A stretch of DNA of 64,000 nucleotides from Promethearchaeota archaeon (GTDB taxonomy: Archaea; Asgardarchaeota; Lokiarchaeia; Sigyniarchaeales; SOKP01): contig JBHLNF010000008.1 in NCBI GenBank assembly GCA_048937405.1, positions 1 to 64,000 of the forward strand. The letters are read 5' to 3'. The position numbers and the translations under genes were made by a program. Under the pieces are notes generated by a model that was not told where the DNA came from, did not search any database, and was given only the letters and a program-made list of their open reading frames with translations. Each line of letters starts with the position of its first letter. The first letter of the stretch is position 1. Positions 1 through 64,000 of this stretch are shown here, one piece after another.

Positions 1-98
1 AATATTACTGTAATTCAGAGAATTATTTTTGCTTTTCGAAAATTTTCAAGTAATAAAGAAGAAAAATTATAATTTTGATATTTGCTTTATTTTATTCT

Positions 99-761
99 TT
101 AAAATTGCTGTTTACAAAATAATAGAATATTTATGCTCATCATGATAATAGTAATCGTTATTCCGAGAGATAAAGCTAATATTATTGGATTTAATATCTC
201 AAAAAAGATAGTTGGTAAAATAATAATTGTAGATAATTGACTTCCTAAATAAACTGATAAAATTGCAGCAAGAGGTACAGATGAAACCAACACACCAAAG
301 AAAATTCCGATGGAACAGGTTATTGACATCGAAGAAATTCCAATTATTAAGGATTCAAAAGTTGTATTCAGATAATTCTCATTCAAATCACCTAAGAATG
401 CATCAATTATAAGACCAAAAATAAGAGATATTGAAATAGCAACAATCAAACATAAATATACTGCTAAATATTTCGCTAAGATTAAGCTACTTCTCTTTAC
501 AGGTCTAATTAAAAATAATTCATACACATGACGATTTTTTTCACTTACTATTGAAGTGCTTAACATTATCGCGGAAAGAGTACCCCCTATACTTGAAACA
601 ACAATAGAAACTAAAAAAGAAATTGGCATTCCTTCTAAGTTATTAGGACTAATAAATTGAATAAGGAAAGAAAGCAATGGTAATCCAAACCAGAGTACAA
701 TCATTACTTTTGATTTTGCATATCCTTTTAATTCATCAAGAAAGATTAACAATAAACTCAA
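99..761 (-). CDS. ABC-2 type transporter permease
   Basis: About 6 hydrophobic helices; IVSEKNRHVYELFLIRPVKRSSLILAKY ABC-2 permease motif; start overlaps the stop of the ATPase gene. Confidence 0.85.
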   Translation of the reverse strand: MSLLLIFLDELKGYAKSKVMIVLWFGLPLLSFLIQFISPNNLEGMPISFLVSIVVSSIGGTLSAIMLSTSIVSEKNRHVYELFLIRPVKRSSLILAKYLAVYLCLIVAISISLIFGLIIDAFLGDLNENYLNTTFESLIIGISSMSITCSIGIFFGVLVSSVPLAAILSVYLGSQLSTIIILPTIFFEILNPIILALSLGITITIIMMSINILLFCKQQF

Positions 762-1708
762 TCGGTTTCACCTCCAACTAATTTTAGATATACTTCCTCT
801 AGACTTGGTTCTACTAAATTAAAACTACGTAATTTGCATTCCTGTTCGAATAAGCTTTTTAAAATAGAAGATATACTTATATCTATATCCACATCGGCTT
901 TTAAATGAACTAATTGCTTGTTAGATTTAATGTTTTCAACATAATCAATATAACTTAAACTATCCAAGTCTTTACAAAGAGGAGTATTTTCAGCAACAAT
1001 AATTTCTATGACATTTCCTATACGGAAATTATTTTGAAGTTCTTCTGGGCTTCCAATTGTTAAAATCTTACCTTTATTTAATATACCTATTTTATCAGCT
1101 ACATCTTGAACATCACTTAATATGTGTGATGAGAAGAAAATAGTAATATCACTTTTTCCTAGTTTTTTTATGATTCTTTTAAATTGGAATCTCATATTAG
1201 GATCTAGACCAGTTAAAGGCTCATCCAACACTAAAATCTGTGGTTCATGAAGTAAAGCTTGACCTAACCTTAACTTTTGAAGCATTCCTCCAGATAAGTG
1301 AACAACTTTTTTATATCTTACGTCAGATAAATAGGTTAATTTTAAAATCTCCTGAGTTCGTTTTTCAATTTGTTCTGAAGTAAGACCTGATAAACGTCCA
1401 AATATCTTAAATACCTGATCCACAGTTCGCCATCCTTGAAAACCAGCTTCTTGTGGATGATATCCAATTAGACTATTTAAGTTCTTCCAATTAGAAGAAT
1501 TATTTCTCCCATTAACTAAAACGTTTCCAGTAAAATCTCTTATTAATCCCACTAATATTTTGATTGAAGTTGTTTTACCTGCACCATTAGGACCAATGTA
1601 TCCAAATATTTCTCCTTTAGGGATCTTAAAAGATATATCATCTAATGCTAAATGTTCTTTATAGTTCTTAGAAACGTTTTTAAATTCTATGCAAGTGCTT
1701 TTAGTCAT
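758..1708 (-). CDS. ABC transporter ATP-binding protein
   Basis: Walker A GPNGAGKTT, signature LSGGM, Walker B LVLDEP, H-loop SSH, C-terminal SLEEVYL. Confidence 0.95.
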   Translation of the reverse strand: MTKSTCIEFKNVSKNYKEHLALDDISFKIPKGEIFGYIGPNGAGKTTSIKILVGLIRDFTGNVLVNGRNNSSNWKNLNSLIGYHPQEAGFQGWRTVDQVFKIFGRLSGLTSEQIEKRTQEILKLTYLSDVRYKKVVHLSGGMLQKLRLGQALLHEPQILVLDEPLTGLDPNMRFQFKRIIKKLGKSDITIFFSSHILSDVQDVADKIGILNKGKILTIGSPEELQNNFRIGNVIEIIVAENTPLCKDLDSLSYIDYVENIKSNKQLVHLKADVDIDISISSILKSLFEQECKLRSFNLVEPSLEEVYLKLVGGETD

Positions 1709-1825
1709 AATAAATATTTAAATTAAATATAATAGCTTAATTCAGAAACATTTTATTTAAAAGTTATGCTATTTAGCTTCTATAATTTAAATGAAAGATA
1801 TGAAGATAATAGATTTAGATTTATA

Positions 1826-2968
1826 TTATTTTCTTAAAATAGGAGGAGGTACAAACACATTCCTTATTCCTTCTAGCAATGATATTGCATTCTCTGGGCA
1901 AAAATGAGCACAGACTCCGCAACCTATACATAACTCGGTATTACATTCTGCCTTATTATTATCGTCTCCTTGAATAGCTTCTACAGGACATTTCTCCATG
2001 CATGTACCACATCCAACACATTTATTCTTATCAATATAAGATAAGAAATTAGTAGAATTTATCATAGCTGTTATTCCTTTTCTCCACCAAACAAAAAGCC
2101 CGCAACAGCATTTACAACAATTGCAAACACTTGTTTCAGGTTTAGATATATCTGAATGGGGATGTAGAGCTTTATGTATTAATCCATCTTTTTCGGCTGT
2201 TTTTATGATTGCTATTGCTTCCTCTTTGGAAATTTTTCTTCCGAATCCTTGTTCAATTACGAATCTTGCAGATTTTCCAAAAGTAAAACATGTTTCTCGA
2301 AGTTCTGTTTGTTTACATTTATTGGCTAATAAATCTTGATGATGTCTACAAAAGCAATGTCCTATTGCAATATCATCAAACTTTTTTATAATTTCTTCAA
2401 CATTTTGAGTTGTTAACACTTTCTCTTCTGGAATATCTAACTCCTTATTTATTGAAATTAGAATTTCTTCTCCATTTACATTTTTCATCAAAAATGGAAC
2501 AGTTCTATCAAAAGGTAACATTTTTTGAAATATTGGTAGAATCATATCATAATTATTTTGAATAAAATCTGCTAGTTCATCAAATAACTGCGCGAATAAA
2601 TAAGCAATTTTTTCATTCTCTTTAGAAAATTCAATTTTTTTCATAAATGTATATTCAAATACTCCAGCCATCACTAATGGCATTAACCGATATACCATGA
2701 TACCTTTTGAATTTGGTTGATTGAATATGAGTCCCAGTTTTACTAGTTTTTCTACGTGATTTAGTATCTCCTCTTCAGACATTTTGCTGCTTATTTTTAG
2801 TTGATCCATAGTTTGAGATGATTTTCTTCTAAAAGACAATATAAAATCTAATTGATCTTTACCAATTATCAATTTCAATAATTCAATCATAGTATTATTA
2901 ATAGGAAATGGAAATATTCCTGCGTTTACTATCGTTTTTGCCGCTTTCCTATATTTTTCATCTAACAT
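1826..2968 (-). CDS. 4Fe-4S dicluster ferredoxin-domain protein with N-terminal winged-helix-like region
   Basis: Two CxxCxxCxxxCP motifs at the C-terminus; CFCR and CNCCKCCC Cys clusters. Confidence 0.85.
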   Translation of the reverse strand: MLDEKYRKAAKTIVNAGIFPFPINNTMIELLKLIIGKDQLDFILSFRRKSSQTMDQLKISSKMSEEEILNHVEKLVKLGLIFNQPNSKGIMVYRLMPLVMAGVFEYTFMKKIEFSKENEKIAYLFAQLFDELADFIQNNYDMILPIFQKMLPFDRTVPFLMKNVNGEEILISINKELDIPEEKVLTTQNVEEIIKKFDDIAIGHCFCRHHQDLLANKCKQTELRETCFTFGKSARFVIEQGFGRKISKEEAIAIIKTAEKDGLIHKALHPHSDISKPETSVCNCCKCCCGLFVWWRKGITAMINSTNFLSYIDKNKCVGCGTCMEKCPVEAIQGDDNNKAECNTELCIGCGVCAHFCPENAISLLEGIRNVFVPPPILRK

Positions 2969-3116
2969 ATTTCAAATTTATTAAATTATTTTTAAATATA
3001 ATCAAATCTAAGAATATTTAATAAGATTTTATTATGAAAAAAATTTATCATAATGATTTTTTCCATAATTTTTATTGAATTTATTTACAAAATTTAAAGA
3101 AAAATGGAGAAAGATA

Positions 3117-4847
3117 ATGGAATGTAGAACCTATCCAGAATTTAGTACTCGCTATCCCCTACTTCTCACAACCTTTATGAAAAGACCAGTAAAAGTCTAT
3201 CCAAATGAGGTAGGCGTAGTTTATCGAAACCATGTCACGGGTGAATATAAACGTTTCACATGGATTGAGTGGTATAAGCGTACTTGTCGTTTAGCTAATG
3301 TTTTGAATTCTCTTGGTATAAAACCTGGAAAACCAGGTGAACCAGGTGAAAGAGTTGCAACTATGGCTCTAAATACACACAGACACCTAGAACTTTATTA
3401 TGCTGTACCTTGTAGTGGAGCAGTACTCCATCCTATCAATATGAGGCTTGCCTTGGATCATATCGTCTATACTATAAATCATGCAGAGGATAAAGTTATA
3501 TTCTTTGATGATCTACTGCTACCCATGGTTGAAAGCATCTACGATAAAATAAAAAATACTGTAAAGAAGTTTGTATACATGTCAGATAAACCAGGACTGC
3601 CTGACACAAAAATAGAAAATCTTTATGAATATGAGCTATTACTTAAACAGGAATCTGAAAAATTTGAATGGCCTTATTTAAATGAGGATAACTATGCTAC
3701 TCTCTGTTATACTACAGGCACTACAGGGCTTCCAAAAGGTGTTATGTTCACTCACAGAGCGCTTTACCTCCAAAGTTTGCATTTAATAGCTCAAGCTAGT
3801 ATAGTTAATGATCCTTCATATGTACATCTTGGTGAGAATGTTATTACTATGATAATTACTCCCCTGTTTCACATCCATGCGTGGGGTGCACCTTTTCATT
3901 ATGTTTTTATGGGAGTAAAAATAGTGTTACCAGGCACATTTACAGTTGAAGGGTTCTGCGAACTAGTTCAAACTGAAAAAGTAACAAGTGTGTCAGTAGT
4001 ACCGACAATTCTTGCTCTCCTTCTTGAGTATAAAGATTTGGATAAATATAATTTAAGTAGCCTTAAAGCGGTTGGCGTGGGTGGAGGTGCTTTACCTCTA
4101 GGATTAAAAACTAAAGTTGAGAATAAAATTCCTGGATTTACTGCAAATTCAGGATATGGTATGACTGAAACAGCCCCAGTTACCATAAGAGCTTTTGTCA
4201 AGAAATACATGACAGACTGGTCAAAAGAAGAACTTGATGCTGTAAGAGTAAAGACAGGAATATCAATTCCTGGGCTTGAAGTAGAAGTTGTTGATGAAGA
4301 TGGAAAACCAATCCCTCATGATAATAAATCTATAGGGCAAATCGTTATCCGTGGTCCCTGGGTAATGGAAAACTATTTTAAAAATCCTGAAAAGACTGCT
4401 CAAGTATGGTATGATGGATGGTTCCATACTGGGGATTTGGCAAAAGTTGATGAAGAAGATTTCGTAGTAATCGCTGATAGGATGTCAGATATCATTAGAA
4501 GCGGATCAGAAATGGTTCCTACGGTACTCCTTGAAAATCTAGCTGCAATGGCTGATTTTGTACTCGAAGCTACTGTTGTAGGAGTTCCAGATGAAATTTG
4601 GGGGGAAACAGCGATGGCTATAGTAAAACTTGTTTCTGGATCCGATAAAAATGAACAGGATCTAATAGATTTTTTAACAGTCGAAGGTGTAGATAAGGGA
4701 AAAATTACTAAATGGATGCTTCCAAAACTCATAGCTATTGTTGATGAAATACCCAGAACAAGTGTAGGGAAATTTAATAAAATAGAAATTAGAAAAAATC
4801 TGGACAAGTTCTTAGAAAAGGCTAAGGATATGAAAAATAGTGAATAA
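3117..4847 (+). CDS. Fatty-acid--CoA ligase (AMP-binding, AlkK/LC-FACS-like), copy 1
   Basis: YTTGTTGLPKG, GYGMTET, WFHTGD and PRTSVGK motifs; ATG 3117 preferred over TTG 3075 because of an upstream GGAG and alignment with copy 2. Confidence 0.92.
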   Translation: MECRTYPEFSTRYPLLLTTFMKRPVKVYPNEVGVVYRNHVTGEYKRFTWIEWYKRTCRLANVLNSLGIKPGKPGEPGERVATMALNTHRHLELYYAVPCSGAVLHPINMRLALDHIVYTINHAEDKVIFFDDLLLPMVESIYDKIKNTVKKFVYMSDKPGLPDTKIENLYEYELLLKQESEKFEWPYLNEDNYATLCYTTGTTGLPKGVMFTHRALYLQSLHLIAQASIVNDPSYVHLGENVITMIITPLFHIHAWGAPFHYVFMGVKIVLPGTFTVEGFCELVQTEKVTSVSVVPTILALLLEYKDLDKYNLSSLKAVGVGGGALPLGLKTKVENKIPGFTANSGYGMTETAPVTIRAFVKKYMTDWSKEELDAVRVKTGISIPGLEVEVVDEDGKPIPHDNKSIGQIVIRGPWVMENYFKNPEKTAQVWYDGWFHTGDLAKVDEEDFVVIADRMSDIIRSGSEMVPTVLLENLAAMADFVLEATVVGVPDEIWGETAMAIVKLVSGSDKNEQDLIDFLTVEGVDKGKITKWMLPKLIAIVDEIPRTSVGKFNKIEIRKNLDKFLEKAKDMKNSE

Positions 4848-5082
4848 TTTACTCAAAATCAGTAATAGTATAGGAATTTTTCAGAATCCATAATTTTTTA
4901 CTGTATAAAAAAATTTTTTTTATTCGAAAATTTTGAAGAATTGAGAATGTGTTCACTTATTTAAAATATTTAAATGATAACGATTAACATAAAAATAATA
5001 CTGATTTTTTAATCCAAGTCATAAATCTTGAAAATGTAAATAATAATATTACGAGAAAAAAATATTAAATTTGTGATGAATT

Positions 5083-6810
5083 ATGGCAAACACAACGTAT
5101 CCTGAATATAGTTCTCATTACCCACTCCTCCTTACGACTTTTATGAAAAGACCAGTGAAGATTTATCCAAATGAAATCGGTGTAGTTTACAGAAACCATG
5201 TTACTGGGCAATATTTTAGGTTTACTTGGATAGAATGGTATAAACGTACGTGCTGTTTGGCAAATGCTTTAAAAACTTTAAAAATTAATCCAGGGGTACC
5301 TGGTAAACCTGGAGATAGAGTAGCAACTATGGCGCTCAACACCCATAGGCATTTGGAGATTTATTATGCAGCCCCTTGTAGTGGAGCTATGTTGCATCCA
5401 ATCAATATAAGGCTTTCCCCAGAGCATATCGTTTATACAATAAATCATGCAGAGGATAAAATTATTTTTTTTGATGATTTACTTCTTCACCTTGTAGAAG
5501 GTATCTATGATCATATAAAAGACACTGTAAAAATGTTTGTATATATGTCTGATAAACCCGGATTGCCTGATACTAAGATAGAAAATCTCTATGAGTATGA
5601 AGAGTTGCTTAAAGCTGAATCTGATGAATATACGTGGCCTCATTTAAGCGAGGATAACTATGCTACTCTTTGTTACACTACTGGAACAACGGGGTTACCA
5701 AAAGGGGCTATGTTCACCCACAGAGCTATTTATTTGTTATGTATACACACATTAGCCTATACTAATTTTAGTAACGATCCCTCACGCGTTTTTCTAGGTG
5801 AGAATACGATTCCTATGATAGTCACACCTTTATTTCATATTCATGGGTGGGGGGCACCTTTTTATGATGTTTTTATGGGAGTAAAAATAGTGTTACCAGG
5901 CACATTTACGGTTGAAGGGTTCTGCGAACTAGTTCAAACTGAAAAAGTAACTAGTGTAGGTGTGGTTCCAACTATATTAGCTTTACTTCTTGAGTATAAA
6001 GATTTGAACAAATATGATTTGAGTAGCCTTATAAGGGTTGGCGTGGGGGGAGGTGCTTTACCACTAGGATTAAAGACTAAAGTTGAGAAAAAACTACCTG
6101 GATTTACAGCAATTTCAGGATATGGAATGACTGAGACTGCTCCTACGACAATTACAGCATTTGTAAAAAAATATATGAGCAATTGGCCTAAGGAGAAATT
6201 AGATGAAGTAAGAGTAAAAACAGGTCTACCTTATCCTGGATTAGATATTGAAGTTGTAGATGAAAATGGAAAACCAATTCCTCATGATAATAGTACTATT
6301 GGAGAGATAATCATTCGTGGTCCCTGGGTAATGGAGAAATACTATAAAAATCCCGAAAAGACTGCTGAGGTATGGTATGATGGATGGTTTCATACAGGAG
6401 ATATGGCACAAATTGATGAGGAAGATTTTATAATCATTGCAGATAGGATATCAGATATCATTAGAAGCGGAGCAGAAATGGTTCCTACAGTACTCCTTGA
6501 AAATCTAGCCGCTATGGCCGAATTTGTGCTTGAGGCTACCGTTGTAGGAGTTCCAGATAAGATTTGGGGAGAAAAAGCCCTTGCAATCATAAAGCTTCTA
6601 CCTGGTTCTAACAAAAAGGAAGAGGATCTGATTGAATTCTTAAGGATTGAGGGTGTAGAGAAAGGTAAGATAACTAAATGGATGCTTCCTAAACTAGTGG
6701 CAATAGTTGATGAAATACCCAAGACAAGTGTAGGAAAATATAATAAAAGGGAGATTAGGAAGAATTTGGTGGAATATTTAGCTAAGGCTAAAGATATGAA
6801 AAAAGATTAA
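5083..6810 (+). CDS. Fatty-acid--CoA ligase (AMP-binding), copy 2, tandem paralogue
   Basis: Same adenylation motifs; colinear with and highly similar to copy 1. Confidence 0.92.
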   Translation: MANTTYPEYSSHYPLLLTTFMKRPVKIYPNEIGVVYRNHVTGQYFRFTWIEWYKRTCCLANALKTLKINPGVPGKPGDRVATMALNTHRHLEIYYAAPCSGAMLHPINIRLSPEHIVYTINHAEDKIIFFDDLLLHLVEGIYDHIKDTVKMFVYMSDKPGLPDTKIENLYEYEELLKAESDEYTWPHLSEDNYATLCYTTGTTGLPKGAMFTHRAIYLLCIHTLAYTNFSNDPSRVFLGENTIPMIVTPLFHIHGWGAPFYDVFMGVKIVLPGTFTVEGFCELVQTEKVTSVGVVPTILALLLEYKDLNKYDLSSLIRVGVGGGALPLGLKTKVEKKLPGFTAISGYGMTETAPTTITAFVKKYMSNWPKEKLDEVRVKTGLPYPGLDIEVVDENGKPIPHDNSTIGEIIIRGPWVMEKYYKNPEKTAEVWYDGWFHTGDMAQIDEEDFIIIADRISDIIRSGAEMVPTVLLENLAAMAEFVLEATVVGVPDKIWGEKALAIIKLLPGSNKKEEDLIEFLRIEGVEKGKITKWMLPKLVAIVDEIPKTSVGKYNKREIRKNLVEYLAKAKDMKKD

Positions 6811-7015
6811 GCAACTGAAATTATTATTCCTAAATTTTAATACTTATTAAAATAAAGATTCATTTTCAGTTTTTATTGTATAGTCTAAATTTAAAATTCA
6901 ATTAAATTTTTGATCTGCTTAATTATTGATTATTGGTTAATAATTAAGATTAAAATTAATTGCTTCCCTAATTAGTTAATATTAAGAATTAAGAAATAAA
7001 ACATTTTAATACTCA

Positions 7016-8350
7016 TTGTGGTTGGATATGGTTATTAATTGTATAATTATTGGTCATGGTGCTAGAGAACATGTCATTGGTGAATCTCTTGTTAAAAATG
7101 GGGCAAATTTATTTTCTTTTATGAGTTTTAAAAATGCTGGATTAGAAGATTTAAGTAAAAAAATTAAAATTCATTCTGAAACTGATTTTAAAGAAATTAT
7201 TGATTTTTGTAATGAGAATAAAATTGATTTTGCAGTAATAGGTCCTGAGGCACCATTAGTAGTAGGCATTGTGAATGCCTTGGAAAAGGGAGGTATTCCT
7301 TGTGTGGGACCAAAAATTGAAGCTGCCCAACTGGAGGGATCTAAAATCTTTACAAGAGAATTACTTAAAAAATATAAGATAAAGTCAAATATTTGGAGTA
7401 AAAAATTTAATTCCATGGATGGGGTCACTGATTTCATAGATGAAAAAGGTGAAAATAACTTAGTTGTAAAGCCTGATGGACTAACTGGTGGTAAGGGTGT
7501 TAAAGTATATGGAGATCATCTTTTTTCTAAACAAGACATAATTGATTATTGCCAAGAATTAATAGAGCAAAAAAATCTTTTTATTCTAGAAGAAAAATGT
7601 GAAGGTGAAGAATTCACACTCCAGACGTTTGTTGATGGTAAAAATGTTAAAGGAACACCTTTAGTCCAAGATCATAAAAGAGCCTATGAAGGTGATAATG
7701 GACCAAATACGGGGGGAATGGGATCTTATTCAATGGAGGATCATCTTATGCCTTTTATCTCTCAACAAGATGTAGATGAAGCTTTAGAAGATATGAAAAA
7801 TGTTGTAGCTGCTGTAAAAACTGAAACTGGTGTTGAATATAAAGGATTTCTTTATGGACAATTTATGAAAACTGTTAAGGGTAATAAGTTAATTGAATTT
7901 AATGCCAGGATGGGTGATCCTGAAGCAATGAATGTTTTACCTCTCTTAAAAACTAATTTTGTTGATGTGTGCCAAGCGATAATTAATGGTACTCTTGATA
8001 TGCTTACAATTGAATTTGAAAAGAAAGCAACGGTTTGTAAATATTTGGCTCCTGAGGGTTATCCTTTATCTCCTAAGAGAGATGAATTAGTAAAAATAAA
8101 TACAGACAAAATTAATAAAATAGGAGCGAGTCTATATTATGCTTCAATATATAGAGAAAATGGAAATATTTATACTACTACGTCAAGAGCGATAGGAGTA
8201 TTAGGGATAGCAGATAATTTAGAAGCTGCTGAGAAAATAGCAGAAAAAGGTGTTGGTTGCGTCGAGGGTAATTTATTTCACAGAAAAGATGTTGGTACAC
8301 GAGAACTATTACAAAAACGTATTGATCATATGGATTCTCTTTTAAAATAA
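7016..8350 (+). CDS. purD: Phosphoribosylamine--glycine ligase
   Basis: GHGAREH, IGPEAPL, LEGSK, KPDGLTGGKGV, QDHKR, GPNTGGMG, EFNARMGDPE; true start may be ATG 7028. Confidence 0.97.
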   Translation: MWLDMVINCIIIGHGAREHVIGESLVKNGANLFSFMSFKNAGLEDLSKKIKIHSETDFKEIIDFCNENKIDFAVIGPEAPLVVGIVNALEKGGIPCVGPKIEAAQLEGSKIFTRELLKKYKIKSNIWSKKFNSMDGVTDFIDEKGENNLVVKPDGLTGGKGVKVYGDHLFSKQDIIDYCQELIEQKNLFILEEKCEGEEFTLQTFVDGKNVKGTPLVQDHKRAYEGDNGPNTGGMGSYSMEDHLMPFISQQDVDEALEDMKNVVAAVKTETGVEYKGFLYGQFMKTVKGNKLIEFNARMGDPEAMNVLPLLKTNFVDVCQAIINGTLDMLTIEFEKKATVCKYLAPEGYPLSPKRDELVKINTDKINKIGASLYYASIYRENGNIYTTTSRAIGVLGIADNLEAAEKIAEKGVGCVEGNLFHRKDVGTRELLQKRIDHMDSLLK

Positions 8351-8451
8351 AAAAAAAAAGGAAATTATTTAATAATTTTTCTATATGTTAGATTTTTATA
8401 TTCTATAATAATTAAATTCTAATATTTTTTAGAGTGATTTAAACTAGAAAT

Positions 8452-8934
8452 ATGAATTGGCATGAAAAGAATGCAGAATTTAATGCTCTAATAAAGCAAC
8501 TTTTTCATGATAAAGATTGGCAGAAGAGAGCAGAAGCGGCTAGAAAATTAGGAATGTTAAAAGATGGAAGAGCTACAAACTTGATGTGCAGAGCATTAAG
8601 AACAGAAAAAGATCACGTGGTTATCAATAAACTTATTGAAGCATTAGGTAGAATTGGAGATGGTAGAGCTACACTTAGGATAATTGAAAAATTGAAGGAA
8701 GAAATAGAAAAAGATGAGATAGATAAATTTAGAATAATCTATATAATTGAGAGTCTAATAAAAATCAAAGATAAAAGAGCTTTATCATATCTAAGCCTTT
8801 TATTGGAATCTTCTGATGATGATATCAAAAATCTTACATTAAATGCTTTTGAGACAATAGAACCAAAATGGAAGGAAATTATTGAAAAAGAAAGAAACAA
8901 ATCAATTCAACAAATATTTAAAATAAAAGATTAA
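8452..8934 (+). CDS. HEAT/PBS-lyase-like repeat protein
   Basis: Repeated RAEAARKLG / EALGRIGDGRA / ESLIKIKDKRA helical units. Confidence 0.8.
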   Translation: MNWHEKNAEFNALIKQLFHDKDWQKRAEAARKLGMLKDGRATNLMCRALRTEKDHVVINKLIEALGRIGDGRATLRIIEKLKEEIEKDEIDKFRIIYIIESLIKIKDKRALSYLSLLLESSDDDIKNLTLNAFETIEPKWKEIIEKERNKSIQQIFKIKD

Positions 8935-9066
8935 TCTCCTATTTTTGCTATAATTAATCTCTTTATTAGTTTTTTAAATAATAAATCCTTAATAAGTAGT
9001 TTTTTAAAATTTTATACATGGTTTTATTATAAATTAATAATTATAATTCCACAGAAGGAAACTTAT

Positions 9067-10179
9067 TTGATTAGAAAACCATTTTGTTGTTGTTGGGATT
9101 TAGAAGGACCAATTAGTATTACTGATTTTGCCGCGGAACTTGCAAACAAATTAAATGAAAAATCTAAATTTAAGTTGTTAAAATTTAAAATGAACCAATT
9201 TTTTACTATGATTTCCAACTATGATGATTATTTAATTGATGCTCCAGGCGTGAAAGAATCTTTAAATATTCCAGAATATCAACCAGGAGATACTCTTAGA
9301 TTGATGGCCCCTTTATATATTTCATTTTTTAATGAAAGTGAGATGGTAGATTTCGCAAAAAAAAAAATAGGGCTACTCCCGGGTTGCAAGGAATTAATGA
9401 AAATTATAACTGATGACTGGAATATTTTTATAATTTCCACAAGTTATTCTCAATTTGCTTATACCATTGCTGAAGAATTAAATATTCCAAAAGATCATGT
9501 CTATTGTACAAAATTAAACATCAGTCAATTAAAAGAAGGATTGATAGACATTAATAATAACATAGATATATTATTACAAGATATATTCAAGAAGTATCTT
9601 TCCAATAGTTCAAATCTCAAGTTTGTTATTGAGGATTTAAATAGATTCTTCTGGAAAAATCAACAATCGGATTATATAGCGGTTATGAATGAAATAAAAG
9701 TTATTGGAGGAAAAAGAAAGGAATCTGCTATTGAGGATATATCTAAACAATCTAAAATTCCAATTTCTGAAATAATTGCTTTAGGAGATTCTATTACTGA
9801 TATAAATATGCTTGAAAGAGTAAAAAATGAAGGAGGAATTGCTATTTCCTTCAACGGAAATAAATTTACAATACCTAGAGCTAATGTTGCTGTTACAACT
9901 TCAAATAGTCTAGGACTATTACCTATTTTTCGGCAAAAACAAAATATCAAAGATTTTTTAACTAAATGGGAAGCTTACTTTAAAGATTTTAAAAGCGATA
10001 AAAAGAAAATTAACGATACTTTAATATCAAAAGAAACTAAAAAAATCTTTTTAAAATATAATTTCCTTCCTGAAATTTATGATTTGACTAATAAATCGGA
10101 AGATCAACTTAATAAAATAATTCTAAGTCAAGAAAAGATGCGAAAATCGGTTAGAGGATGGGCAGGAAATCTAGGCTAA
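9067..10179 (+). CDS. HAD-superfamily hydrolase (archaeal EhaR-like family)
   Basis: N-terminal DLEGP, ISTSY, GGKRK, GDSITD and SFNGN motifs. Confidence 0.75.
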   Translation: MIRKPFCCCWDLEGPISITDFAAELANKLNEKSKFKLLKFKMNQFFTMISNYDDYLIDAPGVKESLNIPEYQPGDTLRLMAPLYISFFNESEMVDFAKKKIGLLPGCKELMKIITDDWNIFIISTSYSQFAYTIAEELNIPKDHVYCTKLNISQLKEGLIDINNNIDILLQDIFKKYLSNSSNLKFVIEDLNRFFWKNQQSDYIAVMNEIKVIGGKRKESAIEDISKQSKIPISEIIALGDSITDINMLERVKNEGGIAISFNGNKFTIPRANVAVTTSNSLGLLPIFRQKQNIKDFLTKWEAYFKDFKSDKKKINDTLISKETKKIFLKYNFLPEIYDLTNKSEDQLNKIILSQEKMRKSVRGWAGNLG

Positions 10180-10355
10180 ATTATTTTTTTAAAATTACTA
10201 TTTACTACTATATCTTTAGGATATTGTCTCGTACAAAGGCTTTATAAGTAAAAAATATATTTTAAATCAAACATTTTTAATATGAGAAATAATGGGTTTC
10301 TCTAATACTTGTATATTATGTAAATCTAAAAAGATAAAAATGGTAATTTAGAATA

Positions 10356-13300
10356 ATGACAAATATTTCTATGAATCATAGTAAGATAGGTCGAATACTA
10401 TCAGAAAATATAGATGATCTTATATTCATTCTTAATGAGAAATACAACTGTGAATATAATAACTTTCAGCAATATCCATTTAGTAAAAAAATTAATGATT
10501 TTGTGCATCCACAAGATTTCAAGCGAGTATCTAGACTATTAAAAGACATATTTAGAACGGGTTATGGTTCTGAAGAAGTTCAAATAAAATATAATGGGAA
10601 CCCATTCAAATGGTTTGAAATTAAAGGAAAGAGTTTTATAGATAGTGAACATACCAAAAAAAAAGCATTACTAATTTGCAGAGATATTTCTAAATATAAA
10701 AAACTTGAAGTTGATTTAAAAAAGAGTCAAGCAAGTTTTGATGAAATAACAGGGTCTTTACCGGAAATACAATTTTGGAGATTGCTTCAATCAAGAAAAG
10801 GAATAAATGTAGTACAACAGACATCAGAAATGATACAATTAGTTTTTGATAATATACCTCAACTAATATGTTGGAAAGATACAAATTTGGTTTATATGGG
10901 GTGTAATAAGAATTTTGCTCTCTTAAATAAATTAACAGAACCAATGAGCATTATTGGTCGAAAAGACGAAGATCTTATCTGGCATAATGGAAATTTTAAT
11001 TCCTTCATAGAAAAAGAACAAGAAGTTATAGTAAATGATAAACCAGAATATAACGCTATTGAATCATTATTATCTTCCAAAGGTGCTCAAATTTGGTTTG
11101 AAATTAATAGAATTCCTATACATAATTCAAAAAATCAAGTGGTTGGAATCCTAATTACTTATGAAGATATTACTAATCGTAAAATTAATGAACAAAAATT
11201 AGAGGAATCAGAAAGTAAATATCGTGGAATATTAGAAAATATGAAAGAAACCTATTTTGAAGTTGATTTAAAAGGTAATTATGGCTATATTAATAGTGCT
11301 TTTATTGATCTAGTTGGATATTCTAAAAATGAGGTAAAATATAAAAAATATAGTGATTATGTAGACGAAGAGACTAAGAATAAAATTTTTAAAGTATATA
11401 ATGAAGTGTATCGCACCTCAAAATCAAAAAATAATTTTCAATTTCAAATTCAAAAAAAAAATGGAGATTTAGCTATATGTGAATCTTCTGTTAATTTAAG
11501 ATATGATTCTGAAGGAAATAAAATCGGTTTTAGTGGTTTAGCAAGAGATGTAACAGAGAAATATGTTTTAGAACAAAAATTAAGGGAATCTGAAAAAAAA
11601 TATCGCCATTTATTTGAAAATGCTTCATATTCTATCATTTTAGTTAATAGAAGAGGAGAGATAATTGATTGCAATCCTACGACTGAAATTTTATTTAAGA
11701 TTAAAAAAGATGATTTAATACATAAAAATTTCTTGTATTTAGATATAAAACCTCAAAAGATATTGTCTCTATTAAGTCAGAGATATGAATCAATTCTAAA
11801 AGGAAATATCCCAGATCCACTTGAGATTCAAATAATTCGAGCAGCAGATGGATCTTTAATATGGATCAGTATTAGTGAATCTATTGTTGAGTTTGGTGGA
11901 GAAACAATTTTTCAAGTAATAATTCAAGACATTACCGAAAAAAAAAATTCAGAACAAGAATTAAAGAAATCTCAAGAAGAGCTAACAATCTTAAATAAGG
12001 AATTAGAAAAAAAAGTTTTAGAGAGAACTAAGGATCTAATAGAATCTGAACAACAATATCGTACTACTATTAATTCGTTAAACGATCCTTTACATGTAAT
12101 TAACAAAGATTTAACGATTATTCTAGCAAATACAGCATTAAATGATTGGCTAGTGGACTTAGGTATTGAAAATGATCTTGTAGAGCGAAAAATATTTGAA
12201 GCATTTCCTTTTTTACCTGACAAAGTATATGAAGAATATGAATATGTATTTAATAGCGGTAAAATGGTAGTCACGGAAGAAAGTAACATTTTAAATGAAA
12301 AAGAGATATTTACAGAAACGCGAAAAATTCCAATTTTTAGTGAAGGAATTGTTGAGCAAGTAATTACAATTATAAAAGATATTACAGAAAGTAAAAAATT
12401 GGAAATTCAATTAAAAGAGTCTGAAGAAAATTATCGAAATATCACAGAACAATCGTTAGTAGGGATATTGGTACTACAAGATGGCTATTTAAAATATTTT
12501 AATAAAATAGTCTCGGAAGTTCTTGGATATACAGATGAAGAAATAAAAAATTGGGAGCCTAATGAATTTGCAAAAACGATTCATCCTAAAGATCTTGAAT
12601 TCGTAATGGAACAAATACGTAAGAAGCAATTAGGTGATCCTGATATTGTCAATCAGTATAATTATAGAATATTAAGGAAAAATGGGGAAATCAGATGGAT
12701 TGAAGTATATTCAAAAACTATTAATTATGAAGGTCGTCAAGCAGATTTAGCAATAACTCGTGATATAACCGATAAGGTTCAAACTGAACAGGAGTTAAAA
12801 GAATCTGAAGAGAATTTTCAAGATATGATAACAAATCTAGAGGAAGCATATTACAAAGTTAAATGGGAAGGAAATTTAATATATCATAATCCTGCATTTA
12901 ATAAGATAGCTGGATATGACCTTCATGAAAATTTGATTGGACAACCACCTCCTTTATTCTGGGAGAGTTCTGCTGATAGAGAGGAATATTTTGAAAAATT
13001 ACTAAAAGATGGATATATTAGAAATCATAGTTTACCTCTCAAAAGGAAAGATGATGAAAAAATTGTTGTACAAGTTAATGCTCGTTTAATTAAAGATGAA
13101 AACAATAATCCAATAGCTATTGAGGGTACATTTTCTGATATTACTGAGAAATTTAGATTAGAACAAGAATTATTTGAATCTGAAAAGAAATTACGTCAAC
13201 AAAATATAGAATTGAAAAAATTAGACAAAATTAAAAATGATTTTATCACCATGGCAGCTCATGAATTAAAAACTCCCCTAATATCGATTTCAGGATACAC

Positions 13301-13922
13301 AGATTATATTTTGATGAAACATCGAAATCAACTTAATAAAGAAGTTACAATGGATTTGTTAACTGTTCAAAGAAATGTCAATCGTTTAGAAATATTAATG
13401 GATCAATTATTAGAAGTGATGAAAATTGATGAAGATAAACTTAAATTACAGAAAGAATTAATAGATGTTAGTAAAATAATAAATAATTGTCTTGATGAAC
13501 TTAGTTATCTCATCAATGAAAAAAATCTTGAAGTTATTTTGAATATCGAACCAAAAATATTTTTAAATGTGGATCCTACACGTATTTTTACGGTTTTTAC
13601 TAATTTAATTTCAAATGCTATTAAATTCACCCCTGATTATGGATGGATCAAAATTTCAGCCATAAAAAAAGAAAATCATTATATTTTTGAAGTAAAAGAT
13701 AATGGAATTGGACTAGCACAAGAGGATATTGGAAGGTTATTTAAAAAATTCGAAAGAATAAGACCACCCCTTATAAATAATCACATTAATATTAAAGACT
13801 CTGGGACTGGTTTAGGGCTATATATCACTAAGGGAATTATTAAAACTCATGGAGGTACTATAAGGGCAGAATCAGAAGGTCTAGATAAAGGTTCTAAATT
13901 TATATTCACATTACCTCTTTAA
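10356..13922 (+). CDS. Cytoplasmic multi-PAS sensor histidine kinase
   Basis: About 7 PAS/PAC units ending in D(I/V)T/DIS; H-box AHELKTPL; NAIKF, DNGIG, GTGLGL; no TM helix. Confidence 0.95.
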   Translation: MTNISMNHSKIGRILSENIDDLIFILNEKYNCEYNNFQQYPFSKKINDFVHPQDFKRVSRLLKDIFRTGYGSEEVQIKYNGNPFKWFEIKGKSFIDSEHTKKKALLICRDISKYKKLEVDLKKSQASFDEITGSLPEIQFWRLLQSRKGINVVQQTSEMIQLVFDNIPQLICWKDTNLVYMGCNKNFALLNKLTEPMSIIGRKDEDLIWHNGNFNSFIEKEQEVIVNDKPEYNAIESLLSSKGAQIWFEINRIPIHNSKNQVVGILITYEDITNRKINEQKLEESESKYRGILENMKETYFEVDLKGNYGYINSAFIDLVGYSKNEVKYKKYSDYVDEETKNKIFKVYNEVYRTSKSKNNFQFQIQKKNGDLAICESSVNLRYDSEGNKIGFSGLARDVTEKYVLEQKLRESEKKYRHLFENASYSIILVNRRGEIIDCNPTTEILFKIKKDDLIHKNFLYLDIKPQKILSLLSQRYESILKGNIPDPLEIQIIRAADGSLIWISISESIVEFGGETIFQVIIQDITEKKNSEQELKKSQEELTILNKELEKKVLERTKDLIESEQQYRTTINSLNDPLHVINKDLTIILANTALNDWLVDLGIENDLVERKIFEAFPFLPDKVYEEYEYVFNSGKMVVTEESNILNEKEIFTETRKIPIFSEGIVEQVITIIKDITESKKLEIQLKESEENYRNITEQSLVGILVLQDGYLKYFNKIVSEVLGYTDEEIKNWEPNEFAKTIHPKDLEFVMEQIRKKQLGDPDIVNQYNYRILRKNGEIRWIEVYSKTINYEGRQADLAITRDITDKVQTEQELKESEENFQDMITNLEEAYYKVKWEGNLIYHNPAFNKIAGYDLHENLIGQPPPLFWESSADREEYFEKLLKDGYIRNHSLPLKRKDDEKIVVQVNARLIKDENNNPIAIEGTFSDITEKFRLEQELFESEKKLRQQNIELKKLDKIKNDFITMAAHELKTPLISISGYTDYILMKHRNQLNKEVTMDLLTVQRNVNRLEILMDQLLEVMKIDEDKLKLQKELIDVSKIINNCLDELSYLINEKNLEVILNIEPKIFLNVDPTRIFTVFTNLISNAIKFTPDYGWIKISAIKKENHYIFEVKDNGIGLAQEDIGRLFKKFERIRPPLINNHINIKDSGTGLGLYITKGIIKTHGGTIRAESEGLDKGSKFIFTLPL

Positions 13923-14108
13923 ATTTTAAGAAATCTTGATCCTTTTTTTTCACTTTTACTCATAACTTCATTACTATAATATGATTAAATTTATAATTCA
14001 ATCAATTTTTCTTTAAAAATAAACAGAAATTTATTAATCTGTATTAAAATATTAATTAGCTTTTTAAAATTTAATTATAATCTGGGTTTCTGTGATTGAA
14101 TTCTTATA

Positions 14109-16238
14109 ATGTCCACATTAGTAATAACAGAAAAAAATAAGGTTGCTGAAGCGATCGCAAATACAATTGGACCAGTGAAGAAAGTTAATAAAACAAAATC
14201 ATTGGTGATATATTCAGTACCATCTAAAAATATTCATGTATTACCCTTAAGAGGGCACATTCTTGAATATAGAAACACTATTGCCTTTAAAAGTTGGACA
14301 AAAACAAATCCTCGAGAGATAATAACCAATCCTGATGCAATTGAAAAGGTTCCAATAAGTTATGCTGGACCATATATACAAGCATTGAAAGAATATTCAA
14401 AAAATTCAAATCATTGTATCATAGCTACAGACGCAGATATTGAAGGATGTAATATTGGTCTATTTGATGCACTTCCATTTGTTAAGCAAGTTAATCCCCA
14501 TATAAAAATCTCTCAATTATGGCTTAGTTCGCTTCAAAGAAGTGAAATCTTTAATAAATTAAATAATCTTGTATCACCAAAATATAGTTGGGGAGAATCG
14601 GGAGAAGCAAGAGCAATAATAGATGCTTTTATTGGTTTTTCAGCTACTAGAGAAGTTACAAACACATTAAGACCTTTATTAAATAAATTCAATATCAAAT
14701 TCACTTCTATAGGTCGAGTTCAGACAAGTCTCTTATATTTAATTTATCTTCGTGAAAATGAGATTATAGATTTCATCCCAGAACCCTATTATTTGATCGA
14801 TGCTAATTTAGTTCATAATAGTGGTTCATTTAAAGCTCACCATCAATATAATCCTTTTTCAAGAAATCAACAATTAGAAGTAAGGCAAATTTATGAAAAA
14901 ATTAAAAATGAAAAGTATGGAAAGATTATTGACAATTCTAAGGTTAAATTTAGAAGAGAACCTCCAACACCGCTAAATACATCAAAAGCATTGATTCTAT
15001 TAACAAAAAATTTGAGAATATCAGCTAACCTCGCTATGCGAACTATGAGTGCACTATATCTCAATAAGATTATCTCTTATCCTAGAACTGATAGCGATGT
15101 TTATAAAAATGATTTTAATCATGTTGAAATTTTGCACAAATTTTCACATCATTCACAATTCAATAATTATGTTATAGATCTTTTCAAAAATAAGAGGATT
15201 AACCCAACAAAAGGTAAAAAAGATATAGGTGATCATCCTCCTATTACTCCACTTGAAGGTTTAGAAATTGATAGTCCCCGATTCGAGAATAATGTTCAAA
15301 AAAAGGTGTATGATATTCTTGCTCGTCATTATCTAGCTCTTTTTGGAGAACCCGCAATAGAATCAAAACAAAAATTGATGATAAATATTAAGGGAGAACT
15401 TTTTATAGCAAAAATTGTATCATTAATTTCGCTAGGTTTTTTAGAAGTTGCTCCATTTCTTAAACCCAAGTATGAATCTGAAATTCAGATCTTTGGTAAT
15501 GAAGTTCCAGTAAAAGAGATATTACTGGAAGAAAGAGAAACAAAACCCCCACCAAAATATACAGATACATCATTATTGAAATTGATGGAAAAAAATAATC
15601 TTGGTACAAAATCTACAAGACCAATTATTATAAATCTTTTACTATTACGAAAATTAATTAATAGGATGAAAAATCGTTATTCAATAACAGATCTTGGTAA
15701 ATTTTTAATTCTAAATTTGATTGAGATATGGTTACCCTTTTTAGTGCCAGATTTTACTAAAGGAGTAGAGGAAAAGCTCGAGGAAGTTAAAAATAAAAGA
15801 AAAACAATGAATATAGTTATAAAAGAAGTAAGAGATGAGTTTTTAGAATTATTTGATAAATTTTTATTTAATAAAAGTAATTTCATTTCTAGAATTAATA
15901 ATTTTAAAATTGAGTATAAGACACCAATTACCACATCAAATTGTCCATTTTGTGAAAGTAATCCTATGAAATTTATTAACACAAAAAAAAATAGATTTTT
16001 AGTCTGTTCTGATGAAAATTGTAAACAATTTTTATCATTGCCCAAGAATGGGAAATTAGAATTGTTAAATTCTACTTGTTCAATCTGTAATTTTAATATT
16101 TTTAAAATAACATTAAAAAAAAATAATAAACCATTTCAATATTATATTTGTCCTAAATGTTGGAATGCGAATCGTTCAAGGTTTTGTTCTAATTGTAGTG
16201 AATATAAAATTTCTAAAGATAAATGCATAAAAAAATAA
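14109..16238 (+). CDS. topA: Type IA DNA topoisomerase with C-terminal Zn ribbons
   Basis: TOPRIM ITEK and ATDADIEG, GRVQT, catalytic SYPRTD, HPPITP, LGTKSTR; several C-terminal CxxC pairs. Confidence 0.95.
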   Translation: MSTLVITEKNKVAEAIANTIGPVKKVNKTKSLVIYSVPSKNIHVLPLRGHILEYRNTIAFKSWTKTNPREIITNPDAIEKVPISYAGPYIQALKEYSKNSNHCIIATDADIEGCNIGLFDALPFVKQVNPHIKISQLWLSSLQRSEIFNKLNNLVSPKYSWGESGEARAIIDAFIGFSATREVTNTLRPLLNKFNIKFTSIGRVQTSLLYLIYLRENEIIDFIPEPYYLIDANLVHNSGSFKAHHQYNPFSRNQQLEVRQIYEKIKNEKYGKIIDNSKVKFRREPPTPLNTSKALILLTKNLRISANLAMRTMSALYLNKIISYPRTDSDVYKNDFNHVEILHKFSHHSQFNNYVIDLFKNKRINPTKGKKDIGDHPPITPLEGLEIDSPRFENNVQKKVYDILARHYLALFGEPAIESKQKLMINIKGELFIAKIVSLISLGFLEVAPFLKPKYESEIQIFGNEVPVKEILLEERETKPPPKYTDTSLLKLMEKNNLGTKSTRPIIINLLLLRKLINRMKNRYSITDLGKFLILNLIEIWLPFLVPDFTKGVEEKLEEVKNKRKTMNIVIKEVRDEFLELFDKFLFNKSNFISRINNFKIEYKTPITTSNCPFCESNPMKFINTKKNRFLVCSDENCKQFLSLPKNGKLELLNSTCSICNFNIFKITLKKNNKPFQYYICPKCWNANRSRFCSNCSEYKISKDKCIKK

Positions 16239-16358
16239 AAGGCTTGTTCCTATTATAATAAAAATGAAATATTTCATAATGGTCTTAATATGAATAAGCT
16301 TAAAATTGCTCAGAAGAAATTTAAAAAGGAGTAAAATTCTTAAAAAGTCCTATTTAAT

Positions 16359-16697
16359 TTATAAAAAGTCATTTGAATTAAAACGATAAGCTGCTCTGGT
16401 TAGTCCCACATAGTTATCACTAATCTTATAATACATTTTACCATTAACTATTTTTTTCTGTAAATAACTATTTTTTATTGTGTGATTTAATCCATGAATC
16501 ATAGTACCTAAAGTAACTGCTCCAATATACTCATGTTGTTTTTTTGTAATTCTTATTAATTCCAGTTCAGAATGCCATTGACCATCGAGAAGTGCTATAA
16601 GTATCTCGTTTTTTATAGGAGTTTTAATATCTTTAATTTTATTGAATAGATTAGAATAACTTGGCTTATAAAAGCTTTTATTATCGAGATTTGTCAT
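16359..16697 (-). CDS. Small hypothetical protein, probable winged helix
   Basis: EILIALLDGQWHSELELIR helices followed by a KKIVNGKMYYKIS wing-like hairpin; basic. Confidence 0.6.
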   Translation of the reverse strand: MTNLDNKSFYKPSYSNLFNKIKDIKTPIKNEILIALLDGQWHSELELIRITKKQHEYIGAVTLGTMIHGLNHTIKNSYLQKKIVNGKMYYKISDNYVGLTRAAYRFNSNDFL

Positions 16698-16815
16698 AGT
16701 TTATAATACCTTTAAAAGAAGTTCTTATATTATGAATAGATATTAAAATTTCCTATATAACAAAATGTAATATCTTAATGTTATAGGGATATTTTCAAGA
16801 TGTTAGTATGAAATA

Positions 16816-17937
16816 TTAAAGGAGGTTTGGAGGGATCCCCTCATTATAAAATTTTGCTCGTGTTATCCAGTTCTGAGAAAATTCTGGAATCATTGCTAGA
16901 ATTGATCCTCCAATCCATACAGAAAACGTTCGCTCCATAGGAGCGATAATTCTTATAACCTGATTTTTTTTCTTTCTTCTTGCTAATTCTATTTCTAATT
17001 CTTGATAGATACGTGATTTCAAATTAGGAAACATAGAGGAACCGCCTGAAAGAAAAATATTATTTAATAATTCAGGGCGGATATCTACGTCACAGTTCTC
17101 AATTACATCCATAATGGCTATATGTAATGCATCTTCCTCTACCTCTGAGGTAGGATTAAATAATATTTCTGGTACAATAAATCGCTCTTTATTAAGAGAA
17201 ATTGTAGATCCATCTGGTAATGAATATTCTTTTTCATACTGCTCACTTCGTTTAAGATCTTCTTTGTAATCTAATGAAATAAAACATGCTTTTTCTTTTA
17301 GAACTCTTGCTAATTCTCTACGTATTGAAGAGTCAACAGACCATCCAATTGATTCTAGAACTTGTTCCATATGTCGAGTTAAAAATCTTCCCCCTATATC
17401 TAAGATACGTACCGCATGTTCTAATTTATATCCTTCATAAATAGGAACTATTCTTGTATTACTATCGCCAATCTCAACAATTAATCCTGTTTGAAAACCC
17501 CCAGAATATAGAGTTAGCATGGAATCTAAAACTGGATAAAATGACATACATTGATAACGTTCTAAGAATAATTCAAATATTTTCTCTAAATCTTTATATG
17601 GAAATAGAGGATGTACAGCAAATAAAACATTAACAAGTGTAGGATCTACTCTAAGGTTATAGAAAATATAATCAATTATATTCGCAAAATGAGTCCAATC
17701 TACAACAATTCCTTTTTCAATTGGATGAAAAATTTTATATAATCCTATTGATTGAATTTCATCTCCAACATATATCTCATTTTCACGGGAACTTTTAGAT
17801 TCATAATCTACACTTACATTTTGATATTTTGGTTTACCAACCATTGTTAAAAAAACTTGACTAGGAGAGTCTTCTCCTGCAAATCCAATTTTTGAAGAAA
17901 ACTGCCCAATATCTAAAACAACTGTTAAATTTCCCAT
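16816..17937 (-). CDS. Actin-related protein (Asgard actin family, divergent)
   Basis: VLDIGQFSSKIGFAGEDSP, YVGDE, PIEKGIV, VPIYEGY, LKEKACFI, YSLPDGSTI, ERFIVPEILF, CDVDIR, LSGGSSMFP, SVWIGGSILA: colinear with actin over 373 aa. Confidence 0.95.
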   Translation of the reverse strand: MGNLTVVLDIGQFSSKIGFAGEDSPSQVFLTMVGKPKYQNVSVDYESKSSRENEIYVGDEIQSIGLYKIFHPIEKGIVVDWTHFANIIDYIFYNLRVDPTLVNVLFAVHPLFPYKDLEKIFELFLERYQCMSFYPVLDSMLTLYSGGFQTGLIVEIGDSNTRIVPIYEGYKLEHAVRILDIGGRFLTRHMEQVLESIGWSVDSSIRRELARVLKEKACFISLDYKEDLKRSEQYEKEYSLPDGSTISLNKERFIVPEILFNPTSEVEEDALHIAIMDVIENCDVDIRPELLNNIFLSGGSSMFPNLKSRIYQELEIELARRKKKNQVIRIIAPMERTFSVWIGGSILAMIPEFSQNWITRAKFYNEGIPPNLL

Positions 17938-18199
17938 TGGTTATTATGATCTAAATTATTATATAGATAAGTAGCCTAAACAATTATATCTTATATATTA
18001 TTTTAATAGTAAAAAAAAAATATTTACTTTTTAAGTAGAAAATCTTTAAAAAACAGCACAAATCAAATTTGAATATTCGCATAGTCATAAAAATTCTTTG
18101 AAAACTTGTAGAAATTTATATTAAAAGAATAAGACTAGAAATTTAAAAAATAGAATAAGGAAAAGTAGATTATTATTCAAAAAATATGTAAAATAGAAC

Positions 18200-18901
18200 T
18201 TATTCTCCTCTCATAATTTTCTTTAAACGATTTAATTCGTCTAACATTTCATCACGAAGAGATCCTAATCCACCACCTTGTTGTGGGGCTATTGCTGGTG
18301 CTGCTGGACCAGGAGGTCTTGGAGGTCCACCACCAGGGGGACTTGGTCTCTTTGCAAATGCAGTTGGTGCCGCAGGAGGGCCTGCACTTGAGGGACTACC
18401 AGGTGCTTTAGGGGGTCCACCAGCGGGAGGTAATTTCGGTGCAGGAGGCAAACTTGGTTTCTTTGGAGGGCCTGCACTTGAGGGAGTACCAGGTGCTTTA
18501 GGAGGTCCACCACTTGGAGGAGCTGCTGGAGGGCCTGCCTTTTTGGGAGGTCCACCACTTGGAGGAGCGGGAGCTGATGGAACAGCAACGGTAGGAGCTC
18601 CTGTAGGTGTAGATGCTGGAGTGGCACCTCCACCACTACTTAATAAACTAAATAGAGTACTAGCTGCCGCAGTTTTTGCACCTTCACTTGTTGGTGCTAC
18701 GATTTTTTTAGAGGAAGTACTTACGGTTTGAACTTCTTCAACAACTGAAACATCCTTTAAATCCTTTTGAGCTTTAGCTAAAGATTTAATAAAATCATTA
18801 ATTCCTTTAATAGTTTCTTCTAGATCATCAGCTAAAGAAGTTAATCCTTTTTTCATAAAATTAATAACTCTTTCAACTTTTTTCTGTTCTTTTGAGACCA
18901 C
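18200..18901 (-). CDS. Coiled-coil / proline-rich protein with C-terminal WH2- or VASP-like helix; putative actin regulator
   Basis: N-terminal amphipathic helix of about 50 aa; about 110 aa rich in P/G/A with GGPPK and AGPP repeats; tail GGGLGSLRDEMLDELNRLKKIMRGE; GTG start with upstream GAGG. Confidence 0.65.
   Translation of the reverse strand: MVSKEQKKVERVINFMKKGLTSLADDLEETIKGINDFIKSLAKAQKDLKDVSVVEEVQTVSTSSKKIVAPTSEGAKTAAASTLFSLLSSGGGATPASTPTGAPTVAVPSAPAPPSGGPPKKAGPPAAPPSGGPPKAPGTPSSAGPPKKPSLPPAPKLPPAGGPPKAPGSPSSAGPPAAPTAFAKRPSPPGGGPPRPPGPAAPAIAPQQGGGLGSLRDEMLDELNRLKKIMRGE
18375..18568. repeat. Intragenic direct repeats encoding the Pro-rich units
   Basis: 48-nt copies at 18375-18422 and 18465-18512 (2 mismatches); GGAGGTCCACCACTTGGAGGAGC at 18501 and 18546. 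Confidence 0.85.
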
Positions 18902-19201
18902 TTTCTACTCAATTCCTCTAATATTATTGAAAAATTGATAAAAATTAAAATTACTAATTATAATAATTATATTTTAATTATATTAATAAGTATATATAAT
19001 TTTATTCCATTCTTAATCGACTCTATATACCGATGTATTACGAACAACAAAAAAAACATTAATTAATAAAAAACCTAAACTAATAATATTATATAACATG
19101 TTTCATTAGTAATTTAAAAATTAATAACATTATAAATTCCAAAATAAAATAAAAAATAGAACACAAGTAATAAATCCTAATCTGCATTGGTGAAAAAAAA
19201 T

Positions 19202-19498
19202 ATGCCTAAACGTGAACTCTTCATAATAGGCTTAACATATCGTTAGGTTTGTGAAAAAAGGGTATATGAAATTGTAAATGAACTTAAAATCCCTCTTATA
19301 GACGAAAGAGTCTATGATAAAGTAAGTTTCAGTACAGGCTCAGCCATAGCCTCTGTAATCTTCAGATTTGAGGAAGATGAATCAGTTATCCGTGGCTTTC
19401 TAGGTCTGGCAGAATATTTCCACACTGTTGTAATTAAGAAGAAGGATGAATTCTATATTCCCCATTCCAGTATTTTATTCAAATTGGAAAGTGCTTAA
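19202..19498 (+). CDS. Small ORF absent from the ORF track, with an in-frame TAG at codon 15 (readthrough, nonsense allele or alternative start)
   Basis: GGTGA at 19189 then ATG 19202; MPKRELFIIGLTYR*VCEKRVYEIVNELKIPLIDERVYDK...FKLESA*; 83 open codons after the TAG, followed by a T-run. Confidence 0.55.
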
Positions 19499-19555
19499 AT
19501 TAATTTTTTTTTACTTTTCTTTTATTAAAGCATTTTTTATTTTATCAAGACTCTT

Positions 19556-20305
19556 TTACCGAGTGTCATTTTTGGAATTAAATTTATAATATTTTGAATT
19601 ATTAATAATCTTTAACACTTCAGATTCAGGTACATCATACCAATTTTTATAGGCATCAGCAACAGCGAACCACATTACATCTCTTATATTTGGACAAAAT
19701 ATCTTATCAACATTAGGTTTAATTCTTTTAACAGTTCCTAAGGGTGCTGTTGGTATTGTAATAAAAATTTTTGATGGTAGATACTTTTTCAACATATTTA
19801 TTGCTGCTAGCATAGTATATCCTGAAGCTAACCCATCATCAAGAAGGAATATATTTTTTTTATGAATTTTCTCCTTGTAAAATCCTTTTAAATCTTGTGC
19901 TTTATTATATAATTTTAGTCTGTCAGAAATTTCTCTTTTTGTCAAATTGATTGAATCTTGAATTTCTTTCTCTGATAAATTAAGTTTAGCTAATAATAGA
20001 TCATTAATCAACACAGTTCCATCTGTGGTTACTGCTCCAAAACCTGCTTCTGTATTATATGGAATCTTAATTTTTCTTACAATTAAAATATCATAATTTA
20101 TATTAAATTTTGAACAAAAACCTTCAGCTACGGGAACTCCACCGTTTGGAATGGCAAAACAAAAAAATTTAGTAGAATTTTTAATAATATCATTTTTTAA
20201 AGAATTTATTTTGCTTGTTAAAAATCCAGCTAATATTTCTCCTGCTTCAATTCTAGATTCATATCTAGTAAATTTCATTATGTTAATAATTAAGATAAAA
20301 ATCAA
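19556..20305 (-). CDS. Phosphoribosyltransferase family protein
   Basis: AIPNGGVPVA, VRKI, EAGFGAV, PRPP-binding LLDDGLASGYT; likely start ATG 20278. Confidence 0.88.
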   Translation of the reverse strand: MIFILIINIMKFTRYESRIEAGEILAGFLTSKINSLKNDIIKNSTKFFCFAIPNGGVPVAEGFCSKFNINYDILIVRKIKIPYNTEAGFGAVTTDGTVLINDLLLAKLNLSEKEIQDSINLTKREISDRLKLYNKAQDLKGFYKEKIHKKNIFLLDDGLASGYTMLAAINMLKKYLPSKIFITIPTAPLGTVKRIKPNVDKIFCPNIRDVMWFAVADAYKNWYDVPESEVLKIINNSKYYKFNSKNDTR

Positions 20306-20473
20306 TTTAAAATCTTTATTGAGGAAAAGCCTAAATTAATGATAGTTAAATAAAATTATTAAACGATTCTAAGATATAGTTTTTAATCAAAAAAAGTTTA
20401 AATATTTATTTAACGTTAAGTATAGTAATATTTTAGATTTTTAAAAAAATCCAAAATTTTTGTTGGGTAAATT

Positions 20474-22186
20474 ATGAGAAAAAAAACAACTATATGCATA
20501 TTCTTACTAAGTACATTATTTATTGTACCATTTGGAAATTTCGCAAAAGCACAACCTACCGATTTTCTGGGAGTAAGTGAAGGAGATGAATATAAATGGA
20601 AAGCAAATATAAATTTTGAGGGAGTAGAAACCTTAATATATAATATGAGAGAGATCATAGTAGATCAACAGAATAAACTCAGTGAACTTGAAATATTTGG
20701 ATGGGAAGATCTCACGATTAATGAAACTATTGCAGAAATATATTCAACTTGTTTTGATTATATATTTCCATCTGGCTGGGAAGCGTATAATTTATCAACA
20801 GTAATTGAAATGACAATTAAAGAATACGTATCAGAACTCAACACATCGATCTTTTCAGGCATGATCCCTTCAAATTGGGAAAATTTAAACATTACAACTT
20901 TATATGATTATTTGGTTGATGGTTTATATGCATCAACGGGTTCTGGTTTTGAAAATGATCCCATTACAGAATTAATCGAATTAATAGCGACTGAATTGAA
21001 CACATCAATTTTATATGGACTCGTTCCAGAGGGATTAGGGGACTTAACTCTTTCTCAGTTTTATCTATCCTTATACGATATGTATATTCCAGGAATGGCA
21101 GAAAGTTACTTTTTAAATTCAATGATAAGTGAATCCTTCCAGATGATAGTTCCTCCTGAAATCCTTGGTTTATCTATTGAAGAGATAATTAATATGCTTC
21201 TTCAACCTTATGGTGTAGTAAATGCAAGTACTCTATTTGAAGAACTTTTCCTTTTTCTAAATTCCTCCATACCCTCTGAGTATCAATCTGAACCTATGTC
21301 AGTTATAATTGATATGCTTAAAGATATGATTGATGATAGTTTAGACGAAGAATATAGATCGCTTTCTTTAGAAGAGCTTATAAATACTAGTTCTAATATG
21401 TACGTAGATTTGCTTCTTCCTCCCGAATTGCAAGATTATACTCTTGTAGAGATCATTTCTTTAGGTCTTGATCAATTATTATTCTATTATGACAATTATG
21501 TTCTATTAGGATGGACTCAATTTAAATCGCAGTTTCTTCAGCCTTCAGGTCTGTTAAATTATGAAATTGGAATAAAATTAACAATAGATAATATAGGAAC
21601 TAGTGAACCCTTATTTCCTGATGGACCATTAGGAGTAGATCTTGATGTTTCTCTTTATTATTCATTAGATTTCGAAAATTGGGTTAATGCTTCAATTTTA
21701 ACCACGATGTTGGATATGATGAATCCATATACATGGGAGGAGACAGAAGAAGAGATGTATGAGACGTCGCAAATGTCCTTACTCTTAATATCCATGTTCC
21801 CATTAAACTCATTATTGGGCTTTCTAACAGGGGAAACAATTATTTTTGATCCAAGTTCATATTCTAATATTGATGCAGCTTTATTGGACCAGATAATGTA
21901 TTCTGGAGGATTAATAATTGCACGTAATTTTGATATGTCAGAAATTCAAACAGAAATAACAATTGAAACATTATCAGACCCAAATTGTGTTGAGGCATCA
22001 ATAGCATGGAATAGCAAAGGTGTGTTAAGTTCTGCTTCGATAGATGGAAGTGGGGATGAAGCACTAACGATAAATTTGATTAAAAGCAAAGAAATTCCGG
22101 GATATGGGATTCCAATTATACTTGGATTAATGACTCTAACTATTATTGGTGTAATTTATCACATTAAAAGAAAGTATAATACTTAA
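20474..22186 (+). CDS. Secreted acidic cell-surface protein with Loki-CTERM-like anchor
   Basis: Signal peptide MRKK plus hydrophobic stretch to AKA; many N-x-S/T sequons; C-terminal EIPGY + TM helix + KRK. Confidence 0.8.
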   Translation: MRKKTTICIFLLSTLFIVPFGNFAKAQPTDFLGVSEGDEYKWKANINFEGVETLIYNMREIIVDQQNKLSELEIFGWEDLTINETIAEIYSTCFDYIFPSGWEAYNLSTVIEMTIKEYVSELNTSIFSGMIPSNWENLNITTLYDYLVDGLYASTGSGFENDPITELIELIATELNTSILYGLVPEGLGDLTLSQFYLSLYDMYIPGMAESYFLNSMISESFQMIVPPEILGLSIEEIINMLLQPYGVVNASTLFEELFLFLNSSIPSEYQSEPMSVIIDMLKDMIDDSLDEEYRSLSLEELINTSSNMYVDLLLPPELQDYTLVEIISLGLDQLLFYYDNYVLLGWTQFKSQFLQPSGLLNYEIGIKLTIDNIGTSEPLFPDGPLGVDLDVSLYYSLDFENWVNASILTTMLDMMNPYTWEETEEEMYETSQMSLLLISMFPLNSLLGFLTGETIIFDPSSYSNIDAALLDQIMYSGGLIIARNFDMSEIQTEITIETLSDPNCVEASIAWNSKGVLSSASIDGSGDEALTINLIKSKEIPGYGIPIILGLMTLTIIGVIYHIKRKYNT

Positions 22187-22248
22187 ATACCCTTTTTTTT
22201 TATAATAAAAAATAAGATAGAATATAAAATATTTTTCAAATAAAGCTT

Positions 22249-22521
22249 ATGGAATTAGCAATAGCATCTATATTCATATTTTTTATTATCCTTATTCTTT
22301 GGGAAATTAAAGCAGATTTTGTTTTAATTATATTTGGTTTTGCTGCTTATATCTTTCTTTTATTTTATGCAGCTTCGGATGATCCTTTAGCAAGATTATT
22401 AGCACTTTTAGATTTTCTTTTATTAAATCCTTTGAGTATTTTTGTTATATTAGGACCTTTAATAATTATAAGATTATATAAATTTCTAAATAAAAATAGA
22501 AAAGATAAACTAAATAACTAA
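22249..22521 (+). CDS. Small membrane protein
   Basis: 90 aa, about 3 hydrophobic helices, basic tail. Confidence 0.55.
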   Translation: MELAIASIFIFFIILILWEIKADFVLIIFGFAAYIFLLFYAASDDPLARLLALLDFLLLNPLSIFVILGPLIIIRLYKFLNKNRKDKLNN

Positions 22522-22559
22522 GTACTCAAAACTAGTATGATTAATGAGATAGATATTTT

Positions 22560-24179
22560 TTATTCAATATTATTTAATTTCCTTAAACCGATATAAAAGA
22601 TTATGATTGCAAATCCAGAAGATAAAAATAAATTAATTAAGAGAATAAATAATAAACCGATAGAATTGTTCCACTGGTTAGGAGCAAATGGTATAATTAT
22701 ATAAAGAGTAATAATAAATGCTATAATCTGCAGAAATATTATCCAATAGCTGATTTTATAAGCATCTTTGCCTTGTTCACCAAATAGAGGGTTATAACAT
22801 TGTATGCCAATTGCTTGTATTTCTATCCCCATACAATAAAATAAAAATAGAAGAAAAAAGATTAAAGATAGCAATATATCTAATTGAAAAGTAAAGGTAA
22901 AAAAAATAGTAAGGATTAAATCTAAAAGAATTAATAAGATTAGAATTTCATAAATATAAGAATATACAAATGCTTTTATTCCTCTTGGAGTGCTTTTAAT
23001 ATGAAATAAAAATTGTTTCGAATCCATAAAAATATGAATTCCAATTAAGATTCCAAATAATAGACCCCCCATCCATGAAATAATTGTTATTATTAAGAAT
23101 TTCGAGTTTATAATATTATATTTTGTTATACTTGGATCTTTGAATGAAAACATTATTATCAACCCCATTATAGAAATCAAAATCCCTATATATATAATTT
23201 TAAATAAGTTTTCTTTTTTTCTAAAAAATTGCTTAAAATGAAGAATAACCAATCCTTTCCAGTGAGGAAAAGTTATTTTTCTAATAAATTTATAAAATTT
23301 TAAATCTTTTTTATAAACAAATGCTTCTTTTTCACCCTTACTTTCTAATGTATAAAATGAATTAGCATTCTTATAAGAAAAGTAAAAAATTGTAAATGGT
23401 ATAAAGATACCTAAAAAAATATTAAGTATAATAAATAGATCATTCGAAAAAATTAAGGATGGGTCAATCACATATAGAATTATATTTGAATACCAAAAAG
23501 ATGGATAAAAAAGCAACCAAATCTCTAATCTTGGATCTTCTTTGATAAAATTAAATAAGAAGCGTAATATATAAAATAAACCTATAATAATCATTGACAA
23601 AAAAAATAAGAATGTTTTACCTAGATCTTTTGCTTTTTCGCTCTTGATCATTCTATGTTCAAAAAAGTTTGCGATAATTGTCCCAACTAGAAAACTAAAT
23701 GCCATTAATAAAAATAAGCTTATATATATTAAGAGATACTGAATAATATTCAAACTTCGAATAAAATACATTAAACCAGTAATCATTGGTCCAATTCCAA
23801 GAATAAATAAAAAATAAAATATTAATTTACCTACGTATTCTCCAAGAAAAATATCTTTAGGATTCACTGGTGATGCCAGTAGAACTTCACTATGACCTAT
23901 TTCAGATTTTCTATAGAGATTGTAAAGTGGATATATCAATATTATCAAAAAAAAAGTTGTTAAGAAATATTGTATGAATTTAGCTGAAATATAATTATAA
24001 TCTTGTGCTAAATCTTCTGCAATGTTGGATAATAAGATAATTAATATATTCGGACCCAAATAAAAAGCCCAATATAAAAATAATCCAAAAGTAATGATTA
24101 AAAATAATTTTCGATTTTTTCGGAATCTATTTGTTTTTATCCGGATTTCATTTTTTACGATCACTAACCAATGTTTCAT
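22560..24179 (-). CDS. Polytopic membrane protein, putative ABC exporter permease
   Basis: About 12-14 TM helices in two halves; LLASPVNPKDIFLG permease-like motif. Confidence 0.7.
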   Translation of the reverse strand: MKHWLVIVKNEIRIKTNRFRKNRKLFLIITFGLFLYWAFYLGPNILIILLSNIAEDLAQDYNYISAKFIQYFLTTFFLIILIYPLYNLYRKSEIGHSEVLLASPVNPKDIFLGEYVGKLIFYFLFILGIGPMITGLMYFIRSLNIIQYLLIYISLFLLMAFSFLVGTIIANFFEHRMIKSEKAKDLGKTFLFFLSMIIIGLFYILRFLFNFIKEDPRLEIWLLFYPSFWYSNIILYVIDPSLIFSNDLFIILNIFLGIFIPFTIFYFSYKNANSFYTLESKGEKEAFVYKKDLKFYKFIRKITFPHWKGLVILHFKQFFRKKENLFKIIYIGILISIMGLIIMFSFKDPSITKYNIINSKFLIITIISWMGGLLFGILIGIHIFMDSKQFLFHIKSTPRGIKAFVYSYIYEILILLILLDLILTIFFTFTFQLDILLSLIFFLLFLFYCMGIEIQAIGIQCYNPLFGEQGKDAYKISYWIIFLQIIAFIITLYIIIPFAPNQWNNSIGLLFILLINLFLSSGFAIIIFYIGLRKLNNIE

Positions 24180-24235
24180 TATTTAAAACTCGTTAATTTT
24201 TGATTTAATCATCATTAACTTAATTAGAATTGAAT

Positions 24236-25627
24236 TTAATTTTGAAGTTTTTTGCTTTTTTTAATCTTCCGAAAATCTATTTTAGAATAGATTGCAATAA
24301 TAATTATTGATAAGGATATCACTATAGCAAGTATTAAAAGTAATATGATGGAAAATATGATATTTTCATTAAATTTAATATGAATAATAATTTCTTTTAT
24401 TATTTCTCCAGAGTTACTTTCGATCTTCACCTTTATTAGGAATTTTCCTTCAGCTTGTATCTCTAAATCTCCTTCCCATAAAGGGTCTCCCTCTTGAACT
24501 CTTATTAATGGTGTCCAATCATTAATCTGAGTTTCATTTTCAAGATTAGTAAGACCCCATTTCACAGAAGTTATTCCCAATGGATCCCAGGCTAAAACTC
24601 TTATTTTATTATTATTTTTTTTGATAACTTCTTCATTTATAGGATTTGTAATTAATGCTTGAGGCCACTTCCCTACATTCTCTACGGATGTTGATAATTT
24701 ATTATTGTCTAAAGAAATTATACGATATGTGCCATTGTTTTCATCAAAATTACTGGTAATTATTGAGAAAATTCCATTTTCTTTTATTTCATAATCAGTA
24801 TGTACATGACCAGATATATAAGAAAAAATATTATATTCTTCATTTAAGTCAAAGAAAGATTTTCCACTTGAACTCAAACTTGATTTAATAAGATATGGAA
24901 AAGGAAAATTAAATGGATGATGACCAAAAACAAAAATTTTATCAAAATCTTTATATTTTTTTAATTCGTTCTCATACCAATCTAATTCTATTGTATTTAA
25001 AAATCCGATAAATGCGAATTCCAATAGATTATATGAGGATTTAGCAGTGTTAAGACCAATAAAGGCATAGTTTCCAAATGAAAATGTTCGATTAAAAGAA
25101 TATTGCAGAGTTTTAAAATTACTACCAATTAATGAATAATTAAAATAATGACTAGCTGTGGCATCTTTAATAATATCATGATTCCCCGCAATATCTATAT
25201 ATATTGAATAATTCATTTTGTTATCTTCTATAGCTTTTTTATACAATTTCCACTCTTCAACATCCTGACGTCGACCATTGTGAGCATCAACCAAATCTCC
25301 TGTATTATATATAAAAAGAGGATTGATTTCTTTGAAAGAAGAATTAAAAAATTCATAAAGCTGTTCTATTTTTTCATTTTCAAACCAAATCATCTGAGTG
25401 TCTGTTATATGGATAAACCAAAATAATCTATGATTATTATTATCTATAATACCTTGGTTTGACAATCTGTTTGTTCTGTAATTTAATTTATTAGGCTTTT
25501 CTATAGGAGAAAATTTATTATAATATGATAATTGATTTTGATAAAATCCTAAGTTAGCTTCAATAATTAAAAAAATAAAGATATATGAAAATAATTTGGT
25601 TTCAGAATCACGCATGTTAATTAACAT
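24236..25627 (-). CDS. Membrane-anchored calcineurin-like metallophosphoesterase, TMEM62-like
   Basis: HITDTQ, TGDLVD, GNHD, FGHHP, SGHVH; N-terminal signal/TM and C-terminal TM helix. Confidence 0.85.
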   Translation of the reverse strand: MLINMRDSETKLFSYIFIFLIIEANLGFYQNQLSYYNKFSPIEKPNKLNYRTNRLSNQGIIDNNNHRLFWFIHITDTQMIWFENEKIEQLYEFFNSSFKEINPLFIYNTGDLVDAHNGRRQDVEEWKLYKKAIEDNKMNYSIYIDIAGNHDIIKDATASHYFNYSLIGSNFKTLQYSFNRTFSFGNYAFIGLNTAKSSYNLLEFAFIGFLNTIELDWYENELKKYKDFDKIFVFGHHPFNFPFPYLIKSSLSSSGKSFFDLNEEYNIFSYISGHVHTDYEIKENGIFSIITSNFDENNGTYRIISLDNNKLSTSVENVGKWPQALITNPINEEVIKKNNNKIRVLAWDPLGITSVKWGLTNLENETQINDWTPLIRVQEGDPLWEGDLEIQAEGKFLIKVKIESNSGEIIKEIIIHIKFNENIIFSIILLLILAIVISLSIIIIAIYSKIDFRKIKKSKKLQN

Positions 25628-25632
25628 ATAAG

Positions 25633-25660
25633 AAAATAAGATTCTTAGTAATCTTATTTT
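25633..25660. promoter_or_regulatory. Perfect 11-bp inverted repeat, candidate operator
   Basis: AAAATAAGATT-N6-AATCTTATTTT just upstream of the ATG at 25627. Confidence 0.4.
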
Positions 25661-26080
25661 AGATTATGATATCAATAAATAATATGTTCTAATATTTCTA
25701 AATTATTGTATCTATTAACATTTAAAAAAAGAATTTTTTTATACAAAAAGGACTGCTCGTAGAAGAATTATTACATTCAAATATGGCATGTTAACTTTTT
25801 TAATATCCTTTCTTATAATATTCTTCTGTAATTATAGATAATATTATTAAAATAAATAAATGAATTTTGGTTTTCAATCAAAATAGTCGTTATTATAGAT
25901 AAAATAAATTAATAAAATCTTATTTTATAAATATAATTTAGGTATACCTAAAATACTTAAATATAATATAAACTATTTTAAATTATACAATAAAATTTTT
26001 AATAACTAACGCTATAAATTATTATAGAAAATGTTTAAAAAAGAGAAGTCAAGTTTAACTGAATCTGATGAGGATGACAT

Positions 26081-26635
26081 ATGGAAATTCAAGAATCTAA
26101 AAGAAAAATTGTTAATGAAACCTTCCCATCAGAGTTTATTTCAATTATTGGCGATCTTCTAGCAGGAATTGTTTTAACTGCTTTAATTCTTCCATTTGAT
26201 AGTTTTCTCGTATTAATATTGATTATACCTGCTCTTTTATCATTAAGAGGTAATCTGAGTGGACCATTTATTGCACGAACATCTCGAGATCTAGTTATTG
26301 GGGCTTTTTCTAAGAGGTCTTGGATTGAAAATGTTTTAGCTACATATACACTTTCAATTATTACAGCGACATTGATTGGATTCTTTTCAATTATCCTAAA
26401 TCTATTCTTTTTCCAAATATATATTCTCTCATTTCCTTATCTATTGATAATTCCAATTGTTTCAATTATAATGACACTATCAATTTCAATTCCATGTTCC
26501 ACAGGATTAAATTATATTGCTTTCAAAAAAGGATTGAATCCTAATAATGTTGTGAATCCAGTAATGACAGCCATAGACGATTTTTTCACAATTTTTTGTT
26601 TTTTTTTAACAATTATTATGTTGGGGGTGCCTTAA
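26081..26635 (+). CDS. MgtE/SLC41-family divalent cation transporter membrane domain, half 1
   Basis: IPALLSLRGN and GLNPNNVVNPVMTAIDD motifs, 5 TM helices. Confidence 0.85.
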   Translation: MEIQESKRKIVNETFPSEFISIIGDLLAGIVLTALILPFDSFLVLILIIPALLSLRGNLSGPFIARTSRDLVIGAFSKRSWIENVLATYTLSIITATLIGFFSIILNLFFFQIYILSFPYLLIIPIVSIIMTLSISIPCSTGLNYIAFKKGLNPNNVVNPVMTAIDDFFTIFCFFLTIIMLGVP

Positions 26636-26677
26636 ATTAAATATTATTTAAAAATAGTTAAGGAATCTATAATCATA

Positions 26678-27187
26678 GTGGTTTTTTCTTCATTAATGGG
26701 TTTATTTTCTGGTATTTTATTATCTTCAAATGAAAAAATATTGTATACAATCCCCATTATGTTATTAATAATTCCTGCTTTGAATTCTTTAATTGGGGAT
26801 ATATCAACAATACTTGTATCAAGATTAACCACGCATCTTTATATTGGTACTTTAGCTCCAAAAATTCAAAAATCTGAAAGATTAAAAGAAGATTTCTATG
26901 GATTACTAATAACAATTCTAATATGCCTAGGCCTTCTAATATTCCTAAGCTTTATTATGGGAATTATGTTAGGTATTGAAATATTAAATCCATTTTTTAT
27001 GATAACCATTATAATCATTACAGTTTTATTACTCTTTTCAATAATGTTCATAAATTTATTTATTGGAGCTATATTCTTATTCAAACGAGGGATAGATCCA
27101 AATAATCTTCTGATTCCCTTTCTTACATCCCTTGCTGATTTTCTGACACCCTTCTTTTTAATCTTATTTATAATAATATTTATATAA
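26678..27187 (+). CDS. MgtE/SLC41-family divalent cation transporter membrane domain, half 2
   Basis: IPALNSLIGD, SRLTTHLYIG, GIDPNNLLIPFLTSLAD; the frame is open back to ATT 26636. Confidence 0.85.
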   Translation: MVFSSLMGLFSGILLSSNEKILYTIPIMLLIIPALNSLIGDISTILVSRLTTHLYIGTLAPKIQKSERLKEDFYGLLITILICLGLLIFLSFIMGIMLGIEILNPFFMITIIIITVLLLFSIMFINLFIGAIFLFKRGIDPNNLLIPFLTSLADFLTPFFLILFIIIFI

Positions 27188-27206
27188 AATATAAATTATA
27201 TCAAAC

Positions 27207-28472
27207 GTGAGTGAACAAAACTATATGACAAAGCAGAGTAAAAAATTTAAATATAAGCCACTTTCTCTTAAGGATATCATTAGAGAAATGAAACAAAATA
27301 TTGATTTAATGATTGATTTGGCTTATAGTGCAATTAAGTTCGGGAGTAAAGAATTTGCTGATGAAACCTATAAGATGGAACAAAGAATACACGAACTAAC
27401 ATTTCTTCTTAATTTCCAAATCATCCAAGCACATCCAAGAGGATTGGATGGCGCTAAAAAACTTGAACCATTAGTGGTTATGGGTTATGCTATTGATAAA
27501 ATTTCAGACGCATTGTCTGATATTGCCAGAGTTGTCTATATTAATAAAGATATCTCTTATTTTATTCAAATTTTCATGGATATTAGTTATGTCCCTGAAC
27601 CCATCGTTAAAATAGTTGTAAATAAAGAATGTGAATTTATTGGTAAAGTAAGAACAGATATACATTTTAGGTCGAAACATGGGGTTGATTTAATCGCTAT
27701 CAGTAGAGGAGGTAAGTGGCTCTTTGAAAAGAATCAAAGAGTATTAAAAGATGATATATTAATCGTTAAAGGAGAAATTCAACCAATTAGTGATTTAAAA
27801 AAAATATGTCATGATTTAGAACCATTTTCATTCGAAATTGGAGAAAAGAAGAAAGAAGAGCTACTTGATCTTAAAAATCCTGATGTATGTGAAAAGATAG
27901 AAGAAATCCAGAGAAATTATGTTTTATTAACAGATATTTCAGAAACTATGATTGAATTAGCTTTAGCAGCCATATTCTTTAAAAATGCTGAAGTTGCAGA
28001 AGATGTTTTAGAAATGGAAGAATTAATGGATGGATTAAATATCGCCCTTGAAAAAGATCTTTTAGATTTAGCGCGGATAGTAGAAACTCCTCGAGATCTT
28101 ACAGGAATAATGAGAATTATTTTTAGTTGTGAGTTAATAGCTGATGCAGCAGCTCACATTGCAGAGAATATTATTAAAGGGTTTGAACCACACACAATTT
28201 TACAACAAGCTATTCGTGAGACTTCTGAAATAGTAGTAAGAGAAACATTATCAGAAGATTCATACTTTAAGGATAAAACTTATGATGAATTACAAGATAA
28301 ACGATATAAACGGGGATTCCATATAATTGCTTTAAAAAGGGATAATAAATGGATCTATAGTTTTAAACCAGATTTTGTATTCGAAGAAGGTGATCTACTT
28401 ATTGGACTAGGACCATTAGAAACTGTTATGCAATGGCGAAGATGTGTTAACCCTGAAAAATATAAAGAATAA
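27207..28472 (+). CDS. Tandem (PhoU + TrkA-C/RCK-C) x2 regulatory protein
   Basis: MIDLAYSA...DKISDA and MIELALAA...ELIADAA PhoU helices, each followed by an IAI/L-x-R...DxLIxxG RCK-C domain. Confidence 0.85.
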   Translation: MSEQNYMTKQSKKFKYKPLSLKDIIREMKQNIDLMIDLAYSAIKFGSKEFADETYKMEQRIHELTFLLNFQIIQAHPRGLDGAKKLEPLVVMGYAIDKISDALSDIARVVYINKDISYFIQIFMDISYVPEPIVKIVVNKECEFIGKVRTDIHFRSKHGVDLIAISRGGKWLFEKNQRVLKDDILIVKGEIQPISDLKKICHDLEPFSFEIGEKKKEELLDLKNPDVCEKIEEIQRNYVLLTDISETMIELALAAIFFKNAEVAEDVLEMEELMDGLNIALEKDLLDLARIVETPRDLTGIMRIIFSCELIADAAAHIAENIIKGFEPHTILQQAIRETSEIVVRETLSEDSYFKDKTYDELQDKRYKRGFHIIALKRDNKWIYSFKPDFVFEEGDLLIGLGPLETVMQWRRCVNPEKYKE

Positions 28473-28877
28473 ATGATATTTATGCATGAATTTATTGAAG
28501 TAAAATTCATTTCTAATAAAAAGGGAAGAGGTGCATTTGCCAAGAAGGCAATTAAGAAAGATACTATCGTTGATGTTGCTTATGTAGTTCCTATTCCAAA
28601 TAAAGAATATAAGAAAATATATAAAACAATTTTATATGATTACTGTTATATTTGGGAAGATCCAGAACATATGCCAGCTTTTAGAAATGCCATAACTCTT
28701 AGTATTAGTCAATTTATTAATCATTCATTTGATCCCAATCTAAAATATCTATATGATTATGAAAATAAAGCTATAGAATTTTCAGCAATTAGGGATATTT
28801 CTGAAGGAGAAGAATTGACTGTAAATTATAATGGGCTAGTGGATTCAAAAGATCCAGTATGGTTTGATGTCGAATGA
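28473..28877 (+). CDS. SET-domain protein-lysine methyltransferase, copy 1
   Basis: KGRGAFA, INHSFDPN, DISEGEELTVNY. Confidence 0.92.
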   Translation: MIFMHEFIEVKFISNKKGRGAFAKKAIKKDTIVDVAYVVPIPNKEYKKIYKTILYDYCYIWEDPEHMPAFRNAITLSISQFINHSFDPNLKYLYDYENKAIEFSAIRDISEGEELTVNYNGLVDSKDPVWFDVE

Positions 28878-28900
28878 GTATTACTTGAGTCATTAAACTC

Positions 28901-30607
28901 CTAATAAATTAAGTTATCTAATATGGATTGATATTTAGGGGCTTTTGCCATATAAGGAGCCTCTAAGAAAATATCTGGAAGAACTCCCCATGTCCCATAT
29001 TGTACACTTGGACCTGAAGCAAAACTAAATATCATCATAAGAAAATTTTTATCATATTCCATATCATTTCGAAGCTCTCTAATTCGATTGAATAAATAGT
29101 TATAAAGGTAGTAAATAGCGCTATGATATTGTATATCTACTAACGCTTGACCATATGGTTGAATTGTCCCAAAAGGATCAGGTGTTAAATGTTGACCTGC
29201 CTCATAAAACATTAATTCTTTACCTAATTCAATAGTTCGATTGAGATATCGCTCTATAGCAGGAATTATATTATATTTGATGCCATCTAAGGCTAAATTA
29301 AAAACCTCTTCTATAGAAGTATTGTTGGCAGTTTGCTCTAAAATTTCAATGGCAGTCTCATTAAATCCAAAATATGCTGCTGGCGAGATTATATCATAGC
29401 TATCTTTATCTATATTTGAAAATGTACGATTACCGACATCGAACCATCCTGCTTGAACACCAACAACACGTTTTAATCGAGTTAAATTTCCAGAAAATGT
29501 TGATGTAAAAATATCAAGTGCATTTTGAATAAAAGGTGCTGTTCGTTCTGGCCATTCAACGCTCTGATTTCCATTTTCATAACAATAATCAGCACTTGGA
29601 AACATCCAATTCCAAATTTCATTTGAATATTCTATATAAAGAGTTAATTCTGGTTCAAGCTCATCAAAAAACAACTGCGCCATTTTAGATATGTAATCAT
29701 CAGATGCTTCATGTGGAACACAAACCCATGCATTTTTATCTAGTAAATTACATAATTCAATCATGACTTCATAAGGAACCCCTCTATCATGAGAATAACA
29801 ATATTCTGAAACACGTGATCGATTTTCCCAATTTGATAAATTATCATGAAAATTTGTTTTTCCCCAATCCATAAATCGAATGGTATTAAAATTTGATAAC
29901 TTTTCCAACCATATGGGATTGAATGGATTATCAAGATAAGTTGATTCATATTCCGATTGAACCAACCTAAAATTTCGCGCATGATTTCCAAATGTTGAAG
30001 ACATTATACGAATTCCATTAAAAATATTATTTTTTGTCAAATTTAATACATACCTACCAGGAGTATTATTTATAACCTCCCAGTTTCCTTCAAATTCAAA
30101 TTCCCCCTCTCCATCATAAAAAAATATATATTCTCCTAGAGGTAAATTATACAAATAAGCAAAACAAGTATGAACTATTTGAGGTGCTTCCAACCCAAAA
30201 TCTAAAGGTAATTCTAAGGGATATCCATCTTCATCACAAGGAATTTGATCTATCAACCCAGTATTCCATAAATTCTCGCCCTCACTTACCCAATGATCGT
30301 TTCCTGTTAACCATGGACGACAAGATTTCATAAGATTTATAAATGGCCATTCTCGCCCCCAATCATTTATCCCTCCAATATTCATTCCAAAATCAATGCC
30401 CCCAGGATTTGGAAGAAATTCGGATATGTTTTCATAAGCATCAATCCAGGCATTATCATTATCATCATCAATCCCATCATCATGAAGAGTTGTTGTACTA
30501 TTAGAATTTTGCATAATCAAGTAGATTAAAAAGATTCCTGTAAAACTTCCGATAATTAATATTGAGAGAATGATTATTTTTTTGGATTTAATCCAATTTT
30601 TATTCAT
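28901..30607 (-). CDS. Membrane-anchored extracellular protein, probable clan-A-like glycoside hydrolase
   Basis: N-terminal TM helix and acidic linker; IRFMDW, EYSNEIWN and FYEAGQHL with two candidate catalytic Glu. Confidence 0.6.
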   Translation of the reverse strand: MNKNWIKSKKIIILSILIIGSFTGIFLIYLIMQNSNSTTTLHDDGIDDDNDNAWIDAYENISEFLPNPGGIDFGMNIGGINDWGREWPFINLMKSCRPWLTGNDHWVSEGENLWNTGLIDQIPCDEDGYPLELPLDFGLEAPQIVHTCFAYLYNLPLGEYIFFYDGEGEFEFEGNWEVINNTPGRYVLNLTKNNIFNGIRIMSSTFGNHARNFRLVQSEYESTYLDNPFNPIWLEKLSNFNTIRFMDWGKTNFHDNLSNWENRSRVSEYCYSHDRGVPYEVMIELCNLLDKNAWVCVPHEASDDYISKMAQLFFDELEPELTLYIEYSNEIWNWMFPSADYCYENGNQSVEWPERTAPFIQNALDIFTSTFSGNLTRLKRVVGVQAGWFDVGNRTFSNIDKDSYDIISPAAYFGFNETAIEILEQTANNTSIEEVFNLALDGIKYNIIPAIERYLNRTIELGKELMFYEAGQHLTPDPFGTIQPYGQALVDIQYHSAIYYLYNYLFNRIRELRNDMEYDKNFLMMIFSFASGPSVQYGTWGVLPDIFLEAPYMAKAPKYQSILDNLIY

Positions 30608-30718
30608 GATAAAAGAATATAAAATGACATAATTAAAAGATTATTTTTTTATATCTAAAATTCACAAATTAAATATTAGAATGAAAAAGTTATGGATGAC
30701 TTAAAAGTTGGACAATTT
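30582..30718. repeat. Degenerate direct repeat, copy A (upstream region plus first codons of the 568-aa gene)
   Basis: Aligns with 33116-33255; exact 21-mer CATGATAAAAGAATATAAAAT at 30605 and 33139. Confidence 0.8.
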
Positions 30719-30727
30719 TGTATTAAA

Positions 30728-32302
30728 TTATTTCCCCGGCATCGCCGTTACAAAAACCACTCCTTCCCATGGTAATTTAACAGATGTTCCTTTCCAAGCT
30801 AGGCGTTCTTCACGCCAGGGATCAAATTCAAGTTTTGGTGGAACATCTAGGATCATAGTAGCACGACGTTCACTATCATAGGATTCCCATTTTGGTAACA
30901 TAGAGTTATTGGGATCTCCATTTCGAGCAAAAGAAATCCAAGTATTACTCATGATATCTGCTAGAGCATAACGATCTTCTCTCGTTCCAATAATCCTTGA
31001 TGCTTCAATGTTACGAAAAATAAATGGTACTTCAATTGTATGGGCTGCTCTCAATAGACCCTTATTGCTCTCCCAGGTAAAAAAATACATGTAAACCGGC
31101 GCTCCATCCTGTTTTGATTTTTCTTCAGCTAACTCAATCGATAATATCCGTCGATCTTCACTGGAGATTGCGGTCAGTAGATCGTAAGAACTTTCCTCTG
31201 GTCGATTCTTTCGATGTGCATTGAAGACCTCCTCCGCCCGATCACCAAGCACCTTACGAATCTGCCTTATCACTTGTGAGTCATCAATCGTATTAATATT
31301 TGGTATAGAAGCCAATATTAACGCCGCTTCGTTCTTATTTGTGCCTATGATGAGAGGGACATCACGGCTTTCAGGAGATGCGGGAGAAAAGGGATCAGCG
31401 GGAAGAAATATCCCATCGATAACAGGTGATAAAAGCCAGCGGCCAGCACGACCGCCTACCAGTAAAGGATCATCTAATTGATCGATAAATTTTCCGAATT
31501 GACGAAAAAGATCATCAGCTGGTAACATCTGCAGAGATTGAGCATCACCTTTTTTAAATCCGAACCATTCAAAAAATCGAGAAGCAAGTCGGGTCGCCAT
31601 TTCAGCCGGAATACATCAGGGATGGGGGCCACTTTCTATGATTGCACGATGAAATAACCCACGTGCGGTAGGCATTCCCATTAAGACACTAACTTTTCTC
31701 CCACCACCAGATACTCCAAAGATTGTAACCTTGGACGGATCACCGCCGAAGGATTCAATATTATCTCGAATCCATTTAAGAGCTAATACAATATCCAACA
31801 TTCCAGCCAATCCCGAACCTGCGAATTCGGAACCACAGATCTCTTCCAGATAGAGAAAACCAAAAATATTAAGACGGTGGTTCACACTTACCACCACCAC
31901 ATCACCATAAGCAGCTAAATTCTCACCATTGGAAACGAAGTTGGAGCCACTACCAGCCTGGAAACCACCTCCATGCAACCACACCATAACTGGTCGTTTA
32001 TCCTCATCATTAATATCAGGGGACCATACATTTAACACAAGACAGTCTTCATTAACAGGCACTTCCAATCTCTTATTGGAAATTGGATCTCTAGGTAATA
32101 GGCTTGAATTTCCCTGGGGACAACTTGGTCCATAGTTCGTTGTCTTAAGCACATCAGTCCACGGCCTTGCCGGTATTGGTGGTCGAAACCGTCTAATACC
32201 GCTTGTATCAGCGCCATAAGGAATCCCTAGAAATATGTGAATACCCGTCGTTCCTTGATATCCCTCAACCACACCAAGAGTCGTTGTTACTTTCTCAGTC
32301 AT
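30728..32302 (-). pseudogene. Type-B carboxylesterase interrupted by one in-frame TGA (31616-31618)
   Basis: FLGIPY, EDCLVLNVW, WLHGGG, GVSGG nucleophile elbow, GTNKNE and AAHTIE; the two track ORFs share one frame: ESGPHP*CIPAEMATRL. Confidence 0.8.
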
Positions 32303-32317
32303 ATAAATTATCTCTGG

Positions 32318-33052
32318 TTATTTTTTTTTACCTTTTTGTCCGAATTCACCTGGCCAATTCCCTACCCAATAATGAGTGGGATCGACTATTTCTGGAGGCA
32401 TTTCGCCAGTCACCGGATTGGGAAAATGAAAGGGCATAACTCCAGTTTCGGGAAACGGATGATACCAAGTAGTAGGTTCATCGGCTGGATTGTTCGGATC
32501 AGACCATCTGGAATATTGGGGATTCACTTTCAGGTCTTCAAAATGAACCATAAAGATATGAATATATTTAAATTTGCTGATCTTCCATATCCCATCTTCC
32601 TTGACAAATCCTTGTTCATATACGCCTGCGTTCAAAAGAACCCTTTGGTTATCCGGATAACCCATTATGACAGGTGTTAATACGGAAAAACGACCTTTTG
32701 CAGTCTGACGATTATCAGCCACGGTAATCACTCCCATTCCACCCAATTGAAAAAGGGTATTTCCGAAATTCCAACCAACATCCCTGACATCTGAATCTAT
32801 TGGTTTACCGGGACTGATAAAATTCTTACGAAATCCCTCTTTTCCCTTATAAACTCCACGACCTCCAATCTCTATAGATTCAGCGTTTTCTGAGACCAGC
32901 TCGATTAACTGTTTGGCCATTCGGTTGTAATTGTAATACATGTAAATATAATGGAGCCGTCGGATCTCTTCAATATCTTTTTGTATCCCCAAATCATGTT
33001 CAAGGATTTTTAATTTTGCCTCAATGGCTTCAAGACGTGATTCTTCACTCAT
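32318..33052 (-). CDS. SnoaL-like / NTF2-fold protein
   Basis: DIEEIRRLHYIY, VITVADNRQTAKGRF, GVYEQGFVKEDGIWKI; upstream GGAG. Confidence 0.85.
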   Translation of the reverse strand: MSEESRLEAIEAKLKILEHDLGIQKDIEEIRRLHYIYMYYNYNRMAKQLIELVSENAESIEIGGRGVYKGKEGFRKNFISPGKPIDSDVRDVGWNFGNTLFQLGGMGVITVADNRQTAKGRFSVLTPVIMGYPDNQRVLLNAGVYEQGFVKEDGIWKISKFKYIHIFMVHFEDLKVNPQYSRWSDPNNPADEPTTWYHPFPETGVMPFHFPNPVTGEMPPEIVDPTHYWVGNWPGEFGQKGKKK

Positions 33053-33115
33053 TTTTAATTCTCCATTATTTATTGGAAAGATTTAAAACTATATTCTCGT
33101 TCCTGATCAGGAGCA

Positions 33116-33255
33116 TTGGATTTACTCCAATTTATATCCATGATAAAAGAATATAAAATAATATAATAAAAAAATTTTTATTTTTTTAATATTAGAAATT
33201 GTTAAATTGGATATTAGGGTGAAGAAGATTTGGATGATTTAAGAGTTTAAATAAT
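33116..33255. repeat. Degenerate direct repeat, copy B (relic 5' end of a paralogue of the 568-aa gene)
   Basis: Minus strand reads MDINWSKS versus MNKNWIKS, and about 110 nt of upstream sequence also aligns. Confidence 0.8.
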
Positions 33256-33285
33256 TAGAAAGATAATCACACATTATACAAATTA

Positions 33286-33690
33286 GTGATTTCAATGAAT
33301 AATCTTTTAGAAGTTAAATTTATTTCAACAAATAAAGGAAGGGGAGTATTCGCTAAAAAAAATATATCCAAAGGAGAAATAATAGACATTGCTCATATCC
33401 TCCTTATTTCTAAAAGGGATTGGAATTTTATTGAGGATACTATCTTATCTCGCTATTCTTTTGAATGGGATGACCCTAAATATATAGAAGAATATGAATC
33501 AGCTATCTCTTTAAGTATTAGCCAACTTATAAACCATTCATATGAACCAAATGTTAAATATAATTACGATTACAATAATAAATGTATCGAATATATAACT
33601 CTTCGAGATATTTCTAAAGGCGAGGAAATTACTGTAAATTATAATGGAGACCCCCTTGATATGTCACCAGTAGGATTTGATGTGGAATAA
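33286..33690 (+). CDS. SET-domain protein-lysine methyltransferase, copy 2
   Basis: KGRGVFA, INHSYEPN, DISKGEEITVNY; colinear with copy 1. Confidence 0.92.
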   Translation: MISMNNLLEVKFISTNKGRGVFAKKNISKGEIIDIAHILLISKRDWNFIEDTILSRYSFEWDDPKYIEEYESAISLSISQLINHSYEPNVKYNYDYNNKCIEYITLRDISKGEEITVNYNGDPLDMSPVGFDVE

Positions 33691-33691
33691 A

Positions 33692-34564
33692 TCAATCTTT
33701 TTTTCTTAATGATTTAAGAATTTCTAAATTCATTATATCTTCTTTCATATCTTTCCCTTTTGGAGTTTCCAATATTCCTGGCATATCCTTAAATCTTTCA
33801 TCATTTAAAAAAAAGCCAAAAGGGTCTTTTCCAATTTTTCCTTTTCCAATATGAGTATGTCTGTCAACTCTGGAGCCACATTCTTTATCAGTATCGTTTA
33901 AATGAAATGCATAAAGATACTTTAATCCAATAACCTCATCGAATTCATTCCACACCTCTTCATATCCTTTTTTTGTTCGAAAATCATATCCCGCAACAAA
34001 GGAATGAGCAGTATCAAAACAGACTCCTATTCTATTTTTGATCTTTATTTTGTCTATTAATGTTTTAAAATGATGGAACTTATTCCCTAAACCTTTACCT
34101 TGTCCCGCAGTAGTTTCGAGTAATATTATTACTTTTGATGATTTATTTGCTTCAATCAATTTGTTTAACTGATCAGCAATTTGAGTTAATGCTTCTAATT
34201 TTGTAATTTCTTTTTTATCACTTATTGGAATTACTCCTGGATGCATATTTTCATATTCTATAGTCAATTGATCAACCTTAGTAAGCTCATCAAGCATAGC
34301 GTTATATGATTTCTCCAGTTTCTCTTTGTCCAAACTTGCTAGATTTACCAAATAGCTATTATGGGAAATAACAGGCCAAATTTCATCTTTCAATTCTTCC
34401 TTCTTATTTATAAAATTATCAATCTCCTTTTGTTTTAAAGGTGCAGAGGTCCAACCGCGTACATTCCTGACGAAAACTTGAATAGCTTCACACCCTAATT
34501 TTTTTCCACTTTCAAAAGCCATATATTTACCGCCAGAAACACTCATGTGTGCGCCAATTCTCAA
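33692..34564 (-). CDS. nfo: Endonuclease IV
   Basis: IGAHMS, HNSYLVNLAS, HPG, LETTAGQG, CFDTAH, HLND, DRHTHIG, ILETP; GGTGA ahead of a TTG start. Confidence 0.96.
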   Translation of the reverse strand: MRIGAHMSVSGGKYMAFESGKKLGCEAIQVFVRNVRGWTSAPLKQKEIDNFINKKEELKDEIWPVISHNSYLVNLASLDKEKLEKSYNAMLDELTKVDQLTIEYENMHPGVIPISDKKEITKLEALTQIADQLNKLIEANKSSKVIILLETTAGQGKGLGNKFHHFKTLIDKIKIKNRIGVCFDTAHSFVAGYDFRTKKGYEEVWNEFDEVIGLKYLYAFHLNDTDKECGSRVDRHTHIGKGKIGKDPFGFFLNDERFKDMPGILETPKGKDMKEDIMNLEILKSLRKKD

Positions 34565-34692
34565 TTAAATCACCTAATTAATTACTGCTTTTGGTCTAAT
34601 ATATTTTATATATTTTATTTTCTTTTTTATTGATTGATCGTTATTCAATTAATTCAATTTTATTTAAATTAGAATAAAAATATACTTTTCTC

Positions 34693-35340
34693 TTGATTAT
34701 GAGTGAATTATATCAAATTAAACAATTGAATGAAGATCAAATTGAAGATGCTAGCAAAGTCCTCGCTCGCGCATTTCAAGATGATCCTTTATTTATATAT
34801 TGTATTCCAGATCCTATTGAAAGAGAGACTAAAATTGCTACTCACTGCGAATGGCTTATTTTACTTGGAATTTTATCCGGTGAGGTATATATAACATCAA
34901 ATGATATTGAAGGCGTGATTATATGGCATCCTCACGGAATAAAAGAATACATAATTAATAAACCATCGAAGGAGATTAAACAAAGAATGCGAAAAGTTAG
35001 AAGAGAGCTATTTTCAGATGCTTTATATACAGAAAGAATGAGTATCTTTGAAGAAATTGCTAATTCATTTCAAATTAAATATGTAAATTTTCCTCATTGG
35101 TATTTAGCTTTTATTGGTGTTAATCCTATACATCAAGGTATGGGTTATGGTAGTGAGTTAATAAAGATTAAACTTGCTTATATTGATGAACAAAACTTAC
35201 CTTGTTATTTGCATACTGAAAATGAAAAAAATGTTAAATTTTATGAGCATTTCGGATTTGAACTCTTTGGTAAAAACAAGATTCCCAATTTTGATTTTTA
35301 CCATCATGCAATGCTTCGAAATAAGAAAAAGAAAGTTTAA
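34693..35340 (+). CDS. GNAT acetyltransferase
   Basis: LARAFQDDP, HWYLAFIGVNPIHQGMGYG, YLHT..N..FYEHFGF. Confidence 0.9.
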   Translation: MIMSELYQIKQLNEDQIEDASKVLARAFQDDPLFIYCIPDPIERETKIATHCEWLILLGILSGEVYITSNDIEGVIIWHPHGIKEYIINKPSKEIKQRMRKVRRELFSDALYTERMSIFEEIANSFQIKYVNFPHWYLAFIGVNPIHQGMGYGSELIKIKLAYIDEQNLPCYLHTENEKNVKFYEHFGFELFGKNKIPNFDFYHHAMLRNKKKKV

Positions 35341-35343
35341 TAA

Positions 35344-37074
35344 TTAAAACTCATGTTTATCTAATCTATTCCAAAAATATTTCAAATCCTCTTTATCAAA
35401 AGTAAATTTTAAATTTGTTGGTTGAGAACATTCTTCTCTAAAAAATTCTGGCATATCATTCATATCTAAAGTAAATCCTGCTTTTTCATTAAATTCAAGT
35501 TCAGTTTTTAAAATATCAATCCCAATATTAATAAGATCGTCTCTTGTTAAATTCAAACTATACATAGCATTAATAACATTTACTAATATCTCCATGATTT
35601 CATATGTTGGTCCGATAAAATAGCAGCAACCCATTGAATCTACTATTGCGGTATATACTTGTAATTCGAATGATAATTCAAATTTTCCCTTATCATCAGT
35701 CAAATCACCATAATCTTTATGTTGACTTGCAACTCTTCCAGCAATGGCTGCTCCTGCTGTATGATCTGCACCCATTGGCGAAGTTGTATATGTAACTCCC
35801 ATTGCCTTAAAAACTCTTCCATCATAAGCGGAAATTCCTTGTCCTTTTACTTGAGGAATTCGTTTCGCATTAAGTTTATCCCCTATATGCTTAACACCAT
35901 TTCCATATAATTTTCCTACTTCAGTATTATTTCTTATTTCATTATCTAAAATTTCGAATACTTTAGAATCATTTCCCCATTCTACTTTTCCACAATCCAT
36001 CGCTACTCCAACTGTTACACCAAATTCCATTGTATCTATTCCTAAATCATCGCATAAATGATCGATTTTTGCTAAACTGTCCAAATTATCAATCATTAAG
36101 TTAGTACCATTCAAAGCCATAGTTTCATATTCTAAACTAGATGTAACATGGTTTCCTTGTTCGTCAACAAATAGATTTGAACATTTAATTACGCACGTTG
36201 GAGAGCATGCTAATCTCTTTTGACCTCCTCGAGCTAAAATTAACTCGTGAAGAGTTTCTCCTGAAATATTTTCTATTTTATCATAAGATCCAAATTGAAA
36301 ATTCTTTGTTGGTATTCCTCCTAATCCACTCATAGCTTTCATCATTATAGGTGTACCAAAAATTGAAAATGCTTTCCTTGTTTGAGCGAGGTTTGTTGCA
36401 AAGGGCTTTGAGATTTCTCTGAACTTTTTTAAATTGTGAATCTCAACTTTTGATTTTTTTGATGGTTTAATTATTATTGCCTTAATTTTTTTTGATCCCA
36501 TTACAGCACCTAAACCTCCCCGAGCAGCATGTCTACTTGGATAACCTTCTAAATCATTTGCACCTATAGTTGCTGATTTCATCAAATATTGACCAGTAGG
36601 TCCAATTGAATAAATACCGATCTTTTGACCAAATTTTTCCATTAATCTATTATGTAATTTGTAATTACCCAAACCATCATATTCTTCTGCTGGAATCAAC
36701 TTAATTCCATTATCATCTATTAAAATCAGCTTTAAGGAAGATGAGATATTTTCTAGAATTAGGGCTCTTATACCATGTCTAGCAAGCATCATTGCTGGTC
36801 TACCTCCTACATTAGCCTCTTTTATTCCATTTGTCAATGGACTTTTTGCTCCTATCGATGTACGACCAGAACAAGGAAAAGCACTTCCGGCTAATAATCC
36901 ATTAGAGATAATTAATTTATTTTCCCTACTTAGAGGATCACATAAAGGAGGGACTTCATTATAAATAATCTGAGAACTTAATCCTCTCGCACCAAGTAAA
37001 AAATATTTTGAATCTGGATTGATTTCTTCAAATTGTATATCTTCATTTTGAACATTAATTCTTATGATTTTCAT
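35344..37074 (-). CDS. aor: Aldehyde:ferredoxin oxidoreductase (W/Mo pterin family)
   Basis: KSPLT, ARGGLGAVMGSKKIKAI, CxxxCxxxC, EYET, DDLGIDT, GADH. Confidence 0.9.
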   Translation of the reverse strand: MKIIRINVQNEDIQFEEINPDSKYFLLGARGLSSQIIYNEVPPLCDPLSRENKLIISNGLLAGSAFPCSGRTSIGAKSPLTNGIKEANVGGRPAMMLARHGIRALILENISSSLKLILIDDNGIKLIPAEEYDGLGNYKLHNRLMEKFGQKIGIYSIGPTGQYLMKSATIGANDLEGYPSRHAARGGLGAVMGSKKIKAIIIKPSKKSKVEIHNLKKFREISKPFATNLAQTRKAFSIFGTPIMMKAMSGLGGIPTKNFQFGSYDKIENISGETLHELILARGGQKRLACSPTCVIKCSNLFVDEQGNHVTSSLEYETMALNGTNLMIDNLDSLAKIDHLCDDLGIDTMEFGVTVGVAMDCGKVEWGNDSKVFEILDNEIRNNTEVGKLYGNGVKHIGDKLNAKRIPQVKGQGISAYDGRVFKAMGVTYTTSPMGADHTAGAAIAGRVASQHKDYGDLTDDKGKFELSFELQVYTAIVDSMGCCYFIGPTYEIMEILVNVINAMYSLNLTRDDLINIGIDILKTELEFNEKAGFTLDMNDMPEFFREECSQPTNLKFTFDKEDLKYFWNRLDKHEF

Positions 37075-37221
37075 ATTTTTACAATAATAGCTTAAATTAT
37101 TTTATTTTTGTTTATTTTTTTTAAAATTTCAGATATATAGTATAGTAAAGATTTAAATTCAAAATTAAATAAAACAAATTTACTATACATTCTTATAAAT
37201 TAGGAATTTAGTGATATCAAA

Positions 37222-38046
37222 ATGGGTACTGAAAATTCAAAATATGTAAATTATTTCTTAAATCAAGAATTTTTAAAAAAATCAAAAGAAATGTGGGAAG
37301 AGAGGTTTGGAAGTCAAGCAAAAGATATAGACTATACTTTTATAAGCCATGTTTTACCTGATAAAGCAAAAAAAGACATTGATAGAGAATTCTATGTAGA
37401 ATTCAAATTATCTCATGGAAAATTGGAGTATAATATTGTTTATGATACCACGCCTCAAAAAATGAAATTGGCTTGGATTTGGTCAGGAGAACCAAAAAAG
37501 TGGAAAAAAGCATTTCAAACTGGACAATTAAAACCTTTGAAGAGAACTGTAAAGCTTTCAGATGTAAAAAAATTTGGAGTAGAAGCAATCGTTAGATTAA
37601 ATTCACTTTTCTTTGGTCATACATTCGCTATAGCTAGAGATTTTGGATTCCTTGAAGGAGAATCAACACCAGCTATTCAAGAATCTCAATTAATAGAAAA
37701 AAAGGATAGTGTACAAATAAAACAAGATATATCTAATTTGAGTTTAGAAATCGAGAACAGTGGATGGACTCCAGATTTAGGACACAAATTAGGTTGGAAT
37801 TATTTTAATATTGGAGATATAGAAAAAGCTGAAGCAGAGTTTAATAAATATATCACAGCCACAAAAAAACAAGATGTTCCTGCATTTATTTTAATGAAAT
37901 GGTTAGTAGAGAATGCAGAGAATGTTAGCTTAATGACCAATCAATCAGATGGTCTCGATCAGGTTATTGGAAGTTTTACTAAAGAAGAAATGATGGAAAT
38001 GTATGAAGAAGGCAAGAACAATTATTTAAAACAATTTCAAAAATAA
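37222..38046 (+). CDS. Hypothetical protein with a TPR-like motif and possible SCP2-like N-terminus
   Basis: HKLGWNYFNIGDIEKAEAEFNKYI is TPR-like; the N-terminal similarity is weak. Confidence 0.5.
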   Translation: MGTENSKYVNYFLNQEFLKKSKEMWEERFGSQAKDIDYTFISHVLPDKAKKDIDREFYVEFKLSHGKLEYNIVYDTTPQKMKLAWIWSGEPKKWKKAFQTGQLKPLKRTVKLSDVKKFGVEAIVRLNSLFFGHTFAIARDFGFLEGESTPAIQESQLIEKKDSVQIKQDISNLSLEIENSGWTPDLGHKLGWNYFNIGDIEKAEAEFNKYITATKKQDVPAFILMKWLVENAENVSLMTNQSDGLDQVIGSFTKEEMMEMYEEGKNNYLKQFQK

Positions 38047-38118
38047 TAGTTGAAAAATTTCTTCTATTTTTTAAAACTATTTCTGTTGTCTTATAAATAG
38101 TAAATTAAGACTTTTTTT

Positions 38119-38970
38119 TCATTTTTTTTTTGGAATACCATTCGAGCAAGCAACCCCAACTTGGCATAATCCACACCCGTAAATATCAATTCCATAATTT
38201 TTTTTAATAAAAGGAACTGTACTCCCTACGTGTTGAGAACAAACAATCTTATTATGTCGATATTCGAATGATATTGCATTTACAGGACACCTAGAGATAC
38301 ATTCACCACAATTAGTACAAAATTCATATGGATCTGAGGGTCGGTTTAAAACGTCTGTTGGAAGTTTTAAATCAATTATAATACTTCCACATCTCATAGC
38401 TTTTCCTCTCGAATTGATAAATCCGTCTGATAACCCAAATGAGCCTAAACCTGCTGCAAAACAATTATGTCTATGAGACCAGTTAGATGCCCAAATTTCT
38501 CGGTTAATATTAAATAAATCTTCATCAAGAGCAGGAGCGAATGCATTGACTCGCAGTTTTTTTAATTCATCTACTAAATATTTTTGAATATTTTTATTAG
38601 CTTGCTCTCCAAAAAGTCTTGTGTTAGCCCATCGTTCAGATGGCATTGATTTAGAATAATTAAAGTTCTCAATCTTAGTATCTTGATTAATAGGCAAGAT
38701 ATATGCAACCACACTTAGATTTTTATTGTTGAATTCAATATTATTCTTCCTGCAATACCACTCGTATGCTTCACTAGGGGTTAAATGAAACTCACCTATA
38801 ATCTTTTTATATTTAGTATAAATAGGATCATTTCCATCAGCGATACCTACAAGAATGTCAGGTTTGAATATATATGAGTCATCAATCATGCTCATTTTAT
38901 TTATTTCATCGTTTTCAAGAAAATCATTTATCTTTTGAATAAACCAATCTTTACTTACACTTTTACTCAT
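38119..38970 (-). CDS. QueG / reductive-dehalogenase-like Fe-S (cobalamin) protein
   Basis: SNWSHRH..FAAGLGSFG, CTNCGECISRCP, CGLCQVGVAC. Confidence 0.8.
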   Translation of the reverse strand: MSKSVSKDWFIQKINDFLENDEINKMSMIDDSYIFKPDILVGIADGNDPIYTKYKKIIGEFHLTPSEAYEWYCRKNNIEFNNKNLSVVAYILPINQDTKIENFNYSKSMPSERWANTRLFGEQANKNIQKYLVDELKKLRVNAFAPALDEDLFNINREIWASNWSHRHNCFAAGLGSFGLSDGFINSRGKAMRCGSIIIDLKLPTDVLNRPSDPYEFCTNCGECISRCPVNAISFEYRHNKIVCSQHVGSTVPFIKKNYGIDIYGCGLCQVGVACSNGIPKKK

Positions 38971-39351
38971 AATTTAATTAACGATATTTTCATTTCTAAT
39001 TTATTTCTCAAATTGATAATATCTATTTATTTTTTTTCTTGAAATTCAGAATCTTAACGTAAGAATTGAAGAGATATAATTTTAAATAAAATCTCAATTA
39101 TAAGGGTAATGATTGAAAATAGTTTATTATTATACTAATTTTATAAGTGTTTTTTGAAAAAACATTCTCTACTCAATAAAATTGATGAAAAAATTATTAA
39201 ATTTATCACTAAAAATATTATCATCGAAACAAAGATTTATAAATTCAACTTTCGTATATAAGCATATCACGTATATTAAATTATTATCAAATGTTTAATA
39301 CCTGTGATAGCTTTTACGCTTTTTAAATAATTTATTACATTGTGACTAATT

Positions 39352-40278
39352 ATGAATGAGCAGTATCGAGAACGATTTATTAGCAATAAAATCAATGAAG
39401 AAAAATTACCTCAAAATATTTGTTGTGATAATCCTTTTATTGAATCTCGAGATGGGAATAAAGTTTGTTTAAATTGTGGAATTATATTTGAACGTACATT
39501 CGTAGGAAATGAGAGACGAGCTTACACTATAGAAGAAATACAAAATAGACGTAGAACAGAACCACGATGGAGAGATTTTGGGCCCCGGACTATGCTACCA
39601 AATACCAAAACGGATAGTAAAGGTAAATCAATAGGTGCTAAAGAACAAGCACTTTTTTCTCGACTTTCAAAAATTCAGAATTCATTAATTTCAAGTATAG
39701 AAAGGAATTTTTGGGAAGCGAAACCAAAATTAAAAATGTTAACTTCTAAATTAAATATACCAGAATATATTGCAGAGACGGCTTGGAAAATTTATAGTAT
39801 CGTTGCAAAAAAGAAATTAACTATGGGTAGATCAATTAATGGTTTTATTTCTGGATCTTTATATGCTGCTATTCGCGTCCATGATTTTCCACGATTATTA
39901 GATGAGATATGTGAAGCCTCATTAACACCACGACGAACTGTCCATAGAAGTTTAGCAATGATTATTCGTGAAGTGCTTCCTGAATTAAATTTAAGATATC
40001 AGCCTATAACTGCTGAATCACTAGTATTCCGTTTTGGAAATGAGCTAGATTTACCTATTAAAATACAAAAAAATGCTATTAATATGTTAAGAGATGCTTC
40101 AAAAAACGGATTGAAGCGAACTGGTAAAGATCCAAAGGGTTTAGCAGCAGCATGTATATATATTGCGGCAAAAAATGGGTGTATTCGGAAAACACAGTCT
40201 AAAGTAGCTGATGTAGCCAAAATTACAGAGGTTACCCTTAGATCTCGAGCAAAACAAATAAAAAGTAAATTATCCTAA
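39352..40278 (+). CDS. tfb: Transcription initiation factor IIB (TFB)
   Basis: Zn ribbon ending in CLNCG, ERRAY B-reader region, two cyclin repeats (MGRS, GKDPKGLAAACIYIA), TQSKVADVAKITEVTLR HTH. Confidence 0.93.
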   Translation: MNEQYRERFISNKINEEKLPQNICCDNPFIESRDGNKVCLNCGIIFERTFVGNERRAYTIEEIQNRRRTEPRWRDFGPRTMLPNTKTDSKGKSIGAKEQALFSRLSKIQNSLISSIERNFWEAKPKLKMLTSKLNIPEYIAETAWKIYSIVAKKKLTMGRSINGFISGSLYAAIRVHDFPRLLDEICEASLTPRRTVHRSLAMIIREVLPELNLRYQPITAESLVFRFGNELDLPIKIQKNAINMLRDASKNGLKRTGKDPKGLAAACIYIAAKNGCIRKTQSKVADVAKITEVTLRSRAKQIKSKLS

Positions 40279-40296
40279 TTTTATTTTTTAAAAATT

Positions 40297-40860
40297 TTAT
40301 CTATTAATTTTTAACTCTTCTTCTTGTAAAAGAGTCCACTTTATACCAATTCCAGTTACACACAAACCAATGATTAAAGTATAACAGTTTATTGAAATGA
40401 AAATTATCCATAAAATGGCAGGAAAAATTGGAGTAATGTTTGAGTCATATAGGGCAGTTTGAAAACGAATTGAATCAGAAATCATTTTAATTCTGATTTT
40501 TCCTAAAAGGACTAAAAAATCCATTTTAACAAAACCACCTAATAAAATAACCATCCCTATAATAATCATATACTTTGCCAGTGCCCAACTTTCAAAACTT
40601 TTTGATATAATTATTTTATACATAAAAATTCCCAGAATTAAGTAACTAACCATTGCAATAATTAAAAAAACCCATAGTAGAGTTCCAGACAGGGAAATCA
40701 TATCAGAGATATATATAAATTCGGATAATAAAAGTGAATCACCATCAAGATTGAATGGTGCGAAATGTATCACAATGAAAAATACAATTTCAGCTAAAGA
40801 GATGATTATAAATGTCAAACCAACGATTTGAAGAAATTTAAGAATTTTATCATGTTTCAT
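40297..40860 (-). CDS. Hypothetical membrane protein (4 TM)
   Basis: Four hydrophobic segments. Confidence 0.65.
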   Translation of the reverse strand: MKHDKILKFLQIVGLTFIIISLAEIVFFIVIHFAPFNLDGDSLLLSEFIYISDMISLSGTLLWVFLIIAMVSYLILGIFMYKIIISKSFESWALAKYMIIIGMVILLGGFVKMDFLVLLGKIRIKMISDSIRFQTALYDSNITPIFPAILWIIFISINCYTLIIGLCVTGIGIKWTLLQEEELKINR

Positions 40861-41015
40861 TTTTATATCACTTAAACACTATGAAAAAGCAATAAAATTT
40901 TTTATTTTATTACTTTTATACTTATTATTGTTTTTGAAATTAATATAAATTTTTAATATTATTGTTTTTTACCAAATTCAGTTTTGAAAAATAATTAGAT
41001 TAGATTGGTTTATAA

Positions 41016-41987
41016 TTGAAAAAAAAGGCAAACTTAGATTCGGAAATTTCAGTGTGTTCTCATCAAAATGTTAAAAAGGATAGTGGATTTTATGTATGTC
41101 AGGATTGCGGTTTAATCATGGAAGATAATTTGGCATTTGAAGAAACTGTACCTTTCAGTGAATACTTTACAGATTCACAGAGAGAGTATGAACGACGAAT
41201 CCGAATTGGTGATTCAAAAGCTCTCCAAGATCCAATAATAAAAGAAAAATATGATCGAATTAAAACTCTTGAGAAATGGTTTAGAGATTATAAATCTGAT
41301 TTTACGGAACAAAAGAAAACAATTGAGTTATTAAAAGGGCATGGTATTGGATTAAATATCGATCAAGTAAAATATGCAGGGATTAAAGATAGATATTTGA
41401 AGTATAATAAATATCACCGACATAATTATCAAAACACGGTGATAATCTTTCTTGCAATTGTGTGGATGGAGATAAAAGATACGACAAATATCCGAATCGA
41501 AGCATATATTGATGTATCCAAAAAATTGGGGCATAAGATAAATAAAAAAATGCTAAATAACGCAATGTTAAAAGTAAAACGGACTGAAAATATGTTAAAA
41601 AGTAAAAAAACTATTTTAGATATAGAGAAAGAAATTAAAAACCGAATAAAAATTGTATTCCAAAAAGATTTAAACAATATACCTCATAACAAAATCCAAG
41701 AAAATATACCTGATAAAGAAGAATACGAAAAAATTAAAATGGAAATGCTGTTGTTAGTTGATATAATTCTTAATAAAATCTCATATAAACATATTCAAAA
41801 CCGAAATTATAAGGCATTTACGGCGGGATTGATGTATTATATTGGTCAGACTCTCGATAATAGAAAAATTTTTACCCAAAGTTTGATTGAAGAAGCAACA
41901 AAATTTTCAAGTACTACTATTAGAAAAAAATTTCATGTTTTAAAAGATCTAATAGGAGATCCTGAGATGCTTAGAGTAAAAATATGA
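41016..41987 (+). CDS. Divergent TFB-like protein
   Basis: CSH...YVCQDCG Zn ribbon; C-terminal AGLMYYIG...FTQSLIEEATKFSSTTIRKK cyclin/HTH-like repeat; first repeat degenerate. Confidence 0.7.
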   Translation: MKKKANLDSEISVCSHQNVKKDSGFYVCQDCGLIMEDNLAFEETVPFSEYFTDSQREYERRIRIGDSKALQDPIIKEKYDRIKTLEKWFRDYKSDFTEQKKTIELLKGHGIGLNIDQVKYAGIKDRYLKYNKYHRHNYQNTVIIFLAIVWMEIKDTTNIRIEAYIDVSKKLGHKINKKMLNNAMLKVKRTENMLKSKKTILDIEKEIKNRIKIVFQKDLNNIPHNKIQENIPDKEEYEKIKMEMLLLVDIILNKISYKHIQNRNYKAFTAGLMYYIGQTLDNRKIFTQSLIEEATKFSSTTIRKKFHVLKDLIGDPEMLRVKI

Positions 41988-42075
41988 GAATTTTTCTCAT
42001 CAGTCTAAATCATTAATAAGTATTGAAATAATAATATATAATATTTAAATTAGAATCATAGTTAAAATTATTAAG

Positions 42076-44955
42076 ATGTCATCATTAGAGAAAAAAGAGA
42101 ACTCTTACTATTATAATCAACCAATTGAAAAGTTAATTAAAACTTTCAATACTGATATTAATCATGGTATAAATTCTTCTGAATTATATGAGAGACATCT
42201 AAAATATGGATATAATGAAATATCGAGAATTAAAAAATCTATATGGAAGATTTATCTAGCACCAATTTTTAATTTTTTAATCGTAATTTTATTAGTAACT
42301 GCAATTATAGTAGCTATTTTAGGCTCGATTGGGGATACTGTTATAACTTTTAGTGTAATTGTTATCAATTCTGCTACAGCTATAATCCAACAATTTAGGG
42401 CTCAAAAAGCTTTAGAATCTCTTAGAGAAATTTCAGGTTTAAAAGCAAATATTCTACGGGATGGTAATCAATATGAAATTGTTACGAGAGAATTAATTCC
42501 CGGGGATATTGTTATACTTGAACAAGGAGATAAAATACCAGCTGATGGGAGAATAATAGAAGAAATGAATTTAACTATTGATGAAGCTCCATTAACAGGT
42601 GAAAGTGAACCCGTAGAAAAAAATAATAAACTTATAGAAGAAATGGAAATAACAATTCAAAAGCAATCAAACATGGTATTTATGGGTACATATGTTCAAA
42701 CTGGTCGAGCAAAAGAATTGGTAACTGGAATTGGAATGAATACAGAAATTGGAAAAATCTCTCAAACCTTAAATGAAATGGGTAGTATTGAAGATATTCC
42801 ACTAACTAGAAAGTTAAATAGACTCGGGTACATCTTAGGGACCTTAGTAATAATAAATTTAATTATTTTAATAATTTATAAATTTTCATGGCTTTTAATT
42901 CAAAAAAATTTCATTGAAAGCCAAATTATTGATGCATTAGTGGATTCTATATTAAGAGCGATGAATATTGTTCCTATTAATTTACCATTATTATCTACTT
43001 TAGTCCTAATCACTGGAGTTTTGACAATGGCACAAACAGGAGTTATAGTCAAAAATTTATCCGCAATAGAATCTCTTGGACGAGTATCTGTTATATGTTC
43101 AGATAAAACTGGTACTATAACAAAAAATGAGATGACTGTTGAAAAATTTTGGGTAAATGAAAAAGAATATGATGTTACTGGTTCTGGGTATGATGCAGAA
43201 GGAGAAATTTTAAAAAGTGGTAATCCAATTGGACTAGATAATAATTCTACATTTCAAATGTTTATTGATTCTATCGTTGTGAATAATAATGCGAGTCTTA
43301 TATTTGAGGATGTAAGGGTAAAATTAAGAGATCTAAAAGAAAAAGCAATAAGGAAAGCATTAGGATCACCTACAGAAGCTGCATTATTGGTATTAGCTGA
43401 AAAAGCTGGTTACTTTACATATGATATCAAAAAAAAATATGAAATATCTGCTGAATATTCTTTTAGTTCTGAATTCAAAAGGATGACGTCAATTTGTAAG
43501 CTGGTTTCGGATAATTCAACTATTTATGCCTTTTCTAAAGGAGCACCTGAAAGAATTTTGAAAATTTCCTCTCAAATTGAAATAAATGGTACTCTCAAAT
43601 CTTTTGATGTTGAGTATAAAACCCAAATTTCTGATAAAATAGACGAACAAGCCAAAAAAGGATTTAGGACATTAGCAATAGCATATAAAAGATTAAATTC
43701 AAGTATTAATGAAAAAAGAGAAGAAGTTGAGAGAGATTTAATCTTTTTAGGATTTGTCTCAATTATGGATCCACCTCGAGAAAATGTTAAAGAATCAATA
43801 GAAATTTGCAAAAAAGGTGGTATAAAAGTAATAATGATTACTGGTGATCATCCTGCTACAGCTCAAACAGTAGCTTCTCAAATGGGTATCTTTTCTGAAG
43901 AAAACTTAGTCGCAACTGGAGATCAAATTAAAAATATGAATCTATCAGAGTTTAATAAAACCACGGTTTTCGCTCGTGTAGAGCCAACTGATAAAGAGAT
44001 TATTGTTAGAAACTATCAAAATCAAGATTATATATGCGCTATGACAGGGGATGGGATAAATGATGCACCTGCATTGAAATTAGCTAATGCGGGAATCGCA
44101 ATGGGAATAACAGGAACGGACCTTGCTAAAGAGGCTTCGGACATGGTAATTACAGATGATAATTTTGTATCTATTAAGCAAGGTGTTAAAATTGGAAGAG
44201 GAATATTCGCAAAAATAAGAACGATTATTTTTTTCTTTATTTGTACAAATATAATGGAAGGAATCATCTTTTTTGGTTTTGAAATGCTTCAACCATTTAC
44301 TGGATTTGAATTGTTCTCTTCAAATTGGCAACATATCTATATTTTTGGAATCTTGCATTCTTTTCCATCCTTAGCATTAGTTTTAGATATTCATCCAAAA
44401 GACATCATGAATAATCCCCCTAGAAATGAAGAAGAATTATTGAATAAGAATTTATGGCTATTCTTATTAGTTCAAGCTTTTCTTGGAGGTCTAGGTTTAA
44501 TTTTAGCATTACAATTGACTTTAAGTGGTTTAATTCCCTTGAATTCTTGGAATCTAAATGATTCATTAAGCTATTTGCCAACTGGAGCAACTGAAATAGA
44601 TATGCTACATATGAAAGCAAGAACTATGTTTATAACAACAATTTATATCTTTGAATCATTTTTCATTTGGACGTTTAGACGTCCAAACAAATCATTATAT
44701 AAGAGTTTGAAGGAAGAAATTAGTTATACCTTATTGCTTATTTGTATTTTTACATTAGGTTTACATATTCTTTTTATATGCTTTTCTTACACAGTTAATT
44801 ATTACGTAAATGATATACTTGCGTTAGACTTACAAATTAACTTCATTTTCCTTAGCGGAACAGATTGGATAATATGCTTTTTACTTACCATGCCTGGTAT
44901 ATTAGGAATTGAACTATTTAAATACTTAGCAAGAGATAGGCAAATTTATTTTTAA
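42076..44955 (+). CDS. P-type ATPase, P2-like scaffold with atypical transport site, copy 1
   Basis: TGES, DKTGT, KGAPE, DPPR, MITGD, TGDGIND; M4 motif PINLP. Confidence 0.93.
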   Translation: MSSLEKKENSYYYNQPIEKLIKTFNTDINHGINSSELYERHLKYGYNEISRIKKSIWKIYLAPIFNFLIVILLVTAIIVAILGSIGDTVITFSVIVINSATAIIQQFRAQKALESLREISGLKANILRDGNQYEIVTRELIPGDIVILEQGDKIPADGRIIEEMNLTIDEAPLTGESEPVEKNNKLIEEMEITIQKQSNMVFMGTYVQTGRAKELVTGIGMNTEIGKISQTLNEMGSIEDIPLTRKLNRLGYILGTLVIINLIILIIYKFSWLLIQKNFIESQIIDALVDSILRAMNIVPINLPLLSTLVLITGVLTMAQTGVIVKNLSAIESLGRVSVICSDKTGTITKNEMTVEKFWVNEKEYDVTGSGYDAEGEILKSGNPIGLDNNSTFQMFIDSIVVNNNASLIFEDVRVKLRDLKEKAIRKALGSPTEAALLVLAEKAGYFTYDIKKKYEISAEYSFSSEFKRMTSICKLVSDNSTIYAFSKGAPERILKISSQIEINGTLKSFDVEYKTQISDKIDEQAKKGFRTLAIAYKRLNSSINEKREEVERDLIFLGFVSIMDPPRENVKESIEICKKGGIKVIMITGDHPATAQTVASQMGIFSEENLVATGDQIKNMNLSEFNKTTVFARVEPTDKEIIVRNYQNQDYICAMTGDGINDAPALKLANAGIAMGITGTDLAKEASDMVITDDNFVSIKQGVKIGRGIFAKIRTIIFFFICTNIMEGIIFFGFEMLQPFTGFELFSSNWQHIYIFGILHSFPSLALVLDIHPKDIMNNPPRNEEELLNKNLWLFLLVQAFLGGLGLILALQLTLSGLIPLNSWNLNDSLSYLPTGATEIDMLHMKARTMFITTIYIFESFFIWTFRRPNKSLYKSLKEEISYTLLLICIFTLGLHILFICFSYTVNYYVNDILALDLQINFIFLSGTDWIICFLLTMPGILGIELFKYLARDRQIYF

Positions 44956-45096
44956 TGAGATATTATCTTTTTCTTATCCTTTAATAATCTTATGATATCT
45001 TTAAATTAAATGATTATTATAGGTTATTTATTAAATGAATTAGAAATTAGAATTCAATTATAACTAACTATTCTTAATAATTCTGGAAGACTTAAT

Positions 45097-47973
45097 ATGG
45101 AAACTACAGATGAAAAATATTATAATATTGAATTAGAGCAAATTTATCAAAAATTTCAAACTAATTCTAAAACAGGATTAACTCAAAAAGAAGTTATTAA
45201 AAGATTAGAAAAGTATGGATATAATGAGATTCCTAAAGTATCCAAAGGATTCATTAAAATCTATTTAGCACCTCTATTTAACTGGCTTATTGTCATTTAT
45301 TTAATTGGGGCATTAATTTTATTTTTAGCATGGTTATTTGGAGGTGAGGGTGATTTAATTTTCATTTCAATTACTCTAGGAATTGTATTTTTAAATTGTT
45401 TTGTTGCTATTGTCCAGCAATATAGAGCTACAAAAAAGCTTAAAGCCTTACGTGAACTTACTGCACCTACTTCGACTATAATTAGGGATGGACAAAAACA
45501 AGATATCCCAACTAAGGAAATTGTAGTTGGAGATTTATTAATATTAAATCAAGGAGATAAAGTCCCTGCAGATGCCAGAGTTATTGAATCTTATAATTTA
45601 GTAATTAATGAAGCTTCATTAACAGGAGAATCTGAACCTGTAAGAAAATCTGAATCAGGAAGAGCATTACAAAGAAAAGATATTTCAATAGGAGAACGTA
45701 ATAATATGGTATTTTATGGAACCTACATAACTACTGGAAATGGTAAGTCTATTGTCGTCAAAACGGGAGGAAATACTGAAATTGGTAAAATTTCTCATGG
45801 TTTAGAAGAAGCAGGTACCAGTGAAATACCGATTAGAAAAAAGATGAATAATTTTGGAAAGTGGTTAGGGTTAATAACTTTTGCTTTTTGGTTTATAATA
45901 TTAATTATTCTTTGGGCCGTGAGGGGAGAAGTTAGTATTGTTGAGAGTATGAATTCTGCGCTTGATTTAATGCCAATCAATTTACCATTGCTCTCTACTA
46001 TTGTTTTGATTACAGGTGTAGTAGCTATGGCCCATCGTGGTGTTATTATAAGAAATTTGGCTTCTGTTGATAGTTTAGGTAGAGTAAGTGTTGTATGTTC
46101 AGATAAAACAGGGACACTAACGAAAAATCAAATGTCAATTCAACATGTATGGACAAATGGATCGATATTTAGAGTAACTGGTAGTGGTTATAATCCCGAA
46201 GGAGACATTATTTTAATGGATAATCCAAAAAACCCAACTTATGTGAAGCACATTAATGATTTTCCATATTTAAAGATGCTTTTAACTGCTGGATTTTTAA
46301 ATAATAACTCGGCACTAATAAAAAGCGAGATTGATATTTCAGGGAAGATAATTCCTAATTGGAATGTAGTAGGCTCACCTACTGAAGGTGCACTCATGGT
46401 TTTATTTCAAAAGGGTATGGGGGATTATCTACTTGATGACTATGAATCTATCACTGAATATCCTTTCGATTCATCATTAAAAAGAATGACTAAACTTTAT
46501 AAAAAGGATCATGCTTATTATTCTTTTACTAAGGGGGCAAGTGAAATTTTAATTCCCCAATGTACAAAAATCTTATATAACGATTCTGAAATCAATTTAA
46601 GTGAAGAAATAAAAAATAAAGTTATAGAAATTGTAAATCTATATGCTAATCAGGGATATCGAATTTTAAGTCTGTGTTATAAAATAATGGATACCATTCC
46701 ACCAGAAGGTGATAAAGGAAGAGAAATTAGTGAATCAGATATGATTTTTATAGGATTTGTAACAATACTGGATCCTCCTAGAGAAGGGGTAAAGGAATCT
46801 GTAGAACAATGCCATGAAGCAGGTGTGGATGTAGTAATGATTACTGGTGATTCCCCTTCAACAGCAAGAGCAATTGCCTCACAAATTGGGATTGTCACCA
46901 ATGAGAGTGATATGGCAATTGAGGGAAAGGATATAAAAAATTATGAATCCTATGATGAGTTTAAAAATATCAAAGTTTTTGCTCGTGTATCTCCAGAACA
47001 TAAAGAAGAAATTGTAGAAAAGTATCAAGAACAGAAAAAAGTAGTAGCGATGACCGGTGATGGTGTGAATGATGCGTTAGCATTAAATATGGCAGATGCA
47101 GGAATTGCCATGGGAATTACAGGAACTGATGTAGCTAAAGAAGCTTCTGACATGGTTATATCTGATGATTCTTTTAATTCAATAGTAATTGGTATTAACC
47201 ACGGTAGGGGGATATTCGCAAGAATCCGTGCTGTCGTATTTTTTTATATTTGTATTAATGTATTTGAAGGCCTTGTTCAATTTATACTAGCAATTATATT
47301 AGATTTACCCTATTTCTTAGATGAGAATTTCCAATTTCAATGGGTTTTTCTTTCAATAACTTTACATCTTTTTCCAGGATTGATTCTTACATTTGATACT
47401 ACTTCTGAAGATGTTATGAAAGAAAAGCCAAGAGATTCAGAAGAAATTCTCTCAAAAAATATCTTATATTTACTATTTGTATTTGGTATCTTACTTGCTA
47501 CAAGTATGGTAATAGTATATTACATTACAATTACGGGTATATATCCAGTTTCTTCTGAAAACTTAATAGAAGGTTATCTATATTATGATGAGAGCTTATT
47601 ACCAACGGATATCGATATAAATGAGATCCGAATCATTGGAAAAACCTTAACAATGATGATGTGCACTCTTTTTTTCTGTGAATCTATTCTTATATATCAG
47701 ATTAGAAGACCTAATAAATCTTTGATAAAAAGCCTTATTGAGGATCGAACTAAATTCATGTTCGCTTTAATTGGTGTTTTATATTTTATATTCCTTGCTC
47801 TGATATATATTCCTGGAGTACAAATTTTCCTAGCAGAATCATGGGGGGTCAATTTTATGTTTATGTTTTTAACGGGATTTGATTGGTTAGTATGTTTCTT
47901 GATTTCATTAATTTGCATCGTTTCTTTTGAAATCGTCAAATTTATTGCTCGAAAAAAAGGAATTACATTTTAA
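45097..47973 (+). CDS. P-type ATPase, P2-like scaffold with atypical transport site, copy 2
   Basis: TGES, DKTGT, KGASE, DPPR, MITGD, TGDGVND; M4 motif PINLP. Confidence 0.93.
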   Translation: METTDEKYYNIELEQIYQKFQTNSKTGLTQKEVIKRLEKYGYNEIPKVSKGFIKIYLAPLFNWLIVIYLIGALILFLAWLFGGEGDLIFISITLGIVFLNCFVAIVQQYRATKKLKALRELTAPTSTIIRDGQKQDIPTKEIVVGDLLILNQGDKVPADARVIESYNLVINEASLTGESEPVRKSESGRALQRKDISIGERNNMVFYGTYITTGNGKSIVVKTGGNTEIGKISHGLEEAGTSEIPIRKKMNNFGKWLGLITFAFWFIILIILWAVRGEVSIVESMNSALDLMPINLPLLSTIVLITGVVAMAHRGVIIRNLASVDSLGRVSVVCSDKTGTLTKNQMSIQHVWTNGSIFRVTGSGYNPEGDIILMDNPKNPTYVKHINDFPYLKMLLTAGFLNNNSALIKSEIDISGKIIPNWNVVGSPTEGALMVLFQKGMGDYLLDDYESITEYPFDSSLKRMTKLYKKDHAYYSFTKGASEILIPQCTKILYNDSEINLSEEIKNKVIEIVNLYANQGYRILSLCYKIMDTIPPEGDKGREISESDMIFIGFVTILDPPREGVKESVEQCHEAGVDVVMITGDSPSTARAIASQIGIVTNESDMAIEGKDIKNYESYDEFKNIKVFARVSPEHKEEIVEKYQEQKKVVAMTGDGVNDALALNMADAGIAMGITGTDVAKEASDMVISDDSFNSIVIGINHGRGIFARIRAVVFFYICINVFEGLVQFILAIILDLPYFLDENFQFQWVFLSITLHLFPGLILTFDTTSEDVMKEKPRDSEEILSKNILYLLFVFGILLATSMVIVYYITITGIYPVSSENLIEGYLYYDESLLPTDIDINEIRIIGKTLTMMMCTLFFCESILIYQIRRPNKSLIKSLIEDRTKFMFALIGVLYFIFLALIYIPGVQIFLAESWGVNFMFMFLTGFDWLVCFLISLICIVSFEIVKFIARKKGITF

Positions 47974-48039
47974 GATTTTCATTCTTTTCCTTATTTTTCT
48001 TTAGATAATTTTTTATTTTAAACTTGATTTCTTTACTCT

Positions 48040-48585
48040 ATGCTGGGAAGAATGCGGGTTAAATTAGGACCTATTAAAAGAGAATATATCGATTCATTTC
48101 TCAAATGGTTTAATGATCCAGAAATTACTCAATATCTAATAATGTACCGTCCAATGACTAGGATGGCTGAAGAAGATTGGATTGAGAACCTTAAAGAAAA
48201 TGATGATGATATCCATTTTTCTATTGTTGTTTTCCATGAAGATGATCCTGAAAAGTTAATTGGAAATTGTGGATTACACAAAATTAATTGGAAAGATAGG
48301 ATTGCTGAAGTTGGAATTGTTATTGGAGAAAAAGAATATCAAAATAAGGGATATGGAACTGAAGCGTTGGATATTTTATTAGAATACGGCTTTGACACGG
48401 TTAATTTAAATCGAATCGAATTATATGTTTATGAATATAATACTAGAGCCATAAAATCCTATAAAAAGGTAGGATTTGTTGAAGAAGGACGAAAAAGACA
48501 ATTTATTTGGCATAAAGGAAAATATTATGATACTATATTGATGAGTATCTTAGCAGAAGAGTGGTATGGAAAAAAAAAATCATAA
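48040..48585 (+). CDS. RimJ/RimL-family GNAT acetyltransferase
   Basis: AEVGIVIG...QNKGYGTEA, NTRAIKSYKKVGF. Confidence 0.9.
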   Translation: MLGRMRVKLGPIKREYIDSFLKWFNDPEITQYLIMYRPMTRMAEEDWIENLKENDDDIHFSIVVFHEDDPEKLIGNCGLHKINWKDRIAEVGIVIGEKEYQNKGYGTEALDILLEYGFDTVNLNRIELYVYEYNTRAIKSYKKVGFVEEGRKRQFIWHKGKYYDTILMSILAEEWYGKKKS

Positions 48586-48677
48586 TAAAATACACTAGTT
48601 AATTTTTAGAATAATCTAATATTTATAGTATTTAATATTCAAATTAATATAATAGAATCATAAGTTAGTGAAATTAG

Positions 48678-49991
48678 ATGAATAAACCAATTGTATCTAT
48701 TGTTAAGTATGAGAAACCATTAGAATCTGTTCGAAAAGTAATTGAGATGGCAAAATTATTCGAAAATTTGCCAAAAAATGCAAAAGTAATCATCAAACCT
48801 AATATAGTATATTGGAATCTTTACCCTCATCCAAAATGGGGTTGCATTACTACCTCTCGAGTAATGGAAGATGTTATATTCTTACTAAAAGAGCATGGAA
48901 TTACTGATATATCTATTGGTGAAGGATTTAGTGATGATGAACATGCTGAAGATGCTTTTAATAAGTTAGGTTATAATAATCTTAAGGAAAGATATGGTGT
49001 AAAATTAATTAATACAAGTTCTCGTCCCTTTAAGAAAATAGATATGGGGTGTGATTTTTTAGTTAATTTCAGTTCAGATGCTCTTGAAGCAGATTATATA
49101 ATTGATCTTCCTGTATTAAAAACTCATTCTCAAGCCGTTGTAAGTCTTGGAATCAAAAATTTAAAAGGTTATATAAGTATACCTTCGCGTAAGAAGTTTC
49201 ATGGTGCTGATCCTATTAAGAATTTGCATTTTAATGTCGCTAAATTAGCAAATAACATCCCTCCTTGTTTAACTGTCATTGATGGAATTTACACACTTGA
49301 AAGAGGTCCTACTCTTGATGGAAAAGCTCATAGAAGTAACATTTTAGTTGCTTCTACAGATATCCTTTCTGCTGATCTTGTTGGTACCAAATTATTAGAT
49401 ATAGAACCCTCGATAGTACCTCATTTAGTTCAAGCCGCCAAAGATAGAAATAGAACCACTTCTTTATCTGAAATTGAAATTGTAGGAGAAAAAATTGAAG
49501 ATCTTGCAACTCCTCATGAGTGGGATTATATATACAATGAAGCAGGTGATTTACCTTTACCATTTGAACGTAGAGGCTTTGAAGGAATAAAATATCGTAA
49601 ATATGATACGACAATGTGCACGTATTGTTCTGGTATCAACGGCATCTTACTCGTTCTACTAATGAATGCTTGGCAAGCTAATGAAGGTAAACCTTTTGAT
49701 AATCTTGAGTTTTTAACAGGTAAGGTTATGGAACCTTCACCAGGGGTTAATAAAACAATATTAGTGGGACAATGTCAATATAACTTAAATAAGGATAATC
49801 CAATAATTAATGAAATGATACCTATCAGGGGTTGTCCTCCTTCCTTGGATGACGTTAAAGAGGCTTTTGTAAATTGTGGTATAAAAATTAATCCTGAGGT
49901 AATTGACAACTCAAGGCAAGGAGCATCATTCTTTTATCAAAAGTATAAAGGCAAACCTGAATTTGAGGAATCTTTTTATCAAATTGAATAA
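48678..49991 (+). CDS. DUF362-domain Fe-S protein
   Basis: IKPN, PVLKTH, SLGIKNLKG, IDG...ERGP; C-terminal CTYC, GQC, GCPP. Confidence 0.85.
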   Translation: MNKPIVSIVKYEKPLESVRKVIEMAKLFENLPKNAKVIIKPNIVYWNLYPHPKWGCITTSRVMEDVIFLLKEHGITDISIGEGFSDDEHAEDAFNKLGYNNLKERYGVKLINTSSRPFKKIDMGCDFLVNFSSDALEADYIIDLPVLKTHSQAVVSLGIKNLKGYISIPSRKKFHGADPIKNLHFNVAKLANNIPPCLTVIDGIYTLERGPTLDGKAHRSNILVASTDILSADLVGTKLLDIEPSIVPHLVQAAKDRNRTTSLSEIEIVGEKIEDLATPHEWDYIYNEAGDLPLPFERRGFEGIKYRKYDTTMCTYCSGINGILLVLLMNAWQANEGKPFDNLEFLTGKVMEPSPGVNKTILVGQCQYNLNKDNPIINEMIPIRGCPPSLDDVKEAFVNCGIKINPEVIDNSRQGASFFYQKYKGKPEFEESFYQIE

Positions 49992-50021
49992 TATCTATAT
50001 TATCTTAATTCTTTTTTCTAT

Positions 50022-52142
50022 TTACTTTGTTTTAAAATATTGAATTGGTTGATATATTGACATATTAATTTTACTATACAAATTAGAATCAGTAATTTCG
50101 GTTAACCATGAGTAGCTAGAATCAGGTTTTAAAGGTTTCCATCGAGTATTTACTAAAGCTGAACCTTTATTTAAACCATAAGATGGTATTAATATAGAAT
50201 CTAAATATATATTATCAAAATGAGTTAAATCATGTAAATTAATGAAATTGCTTTTTCCTTCGGATACATAAACTGCATAATAAGCATCGAACCCATTTAA
50301 TTCATTTAATGTTGTCCATTTAGTATTAACATAAATCCTTGGATCTCCCTTGTATTTAGGTTTTTCTTCATAAGAAAATTTAATCTTGTTTCTTACTTTT
50401 AAATAATTCTCTAAAAATTTATTATTAGATTGTAAAATACGGGACTTATGTCTGGTTTCGCCATTCGAATAATCTATTGTAAATTTATATTCACCATCTG
50501 CTAAAAAACCATTTCTGTCATAACCAAGGTACCATATCATTTGGTGATTGTAATTATCTATTATATATCCATTTCCATTTTTAATATCAAATAATTGATT
50601 TTTTAAATTAAATTCATAATCTTTTGGACCTTTAATTCTGATATTTTTTATTAAATTAGTACTTTTTTCTCCAAATAATCCAAAAAATCGAAGTTCAAAT
50701 TTTCCTTGCTTTTCTGGTAGATTATTTGAGTTTTTATTATTATCTAAGAAAAATTGACTTACGCTAATATCATTTATTGGAGGAACGGTTTCATCTACAG
50801 CCTTATCATTAAAAAATGATTCTTGAAATTCGTTGAAGCGATGTTTATATGCCAAACCAAAAAATCGAGGAATATTTTCAAGATTTTCAAAAAAATCAGG
50901 ATGAATTTTAATTCCAGCTTGATGAAATGCTTTTGTAATATTCTTTAATTTGATGGGACAGCCCTTAATGGGGATCATTTCATTTATATCTGGATTGTTT
51001 CTGTGCTTATTAACAATACATTGCCCAAGTAATATCGTTTTTTTCTTTCCTGGCGTGGGATCCATTCTTTTACCCATGATAACCTCAACATCATCCCAAG
51101 GTTCTCCTTGTGTATTATCCCATGCATATATAATAGATAGAGGAATTAAACCAGTTATAAGAGCACAATAAGTGCATGTTGTATTATCATATTGACGAAA
51201 TGAGATACCTTTTATACCTTGTTTGGCAAATGCAATTGGTTGTGAACCATCCTGAGTATATTCAAATTTGTATTCATGATACTTGCGAACGCTTTCAATA
51301 GTCTTCCCAACTATCTCAACATCTGAAAGATCTATAGGTCGATTATTTTCTTGAGCAAAATATGATAAGTATGGTACATCAGACGGATTATGTCCTAAAA
51401 CTGATGCACCAACTTTATCTGCTGAAAACATATCTGAAGAAGTAATTAAAATGTTACTTCTTCTCATTGTTCCATCAAAACCAGGACCTCGTTCGTTTGT
51501 AAAAATACCATCAATAATAGCAATAACAGGTGGTAATTTCTTAGGTAAATGGTATAAGTAAAAGTCCAAATCTTTAATAGGATCAGAATTATGGCATTCT
51601 TTTCTTGAGGGAACATCAATTAAGCCTTTTAAGTTTTTTAGGCTAAGGCTAACTTTTGCTTGACTATGTGTTTTAAGAACGGGTAATGAGATTATCAAGT
51701 CACTATTTAAAGCATCGGTATTAAATTTTAACTTAATATTATCACCTAAATCCAATTTTTCAAAAGGTCTTTCCATAATATTGATTACTTTAAGTCCATA
51801 TTTTTCTTTAAATCTATTATATCCTAAAGTTTCGAATGCATGTGGAGTTGTTTTAAAGTCTTTAGGATCCATATTAACAATTCCTTCTCCAATAGTTATA
51901 TCTTTAATTCCATGCTCTTTGAGTAAAATAATCGTATCTTCAACTATTCTTGATGTTGTTACAACACCATAAGGAGTATAATCGGGAATTGGAAACCAAT
52001 ATACTATATTTGGTTTTAAGAAAACTCTTTCATCTCCTTTAAGAGCATCAAATGCCCCAGATTGGGTTATAACTTTCCTTAAAGAATTAACTTTTTTTCT
52101 ATAACGCGTGATACCGACTCGATATGTTTCCATACCAATCAA
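50022..52142 (-). CDS. DUF362-domain Fe-S protein with an extra C-terminal domain of about 260 aa
   Basis: LKPN, PVLKTH, SLKNLKG, CTYC, GQC, GCP; paralogue of the convergent neighbour. Confidence 0.85.
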   Translation of the reverse strand: MIGMETYRVGITRYRKKVNSLRKVITQSGAFDALKGDERVFLKPNIVYWFPIPDYTPYGVVTTSRIVEDTIILLKEHGIKDITIGEGIVNMDPKDFKTTPHAFETLGYNRFKEKYGLKVINIMERPFEKLDLGDNIKLKFNTDALNSDLIISLPVLKTHSQAKVSLSLKNLKGLIDVPSRKECHNSDPIKDLDFYLYHLPKKLPPVIAIIDGIFTNERGPGFDGTMRRSNILITSSDMFSADKVGASVLGHNPSDVPYLSYFAQENNRPIDLSDVEIVGKTIESVRKYHEYKFEYTQDGSQPIAFAKQGIKGISFRQYDNTTCTYCALITGLIPLSIIYAWDNTQGEPWDDVEVIMGKRMDPTPGKKKTILLGQCIVNKHRNNPDINEMIPIKGCPIKLKNITKAFHQAGIKIHPDFFENLENIPRFFGLAYKHRFNEFQESFFNDKAVDETVPPINDISVSQFFLDNNKNSNNLPEKQGKFELRFFGLFGEKSTNLIKNIRIKGPKDYEFNLKNQLFDIKNGNGYIIDNYNHQMIWYLGYDRNGFLADGEYKFTIDYSNGETRHKSRILQSNNKFLENYLKVRNKIKFSYEEKPKYKGDPRIYVNTKWTTLNELNGFDAYYAVYVSEGKSNFINLHDLTHFDNIYLDSILIPSYGLNKGSALVNTRWKPLKPDSSYSWLTEITDSNLYSKINMSIYQPIQYFKTK

Positions 52143-52484
52143 TTTAATATTCCTAATTAAGACAATAAAAAGCTTTACTTCTAAATATATCTAAAATATC
52201 ATAAAAAATTAATGATTATATTGAAAGGCTTTATTTTTTCTTTGAGATAACAATTCCTTCTTTATTTGAATCATTAAAAAAATTTTTTTTACCTCTTGAT
52301 ATAAATCAATGCTATTTTTAACCCTCTTTAATAAACTATATCCTCTAAGCTTATTACGTACCTTTATATTATTGAAAATTTATTATGGAGATAGTTCTTC
52401 ACACCAAATCCGAATAAAGTCTTTTTTCGTAATATATCTTAAATAATATAATGAAATTATTAGAAAAATAATCGATTCTAGAAT

Positions 52485-53039
52485 TCACAAAAAACTAGAA
52501 ATGGTAAAATTAGCGTTGAAGTTAATAGGTCCAATTGTTATTATACCGTAATTTACAATTGAGTAAGTTAAAAATTTAAAATTTCGTCCACAAACCCATG
52601 GATATAGTATATATACATTATTGTGAGCAGGCCAATCTAACAAAATATGAAAAATTCCCCCAATCAAAGCAGAATAACAAATAATTATTAAAGAATTTTT
52701 ATTAAATTGCTTATATTTAAGAAATTTCCATTGATCAATACCAAAATATCTAAAAGGTTCAAAAATTTTGCTTTTGTTAGATAGTATTTTTGCTAGTAAT
52801 GGACCAAGATATCTTGAGAAAATAAAGGTTGCTAAAATGGTTAATAGAGCAGTCCATAAAAGCTGACCGATTAGACTATGTGTAAATGCATAGAAATTAA
52901 TTGGAAAGAAAAAATCAAAAATAAAATTCAAGTCAGGGATAAAAGTACCAAAACATAAAGCTGTTCCATCAAATCTCTTTGGAAATTTAGTTTTTAAAGC
53001 CAACGCTGGAGCTTGATGGGAAAGAATCGTGAGGGGCAT
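52485..53039 (-). CDS. DUF4184-family membrane protein, probably truncated by a premature TGA
   Basis: MPLTILSH, GTFIPD, THS, HILLD; the frame continues 33 codons past the TGA to a TAA at 52383. Confidence 0.75.
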   Translation of the reverse strand: MPLTILSHQAPALALKTKFPKRFDGTALCFGTFIPDLNFIFDFFFPINFYAFTHSLIGQLLWTALLTILATFIFSRYLGPLLAKILSNKSKIFEPFRYFGIDQWKFLKYKQFNKNSLIIICYSALIGGIFHILLDWPAHNNVYILYPWVCGRNFKFLTYSIVNYGIITIGPINFNANFTISSFL

Positions 53040-53214
53040 ATTGAGTATATTTAATTTATGGCTCTTCTAATTTTTTAGTTTTTTTATGTAAATCAAAATC
53101 TTAAAATCTGTAAATTTTCAACTATTTTCAACTATTTATTTTAGGGATTTCAAATCTATGAAAAGAGATTTAAATGTTTATATAACTTATTATAAATCAC
53201 CAATTATAAAGTAA

Positions 53215-53700
53215 ATGAAATGGATGAAAATTATGGGAAAAAAAGTTCAAAAAGAAGCAATGCAATTAGGGTTAACTAATCTCCCAAAATATACTTTTTA
53301 TACACAACCTAAAAAAGTTAAAGCGAAAGCTTCAAAGGTAAAACCAGATATTGCTTATTCAATAGAAAATTGGATGACTAGTATTGATCCTTCCATCAAA
53401 ATGAGTGAAACTGGTGGCAGAACTAGTGGATATTATTATCTATCACCTGGAGCAAATATTTACATTGAAGTAATGAGTAAAATGTTTGCTAAATCACGAT
53501 TTACTATGTACAACGCGGATAAACAAGTCACCAAATTCGATATCTATACTAATAATGAAGATTACGTAAGAACGATTGCCAAAGATATTAATTCTATATG
53601 GGATGATGGAATGATACCTCATCTTAACTATGAAAAACTTCAAAAAAAGTTTAAAGTTGGAAAAGAAGAAATCATGACCTCTTGGAATACTTATCTTTAA
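53215..53700 (+). CDS. Hypothetical protein
   Basis: 161-aa ORF with protein-like composition, followed by a T-run. Confidence 0.7.
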   Translation: MKWMKIMGKKVQKEAMQLGLTNLPKYTFYTQPKKVKAKASKVKPDIAYSIENWMTSIDPSIKMSETGGRTSGYYYLSPGANIYIEVMSKMFAKSRFTMYNADKQVTKFDIYTNNEDYVRTIAKDINSIWDDGMIPHLNYEKLQKKFKVGKEEIMTSWNTYL

Positions 53701-53984
53701 ATTAATTCTTTTTTTTTTATATTTTCTTGTTCATTTAAAAACGATTATTGACAACTCCTTAATGATTTTATTTAAGAATAGGCGAGATCGTTGCTCGTAT
53801 AACATCCCTTGTTATCGATATATTCTTGAACTTTATTCTTATATTCTGTTTAAATTATCGATTATTTATAATAGGGATTATTATATCTAAATCTTCTATT
53901 CACACAAATTCAAGTTGTAATATTGAAATTTATATATATAAGAATAAATAAAATAATGTAATTTATTTGAAAGCGTATAAATAA

Positions 53985-54890
53985 TTATTTATTTTCATAA
54001 TGTGGAGATCCTGCTTTCATAAATCGATCTAAATGACGCATTGATGCTATCAATTTTCCTGTCTCTTTTTCTTCTAATGTCGAATCAAGCCAAAAATATT
54101 CAGTTTTCTTGGAGACTCCAATACAAGTATATTTCCCTTTAGCAATATAAGGAACACCAATAAGTGCTGGACCGTTTATATACCTCAGTTCAGTCGCACC
54201 AAAGAATGGAACTGCATTAAAGTCCTCAGTACTTGTTTTCTCATAACCTAATGCCATTGCCTCAAATAATACAGTAGGATAAAAAATTGTATTTTCCCAT
54301 GGAGATTTTTCTTTATCTTTATAATAATCTAATTGATCCTTGATTCTTTTTAATCCAATATTAGCTTCTTCTTGTGTGAGTAATATCTCTCTAGAGGGAA
54401 GCTCATCTCCTACTCTAAGTCCAGCTAAAATACGGAATTCCTCAGGATTACTATTTTTCAATTCTAATCCTTGTAAATATGATGGTTCTTTAGGTGAACC
54501 TATTGATACAGTACCAGTCATTATTTGTTGCCCGGATTTCATTTCTGCCCATGCCTTAACTTGTATATCATTCATTGCTAATGGTAGCATATCTTCAGTT
54601 GTTCCTGGAGGTAATTCTATGATTGCTCTTACTTCCTCTTTATCGATTGTAGCAAACGTGTAATACATACTAACAGTACCTTGCTCAAACCAACGATTAC
54701 CAAATATTTTTAAGCCCAAGGGTGCGAACATACTTAAATGTATGGTTCCCTGTATCGTTCCACCACGCATACCGACACTTTGAGCTACATCATCATCATG
54801 TATTGATGTAGTAGCTTCTCTTATTAGATTTTCTGGTGCTCGCCAACCTCCAATAACCTTTCCATCCTTAATTTCAATATCATCAACCAT
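53985..54890 (-). CDS. Double hot-dog fold (MaoC-like dehydratase) protein
   Basis: SIHDDDVAQSVGMRGGTIQG MaoC-like motif; second-half FGATELRYINGP. Confidence 0.7.
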   Translation of the reverse strand: MVDDIEIKDGKVIGGWRAPENLIREATTSIHDDDVAQSVGMRGGTIQGTIHLSMFAPLGLKIFGNRWFEQGTVSMYYTFATIDKEEVRAIIELPPGTTEDMLPLAMNDIQVKAWAEMKSGQQIMTGTVSIGSPKEPSYLQGLELKNSNPEEFRILAGLRVGDELPSREILLTQEEANIGLKRIKDQLDYYKDKEKSPWENTIFYPTVLFEAMALGYEKTSTEDFNAVPFFGATELRYINGPALIGVPYIAKGKYTCIGVSKKTEYFWLDSTLEEKETGKLIASMRHLDRFMKAGSPHYENK

Positions 54891-55124
54891 AGTTCCTACC
54901 TAATTTTATAATGATTTATTTAGATTAATTTAATTTTTTCTAAAAATTAACATATCAATATTGTATATAAATCTTAAAAAAACTAATCAATTTGGTTTTA
55001 TCTTAATAAATTAGTATTTAAGTGAAATTATTTCTATCCATGATAGAATGAATATAAATTTTTTAGCAATACATTTTTTATATTTTCTCTCTTGGTTTAT
55101 AGTATTTCTATTAAGATCTGAAGA

Positions 55125-56384
55125 TCATTCGATTTCAGTTTGAAGACTTTCTGATTCAATTTTATCTTTTATCTCAAATTTTGGTTTGTTGAATGCTTTT
55201 CTCCAAAAAAGAAATATTAATATCAATATTATACTAGATGTTAATGGTAAAATACCAGAGGGGAGATATGTAATAATCAAACCTCCAAGAATTGGACAAA
55301 ATATTTGTCCTATGCTAGTTAGAGAATTATTCACTCCAAAGATGCTTCCTGTTTCTTCCCTTTTAACAGTTTTGGTTAATTTACTTGACAAAATAGGGCG
55401 ACCTACCCCAGTTCCATAAGACAAGAAGAATAATGGGATAAAAATGATAATAACATTTGATGTAAATGCTAAAATAATCATTGAAAAAATCAAACTAATA
55501 AACCCAGAAAATAAAAGAGCGTTTTCGCTAATTTTTTTTAATAAGGGGTCTATTAAAAGACTTTGAAATAATACTCGTGTAATTCCAATCCATGCCATAT
55601 AGATTCCTACCTCTTGTGCGGAGATAGCTAATCGCGCTTGAGCAAATAAACTAAACGTTGATATAAAGATAAAAAATCCGAAATTATAGATGAAAAATAT
55701 CAATAAAAGACTTCGAATGATTGAAGATTTGAAGAACCGTCTTGCTTCCTTTATTGGAATAACATCCTCAAATCTTAAACTAAATCTATCTTTTTTTTCA
55801 GTTAAAGATTCTGGTAAAAAGATAATAACTAAAATAATTGAAAGTAAACTGATACCAGCAGCTAGGAACATAGGCGTAGAATAACTTATAACTGAAAGTG
55901 TTCCACCAATAAATGGACCAAATGTTAAAGCTAATCCAAAAACAGCACTTGAATATCCAAATACTCTAGTCCTATTTTGAGGACTTGAAATATCGCTCAA
56001 ATAAGCTTGACTTACTGTCATATTACTTCCTAATAATCCATCAACTAATCGAGCAGCTATGAGTATCCAAACATTTGTAGCCATACCAAGAAGTAAAAAA
56101 CCTATAAGTGTACTAATTTGACTAAATATCAAAATTGGTTTCCTACCAAACCGATCGCTTAATTTACCTGTAATAGGACTGGCAAAAAGTTGACATAAGC
56201 TAAAAATAGCGGCAATTAATCCTATTTGGAATGGATTCAATCCAAGAGAAAGCCCTAAAAATGGAAGAAGAGGCATTAGAATACTGTAACCTAAAATTTC
56301 AGTAAACATTATTATGAAAATTATAAGGATTTTTTTTCTCAAATTATTCCTATTTGTATTTTCAGATATCATTAATCCTTCCAT
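55125..56384 (-). CDS. MFS transporter (TetA/DHA1-like)
   Basis: Motif A GKLSDRFGRKP, ARLVDG, GPFIGG, 12 TM helices. Confidence 0.92.
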   Translation of the reverse strand: MEGLMISENTNRNNLRKKILIIFIIMFTEILGYSILMPLLPFLGLSLGLNPFQIGLIAAIFSLCQLFASPITGKLSDRFGRKPILIFSQISTLIGFLLLGMATNVWILIAARLVDGLLGSNMTVSQAYLSDISSPQNRTRVFGYSSAVFGLALTFGPFIGGTLSVISYSTPMFLAAGISLLSIILVIIFLPESLTEKKDRFSLRFEDVIPIKEARRFFKSSIIRSLLLIFFIYNFGFFIFISTFSLFAQARLAISAQEVGIYMAWIGITRVLFQSLLIDPLLKKISENALLFSGFISLIFSMIILAFTSNVIIIFIPLFFLSYGTGVGRPILSSKLTKTVKREETGSIFGVNNSLTSIGQIFCPILGGLIITYLPSGILPLTSSIILILIFLFWRKAFNKPKFEIKDKIESESLQTEIE

Positions 56385-56386
56385 TA

Positions 56387-56415
56387 AATGCTTTATTTTT
56401 TGATCTTAAAGCATT
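56387..56415. promoter_or_regulatory. 9-bp inverted repeat upstream of the MFS gene, candidate operator
   Basis: AATGCTTTA-N11-TAAAGCATT. Confidence 0.35.
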
Positions 56416-56507
56416 AAAGACATAATAAGTTTTCAGATTATAGAATATTCAGAATTATAGGGGAAATTTTATTTTTATAAGACAAAATAATCTATTGGAA
56501 AGTATAA

Positions 56508-57278
56508 TTATTTAAATCCCTGACAAAAGCAATCTACATTTTTAGGTAATACACTATGATTATATCCTCCTTCAAGCAATGCATATCGTCTTCCCTTACA
56601 TAACTTTTCAGAATAATTTTTCATAAGATTGCCTAATTCATAATAATCTTCAGGGTATAATAAATTACCCCAATCATCAATTCCTTGATCGAATCCTGCG
56701 CTAGCAACAAAAATATCAATATCATGCAATTTATTCATATAGCTTTCTACTTCTTTAATATAATTAATATGACCACTTGAACTTGGATTAAGAATTTTGA
56801 CTTTAAAATCATCATCTCTATTTGTAAGGATATTGATATTTCCATCTCCTGTATGAAGATCAAAGTCTAAGATAAAGGCAGATTTTATCTTCGATTCAGA
56901 ATATAATTTTAAAAGGCTTATACTGATATTATTAAAAAAGCAGAATCCCCAACAAGAGTCTGCTGAAGCATGATGCCCTGGTGGTCGAATGACGGCAAAT
57001 GTTGGATTGTCATTGTATCCTTCTTGTGCAGCTAATATTGCTCCGCCTGCAGCTAGTGAAGCTAAATCAAATAATAATGGGTTTCTTTTAATGGAATTAA
57101 AGTGCCGTTCAGTGTGGGCTCTAAGGATATCATCTTTTAACGATGATTCTGGTGTTATAAATTCATATTCTGTGTTTTCTTTCAACAATTCTATTATTCC
57201 TTCAAGGCGTCCAGGTGACGCAGCGGGATCCATCGCATAATTCGAATTAAAATATTTTTCATGAAATACGATTTTCAT
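56508..57278 (-). CDS. Histone deacetylase family (Zn-dependent amidohydrolase)
   Basis: RPPGHHA, GFCFFNN, DFDLHTGDG, SAGFD, LEGGY. Confidence 0.93.
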   Translation of the reverse strand: MKIVFHEKYFNSNYAMDPAASPGRLEGIIELLKENTEYEFITPESSLKDDILRAHTERHFNSIKRNPLLFDLASLAAGGAILAAQEGYNDNPTFAVIRPPGHHASADSCWGFCFFNNISISLLKLYSESKIKSAFILDFDLHTGDGNINILTNRDDDFKVKILNPSSSGHINYIKEVESYMNKLHDIDIFVASAGFDQGIDDWGNLLYPEDYYELGNLMKNYSEKLCKGRRYALLEGGYNHSVLPKNVDCFCQGFK

Positions 57279-57360
57279 TTTTAAACAACAATAATTTTTA
57301 AATATGTATATAATTCAACTATGTAGTTAATCTAAATATTTTTAATTAATTTTTTCAGAG

Positions 57361-59094
57361 GTGTATATTATAAAAGATTATTCAGATTGGGAACCTATAC
57401 TTGATTATGAAAATGAATCACCTTATATAGAGAGTCAAAAGAGACCATGGCTTAAAATTCGAACACCTACCTTACCAAAATCGGTAAAATTCGATTCTAT
57501 TCCTGTGCATGAGTTTGTAAAGGCAAGATGGCCCAAATATCTTAACAATGTCTGTGTTTTTCATAAAGCATCTAATAAAAAATATACCTATCGTGAGGTT
57601 ATGAAATATTCGGATCAGATCGCAAATGCTTTATATGAATTAGGTATTAGGAAAAAGGATGCTGTTGGTATAATGTCAGGAAACTGCCCTGAAGTTTTGT
57701 TTTGTATGTTAGGAATCTTAGAAACTGGTGCTACTATCGTACCGATCAATCCACTACTCAAAGAACCAGAGGTTACTCACATTGTAAGAGATGCAGGGCA
57801 TATCAAAACAATCTTTGTCCATAAAGCAAATTATCGCACCATTAAAAGAGTACGAAAACAAGTTGAAATTGAAAATGTGTTTTTACTAGGCGCTGAAGAG
57901 GCTAGAGATGATGTAATTACACTTGAAGAATTTTTACTAGATAAAAGGGCTAAAGCCCCAGAAATGGATATCGATCCTATGAGTGATATTGCAGCTCTAC
58001 TATTTACGGGAGGTACGACTGGCTTACCTAAAGGTGTGATGTTAACACATCATAATTTAGTTTCAAACATAGTACAAATAATTTATTCTACCTTAGGAGA
58101 TAGGACTCTTGAAGAATTCGAAGAGCAAATAGGAACATTCGTGAGTTTATCTGTCTTACCATTATGTCATAGTTTTGGATTTACCGGAGCACTTGTTTAT
58201 ATGACTGGTGCACATATGCTAGTTATGTTTCCTTCCTTTGATCCTATTGAGATTTTAAAAGCTATTGAATTTTATAGACCTCACCTGTTTGTAGGTGTAC
58301 CCGTAATGTTTCAAATGTTAATTAATTGTCCTGATTTTACTGAGCGAGATCTATCAAGTTTAGAAAGTGCAACCTCTGGTTCCGCACCACTAGCTCCTGA
58401 ACTAGCAAGAAAGTGGGAACAAGTTGTTGGTACAAAAGTTTATCAAGGGTATGGCCTTACTGAAACTTCACCAGGAACACATGGAGCAGGAAGATGGATG
58501 CAGGATATATTACCTGAAAGTATTGGAGTGCCTATTCTAGACACAGACGCTAAAATCATAAATCCTGACACATTAGAGGAGTTAGGTACTAATGAGATAG
58601 GTGAATTATTAATTAAAGGACCTCAGGTAATGAAAGGATATTGGAAAAAACCAAAAGCTACTGCTGCTGCTTTTTTAAATGATTGGTTAAGAACAGGTGA
58701 TTTAGCAAGAATGGATGAAAATGGGTATTTCTACATAGAGGGACGTACTAAAGATATGATAAAATACAAAGGTTATAAGGTAATGCCAAGGGAAGTAGAA
58801 GAAAAGTTAATGGAACATCCCGCTATTTTAGAGACAGGTGTTATTGGTGTACCGGACCCTAATATTGGGGAAACTATAAAAGCTTTTGTCGTTCTCAAAC
58901 AAGAATATAAAGATAAGGGAATTACTGAGCGAGATATCATTGAGTGGGGAAAAGAAAAGATAGCAGCGTATAAATACCCCCGACAAGTAGAATTCTTAAA
59001 AAATCTGCCGAGGACCGCAATAGGGAAAGTTTTTCGTAGAAAACTTAGGGAAATGGAATTAGAAAAACAAGAGAAACCTATAGCTCCCTTATAA
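57361..59094 (+). CDS. Long-chain fatty-acid--CoA ligase (FadD-like)
   Basis: FTGGTTGLPKG, QGYGLTETSP, WLRTGD, LPRTAIGK. Confidence 0.92.
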   Translation: MYIIKDYSDWEPILDYENESPYIESQKRPWLKIRTPTLPKSVKFDSIPVHEFVKARWPKYLNNVCVFHKASNKKYTYREVMKYSDQIANALYELGIRKKDAVGIMSGNCPEVLFCMLGILETGATIVPINPLLKEPEVTHIVRDAGHIKTIFVHKANYRTIKRVRKQVEIENVFLLGAEEARDDVITLEEFLLDKRAKAPEMDIDPMSDIAALLFTGGTTGLPKGVMLTHHNLVSNIVQIIYSTLGDRTLEEFEEQIGTFVSLSVLPLCHSFGFTGALVYMTGAHMLVMFPSFDPIEILKAIEFYRPHLFVGVPVMFQMLINCPDFTERDLSSLESATSGSAPLAPELARKWEQVVGTKVYQGYGLTETSPGTHGAGRWMQDILPESIGVPILDTDAKIINPDTLEELGTNEIGELLIKGPQVMKGYWKKPKATAAAFLNDWLRTGDLARMDENGYFYIEGRTKDMIKYKGYKVMPREVEEKLMEHPAILETGVIGVPDPNIGETIKAFVVLKQEYKDKGITERDIIEWGKEKIAAYKYPRQVEFLKNLPRTAIGKVFRRKLREMELEKQEKPIAPL

Positions 59095-59133
59095 TGGAAA
59101 TTTAAGTAAATACTCAAAATTCTTTCTTGTTTT

Positions 59134-60084
59134 TTATTTTTTAAACCTTGGAGAAAGGATATGTATCATATCTTTTGTCATTGATGATAAATCATATTGA
59201 GGATCCCAATCCCATTCTTCCCGAGCAAGTAAATCATCAATCGACATTGGCCAAGAATCGGCAATATTTTGCCTAAAGTCAGGTTTATAATCTATTTGAA
59301 ATTCAGGAATATGATTCTTTATTTCTGTTGCGATTTCTCCAGCAGAAAAACTCATACCTGTAACATTATACACTCTACGTTTTAATTTAGAGTTATCTGC
59401 TTCTAATAGATCTGTCATACATTTAAGGCAGTCGGGCATATACATCATAGGTAGAACCGTTTCTTCTTTAAGAAAGCAAGTGTATTCCTTTTTTTTAATT
59501 GCTTCATAGAAGATCTCAACAGCATAATCTGTCGTACCTCCTCCAGGAAGTGTTTCACTACTTATTATTCCTGGAAGTCTTATCGAACGAATATCTAAAT
59601 CAAATTTTTTATAATAATATTCTACTAAAAGTTCACCTGAAACCTTTGTGATTCCATACATTGTAGTAGGTTGCAATATAGTAGTATTTGGTGTATTATC
59701 TCTAGGAGTAGTAGGTCCAAAAGCTGCAATCGAGCTTGGCCAAATTACATTCTTTATATTATATTTTCTACTCATTTCAAGAACATTAATTAATCCATTC
59801 ATATTTATGTTCCAAGCAGTTTGAGGCATCTTTTCTCCTGTTGCTGAGAGAATCGAAGCCAGATGATATACTGTATCAACTTTATATTCATTAAATATAT
59901 TTGAGATTACATTATTGTCTATAACATCCAAATAAACCACTGGACCGGACTTTTTAATCGAATCTTGAAGTGGTGTTTTTCTATAAGTAGCAATTACATT
60001 ATCATTACCATATTTATTTCTTAAGAATGGAACTAATTCACTCCCTATTTGCCCTGCAGCACCTATTACAAGGATTTTTCGCAT
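59134..60084 (-). CDS. tdh: L-threonine 3-dehydrogenase, SDR/epimerase type
   Basis: GAAGQIG, HLASILSATGE, PSSIAAFG, YGITK, PGGGTTDYA, RQNIADSWP; divergent from kbl. Confidence 0.88.
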   Translation of the reverse strand: MRKILVIGAAGQIGSELVPFLRNKYGNDNVIATYRKTPLQDSIKKSGPVVYLDVIDNNVISNIFNEYKVDTVYHLASILSATGEKMPQTAWNINMNGLINVLEMSRKYNIKNVIWPSSIAAFGPTTPRDNTPNTTILQPTTMYGITKVSGELLVEYYYKKFDLDIRSIRLPGIISSETLPGGGTTDYAVEIFYEAIKKKEYTCFLKEETVLPMMYMPDCLKCMTDLLEADNSKLKRRVYNVTGMSFSAGEIATEIKNHIPEFQIDYKPDFRQNIADSWPMSIDDLLAREEWDWDPQYDLSSMTKDMIHILSPRFKK

Positions 60085-60268
60085 TTTTATCAGACTTTAG
60101 ATTGAATAGTTAATAGTATAATTCATAATTTACTCAATAAAAAAAGGTTTATTTATAATAATCCCGCATTGTTCCCTCAAGATAATAGAAGTAAAACTCA
60201 AATACTTTTCAGAATTCACATAAATTAAGAATTTACTGACTTTTTGAAAAAAAAATAAAGGTGAAATT

Positions 60269-61456
60269 ATGAAAAGAGATCCTGTTGCTTTTCTTAAAGA
60301 AGAAATGACAGAATTAAAAAAAAATAATCTTGAATGGATTATTAGATATCTCGAACAAGGTTCTAAACCACATTCTGTAGTAGATGGTAAAAAAGTCTTA
60401 ATGCTTAATACTAATAATTATCTTGGCTTAGCAACTCATCAAAAAGTAATTCAAGCGGCAATTGATGCTACAAAAAAATATGGTGCTGGAGCAGGAGCAG
60501 TCCCTGTAATTGCGGGATCTTTTGATTTAACTAGGCAATTTGAACAAAAATTCGCTGAATTTAAGGAAGTTGAGGCATCTATTCTATGTCAAACTGGATT
60601 TGCTGTTAATTCAGGACTAATTCCCATGTTAGTTGGGAAACCAGATATTGTCGTATCAGATGAATTAAATCATGGTTCAATTATAGATGGAGTTAGATTA
60701 TCTGGAGCCAAAAGAATTATTTATAAACATTGTGATGTTGGAGATTTAGAAAGACAATTAAAAGAAGCTGAAAAAGAGGGAGCTAGAAGAATTTGTATCA
60801 TTACGGATGGAGTTTTTAGTATGGATGGAGATATAACGCCATTAGATAAAATTGCAAATATAGCGGAAGATTTTGGAGCGATGATCTTCGTTGATGACTG
60901 TCATGGTGAGGGTGTTCTTGGTAACGGTCGAGGAATTGTAGCTCACTTTAATCTCCAAGGAAAAGTTCATGTAGAAGGGGGGTCAATGAGTAAAGGATTT
61001 GGAGTATTTGGAGGAACTGTTGCAGGTTCAAAAGATTTAATTGAATTTTGTGCAAATAAGAGTCGAACCTATCTTCTTAGTACAGCTCACCCACCAGGAG
61101 TTGTTGCAGCCAATAAAGCCTCTATTGAAGTAGTTGAGAGTGAACCTGAGCATGTTAAAACTCTTTGGGAACTTACAAATTATTTTAAAAAAGAAGTTCA
61201 AAATATGGGTTATAATACTGGCAATTCAGCTACGCCTATTATACCTTTAATTATTGGTGATCCTGGAAAGGCTCAAGAATTAGCACGAGTACTTTTTGAG
61301 GAAGAAAATATTTATGGAACACCTATCGTATTTCCAATGGTAGCTAGGGAACTATCAAGAATTAGGGTCCAAATGAATGCCTTATTAACTAAAGAAGATT
61401 TAACAATGGCATTAAGTGCAATAGAAAAAGTAGGAAAAAAATTGGCTATAATATAA
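60269..61456 (+). CDS. kbl: Glycine C-acetyltransferase (2-amino-3-ketobutyrate CoA ligase)
   Basis: NNYLGLA, SDELNHGSIIDG, DGVFSMDGD, DDCHG, PLP-lysine SMSK, RIRVQ; adjacent to tdh. Confidence 0.88.
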   Translation: MKRDPVAFLKEEMTELKKNNLEWIIRYLEQGSKPHSVVDGKKVLMLNTNNYLGLATHQKVIQAAIDATKKYGAGAGAVPVIAGSFDLTRQFEQKFAEFKEVEASILCQTGFAVNSGLIPMLVGKPDIVVSDELNHGSIIDGVRLSGAKRIIYKHCDVGDLERQLKEAEKEGARRICIITDGVFSMDGDITPLDKIANIAEDFGAMIFVDDCHGEGVLGNGRGIVAHFNLQGKVHVEGGSMSKGFGVFGGTVAGSKDLIEFCANKSRTYLLSTAHPPGVVAANKASIEVVESEPEHVKTLWELTNYFKKEVQNMGYNTGNSATPIIPLIIGDPGKAQELARVLFEEENIYGTPIVFPMVARELSRIRVQMNALLTKEDLTMALSAIEKVGKKLAII

Positions 61457-61663
61457 ATTTCCTTTTTATTTAATTTAACCTATTCATCATATTTTTCTTA
61501 TTAGATTTTTATTTTTTTAAAATTTTGATTATCTTTAATTTATTAAATATAGTAATCTGAGATAAATTATGTATATAATAAATTTTATAAAATGAATTAT
61601 CTTAATTTCATGTAAATCCAAGTAAAAAAATTTTTAATAATTTTATTAGAAGGGATAATTTCT

Positions 61664-62983
61664 TTGAAAAAACAAATAATACTAAGCCTGATATTAAGTA
61701 TTATTTTTTTTAATTTTTCTATTTTTACAATTGAGTGTTGGTCATTACCAGAAGGTACATTTGAAGAAGAATTAGGAACTTATGATTGGTATTCTATTTG
61801 GCCATATTCAGATATGCATAGATGCTATGATATGGTATTAGATTCTTATAATAACATCTATTTAACTGGTACTATTTTTCCATACACTTCTGGTTCTTCT
61901 TGTGATATGGTTTTAGTTAAATATCATAATGATCGTGCTTCTCAATCTTCTGTGGTTTGGGATTCTAAAGGTGATGATTTTTCTTACGCATTGGCTCTAG
62001 ATTCTTCAGAAAATATATATCTAGCAGGAATATCAGGATATTATAGTAAAAATAATTATACATTAGTAAAATTTGATAAAGATTTGGATTTTCAGTGGAA
62101 TAGAACTTGGGGATTATTTGAAGATAATGATTGTAAAGATATTGCAATAGATTCCAATGATAATATCTATCTTGCAGGAAATATAAAACAAAAAGATCGT
62201 CCTACTGATATTTGTGTAGTAAAATATAATAAATTAGGACAATTCCAATGGTTTAAAACTTGGGGGTTTTCTTTTAATGATTATTGTAATGCAATTGCAA
62301 TAGATTCGTCAGATAATATCTATCTCGCAGGAGCAATATATAAAAGTAATTATTATGATACAACGGATCTGTGTTTGTTAAAATATAATAGTTCTGGCGA
62401 TTTACAATGGTCTAAAGTGTGGGGTAATTCTATGGACTTTTTAAGTTTAGGAATAGAATTAGATTCAAAGGAAAATATATTTGTGATGGGTGAAGCTCAT
62501 GCTCATTCTACTGCTCGTACAGATGCATACATAGTAAAATTTAATAACACTGGTGATTTTCAATGGAATATAACTTTTTCTGGTATATATTCTACTTATT
62601 GTTCAGATATAGCTGTTGATACTTTCGATAATATCTATATAGCTGGTTTATATATGCGTCCTAAGAGTAGTGGTGAAAGTGCTTGTGTTATTAAGTATGA
62701 TAATAATGGCAATCTTCAGTGGTATGAAGTGTGGGGCGAACCTCATATTACATATTGTAGAGCAATATCATTAGATAATATGGAAAATATTTTAATTGCA
62801 GGAGATATTTCTGCATATGAATATGAAATAGAAGGCATGTTTGTTGTTCAAAATCCTAAAACCAAAGATAGAACAAAAAGTATTTCATCTTTTCCTATTA
62901 TTCAAATAATATTTTTTATATCAATAGGATCTCTGATTTTAATGCTAAATAAAATCAAAATTAAAAAAAAAGAGACAAACTAA
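61664..62983 (+). CDS. Secreted SBBP-type beta-propeller surface protein with C-terminal TM anchor
   Basis: Signal peptide; about 7 repeats of IAIDSxDNIYLAG...KY(N/D)xxGxxQWxxxWG; ISSFP + TM + KKK. Confidence 0.88.
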   Translation: MKKQIILSLILSIIFFNFSIFTIECWSLPEGTFEEELGTYDWYSIWPYSDMHRCYDMVLDSYNNIYLTGTIFPYTSGSSCDMVLVKYHNDRASQSSVVWDSKGDDFSYALALDSSENIYLAGISGYYSKNNYTLVKFDKDLDFQWNRTWGLFEDNDCKDIAIDSNDNIYLAGNIKQKDRPTDICVVKYNKLGQFQWFKTWGFSFNDYCNAIAIDSSDNIYLAGAIYKSNYYDTTDLCLLKYNSSGDLQWSKVWGNSMDFLSLGIELDSKENIFVMGEAHAHSTARTDAYIVKFNNTGDFQWNITFSGIYSTYCSDIAVDTFDNIYIAGLYMRPKSSGESACVIKYDNNGNLQWYEVWGEPHITYCRAISLDNMENILIAGDISAYEYEIEGMFVVQNPKTKDRTKSISSFPIIQIIFFISIGSLILMLNKIKIKKKETN

Positions 62984-62991
62984 TTTTTTAG

Positions 62992-63576
62992 TTATAATGG
63001 CTTACATAATATTGCTTTTACTCGCAAAGATTTAAATTCACTTGTAGGTGCGGGTTTTATTAAACATACAGTATCTGCTCCTCTCCCTGTTCCTCCTACA
63101 GCAATAATATCTCTATCTATATCAGGAATTAAACCTGCATCAACAACGGTACTTGAAATTTCTATACAAACTTTTACGCCTTGACTAAATTGCCATCCTA
63201 ACATCTTAGCTAGCATATCTACAAAAATCCATGCCTCTCTATTTATTCGCAAGCCTCTTTCAATACCACTCATAGCATGAGTACCAATATGAAATTTTAC
63301 CCCTTTATTTTTCAATTCTTTTATTTTTTCTTCTGAGAATTCTTGTCGAGTATTTCTATTGACGAAATAATAACAATGAGTAATAATTACAACATTATAC
63401 TCATTTGGATTAAAAATTTGAGATGCCTTTTCAGCTACTGTTCCAGTAGTGCTTGCTAAAACAATATCTTTAATATTGAATTGATCGGCATATTTCTTAG
63501 CAATCTCCAATGCCTTATCTGTATTATGGACCCCTGCTTTTTCAAAATAAGTGACTTCAAGATTTAAATCTGTCAT
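62992..63576 (-). CDS. Pyruvate-kinase C-terminal alpha/beta domain protein (stand-alone archaeal family)
   Basis: YFEKAGVHNT, VLASTTG, THAMSG, SQGVKVCIEI..DAG, GGTGRGADT. Confidence 0.85.
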   Translation of the reverse strand: MTDLNLEVTYFEKAGVHNTDKALEIAKKYADQFNIKDIVLASTTGTVAEKASQIFNPNEYNVVIITHCYYFVNRNTRQEFSEEKIKELKNKGVKFHIGTHAMSGIERGLRINREAWIFVDMLAKMLGWQFSQGVKVCIEISSTVVDAGLIPDIDRDIIAVGGTGRGADTVCLIKPAPTSEFKSLRVKAILCKPL

Positions 63577-63851
63577 ATTACATCAGTCTTTAAATTTATT
63601 ATTTAAACTATTATTTTATTATTAGGATATATTATGAAACAAATTAAATGAATATTATTTAGCTTATACTGTTTCTGAAAAGAATCAATATTCAGATTTC
63701 TTCTTATTTAATAAAGAAGAAGTACGAATTTCTGTTATAGATTTTTTAAAGATTTTTAATTTCAAGATTTATTAAATATGAAACTAATAAGAGTTAATTT
63801 TTCTATCATAAATGCTAATATATAAAAAAAAAAACAAAAAAAAGAAAGTTA

Positions 63852-64000
63852 TTAATTTACTTTTGATTCTATGACTAATTTCTTCTCTTTTTTCATTTCA
63901 TCATTTAAAGAATCATCAATTCCCGCTATTCTTTTTACCATAGCCTTTCTAGATTCAATGTCATATTGAGTCGTAATTGCTATATTCTCCATAATTGGGC
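63852..64000 (-). CDS. 3' end of a gene starting beyond the window
   Basis: Open frame ...PIMENIAITTQYDIESRKAMVKRIAGIDDSLNDEMKKEKKLVIESKVN*. Confidence 0.6.
   Translation of the reverse strand, partial: PIMENIAITTQYDIESRKAMVKRIAGIDDSLNDEMKKEKKLVIESKVN

Follow-up and report, generated by a model that had tools for sequence, protein, structure and literature searches.

A proline-rich protein family of Asgard archaea, encoded beside an actin-related protein gene in one family: a candidate tethering adaptor with a conserved, putative docking helix

Does a proline-rich protein encoded next to an actin-related protein (ARP) in an Asgard archaeon act on actin filaments, or does it work with another partner? 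The question is raised by three genes in a 64,000-nt stretch of DNA from a Promethearchaeota archaeon (contig JBHLNF010000008.1, positions 1 to 64,000; hereafter the window). The preliminary description of this DNA read them as a dedicated ARP with its cognate activator, a WASP/VASP-like factor, followed by a winged-helix protein. To our knowledge, Asgard archaea are not known to have factors that promote actin nucleation or elongation.

The three genes and their products

An ORF scan of the window returned three co-oriented genes on the minus strand (Table 1), in agreement with the preliminary description as to coordinates, orientation and the gaps of 262 and 118 nt between them. The oligo-T runs and the TATA-like box in the spacer between the proline-rich gene and the ARP gene suggest an archaeal terminator and promoter, so that the two would be separate transcription units. 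We regard the three as real genes, judging from the sequence, and as a functional unit that is only putative.

Table 1. Features of the locus, with positions in the window. Residue numbers are those of the proline-rich protein.
Feature	Position (nt)	Strand	Properties
Winged-helix-like protein gene (P0003)	16359..16697	-	112 aa; basic, pI 9.6; f1-specific by the searches run
ARP gene (P0002)	16816..17937	-	373 aa; 42.9 kDa; single-copy clade limited to f1 and f3
Intergenic spacer, proline-rich gene/ARP gene	17938..18199	-	oligo-T runs up to T11; TATA-like box ~27 nt before the ARP start codon; read from sequence
Proline-rich adaptor-like protein gene (P0001)	18200..18901	-	233 aa; 23.0 kDa; pI 10.0; GTG start; single copy in the genome
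Gly run and C-terminal amphipathic helix GGGLGSLRDEMLDELNRLKKIMRGE, residues 209-233	18203..18277	-	25-residue tail; Pro-free; hydrophobic moment 0.48
Proline-rich spacer, residues 95-208	18278..18619	-	variable length; 114 residues here; 37% Pro; 0 acidic residues
Invariant LPPAPKLPP, residues 151-159	18425..18451	-	within the proline-rich spacer
Conserved short motif AKTAAASTLFSLLS, residues 76-88	18638..18676	-	general form L-[FIL]-x-[LMF]-L-[STG]-G; L83 and L87 invariant over 16 diverse members
N-terminal amphipathic helical domain, about residues 1-50	18752..18901	-	highest hydrophobic moments of the protein, 0.63-0.66; strong conservation
Small alpha/beta protein gene, divergent from the proline-rich gene	19202..19498	+	88-92 aa in relatives

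The 233-aa protein has the build first ascribed to it, with a helical head, a proline-rich arm and a terminal amphipathic helix, and it has more than 200 homologues, every one labelled hypothetical. By composition, residues 1-55 contain 0% proline. An exhaustive profile search with the N-terminal domain yielded no more than 46 cluster representatives, of which nearly all measure 160-270 aa, and Pfam gave this domain only sub-threshold, generic helical matches. One 549-aa form in the same search carries the N-terminal domain together with a TIR domain. The short motif that follows the head is also present in the forms of families f3, f5, f7, f19, f26 and f27. Indels among the homologues fall within the proline-rich spacer, where metagenome contigs join across differing repeat numbers; in the alignment of 20 members, FAKRP is a second invariant stretch of this spacer beside LPPAPKLPP. 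The tail is near-invariant, with 21 of its 25 positions fixed in the same alignment, and its consensus across classes is [GS]L[RK]xEM[LM]xE[LI]x[RK][LI]Kx[IL][MF]. The protein ends in ...KKIMRGE, and both Trp and an acidic run are absent throughout.

The gene was reproduced without difference in contigs of DNA runs from two studies, which rules out an assembly artefact. A PDB sequence search with the protein gave only chance-level rows, and an ESM Atlas search gave no usable match (pLDDT of the Atlas's own model, 0.52). Longer proteins with the same tail were not found, which is weak evidence. Neither the tail sequence nor a description of an Asgard NPF- or VASP-like protein was found in the literature searched. 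The family is undescribed and occurs in several Asgard classes. For the cultured species L. ossiferum, we infer that the member is UYP44328.1 because of its position between UYP44327.1 and UYP44329.1. A near-constant offset of two L. ossiferum identifier series places the proline-rich homologue near GNAMCCOK_00620 and the ARP near 00414-00419 (approximate); by this approximate mapping, these identifiers are not among the Lokiactin co-IP rows listed in the available part of Supplementary Table 2 of bioRxiv 10.1101/2025.11.30.690169.

The 373-aa protein is an actin-related protein, as had been claimed: it matches Pfam Actin (PF00022) at 300 bits, the alignment spanning residues 5-367 and positions 6-401 of the 410 in the profile. 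It scores third among the five actin-family genes of the genome, in which the Lokiactin-like copies reach 441 and 423 bits. The ARP is 40% identical to the genome's own Lokiactin and 49-51% identical to its f3 orthologues; in L. ossiferum its best match is the orthologue UYP44126.1, at ~50% identity. Among solved structures, conventional actins match best (~270-297 bits), and the top 60 matches are all actins, with no Arp2 or Arp3. Aligned with the genome's own Lokiactin and read in sequence context, the ARP has D (G in f3) at what we take to be actin Q137 and R at what we take to be H161, the numbering being assigned from rabbit-actin motif context. Its phosphate loop 1 reads D-I-G-Q-F, not D-N-G-T-G, and all these changes are conserved in the orthologues. 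Since both catalytic positions are replaced, ATP hydrolysis by the ARP is probably weak or absent.

The 112-aa protein was modelled with the winged-helix fold that had been proposed for it (topology H1-b1-H2-H3-b2-b3), at a modest pLDDT of 63. Nearly all of its best 50 Foldseek rows are wHTH DNA-binding proteins (TM 0.45-0.6, best E 1.7e-3), and the best matches are of ArsR/SmtB type (TM 0.5-0.6, E about 2e-3). It has 262 homologues, none with a Pfam domain; no sequence-family match was obtained, and a PDB sequence search gave chance-level rows only.

Gene neighbourhoods across Asgard families

The profile of the proline-rich family matched 166 of the 399 genomes of the phylum. Outside f1, a large Lokiarchaeal family, it occurs in f3, f4, f5, f7, f19, f26 and f27. 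The ARP clade was found in 115/133 of f1 and 12/14 of f3, and in none of f2, f4, f5, f6 and f7. Within f1, the order proline-rich gene, ARP gene, winged-helix gene is present in 25 of the 29 narrow loci, and in three of the four that deviate the ARP lies ~2 kb further on. The same order is present in six of the seven wide f1 loci, which come from five further genera; the remaining locus ends within the ARP, and its winged-helix gene lies beyond that edge. Well over a hundred f1 genomes have the proline-rich gene and the ARP gene side by side in the same orientation, and related genomes in these counts are not independent of each other. Within f1, conservation extends to the flanking genes, topA and a phosphoribosyltransferase gene, so the trio order there reflects general synteny.

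Conservation of gene order, which the preliminary description had proposed as a check, thus held in one respect only: the trio order is kept throughout f1, but adjacency of the proline-rich gene and the ARP was seen only in f1. The notion of a dedicated ARP with a cognate activator was not supported by this comparison. Members of the proline-rich family are present in families and classes from which this ARP clade is missing, and the ARP orthologue of f3 sits behind a Ras-family GTPase, at a distance of 24-270 kb from the proline-rich gene in three closed genomes. Because the proline-rich family and the same tail are kept in families without this ARP clade, the ARP cannot be the obligatory partner of the tail.

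The constant neighbour of the proline-rich gene, in at least six families, is the small alpha/beta gene, which is also the only neighbour conserved across families in the 20 wide loci. It adjoins the proline-rich gene in f5, f7, f19, f26 and f27 and, with few exceptions, throughout the f1 loci, with an orientation that changes among families, and in genus g15 of f3 it lies 3 kb away. The phyletic patterns match as well, both families being absent from f13, f15, f16 and f18. In the window, a 30-nt insertion (~19225-19254) interrupts the small gene, with a TAG at 19244-19246. The model of the protein is confident (pLDDT 87) and gave no clear fold match, either in Foldseek against the PDB (best E 0.23) or in a wide VIA-align search (best Z 4.2). 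Atlas matches to the small protein were partial and lay only inside large proteins, and a feature search returned only its own cluster. As the constant genomic companion, the small alpha/beta protein, not the ARP, would most likely be the working partner of the proline-rich protein. In f3, the small gene is only 8-19 kb from the ARP orthologue, which is compatible with an ancestral three-gene cluster of shared function.

A proposed tethering adaptor and the candidate partners of its helix

We favour, at a probability of about one half, the reading that the proline-rich protein is a tethering adaptor with a docking helix, and that the small alpha/beta protein, not the ARP, is its constant companion. 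The N-terminal domain would anchor or oligomerise the protein, oligomerisation being suggested by its amphipathic helices. The proline-rich tract, with its variable length, would serve as a flexible arm, and the invariant LPPxPKLPP within it may be a ligand site. Tail invariance and the distribution of the family suggest that the terminal helix docks on a partner present in every lineage that has the family. The ARP would be a younger actin paralogue confined to two families, which may have joined these genes in an ancestor shared by f1 and f3 and kept its adjacency in f1 alone, and the winged-helix gene would be an f1-only addition. Candidates for the docking partner are Lokiactin or the ARP, Vps4 through its MIT domain, and the small alpha/beta protein. 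We treat the proline-rich protein as a putative, testable actin regulator and not as a demonstrated actin module.

If the partner is an actin, the terminal helix would sit in the hydrophobic groove at the barbed end of Lokiactin, of the ARP or of both, in the manner of arcadin-2, WH2 motifs and the FAB/GAB segments of VASP, the N-terminal domain would multimerise and the proline-rich arm would recruit factors. We consider this tentative and on the whole unlikely, and the same doubt attaches to the associated suggestion that the ARP stayed beside the proline-rich gene since both act on the same filament system. The adjacency in f1 and the proximity of the small gene to the ARP in f3 are consistent with such a role, and the crenactin groove bound by the last 17 residues of arcadin-2 provides an archaeal precedent (PMC5173319). 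By eye, the tail shares 8 of 20 residues with the F-actin-binding (FAB) segment of human VASP (PMC10340426), and the L. ossiferum form shares 10 of 20. Lokiactin is 82-92% identical across the lineages with the invariant tail, as would be expected if it partnered an invariant peptide. One further tail-like motif, the only other one in the genome, is located 2.5 kb away from a gene with weak likeness to gelsolin.

Several results weigh against an actin partner. When the tail was compared without gaps (BLOSUM62) with the printed human FAB, the score of 26 placed it at rank 20 of the 5041 ORFs of its own proteome, so that the likeness to FAB is not distinctive; for GAB the rank was 754. For Loki and Odin profilins, a lack of binding to VASP polyproline has been reported (PMC8410842). 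Furthermore, the same tail is kept in families without this ARP, and the trio order in f1 is a matter of general synteny. The label of a WASP/VASP-like factor was also not supported at the level of domains. PF02205 (WH2) was not matched by the window protein at E up to 1 or by 20 family members at E up to 10 (HMMER, in which very weak matches may be filtered out). The WH2 consensus is a three-turn amphipathic helix, a short extended linker and LKK[TV]. The tail reads ...EMLDELNRLKKIM, in which LKKI comes directly after the helix, with only two residues between L223 and LKKI instead of a 4-6-residue linker, and the heptad pattern continues. As regards Ena/VASP, WH1 and VASP_tetra had no match in the 20 members, and the only long helical region is N-terminal. 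A WASP/WAVE VCA region, in which a connector helix precedes an acidic, Trp-containing end, was not seen, the protein having neither Trp nor an acidic end.

In its fullest form, which we hold to be improbable as a whole at about the level of a one-in-five guess, the actin reading makes the family the Asgard counterpart of groove-binding regulators: an oligomeric head with several arms would place helices on Lokiactin and, in Lokiarchaeales, on the ARP, with the 88-aa companion as a regulatory subunit. If true, archaea would have, besides profilin and gelsolin, a first factor of the nucleation or elongation type.

The resemblance of the tail to MIT-interacting motifs suggests a different partner. 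As an IST1-like ESCRT/Vps4 adaptor, the protein would use a MIM1-like helix and a MIM2-like LPPxPKLPP to bind an MIT domain, be it that of Vps4 or of a different MIT protein; we judge this quite improbable. IST1 combines a helical head, a proline-rich linker and two MIMs. MIM1 motifs are terminal, follow a flexible linker and are acidic first and basic later, which is also the arrangement of the tail; LPPxPKLPP would be the MIM2-like part. The tail fits the Asgard MIM1 form [LI]xxE[IL]x[RK][LI]K. The genome's own Vps2/24/46-type ESCRT-III protein, encoded beside Vps4, ends in ...AELEKELNRLKSDE and has the hexamer ELNRLK in common with the tail, in the same hydrophobic register. ESCRT-III tails in five other Asgard genomes follow [LI]ExE[IL]x[RK][LI]K, a pattern that the tail fits from M219 onward, and Asgard Vps2/24/46 tails have been described as MIM1-like (PMC7240154). 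However, the likeness to the genome's own ESCRT-III is not distinctive, the 12-residue core ranking 30 and the 18-residue tail 1110 of 5041, and GLRxEM, the most conserved part of the tail, is without counterpart in ESCRT-III tails. Homology to ESCRT-III was rejected: Snf7 (PF03357) was not matched in 20 members, and a profile-profile comparison (hhalign) with eight Asgard ESCRT-III proteins reached a probability of 10.8%, at the N-terminus only. No ESCRT gene lies beside the proline-rich family in the 20 wide loci.

It is very improbable that the ARP and the winged-helix protein form a pair of their own, as a ParM/ParR- or TubR-like link between DNA and filament or with the winged-helix protein as a local transcription factor for the ARP, the proline-rich gene being unrelated. 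In favour of such a pair, the winged-helix gene directly follows the ARP in six of the seven wide f1 loci (with a tandem duplicate in two), its product is basic, topA is convergent to it and conserved there, and TubR and AspA, which bind centromeres, appear among the fold matches of the product beside many regulators of ArsR type. Against it, the model is of moderate confidence only, the TubR and AspA rows carry little weight because ArsR-like folds are the commonest among small regulators, and in f3 the family was not found beside the ARP, where a weak match lies inside a 394-aa protein 5 kb away.

The tethering adaptor remains our preferred reading, and the proline-rich family deserves attention as an unannotated one that is present in several Asgard classes, has a member in a cultured species and stands beside an ARP in a large Lokiarchaeal family. 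Its tether-like build, invariant putative docking helix and ARP neighbour make it a concrete candidate for cloning and testing. Should the helix turn out to bind actin, some of the logic by which eukaryotes assemble actin is older than eukaryotes themselves. Should its partner be the Vps4 MIT domain, or the small companion alone, the adjacency to the ARP cautions against deducing function from family-level synteny. In addition, the overlooked 88-aa neighbour is the gene to study alongside the proline-rich gene.

Comparison with known systems

The tails of ESCRT-III proteins and IST1 end in a Leu-rich helix after a flexible, Pro-containing linker (PMC7240154), as does the proline-rich protein, which differs in having neither an ESCRT-III core nor ESCRT neighbours and in an invariant GLRxEM of its own. 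WH2 motifs have in common with the tail an amphipathic helix followed by LKK and a hydrophobic residue. Their extended linker is not shared, and the LKKI of the tail lies within a continuous helix, outside any gelsolin protein. An LKDV motif of the WH2 kind has been described in Asgard two-domain gelsolins (PMC9433394; bioRxiv 10.1101/2025.11.30.690169).

Ena/VASP proteins consist of EVH1, a proline-rich region, and EVH2 with GAB, FAB and a tetramerising coiled coil (PMC10340426). The proline-rich protein resembles them in its succession of a proline-rich tract, a Gly run and an acidic-then-basic amphipathic helix similar to FAB, and its helical region could multimerise. It has no Pfam match and lacks EVH1/WH1 and the VASP tetramerisation domain, its proline runs are only 2-4 long, and its helical region is N-terminal, whereas that of Ena/VASP is C-terminal.

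With regard to the ARP, its orthologue UYP44126.1 of 'Ca. Lokiarchaeum ossiferum' has been listed as an ARP, in a species in which Lokiactin transcripts are reported to be several-fold above those of other actin homologues (PMC9834061). In L. ossiferum and other f3 genomes this gene lies behind the Ras-family GTPase, whereas the ARP gene of the window follows the proline-rich gene.

Arcadin-2 of Pyrobaculum is encoded in the crenactin gene cluster, binds crenactin with a Kd of 31 nM and has been crystallised in its hydrophobic groove (PMC5173319). Like arcadin-2, the proline-rich protein is small, archaeal and encoded next to an actin homologue (in f1 only), and it has a conserved C-terminal amphipathic helix. 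In arcadin-2, this helix is the working part and is joined by a flexible region. The proline-rich family differs in its long proline-rich arm, in its occurrence without a neighbouring ARP and in having another constant neighbour.

A conserved Pro-rich protein family of Asgard archaea

The three co-oriented genes of the preliminary description are present on the minus strand, separated by 262 and 118 nt. DNA sequencing runs of two studies yielded contigs that exactly match the repeat-rich first gene, which encodes the Pro-rich protein. The protein starts with an amphipathic head free of Pro, continues with a tract of 114 residues (37% Pro, no acidic residue), and closes with a Pro-free tail of 25 residues. 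Its more than 200 homologues are all from Asgard archaea and all labelled hypothetical, and none carries a Pfam domain. Alignment of 20 members showed that the head is invariant and that the same holds for the motif AKTAAASTLFSLLS, for LPPAPKLPP and FAKRP, and for almost every residue of the tail (GGGL.SLRDEML.EL.RLKKIMRG), whereas the Pro-rich tract differed in length.

A profile search matched 166 of 399 genomes of the phylum. The family is near-universal in f1, the family of the window genome (116/133), and in f3 (14/14), and also occurs in f4, f5, f7, and f19, with weaker matches in f9, f27, and others. The distant loci of f3, f4, f5, f7, f19, f26, and f27 encode the same four-part build, with the tail consensus [GS]L[RK]xEM[LM]xE[LI]x[RK][LI]Kx[IL][MF]. 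The member of 'Ca. Lokiarchaeum ossiferum' is flanked by UYP44327.1 and UYP44329.1. When 1.84 billion representatives were searched exhaustively with a profile of the head domain, only 46 clusters came up, almost all of 160-270 aa; the sole relatives that were larger or built otherwise were a single fusion to a TIR domain and a handful of giant coiled-coil proteins, the latter looking like chance matches. The Pro-rich protein thus belongs to a conserved, undescribed family.

The TIR fusion is a single-cluster, 549-aa protein of the representative library (P0267), in which a transmembrane segment is followed by a complete Pro-rich module, with the internal tail copy GGGLGSLRDEMLTELDRLKGIMRG, and then by a TIR domain (PF13676, 65.9 bits). 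Either a true fusion or a gene-call run-on would explain it. Related strains have metagenome contigs that bridge 84-201 nt of the Pro-rich tract (window 18277-18685). These joins have short sides (20-24 nt) and so are weak evidence, but they fit a tract in which GPPKA-type repeats are often gained and lost.

Coordinates and strands of the genes discussed
Feature	Location	Strand	Remark
Pro-rich protein, 233 aa	window 18200-18901	-	
ARP, 373 aa	window 16816-17937	-	
wHTH-like protein, 112 aa	window 16359-16697	-	
88-92-aa companion	window 19202-19498	+	divergent from Pro-rich gene; cross-family neighbour
Ras-family GTPase	locus L056:5091-5681	+	adjoins f3 ARP
Ras-family GTPase	locus L057:7326-7895	-	adjoins f3 ARP
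Ras-family GTPase	locus L058:7280-7864	-	adjoins f3 ARP
151-aa Cys-rich protein	window genome, contig C9:37824-38279 (L082:4824-5279)	-	tail-like motif
361-aa protein	window genome, contig C9:34221-35306 (L082:1221-2306)	+	weak gelsolin repeat

The actin-related protein and its neighbourhoods

The middle gene indeed encodes an actin-related protein (ARP): PF00022 matched nearly its whole length with 300 bits, and its best solved relatives are conventional actins (about 270-297 bits). The window genome (4.47 Mb, 29 contigs) has five actin-family genes, namely two Lokiactin-like genes (441 and 423 bits), the window ARP (295 bits), and two more divergent ones. The reading of the 112-aa protein as wHTH-like also held: the predicted structure (pLDDT 63) shows the topology of a winged helix, and its fold matches are almost exclusively of the ArsR/SmtB type. 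Sequence searches, those of Pfam and PDB included, found no family for it. In two genomes of genus g11, the wHTH gene is duplicated in tandem downstream of the ARP (L053:9132-9905 and L055:9234-9976).

Conservation of the gene order, proposed earlier as a check, was found within f1 but not outside it. The ARP lies downstream of and co-oriented with the Pro-rich gene in 25 of 29 f1 loci with 1.5-kb flanks; it lies about 2 kb further on in three of the others and on another contig in the last. In wider f1 loci from five further genera, the ARP is downstream in all and the full trio, spaced by 0.2-6 kb, is present in six of seven, the locus edge cutting the ARP in the seventh (L054). The f1 flanks keep their place as well (topoisomerase IA gene, 6/7 loci; phosphoribosyltransferase gene, 5/7; farther genes, 4/7), so the trio shares in a general synteny of the region instead of being preserved as a cluster in its own right. 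The spacer 5' of the ARP contains a TATA-like box and several runs of oligo-T, which suggest that the Pro-rich gene and the ARP may be transcribed separately. Distances between the Pro-rich gene and the ARP orthologue are 44, 100, and 273 kb in three closed genomes of f3. The ARP clade is confined to f1 (115/133) and f3 (12/14) and was found in none of 12 genomes of f2, f4, f5, f6, and f7; the Pro-rich family with an intact tail occurs in several of these ARP-free families and in other classes.

Identity of the window ARP is 40% with the Lokiactin of its own genome and 49-51% with the f3 orthologues. At the position aligned with actin Q137, every orthologue has D or G, and R stands at the one aligned with H161. 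Phosphate loop 1 has the form D-[IM]-G-Q-[FY]; the GGSSMFP motif of the adenosine pocket is retained, as is the WIGGSIL helix. Judged by these residues, the ARP probably binds nucleotide and hydrolyses it poorly. Several of its groove residues differ from those of Lokiactin. For three ARPs of L. ossiferum, among them the orthologue UYP44126.1, transcript levels below that of Lokiactin have been reported (PMC9834061). In the closed f3 genomes, three in number and including that of L. ossiferum, the orthologue immediately follows, on the same strand, the gene of a Ras-family small GTPase (PF00071, 138 bits), and this pairing may be more telling of ARP function than the f1 neighbourhood. A conserved, divergently encoded zinc-ribbon protein of 452-494 aa adjoins the pair.

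The companion protein and its interrupted gene

The sole neighbour of the Pro-rich gene kept across families encodes a protein of 88-92 aa. Nearly every f1 locus has this gene beside the Pro-rich gene, as do loci of f5, f7, f19, f26, and f27, the two genes being variously divergent, tandem, or convergent. In the f3 genus g15, they are 3 kb apart. The phyletic patterns of the two families coincide, both being absent from the large families f13, f15, f16, and f18. The single f3 copy is 8-19 kb from the ARP orthologue, and thus the companion, the Pro-rich gene, and the ARP may have been clustered in the common ancestor of f1 and f3. The companion model (pLDDT 87) has the topology alpha-beta-beta-alpha-beta-beta-beta, with no clear known-fold match by Foldseek against PDB, VIA-align, and the atlas.

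In the window, the companion gene is broken by an in-frame insertion of 30 nt (about 19225-19254) with a TAG at 19244-19246, where relatives read MPKRELFIKRVYEIV unbroken. The insertion is contained in DNA contigs from two studies. An insertion of different sequence occupies the same place in loci L016 (genome G176) and L033 (G229, another genus); other genomes, G198, G183, G204, and G270 among them, have matches that contain a stop or are shortened at the N terminus. The insert folds into a hairpin of 11 bp (z -3.2), in which three pairs show compensatory changes between genera; it is closed by a 6-bp helix of the two exon sides, and both junctions lie within the internal loop. Because the downstream reading frame is intact and conserved, removal at the RNA level, as a mini-intron non-canonical for bulge-helix-bulge, seems likelier than a pseudogene.

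The tail and its likenesses to known systems

In the best-supported reading, with a probability of roughly 0.5, the Pro-rich protein is a tethering adaptor that would act together with the 88-aa protein and whose invariant tail helix would serve for docking; candidates for the docked partner are Lokiactin or the ARP, the Vps4 MIT domain, and the 88-aa protein itself. A role as an actin-groove binder of the arcadin-2 kind (PMC5173319) is clearly less probable, and a MIM-like role still less so. The human VASP FAB sequence (printed in PMC10340426) matches the tail at 8 of 20 positions, or 10 of 20 for the L. ossiferum form, by a count made by eye. The Vps2/24/46-type ESCRT-III protein encoded beside Vps4 in the same genome has the end ...AELEKELNRLKSDE, which has ELNRLK in common with the tail, in an identical register. 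ESCRT-III tails from five other Asgard genomes fit this pattern, and the literature describes tails of this type as MIM1-like (PMC7240154). Comparison of the Pro-rich family with Asgard ESCRT-III by hhalign gave a probability of 10.8%, which speaks against ESCRT-III homology. The WH2, WH1, VASP_tetra, and Snf7 models matched none of the 20 members. The proposed WASP/VASP-like activator dedicated to this ARP is not supported in that form: the family is older and more widespread than the ARP, its adjacency to the ARP is inherited family-level synteny, and none of the features that define WH2, VASP, or VCA was found (for VCA, Trp and an acidic end are absent).

The best non-self tail match in the whole proteome is the internal FLRDEMLNELTNLRNII of a Cys-rich protein (CPICG...CCNC) that has no family. 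The gene of the 361-aa protein lies 2.5 kb from it; that protein ends in a HeH/LEM-like part and contains a gelsolin repeat below threshold (17.3 bits against a cut-off of 21). The match and its setting may be chance.

Both likenesses were scored against all 5041 ORFs of the window genome. The tail ranked 20th for FAB and 754th for GAB, and 30th for the 12-residue MIM1 core and 1110th for the 18-residue ESCRT-III tail. Neither likeness is therefore distinctive, and the resemblances to VASP FAB and to MIM1 may serve as competing leads only.

Follow-up and report, generated by a model that had tools for sequence, protein, structure and literature searches.

The 64,000-nucleotide stretch of archaeal DNA analysed here (the window) contains on its reverse strand, at 16816..17937, an intact and strongly selected actin-fold gene. 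Its product is an actin-related protein (ARP) distinct from Lokiactin, the main filament actin. Judging by its residues, we give roughly even odds (about 0.5) that this ARP is a nucleotide-binding, hydrolysis-impaired accessory protein that docks a partner through its barbed-end groove. The 373-residue protein matched the Pfam profile PF00022 with 300.3 bits (cut-off 27), residues 5-367 covering profile positions 6-401 of 410, and its AF2 model (pLDDT 85, pTM 0.85) has the four-subdomain actin fold. The closest solved fold to the model is actin (4pl7_A, Z 43.1, rmsd 1.6 Å, 340 residues) and the best PDB match is a solved Asgard 'HC1 actin' (9wc4). Identity was 38% to the best solved actin and 19-28% to the solved Arp representatives. 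A crenactin identity was rejected, with 39.5 bits to the NCBIfam crenactin model against a cut-off of 630.

The window's genome has five actin-family genes, two of them canonical Lokiactins, and the ARP is a third, distinct paralogue. The Lokiactin L001 (381 aa, DNGTG...HRCF, 441 bits to Pfam Actin), which is accompanied by a second copy, is 41% identical to the ARP, and Lokiactins generally are 35-44% identical to it. Orthologues of the ARP (46-100% identity) were found in the window's own order only; a search of the rest of the phylum gave none, the best match there being always a Lokiactin. NCBI labels of close homologues ('Thor-', 'Odin-', 'Heimdall-', 'Hermodarchaeota') suggested a pan-Asgard range, which was rejected for its conflict with the GTDB-based distribution. 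Within the order, the gene was intact in 66 of 68 genomes of the window's own family (f1) and in 7/7 of the sister family f2. The dN/dS against 19 congeners was 0.03-0.07, with saturated dS; the ARP is under strong purifying selection. Lokiactin, for which presence in all Asgard classes is taken as characteristic, is 67-100% identical phylum-wide, and in the same genome pairs the ARP kept, for instance, 72% identity versus 98% for Lokiactin, or 49% versus 91%.

Trees under two models put the ARP clade (support 100) outside the clade formed by Lokiactins and eukaryote-type actins. In AU tests, uniting the ARP clade with the Lokiactins of its own order was rejected (p=0.0007 with LG+G4; p=0.005 with LG+C20, run on a 40-row set), as was, more weakly, uniting it with the full set of Lokiactins (p=0.010 under the first model, p=0.030 under the second). 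This agrees with the sequence-only reading, which had taken the protein for something other than the main filament actin, and places it outside the Lokiactin clade with p=0.0007-0.030 depending on model and constraint. That position could partly reflect long-branch attraction, the stem measuring ~1.0 substitutions per site. A clade of the ARP with a second, zinc-ribbon ARP was not rejected (p-AU 0.36). In a first quick LG tree the neighbours of the ARP were divergent eukaryote-type actins, a join that we read as long-branch attraction because it was gone once f2 orthologues and a C20 model were used. No link of the family to a eukaryotic Arp was found by comparison of structure and identity, or in the trees, for which three of ten cluster representatives carried names (a Tritrichomonas actin, a generic 'actin' and an Arp-T2-like protein).

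Residue changes were checked by HMMER alignments to solved actins and in an alignment numbered on canonical actin, the ARP family being represented by 37 members, 32 sequences of f1 plus those of f2. Across 17 Lokiactins, drawn from 14 or more GTDB families, the listed catalytic positions never vary, R177 and D184 included. The residues invariant in these Lokiactins and replaced in the ARP are N12, S14, G15, H73, Q137, G158, V159, H161, R177 and D184. The listed catalytic replacements are fixed in all 32 f1 ARPs, with the exception of the lysine itself at the H73 site, and they go far beyond chance. On the other hand, D11, G13, K18, G74, G156, G182, R210, K213, E214, G301, G302 and R335 are kept in 37/37 family members, and these 12 residues form the pocket for adenine and ribose and make the core contacts with phosphate. 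In actin, Q137 and H161 position the attacking water while H73 and R177 gate phosphate release; other actin-fold ATPases such as ParM, MreB and Hsp70 usually have an acidic catalytic base where actin has Q137.

All the substitutions proposed from the letters alone were borne out, although some of them do not belong to the whole family (Table 1). The phosphate-1 loop has changed from DNGSG to DIGQF as described, with F13 (protein numbering) in 36 of the 37 members and K16 in every one. The phosphate-2 loop DSGDGVTH has become EIGDSNTR through D154E, G158S, V159N and H161R, the last of them family-wide. The acidic plug PTSEVEED was seen too and is one residue shorter, and the HRKCF end is indeed absent. 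Four other claims hold for the window ARP and only partly beyond it. Aspartate at the Q137 site is present in 32/32 f1 sequences, but the five aligned f2 sequences have G in three and D in two. Lysine at the H73 site appears in 25/32 f1 sequences and is unconserved in f2, while 17/17 Lokiactins have H there. Only in the window's genus is the D-loop lengthened by three residues (+3), other genera having +1 or 0 and f2 a deletion. The four-residue insertion in LARRKKKNQ, located after actin position 322/323, was confirmed, but its basic composition is limited to f1; f2 ARPs have an insert that is not basic and an A in place of D157. The family-wide traits are the adenine pocket, H161R, G15F (36/37), R147F, the NLL C-terminus and the groove; those that are not family-wide are Q137D, the retention of D157, H73K, the RRKKK patch and the long D-loop. 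In the AF2 model, D-loop residues 42-51 have pLDDT <50. Both sides of the longitudinal contact between SD4 and SD3 are largely retained (LPDG; C285, D286, D288, R290).

Table 1. Positions in the window of the ARP gene, its main sequence features and the two adjoining genes.
Feature	Position	Strand	Basis or remark
Actin-related protein CDS, complete, 373 aa (P0001)	16816..17937	-	Pfam Actin 300 bits
Phosphate-1 loop DIGQFSSK (actin D11-K18)	17890..17913	-	D, G, K retained; N12I, S14Q, G15F
D-loop region PKYQNVSVDYESKSSRENEI	17773..17832	-	Length and sequence variable; Lokiactin-invariant M44 absent
IEKG, H73 site = K75	17710..17721	-	Alignment of f1, f2 and Lokiactins
VLDSML, Q137 site = D138	17515..17532	-	Alignment of f1 and f2
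YSGGFQT, barbed-end groove wall	17488..17508	-	S145G, R147F, T148Q
Phosphate-2 loop EIGDSNTR (actin D154-H161)	17452..17475	-	G156 retained; H161R invariant
Acidic, shortened 'hydrophobic plug' PTSEVEEDA	17128..17154	-	Alignment; lateral/plug set least conserved in family
LARRKKKNQV, four-residue insertion, subdomain-3 barbed face	16957..16986	-	Basic in family f1 only
ILAMIPEFSQNW, barbed-end groove floor	16867..16902	-	S350P, T351E, M355N
C-terminus GIPPNLL, in place of actin/Lokiactin HR(K)CF	16819..16839	-	Alignment
Winged-helix-like protein, 112 aa, directly downstream of ARP	16359..16697	-	Orthologue comparison
Proline-rich protein, 233 aa, directly upstream of ARP	18200..18901	-	Conserved C-terminal LRDEML.ELNRLKKIMRG helix

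The constraint on the possible interfaces was estimated as the f1-f2 identity over sets of positions, compared with random sets; lower conservation of surface sets than of the core is to be expected in any protein. The groove together with the W-loop and C-terminus had an identity of 0.63 versus 0.52 overall, a value reached by 3.3% of the random sets. Its changes S145G, R147F and S350P are invariant in the family, with G146 and F148 (protein numbering) of the groove wall unchanged in 37/37 members and P351 (same numbering) of the floor invariant. The lateral and plug positions, in contrast, were at 0.33 against the same overall value, and only 0.2% of the random sets were as low. For the D-loop, where indels and the loss of M44 are found, the identity was 0.44 versus 0.52 overall and 20% of the random sets were as low, so that by itself this deficit is not significant; the D-loop of Lokiactin stands above its own protein's average (0.85 vs 0.77). 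A conserved barbed end with a free pointed end is the pattern of Arp2/Arp3 and of the nuclear ARPs that bind an HSA helix.

The family can now be connected to a cultured organism. The published primer 82F has an exact match in a 6.0-Mb genome from the same order, inside a 373-aa ORF of 'Ca. Lokiarchaeum ossiferum'; the peptide encoded by primer 443R, YYPVRGA, is present in that ORF as well. The L. ossiferum orthologue of the ARP is UYP44126.1, with 49% identity over 372 residues (E 6e-136); f2 clade members group with the window ARP at support 100 and have signature motifs in common with UYP44126.1. Both proteins have the D.GQF phosphate-1 loop, R at the H161 site, the GGF groove motif, a four-residue insert and a C-terminus other than HRCF. 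Unlike the window ARP, UYP44126.1 is of the f2 type, with G at the Q137 site, S at the D157 site, a shorter D-loop and no basic patch, and its upstream neighbour is a Ras-family GTPase instead of the proline-rich protein. Rodrigues-Oliveira et al. (2022, PMC9834061) published it among three L. ossiferum actin homologues that group with ARPs of Asgard archaea and eukaryotes. In the culture its transcript was several-fold below that of Lokiactin, to which the cytoskeletal filament was assigned, only Lokiactin-type filaments being reported (PMC9834061). The same paper describes branched protrusions in L. ossiferum. The functions of Asgard ARPs have been stated as unknown in the literature (PMC7444086).

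No gene neighbour conserved across the whole ARP family was found in the f1 and f2 loci compared. The winged-helix-like gene has strong orthologues in f1 only, of 112-125 aa and ~100-140 bp downstream of the ARP, which they adjoin in the genomes compared with coordinates. Members of the proline-rich protein's family are present in f1 and f2, and weaker matches came from other Asgard classes lacking this ARP. As a dedicated ARP partner it was downgraded, since in f2 it lies 44-70 kb from the ARP and it exists in classes without it. The Ras GTPase was likewise downgraded as a family-wide partner: Ras-family genes number 57 in the window's genome, where the best orthologue is on another contig.

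These data are best accommodated by an accessory subunit. The ARP most likely still binds adenine nucleotide. Titles of solved ARPs (Arp4 with ATP, ATP-bound Arp8, Arp7/9 with ATP) show that ATP is commonly retained by divergent ARPs. It would have lost the machinery by which actin couples ATP hydrolysis to polymerisation and gates phosphate release, and the altered ATPase activity put forward in the sequence-only reading is one that we soundly infer from the residues. Since f1 and f2 do not even agree at D157 and at the Q137 site, hydrolysis chemistry does not seem to be what selection maintains in the family. In f1, by analogy with other actin-fold ATPases, D138 could keep hydrolysis going, or even uncouple it, instead of abolishing it. 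The protein would also be free of two constraints that a canonical two-stranded filament imposes, lateral plug contacts and D-loop insertion. With both the hydrolysis machinery and these constraints lost, it would most likely be a low-abundance, nucleotide-locked or slowly cycling accessory subunit and not a bulk polymer. Because the SD4-SD3 contact sides are largely retained, some actin-like longitudinal contact, self-association included, may be possible. The conserved and remodelled barbed-end groove is predicted to dock one specific partner. The likeliest would be the pointed face or D-loop of Lokiactin, and the ARP would then act as a pointed-end cap or a nucleation seed; alternatively, the groove could receive an amphipathic helix of a regulator. 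A template, cap or scaffold role, also suggested before, is a hypothesis with which the surface conservation is compatible.

A different view of the same residues is that the ARP is a second, specialised filament-forming actin making its own polymer, non-canonical (possibly single-stranded or differently paired) and with altered nucleotide kinetics, like actin-2 isoforms, crenactin or ParM-like systems. The protein is nearer to conventional actins (38%) than to any solved Arp (19-28%), it retains the longitudinal motifs LPDG in SD4 and D286/D288/R290 in SD3, it has at the Q137 site an acidic residue reminiscent of the base that bacterial actin-like ATPases use in catalysis, and purifying selection is strong. 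We consider it unlikely, however, that such a polymer exists, as its lateral and plug positions are the least constrained (0.33 vs 0.52), the D-loop varies in length between genera and is devoid of M44, and the putative catalytic D138 and D158 are unconserved in f2, apart from a transcript several-fold below that of Lokiactin in an organism with only Lokiactin-type filaments (PMC9834061). A decaying or functionless actin duplicate might be imagined from the loss of many Lokiactin-invariant residues and from a divergence far faster than that of Lokiactin (72% vs 98%, 49% vs 91% identity), but it is effectively refuted by a dN/dS of 0.03-0.07 with saturated dS, a frame intact in nearly all genomes of the order, the conserved new residues R161, F147 and P350, with F15 in 36/37, and the transcription of the orthologue in culture (PMC9834061).

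The remaining alternatives give the ARP a particular partner. Together with the 507-aa paralogue that contains a zinc-ribbon insert (L004 type), it could make up a heterodimer resembling Arp2/Arp3, which would seed Lokiactin filaments or branch them and would have evolved independently of the eukaryotic Arp2/3 complex. True orthologues of both are limited to the same order, the two are present in 5/5 genomes checked for the full actin set, their common clade was not rejected (p-AU 0.36), and in the ARP the barbed-end groove is conserved while the pointed end varies; the branched protrusions of L. ossiferum, as described in PMC9834061, would also fit. Nevertheless, the two genes are never adjacent and lie on different contigs in the window's genome, and their co-restriction to one order counts as a single evolutionary event, which makes the heterodimer distinctly improbable. 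We give still less credit to a DNA- or chromatin-linked actin-fold module, similar to nuclear Arp4/Arp8 or ParM/ParR, that would work with the downstream winged-helix protein beside a topoisomerase IA. The proximity of the winged-helix-like gene in f1, to which its strong orthologues and the RRKKK patch are both restricted, speaks in its favour, as does Arp4 being a close structural match (Z ~39.7) solved with ATP (3qb0 title). But f2 orthologues, that of L. ossiferum included, have neither the winged-helix neighbour nor the basic patch, the two genes are already apart in one genus (g3), the 25% identity to Arp4 does not exceed that to other ARPs, and the synteny may be inherited gene order, the topoisomerase and a PAS kinase being conserved there too.

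Returning to the accessory subunit, a bolder extension, quite unlikely in our opinion, is that machinery for nucleating actin or for acting at filament ends arose within one Asgard order, independently of eukaryotic Arp2/3. The ARP, alone or with the zinc-ribbon ARP, would seed or cap Lokiactin via the groove, with regulators that are locus-linked and family-specific. These might be the proline-rich protein with its WH2-like C-terminal helix in f1 and the Ras-family GTPase in two f2 genera, including that of L. ossiferum. If true, an analogue of Arp-based nucleators, with NPF-like or GTPase input, would exist in a prokaryote. What the analysis provides is a widespread metagenomic protein family tied to the gene of a cultured organism (UYP44126.1), selected, outside Lokiactin and restricted to one order, in which family-wide and local features are separated, a division that offers concrete mutational and biochemical targets. 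The picture of eukaryogenesis is unchanged, since the family is specific to its lineage and showed no connection with a eukaryotic Arp in these comparisons.

Among known systems, crenactin is an archaeal actin fold like the ARP and a distant one (4bql, Z 34.5, 20% identity). Nuclear Arp4 and Arp8 keep their ATP almost without turning it over, and their barbed-end groove receives a helix from a scaffold protein. Their solved structures (3qb0, 8a5d, 4fo0) match the ARP with Z 32-40 and only 19-25% identity; their large insertions are absent from the ARP, for which the chromatin context is reduced to a winged-helix neighbour in one family only. Arp2 and Arp3 resemble the ARP in a conserved barbed-end groove and a divergent D-loop, and may also have an insertion in the loop of LARRKKKNQ, where the sequence-only reading had placed one. 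Arp3 of the Arp2/3 complex (1k8k) matches the ARP with Z 40.7 and 27% identity, below the 38% of actin, and the range of the ARP is a single archaeal order, unlike that of eukaryotic Arp2/Arp3. Lokiactin (L001) shares with the ARP the actin fold, the length, the adenine pocket, K18, D11, G156 and the LPDG and CDxDxR motifs. However, Lokiactin is invariant at all catalytic and phosphate-gate residues while the ARP is changed at ~11: the Lokiactin-type residues N12, S/T14, G15, H73, Q137, G158, V159, H161 and R177 and the HRCF end are all replaced in the window ARP, and D157 is kept there and replaced in f2. The ARP, restricted to a single order and evolving many times faster than Lokiactin, has a remodelled groove, an end without HRCF and relaxed lateral and D-loop contacts.

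The actin-related protein (ARP) gene of the window has exactly the bounds proposed for it by the sequence-only reading, and its product matches the Pfam Actin model over its whole length with 300 bits (cut-off 27). In a sequence search of solved structures the top relative was the Asgard 'HC1 actin' 9wc4 (E 2.6e-87), the best solved relatives were conventional actins throughout and no Arp was found among the best 60 matches. An AlphaFold2 model based on 37 family members was confident (pLDDT 85, pTM 0.85) and fell below a pLDDT of 50 only at the D-loop (residues 42-51). A structural scan with this model ranked actin first (Z 43.1, rmsd 1.6 Å, 38% identity), followed by Arp3 (27%), Arp4 (25%), other nuclear ARPs (19-26%) and crenactin (20%).

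All the residue changes listed earlier for this protein (N12I, S14Q, G15F, H73K, Q137D, D154E, G158S, V159N and H161R) were confirmed in an alignment numbered against canonical actin, to which R177I and D184F can be added. In 17 Lokiactins (the canonical Asgard filament actin) from at least 14 GTDB families none of these positions varies, and in f1, the GTDB family of the window genome (n=32 sequences), the new residues are fixed or almost fixed. On the other hand, D11, G13, K18, G74, G156, G182, R210, K213, E214, G301, G302 and R335 are kept in 37/37 members of the ARP family; these 12 residues are the adenine/ribose pocket plus the core phosphate and metal contacts. The orthologues of the sister family f2 have 46-58% identity and diverge at several of the other sites. 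There the Q137 site is G in 3/5 aligned sequences, D157 is replaced by A, the H73 site is not conserved and the insert has the same length without its basic charge. The longer D-loop and the basic insert described from the sequence hold in the window protein and fail in f2, where the D-loop is also shorter. This divergence narrows the traits of the whole family to H161R, the exchange of G15 for an aromatic residue, the kept adenine pocket, a remodelled barbed-end groove and a C-terminus ending in LL. The groove remodelling common to the family comprises S145G, R147F and S350P; the T351 site is acidic in 35/37 members.

The question of whether this protein groups inside the Lokiactin clade was answered by its placement outside. 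In trees without labelled eukaryotic Arp1-10, the family (f2 included) was a clade with support 100 and a stem of ~1.0 substitutions per site under a site-heterogeneous model, outside the clade uniting Lokiactins and eukaryote-type actins (support 93-96), a position in which long-branch effects are possible. AU tests rejected its grouping with the order's own Lokiactins (LG+G4 p=0.0007, LG+C20 p=0.005) and with all Lokiactins (p=0.010 and p=0.030, respectively). Among 300 genomes from the whole phylum, matches at 46-100% identity appeared only in the window's order, in 66/68 genomes of f1 and 7/7 of f2. The best matches outside the order had 41-46% identity and the 15/15 that were fetched were Lokiactins, 67-79% identical to that of the window genome. 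In a representative library of 1.8 billion proteins the family is one 50% cluster, with the next matches at <=49% identity. NCBI labels homologues with 74-90% identity as 'Thorarchaeota', 'Odinarchaeota', 'Hermodarchaeota', 'Heimdallarchaeota' and 'Hodarchaeota', in conflict with the one-order GTDB range, and these MAG labels are probably unreliable.

The family is already on record, since the counterpart from 'Ca. Lokiarchaeum ossiferum' has been published (UYP44126.1). The RT-qPCR primer for this gene has an exact match within an ORF (373 aa) in a 6.0-Mb genome from the window's order, the reverse primer encodes YYPVRGA, a peptide found in the same ORF, and the ORF product and the window protein share 49% identity over the full length. 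In L. ossiferum, Lokiactin transcripts were several-fold higher and the filaments observed were assigned to Lokiactin (PMC9834061). The functions of Asgard ARPs were stated as unknown by Akıl et al. (PMC7444086). The window protein belongs among these Asgard ARPs, an already known kind; a residue-level description, range or evolutionary rate of its family was not found in the literature searched.

Five actin-family genes are present in the window genome, an assembly of 29 contigs and 4.47 Mb. The frame of the second Lokiactin copy is open from ...ISVNGDFRNNRAIVIDNGTG through HRCF, ATG, GTG and TTG being absent upstream of the P1 (phosphate-1) loop, and from its first listed start the product has only 333 aa, with MPDVKDY at the N-terminus. 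Translation of this copy may begin at a non-canonical start codon, or the copy may be a duplicate with a damaged N-terminus.

Actin-family genes of the window genome (G000) and neighbours of the ARP gene; coordinates without a prefix are those of the window, L numbers are loci compared
Feature	Coordinates	Strand	Remarks
ARP CDS	16816-17937	minus	373 aa
Winged-helix-like protein	16359-16697	minus	112 aa
Proline-rich protein	18200-18901	minus	
Canonical Lokiactin			381 aa, DNGTG...HRCF
Second Lokiactin copy (L002)	G000 contig C7:555879-556991	minus	outside window
Zinc-ribbon ARP (L004)	G000 contig C8:41769-43289	minus	507 aa, zinc-ribbon insert
Actin homologue			398 aa, very divergent
PIG-L genes upstream of ARP	L042:7117-7869, L045:5213-5962, L044/L047:7180-7926, L006:4190-4936		
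Ras-family small GTPases	L083:1790-2359, L041:5066-5656, L043:7267-7860	same as ARP	Pfam Ras, 1.8e-41

No partner gene in the neighbourhood is common to the whole ARP family. The gene order in f1 is proline-rich protein, PIG-L deacetylase, ARP and winged-helix protein, the last convergent with topoisomerase IA; the window's own genus is without PIG-L at this locus. PIG-L (GlcNAc-PI de-N-acetylase family) is the most widely shared neighbour: in the f2 genus g11 and in several genera of f1 it immediately precedes the ARP on the same strand (gaps of 64, 54 and 15 bp and one overlap). Genus g11 keeps PIG-L only, either overlapping the ARP start or 15 bp from it. A Ras-family GTPase takes the upstream position in genera g10 and g12 of f2: it is directly adjacent on the same strand, within ~130-320 bp, in 3/4 genomes examined, including L. 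ossiferum (g12), and ~4 kb away in the fourth; beyond this GTPase lies a divergent 464-aa protein with a zinc ribbon at its end. Ras-family genes number 57 in the window genome, where the best orthologue of the f2 ARP-adjacent GTPase is on another contig. In the proline-rich protein the N-terminal helix is very conserved, LPPAPKLPP and FAKRP are invariant and GGGLSSLRDEMLEELNRLKKIMRGE is found C-terminally. Every f1 and f2 genome has a member of its family, and other Asgard classes have full-length matches that are weaker (15/19 genomes in family f14, 4/6 in f21, 3/5 in f10 and 3/4 in f5). The family therefore has a greater age and a wider range than the ARP, and a general role as partner of Lokiactin or profilin is more likely for it.

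The winged-helix protein had no family match in Pfam or NCBIfam. In the genomes with compared coordinates its gene follows the ARP downstream at a distance of ~100-140 bp, which could suggest a DNA-linked module of both, a very improbable reading; the two are 0.7-5 kb apart in genus g3 and the winged-helix protein has a narrower range than the ARP, with strong orthologues (E <1e-30) in f1 only. Somewhat less improbable, and still doubtful, would be a pairing of the Arp2/3 type between the window ARP and the zinc-ribbon ARP. True orthologues of the latter are found only in the same order, Lokiactin and both ARPs occur in 5/5 genomes checked, except for the zinc-ribbon ARP in one 76%-complete genome, and the AU test did not reject a grouping of the two ARPs (LG+G4 p=0.36). 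The zinc-ribbon ARP has an insert of ~100 residues in which several CxxC motifs of the zinc-ribbon type occur (L37ae, RpoP and Zn-ribbon models match weakly) and altered catalytic loops (DIGSAYVK, ESGDGLTW). Between the same genome pairs the window-type ARP diverges far faster than Lokiactin (identities of 89/100%, 72/98%, 62/96%, 56/88% and 49/91%). A decaying duplicate is nevertheless contradicted by the selection data and hardly credible: dN/dS was 0.03-0.07 (versus 19 congeners). The ARP gene is functional, under a selective regime that differs from that of Lokiactin and is looser.

Interfaces were compared by the f1 versus f2 identity over sets of positions, against random sets and with Lokiactin as comparison. 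Over all numbered positions identity was 0.52 in the ARP and 0.77 in Lokiactin. It rose to 0.63 at the barbed-end groove, W-loop and C-terminus (reached by 3.3% of random sets; Lokiactin 0.90) and fell to 0.33 at the lateral/plug positions (0.2% of random sets as low; Lokiactin 0.68), while the 0.44 of the D-loop and subdomain (SD) 2 was not significant (20% of random sets as low; Lokiactin 0.85). The ARP D-loop has indels and has lost M44, invariant in Lokiactin, whose own D-loop is conserved above that protein's average; the SD4 LPDG and SD3 CDxDxR motifs are retained. An independent non-canonical filament made by the ARP seems unlikely, if less so than the other alternatives. We infer instead, with a probability of about 0.5, a nucleotide-binding, hydrolysis-impaired accessory ARP that docks a partner via its barbed-end groove. 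Such a protein would bind nucleotide with impaired hydrolysis and would not make up the bulk polymer, and a specific partner would dock in its groove. The most plausible partner is the pointed face of Lokiactin, in which case the ARP would be a seed or cap. The sequence-only reading was right in its observation of a substituted ARP, and its interpretation as a template, cap or scaffold with altered ATPase activity is supported in part only. A groove that is constrained but altered, together with a free pointed end and lost lateral constraint, is known from Arp2/Arp3 and from the nuclear ARPs that clamp a scaffold helix.
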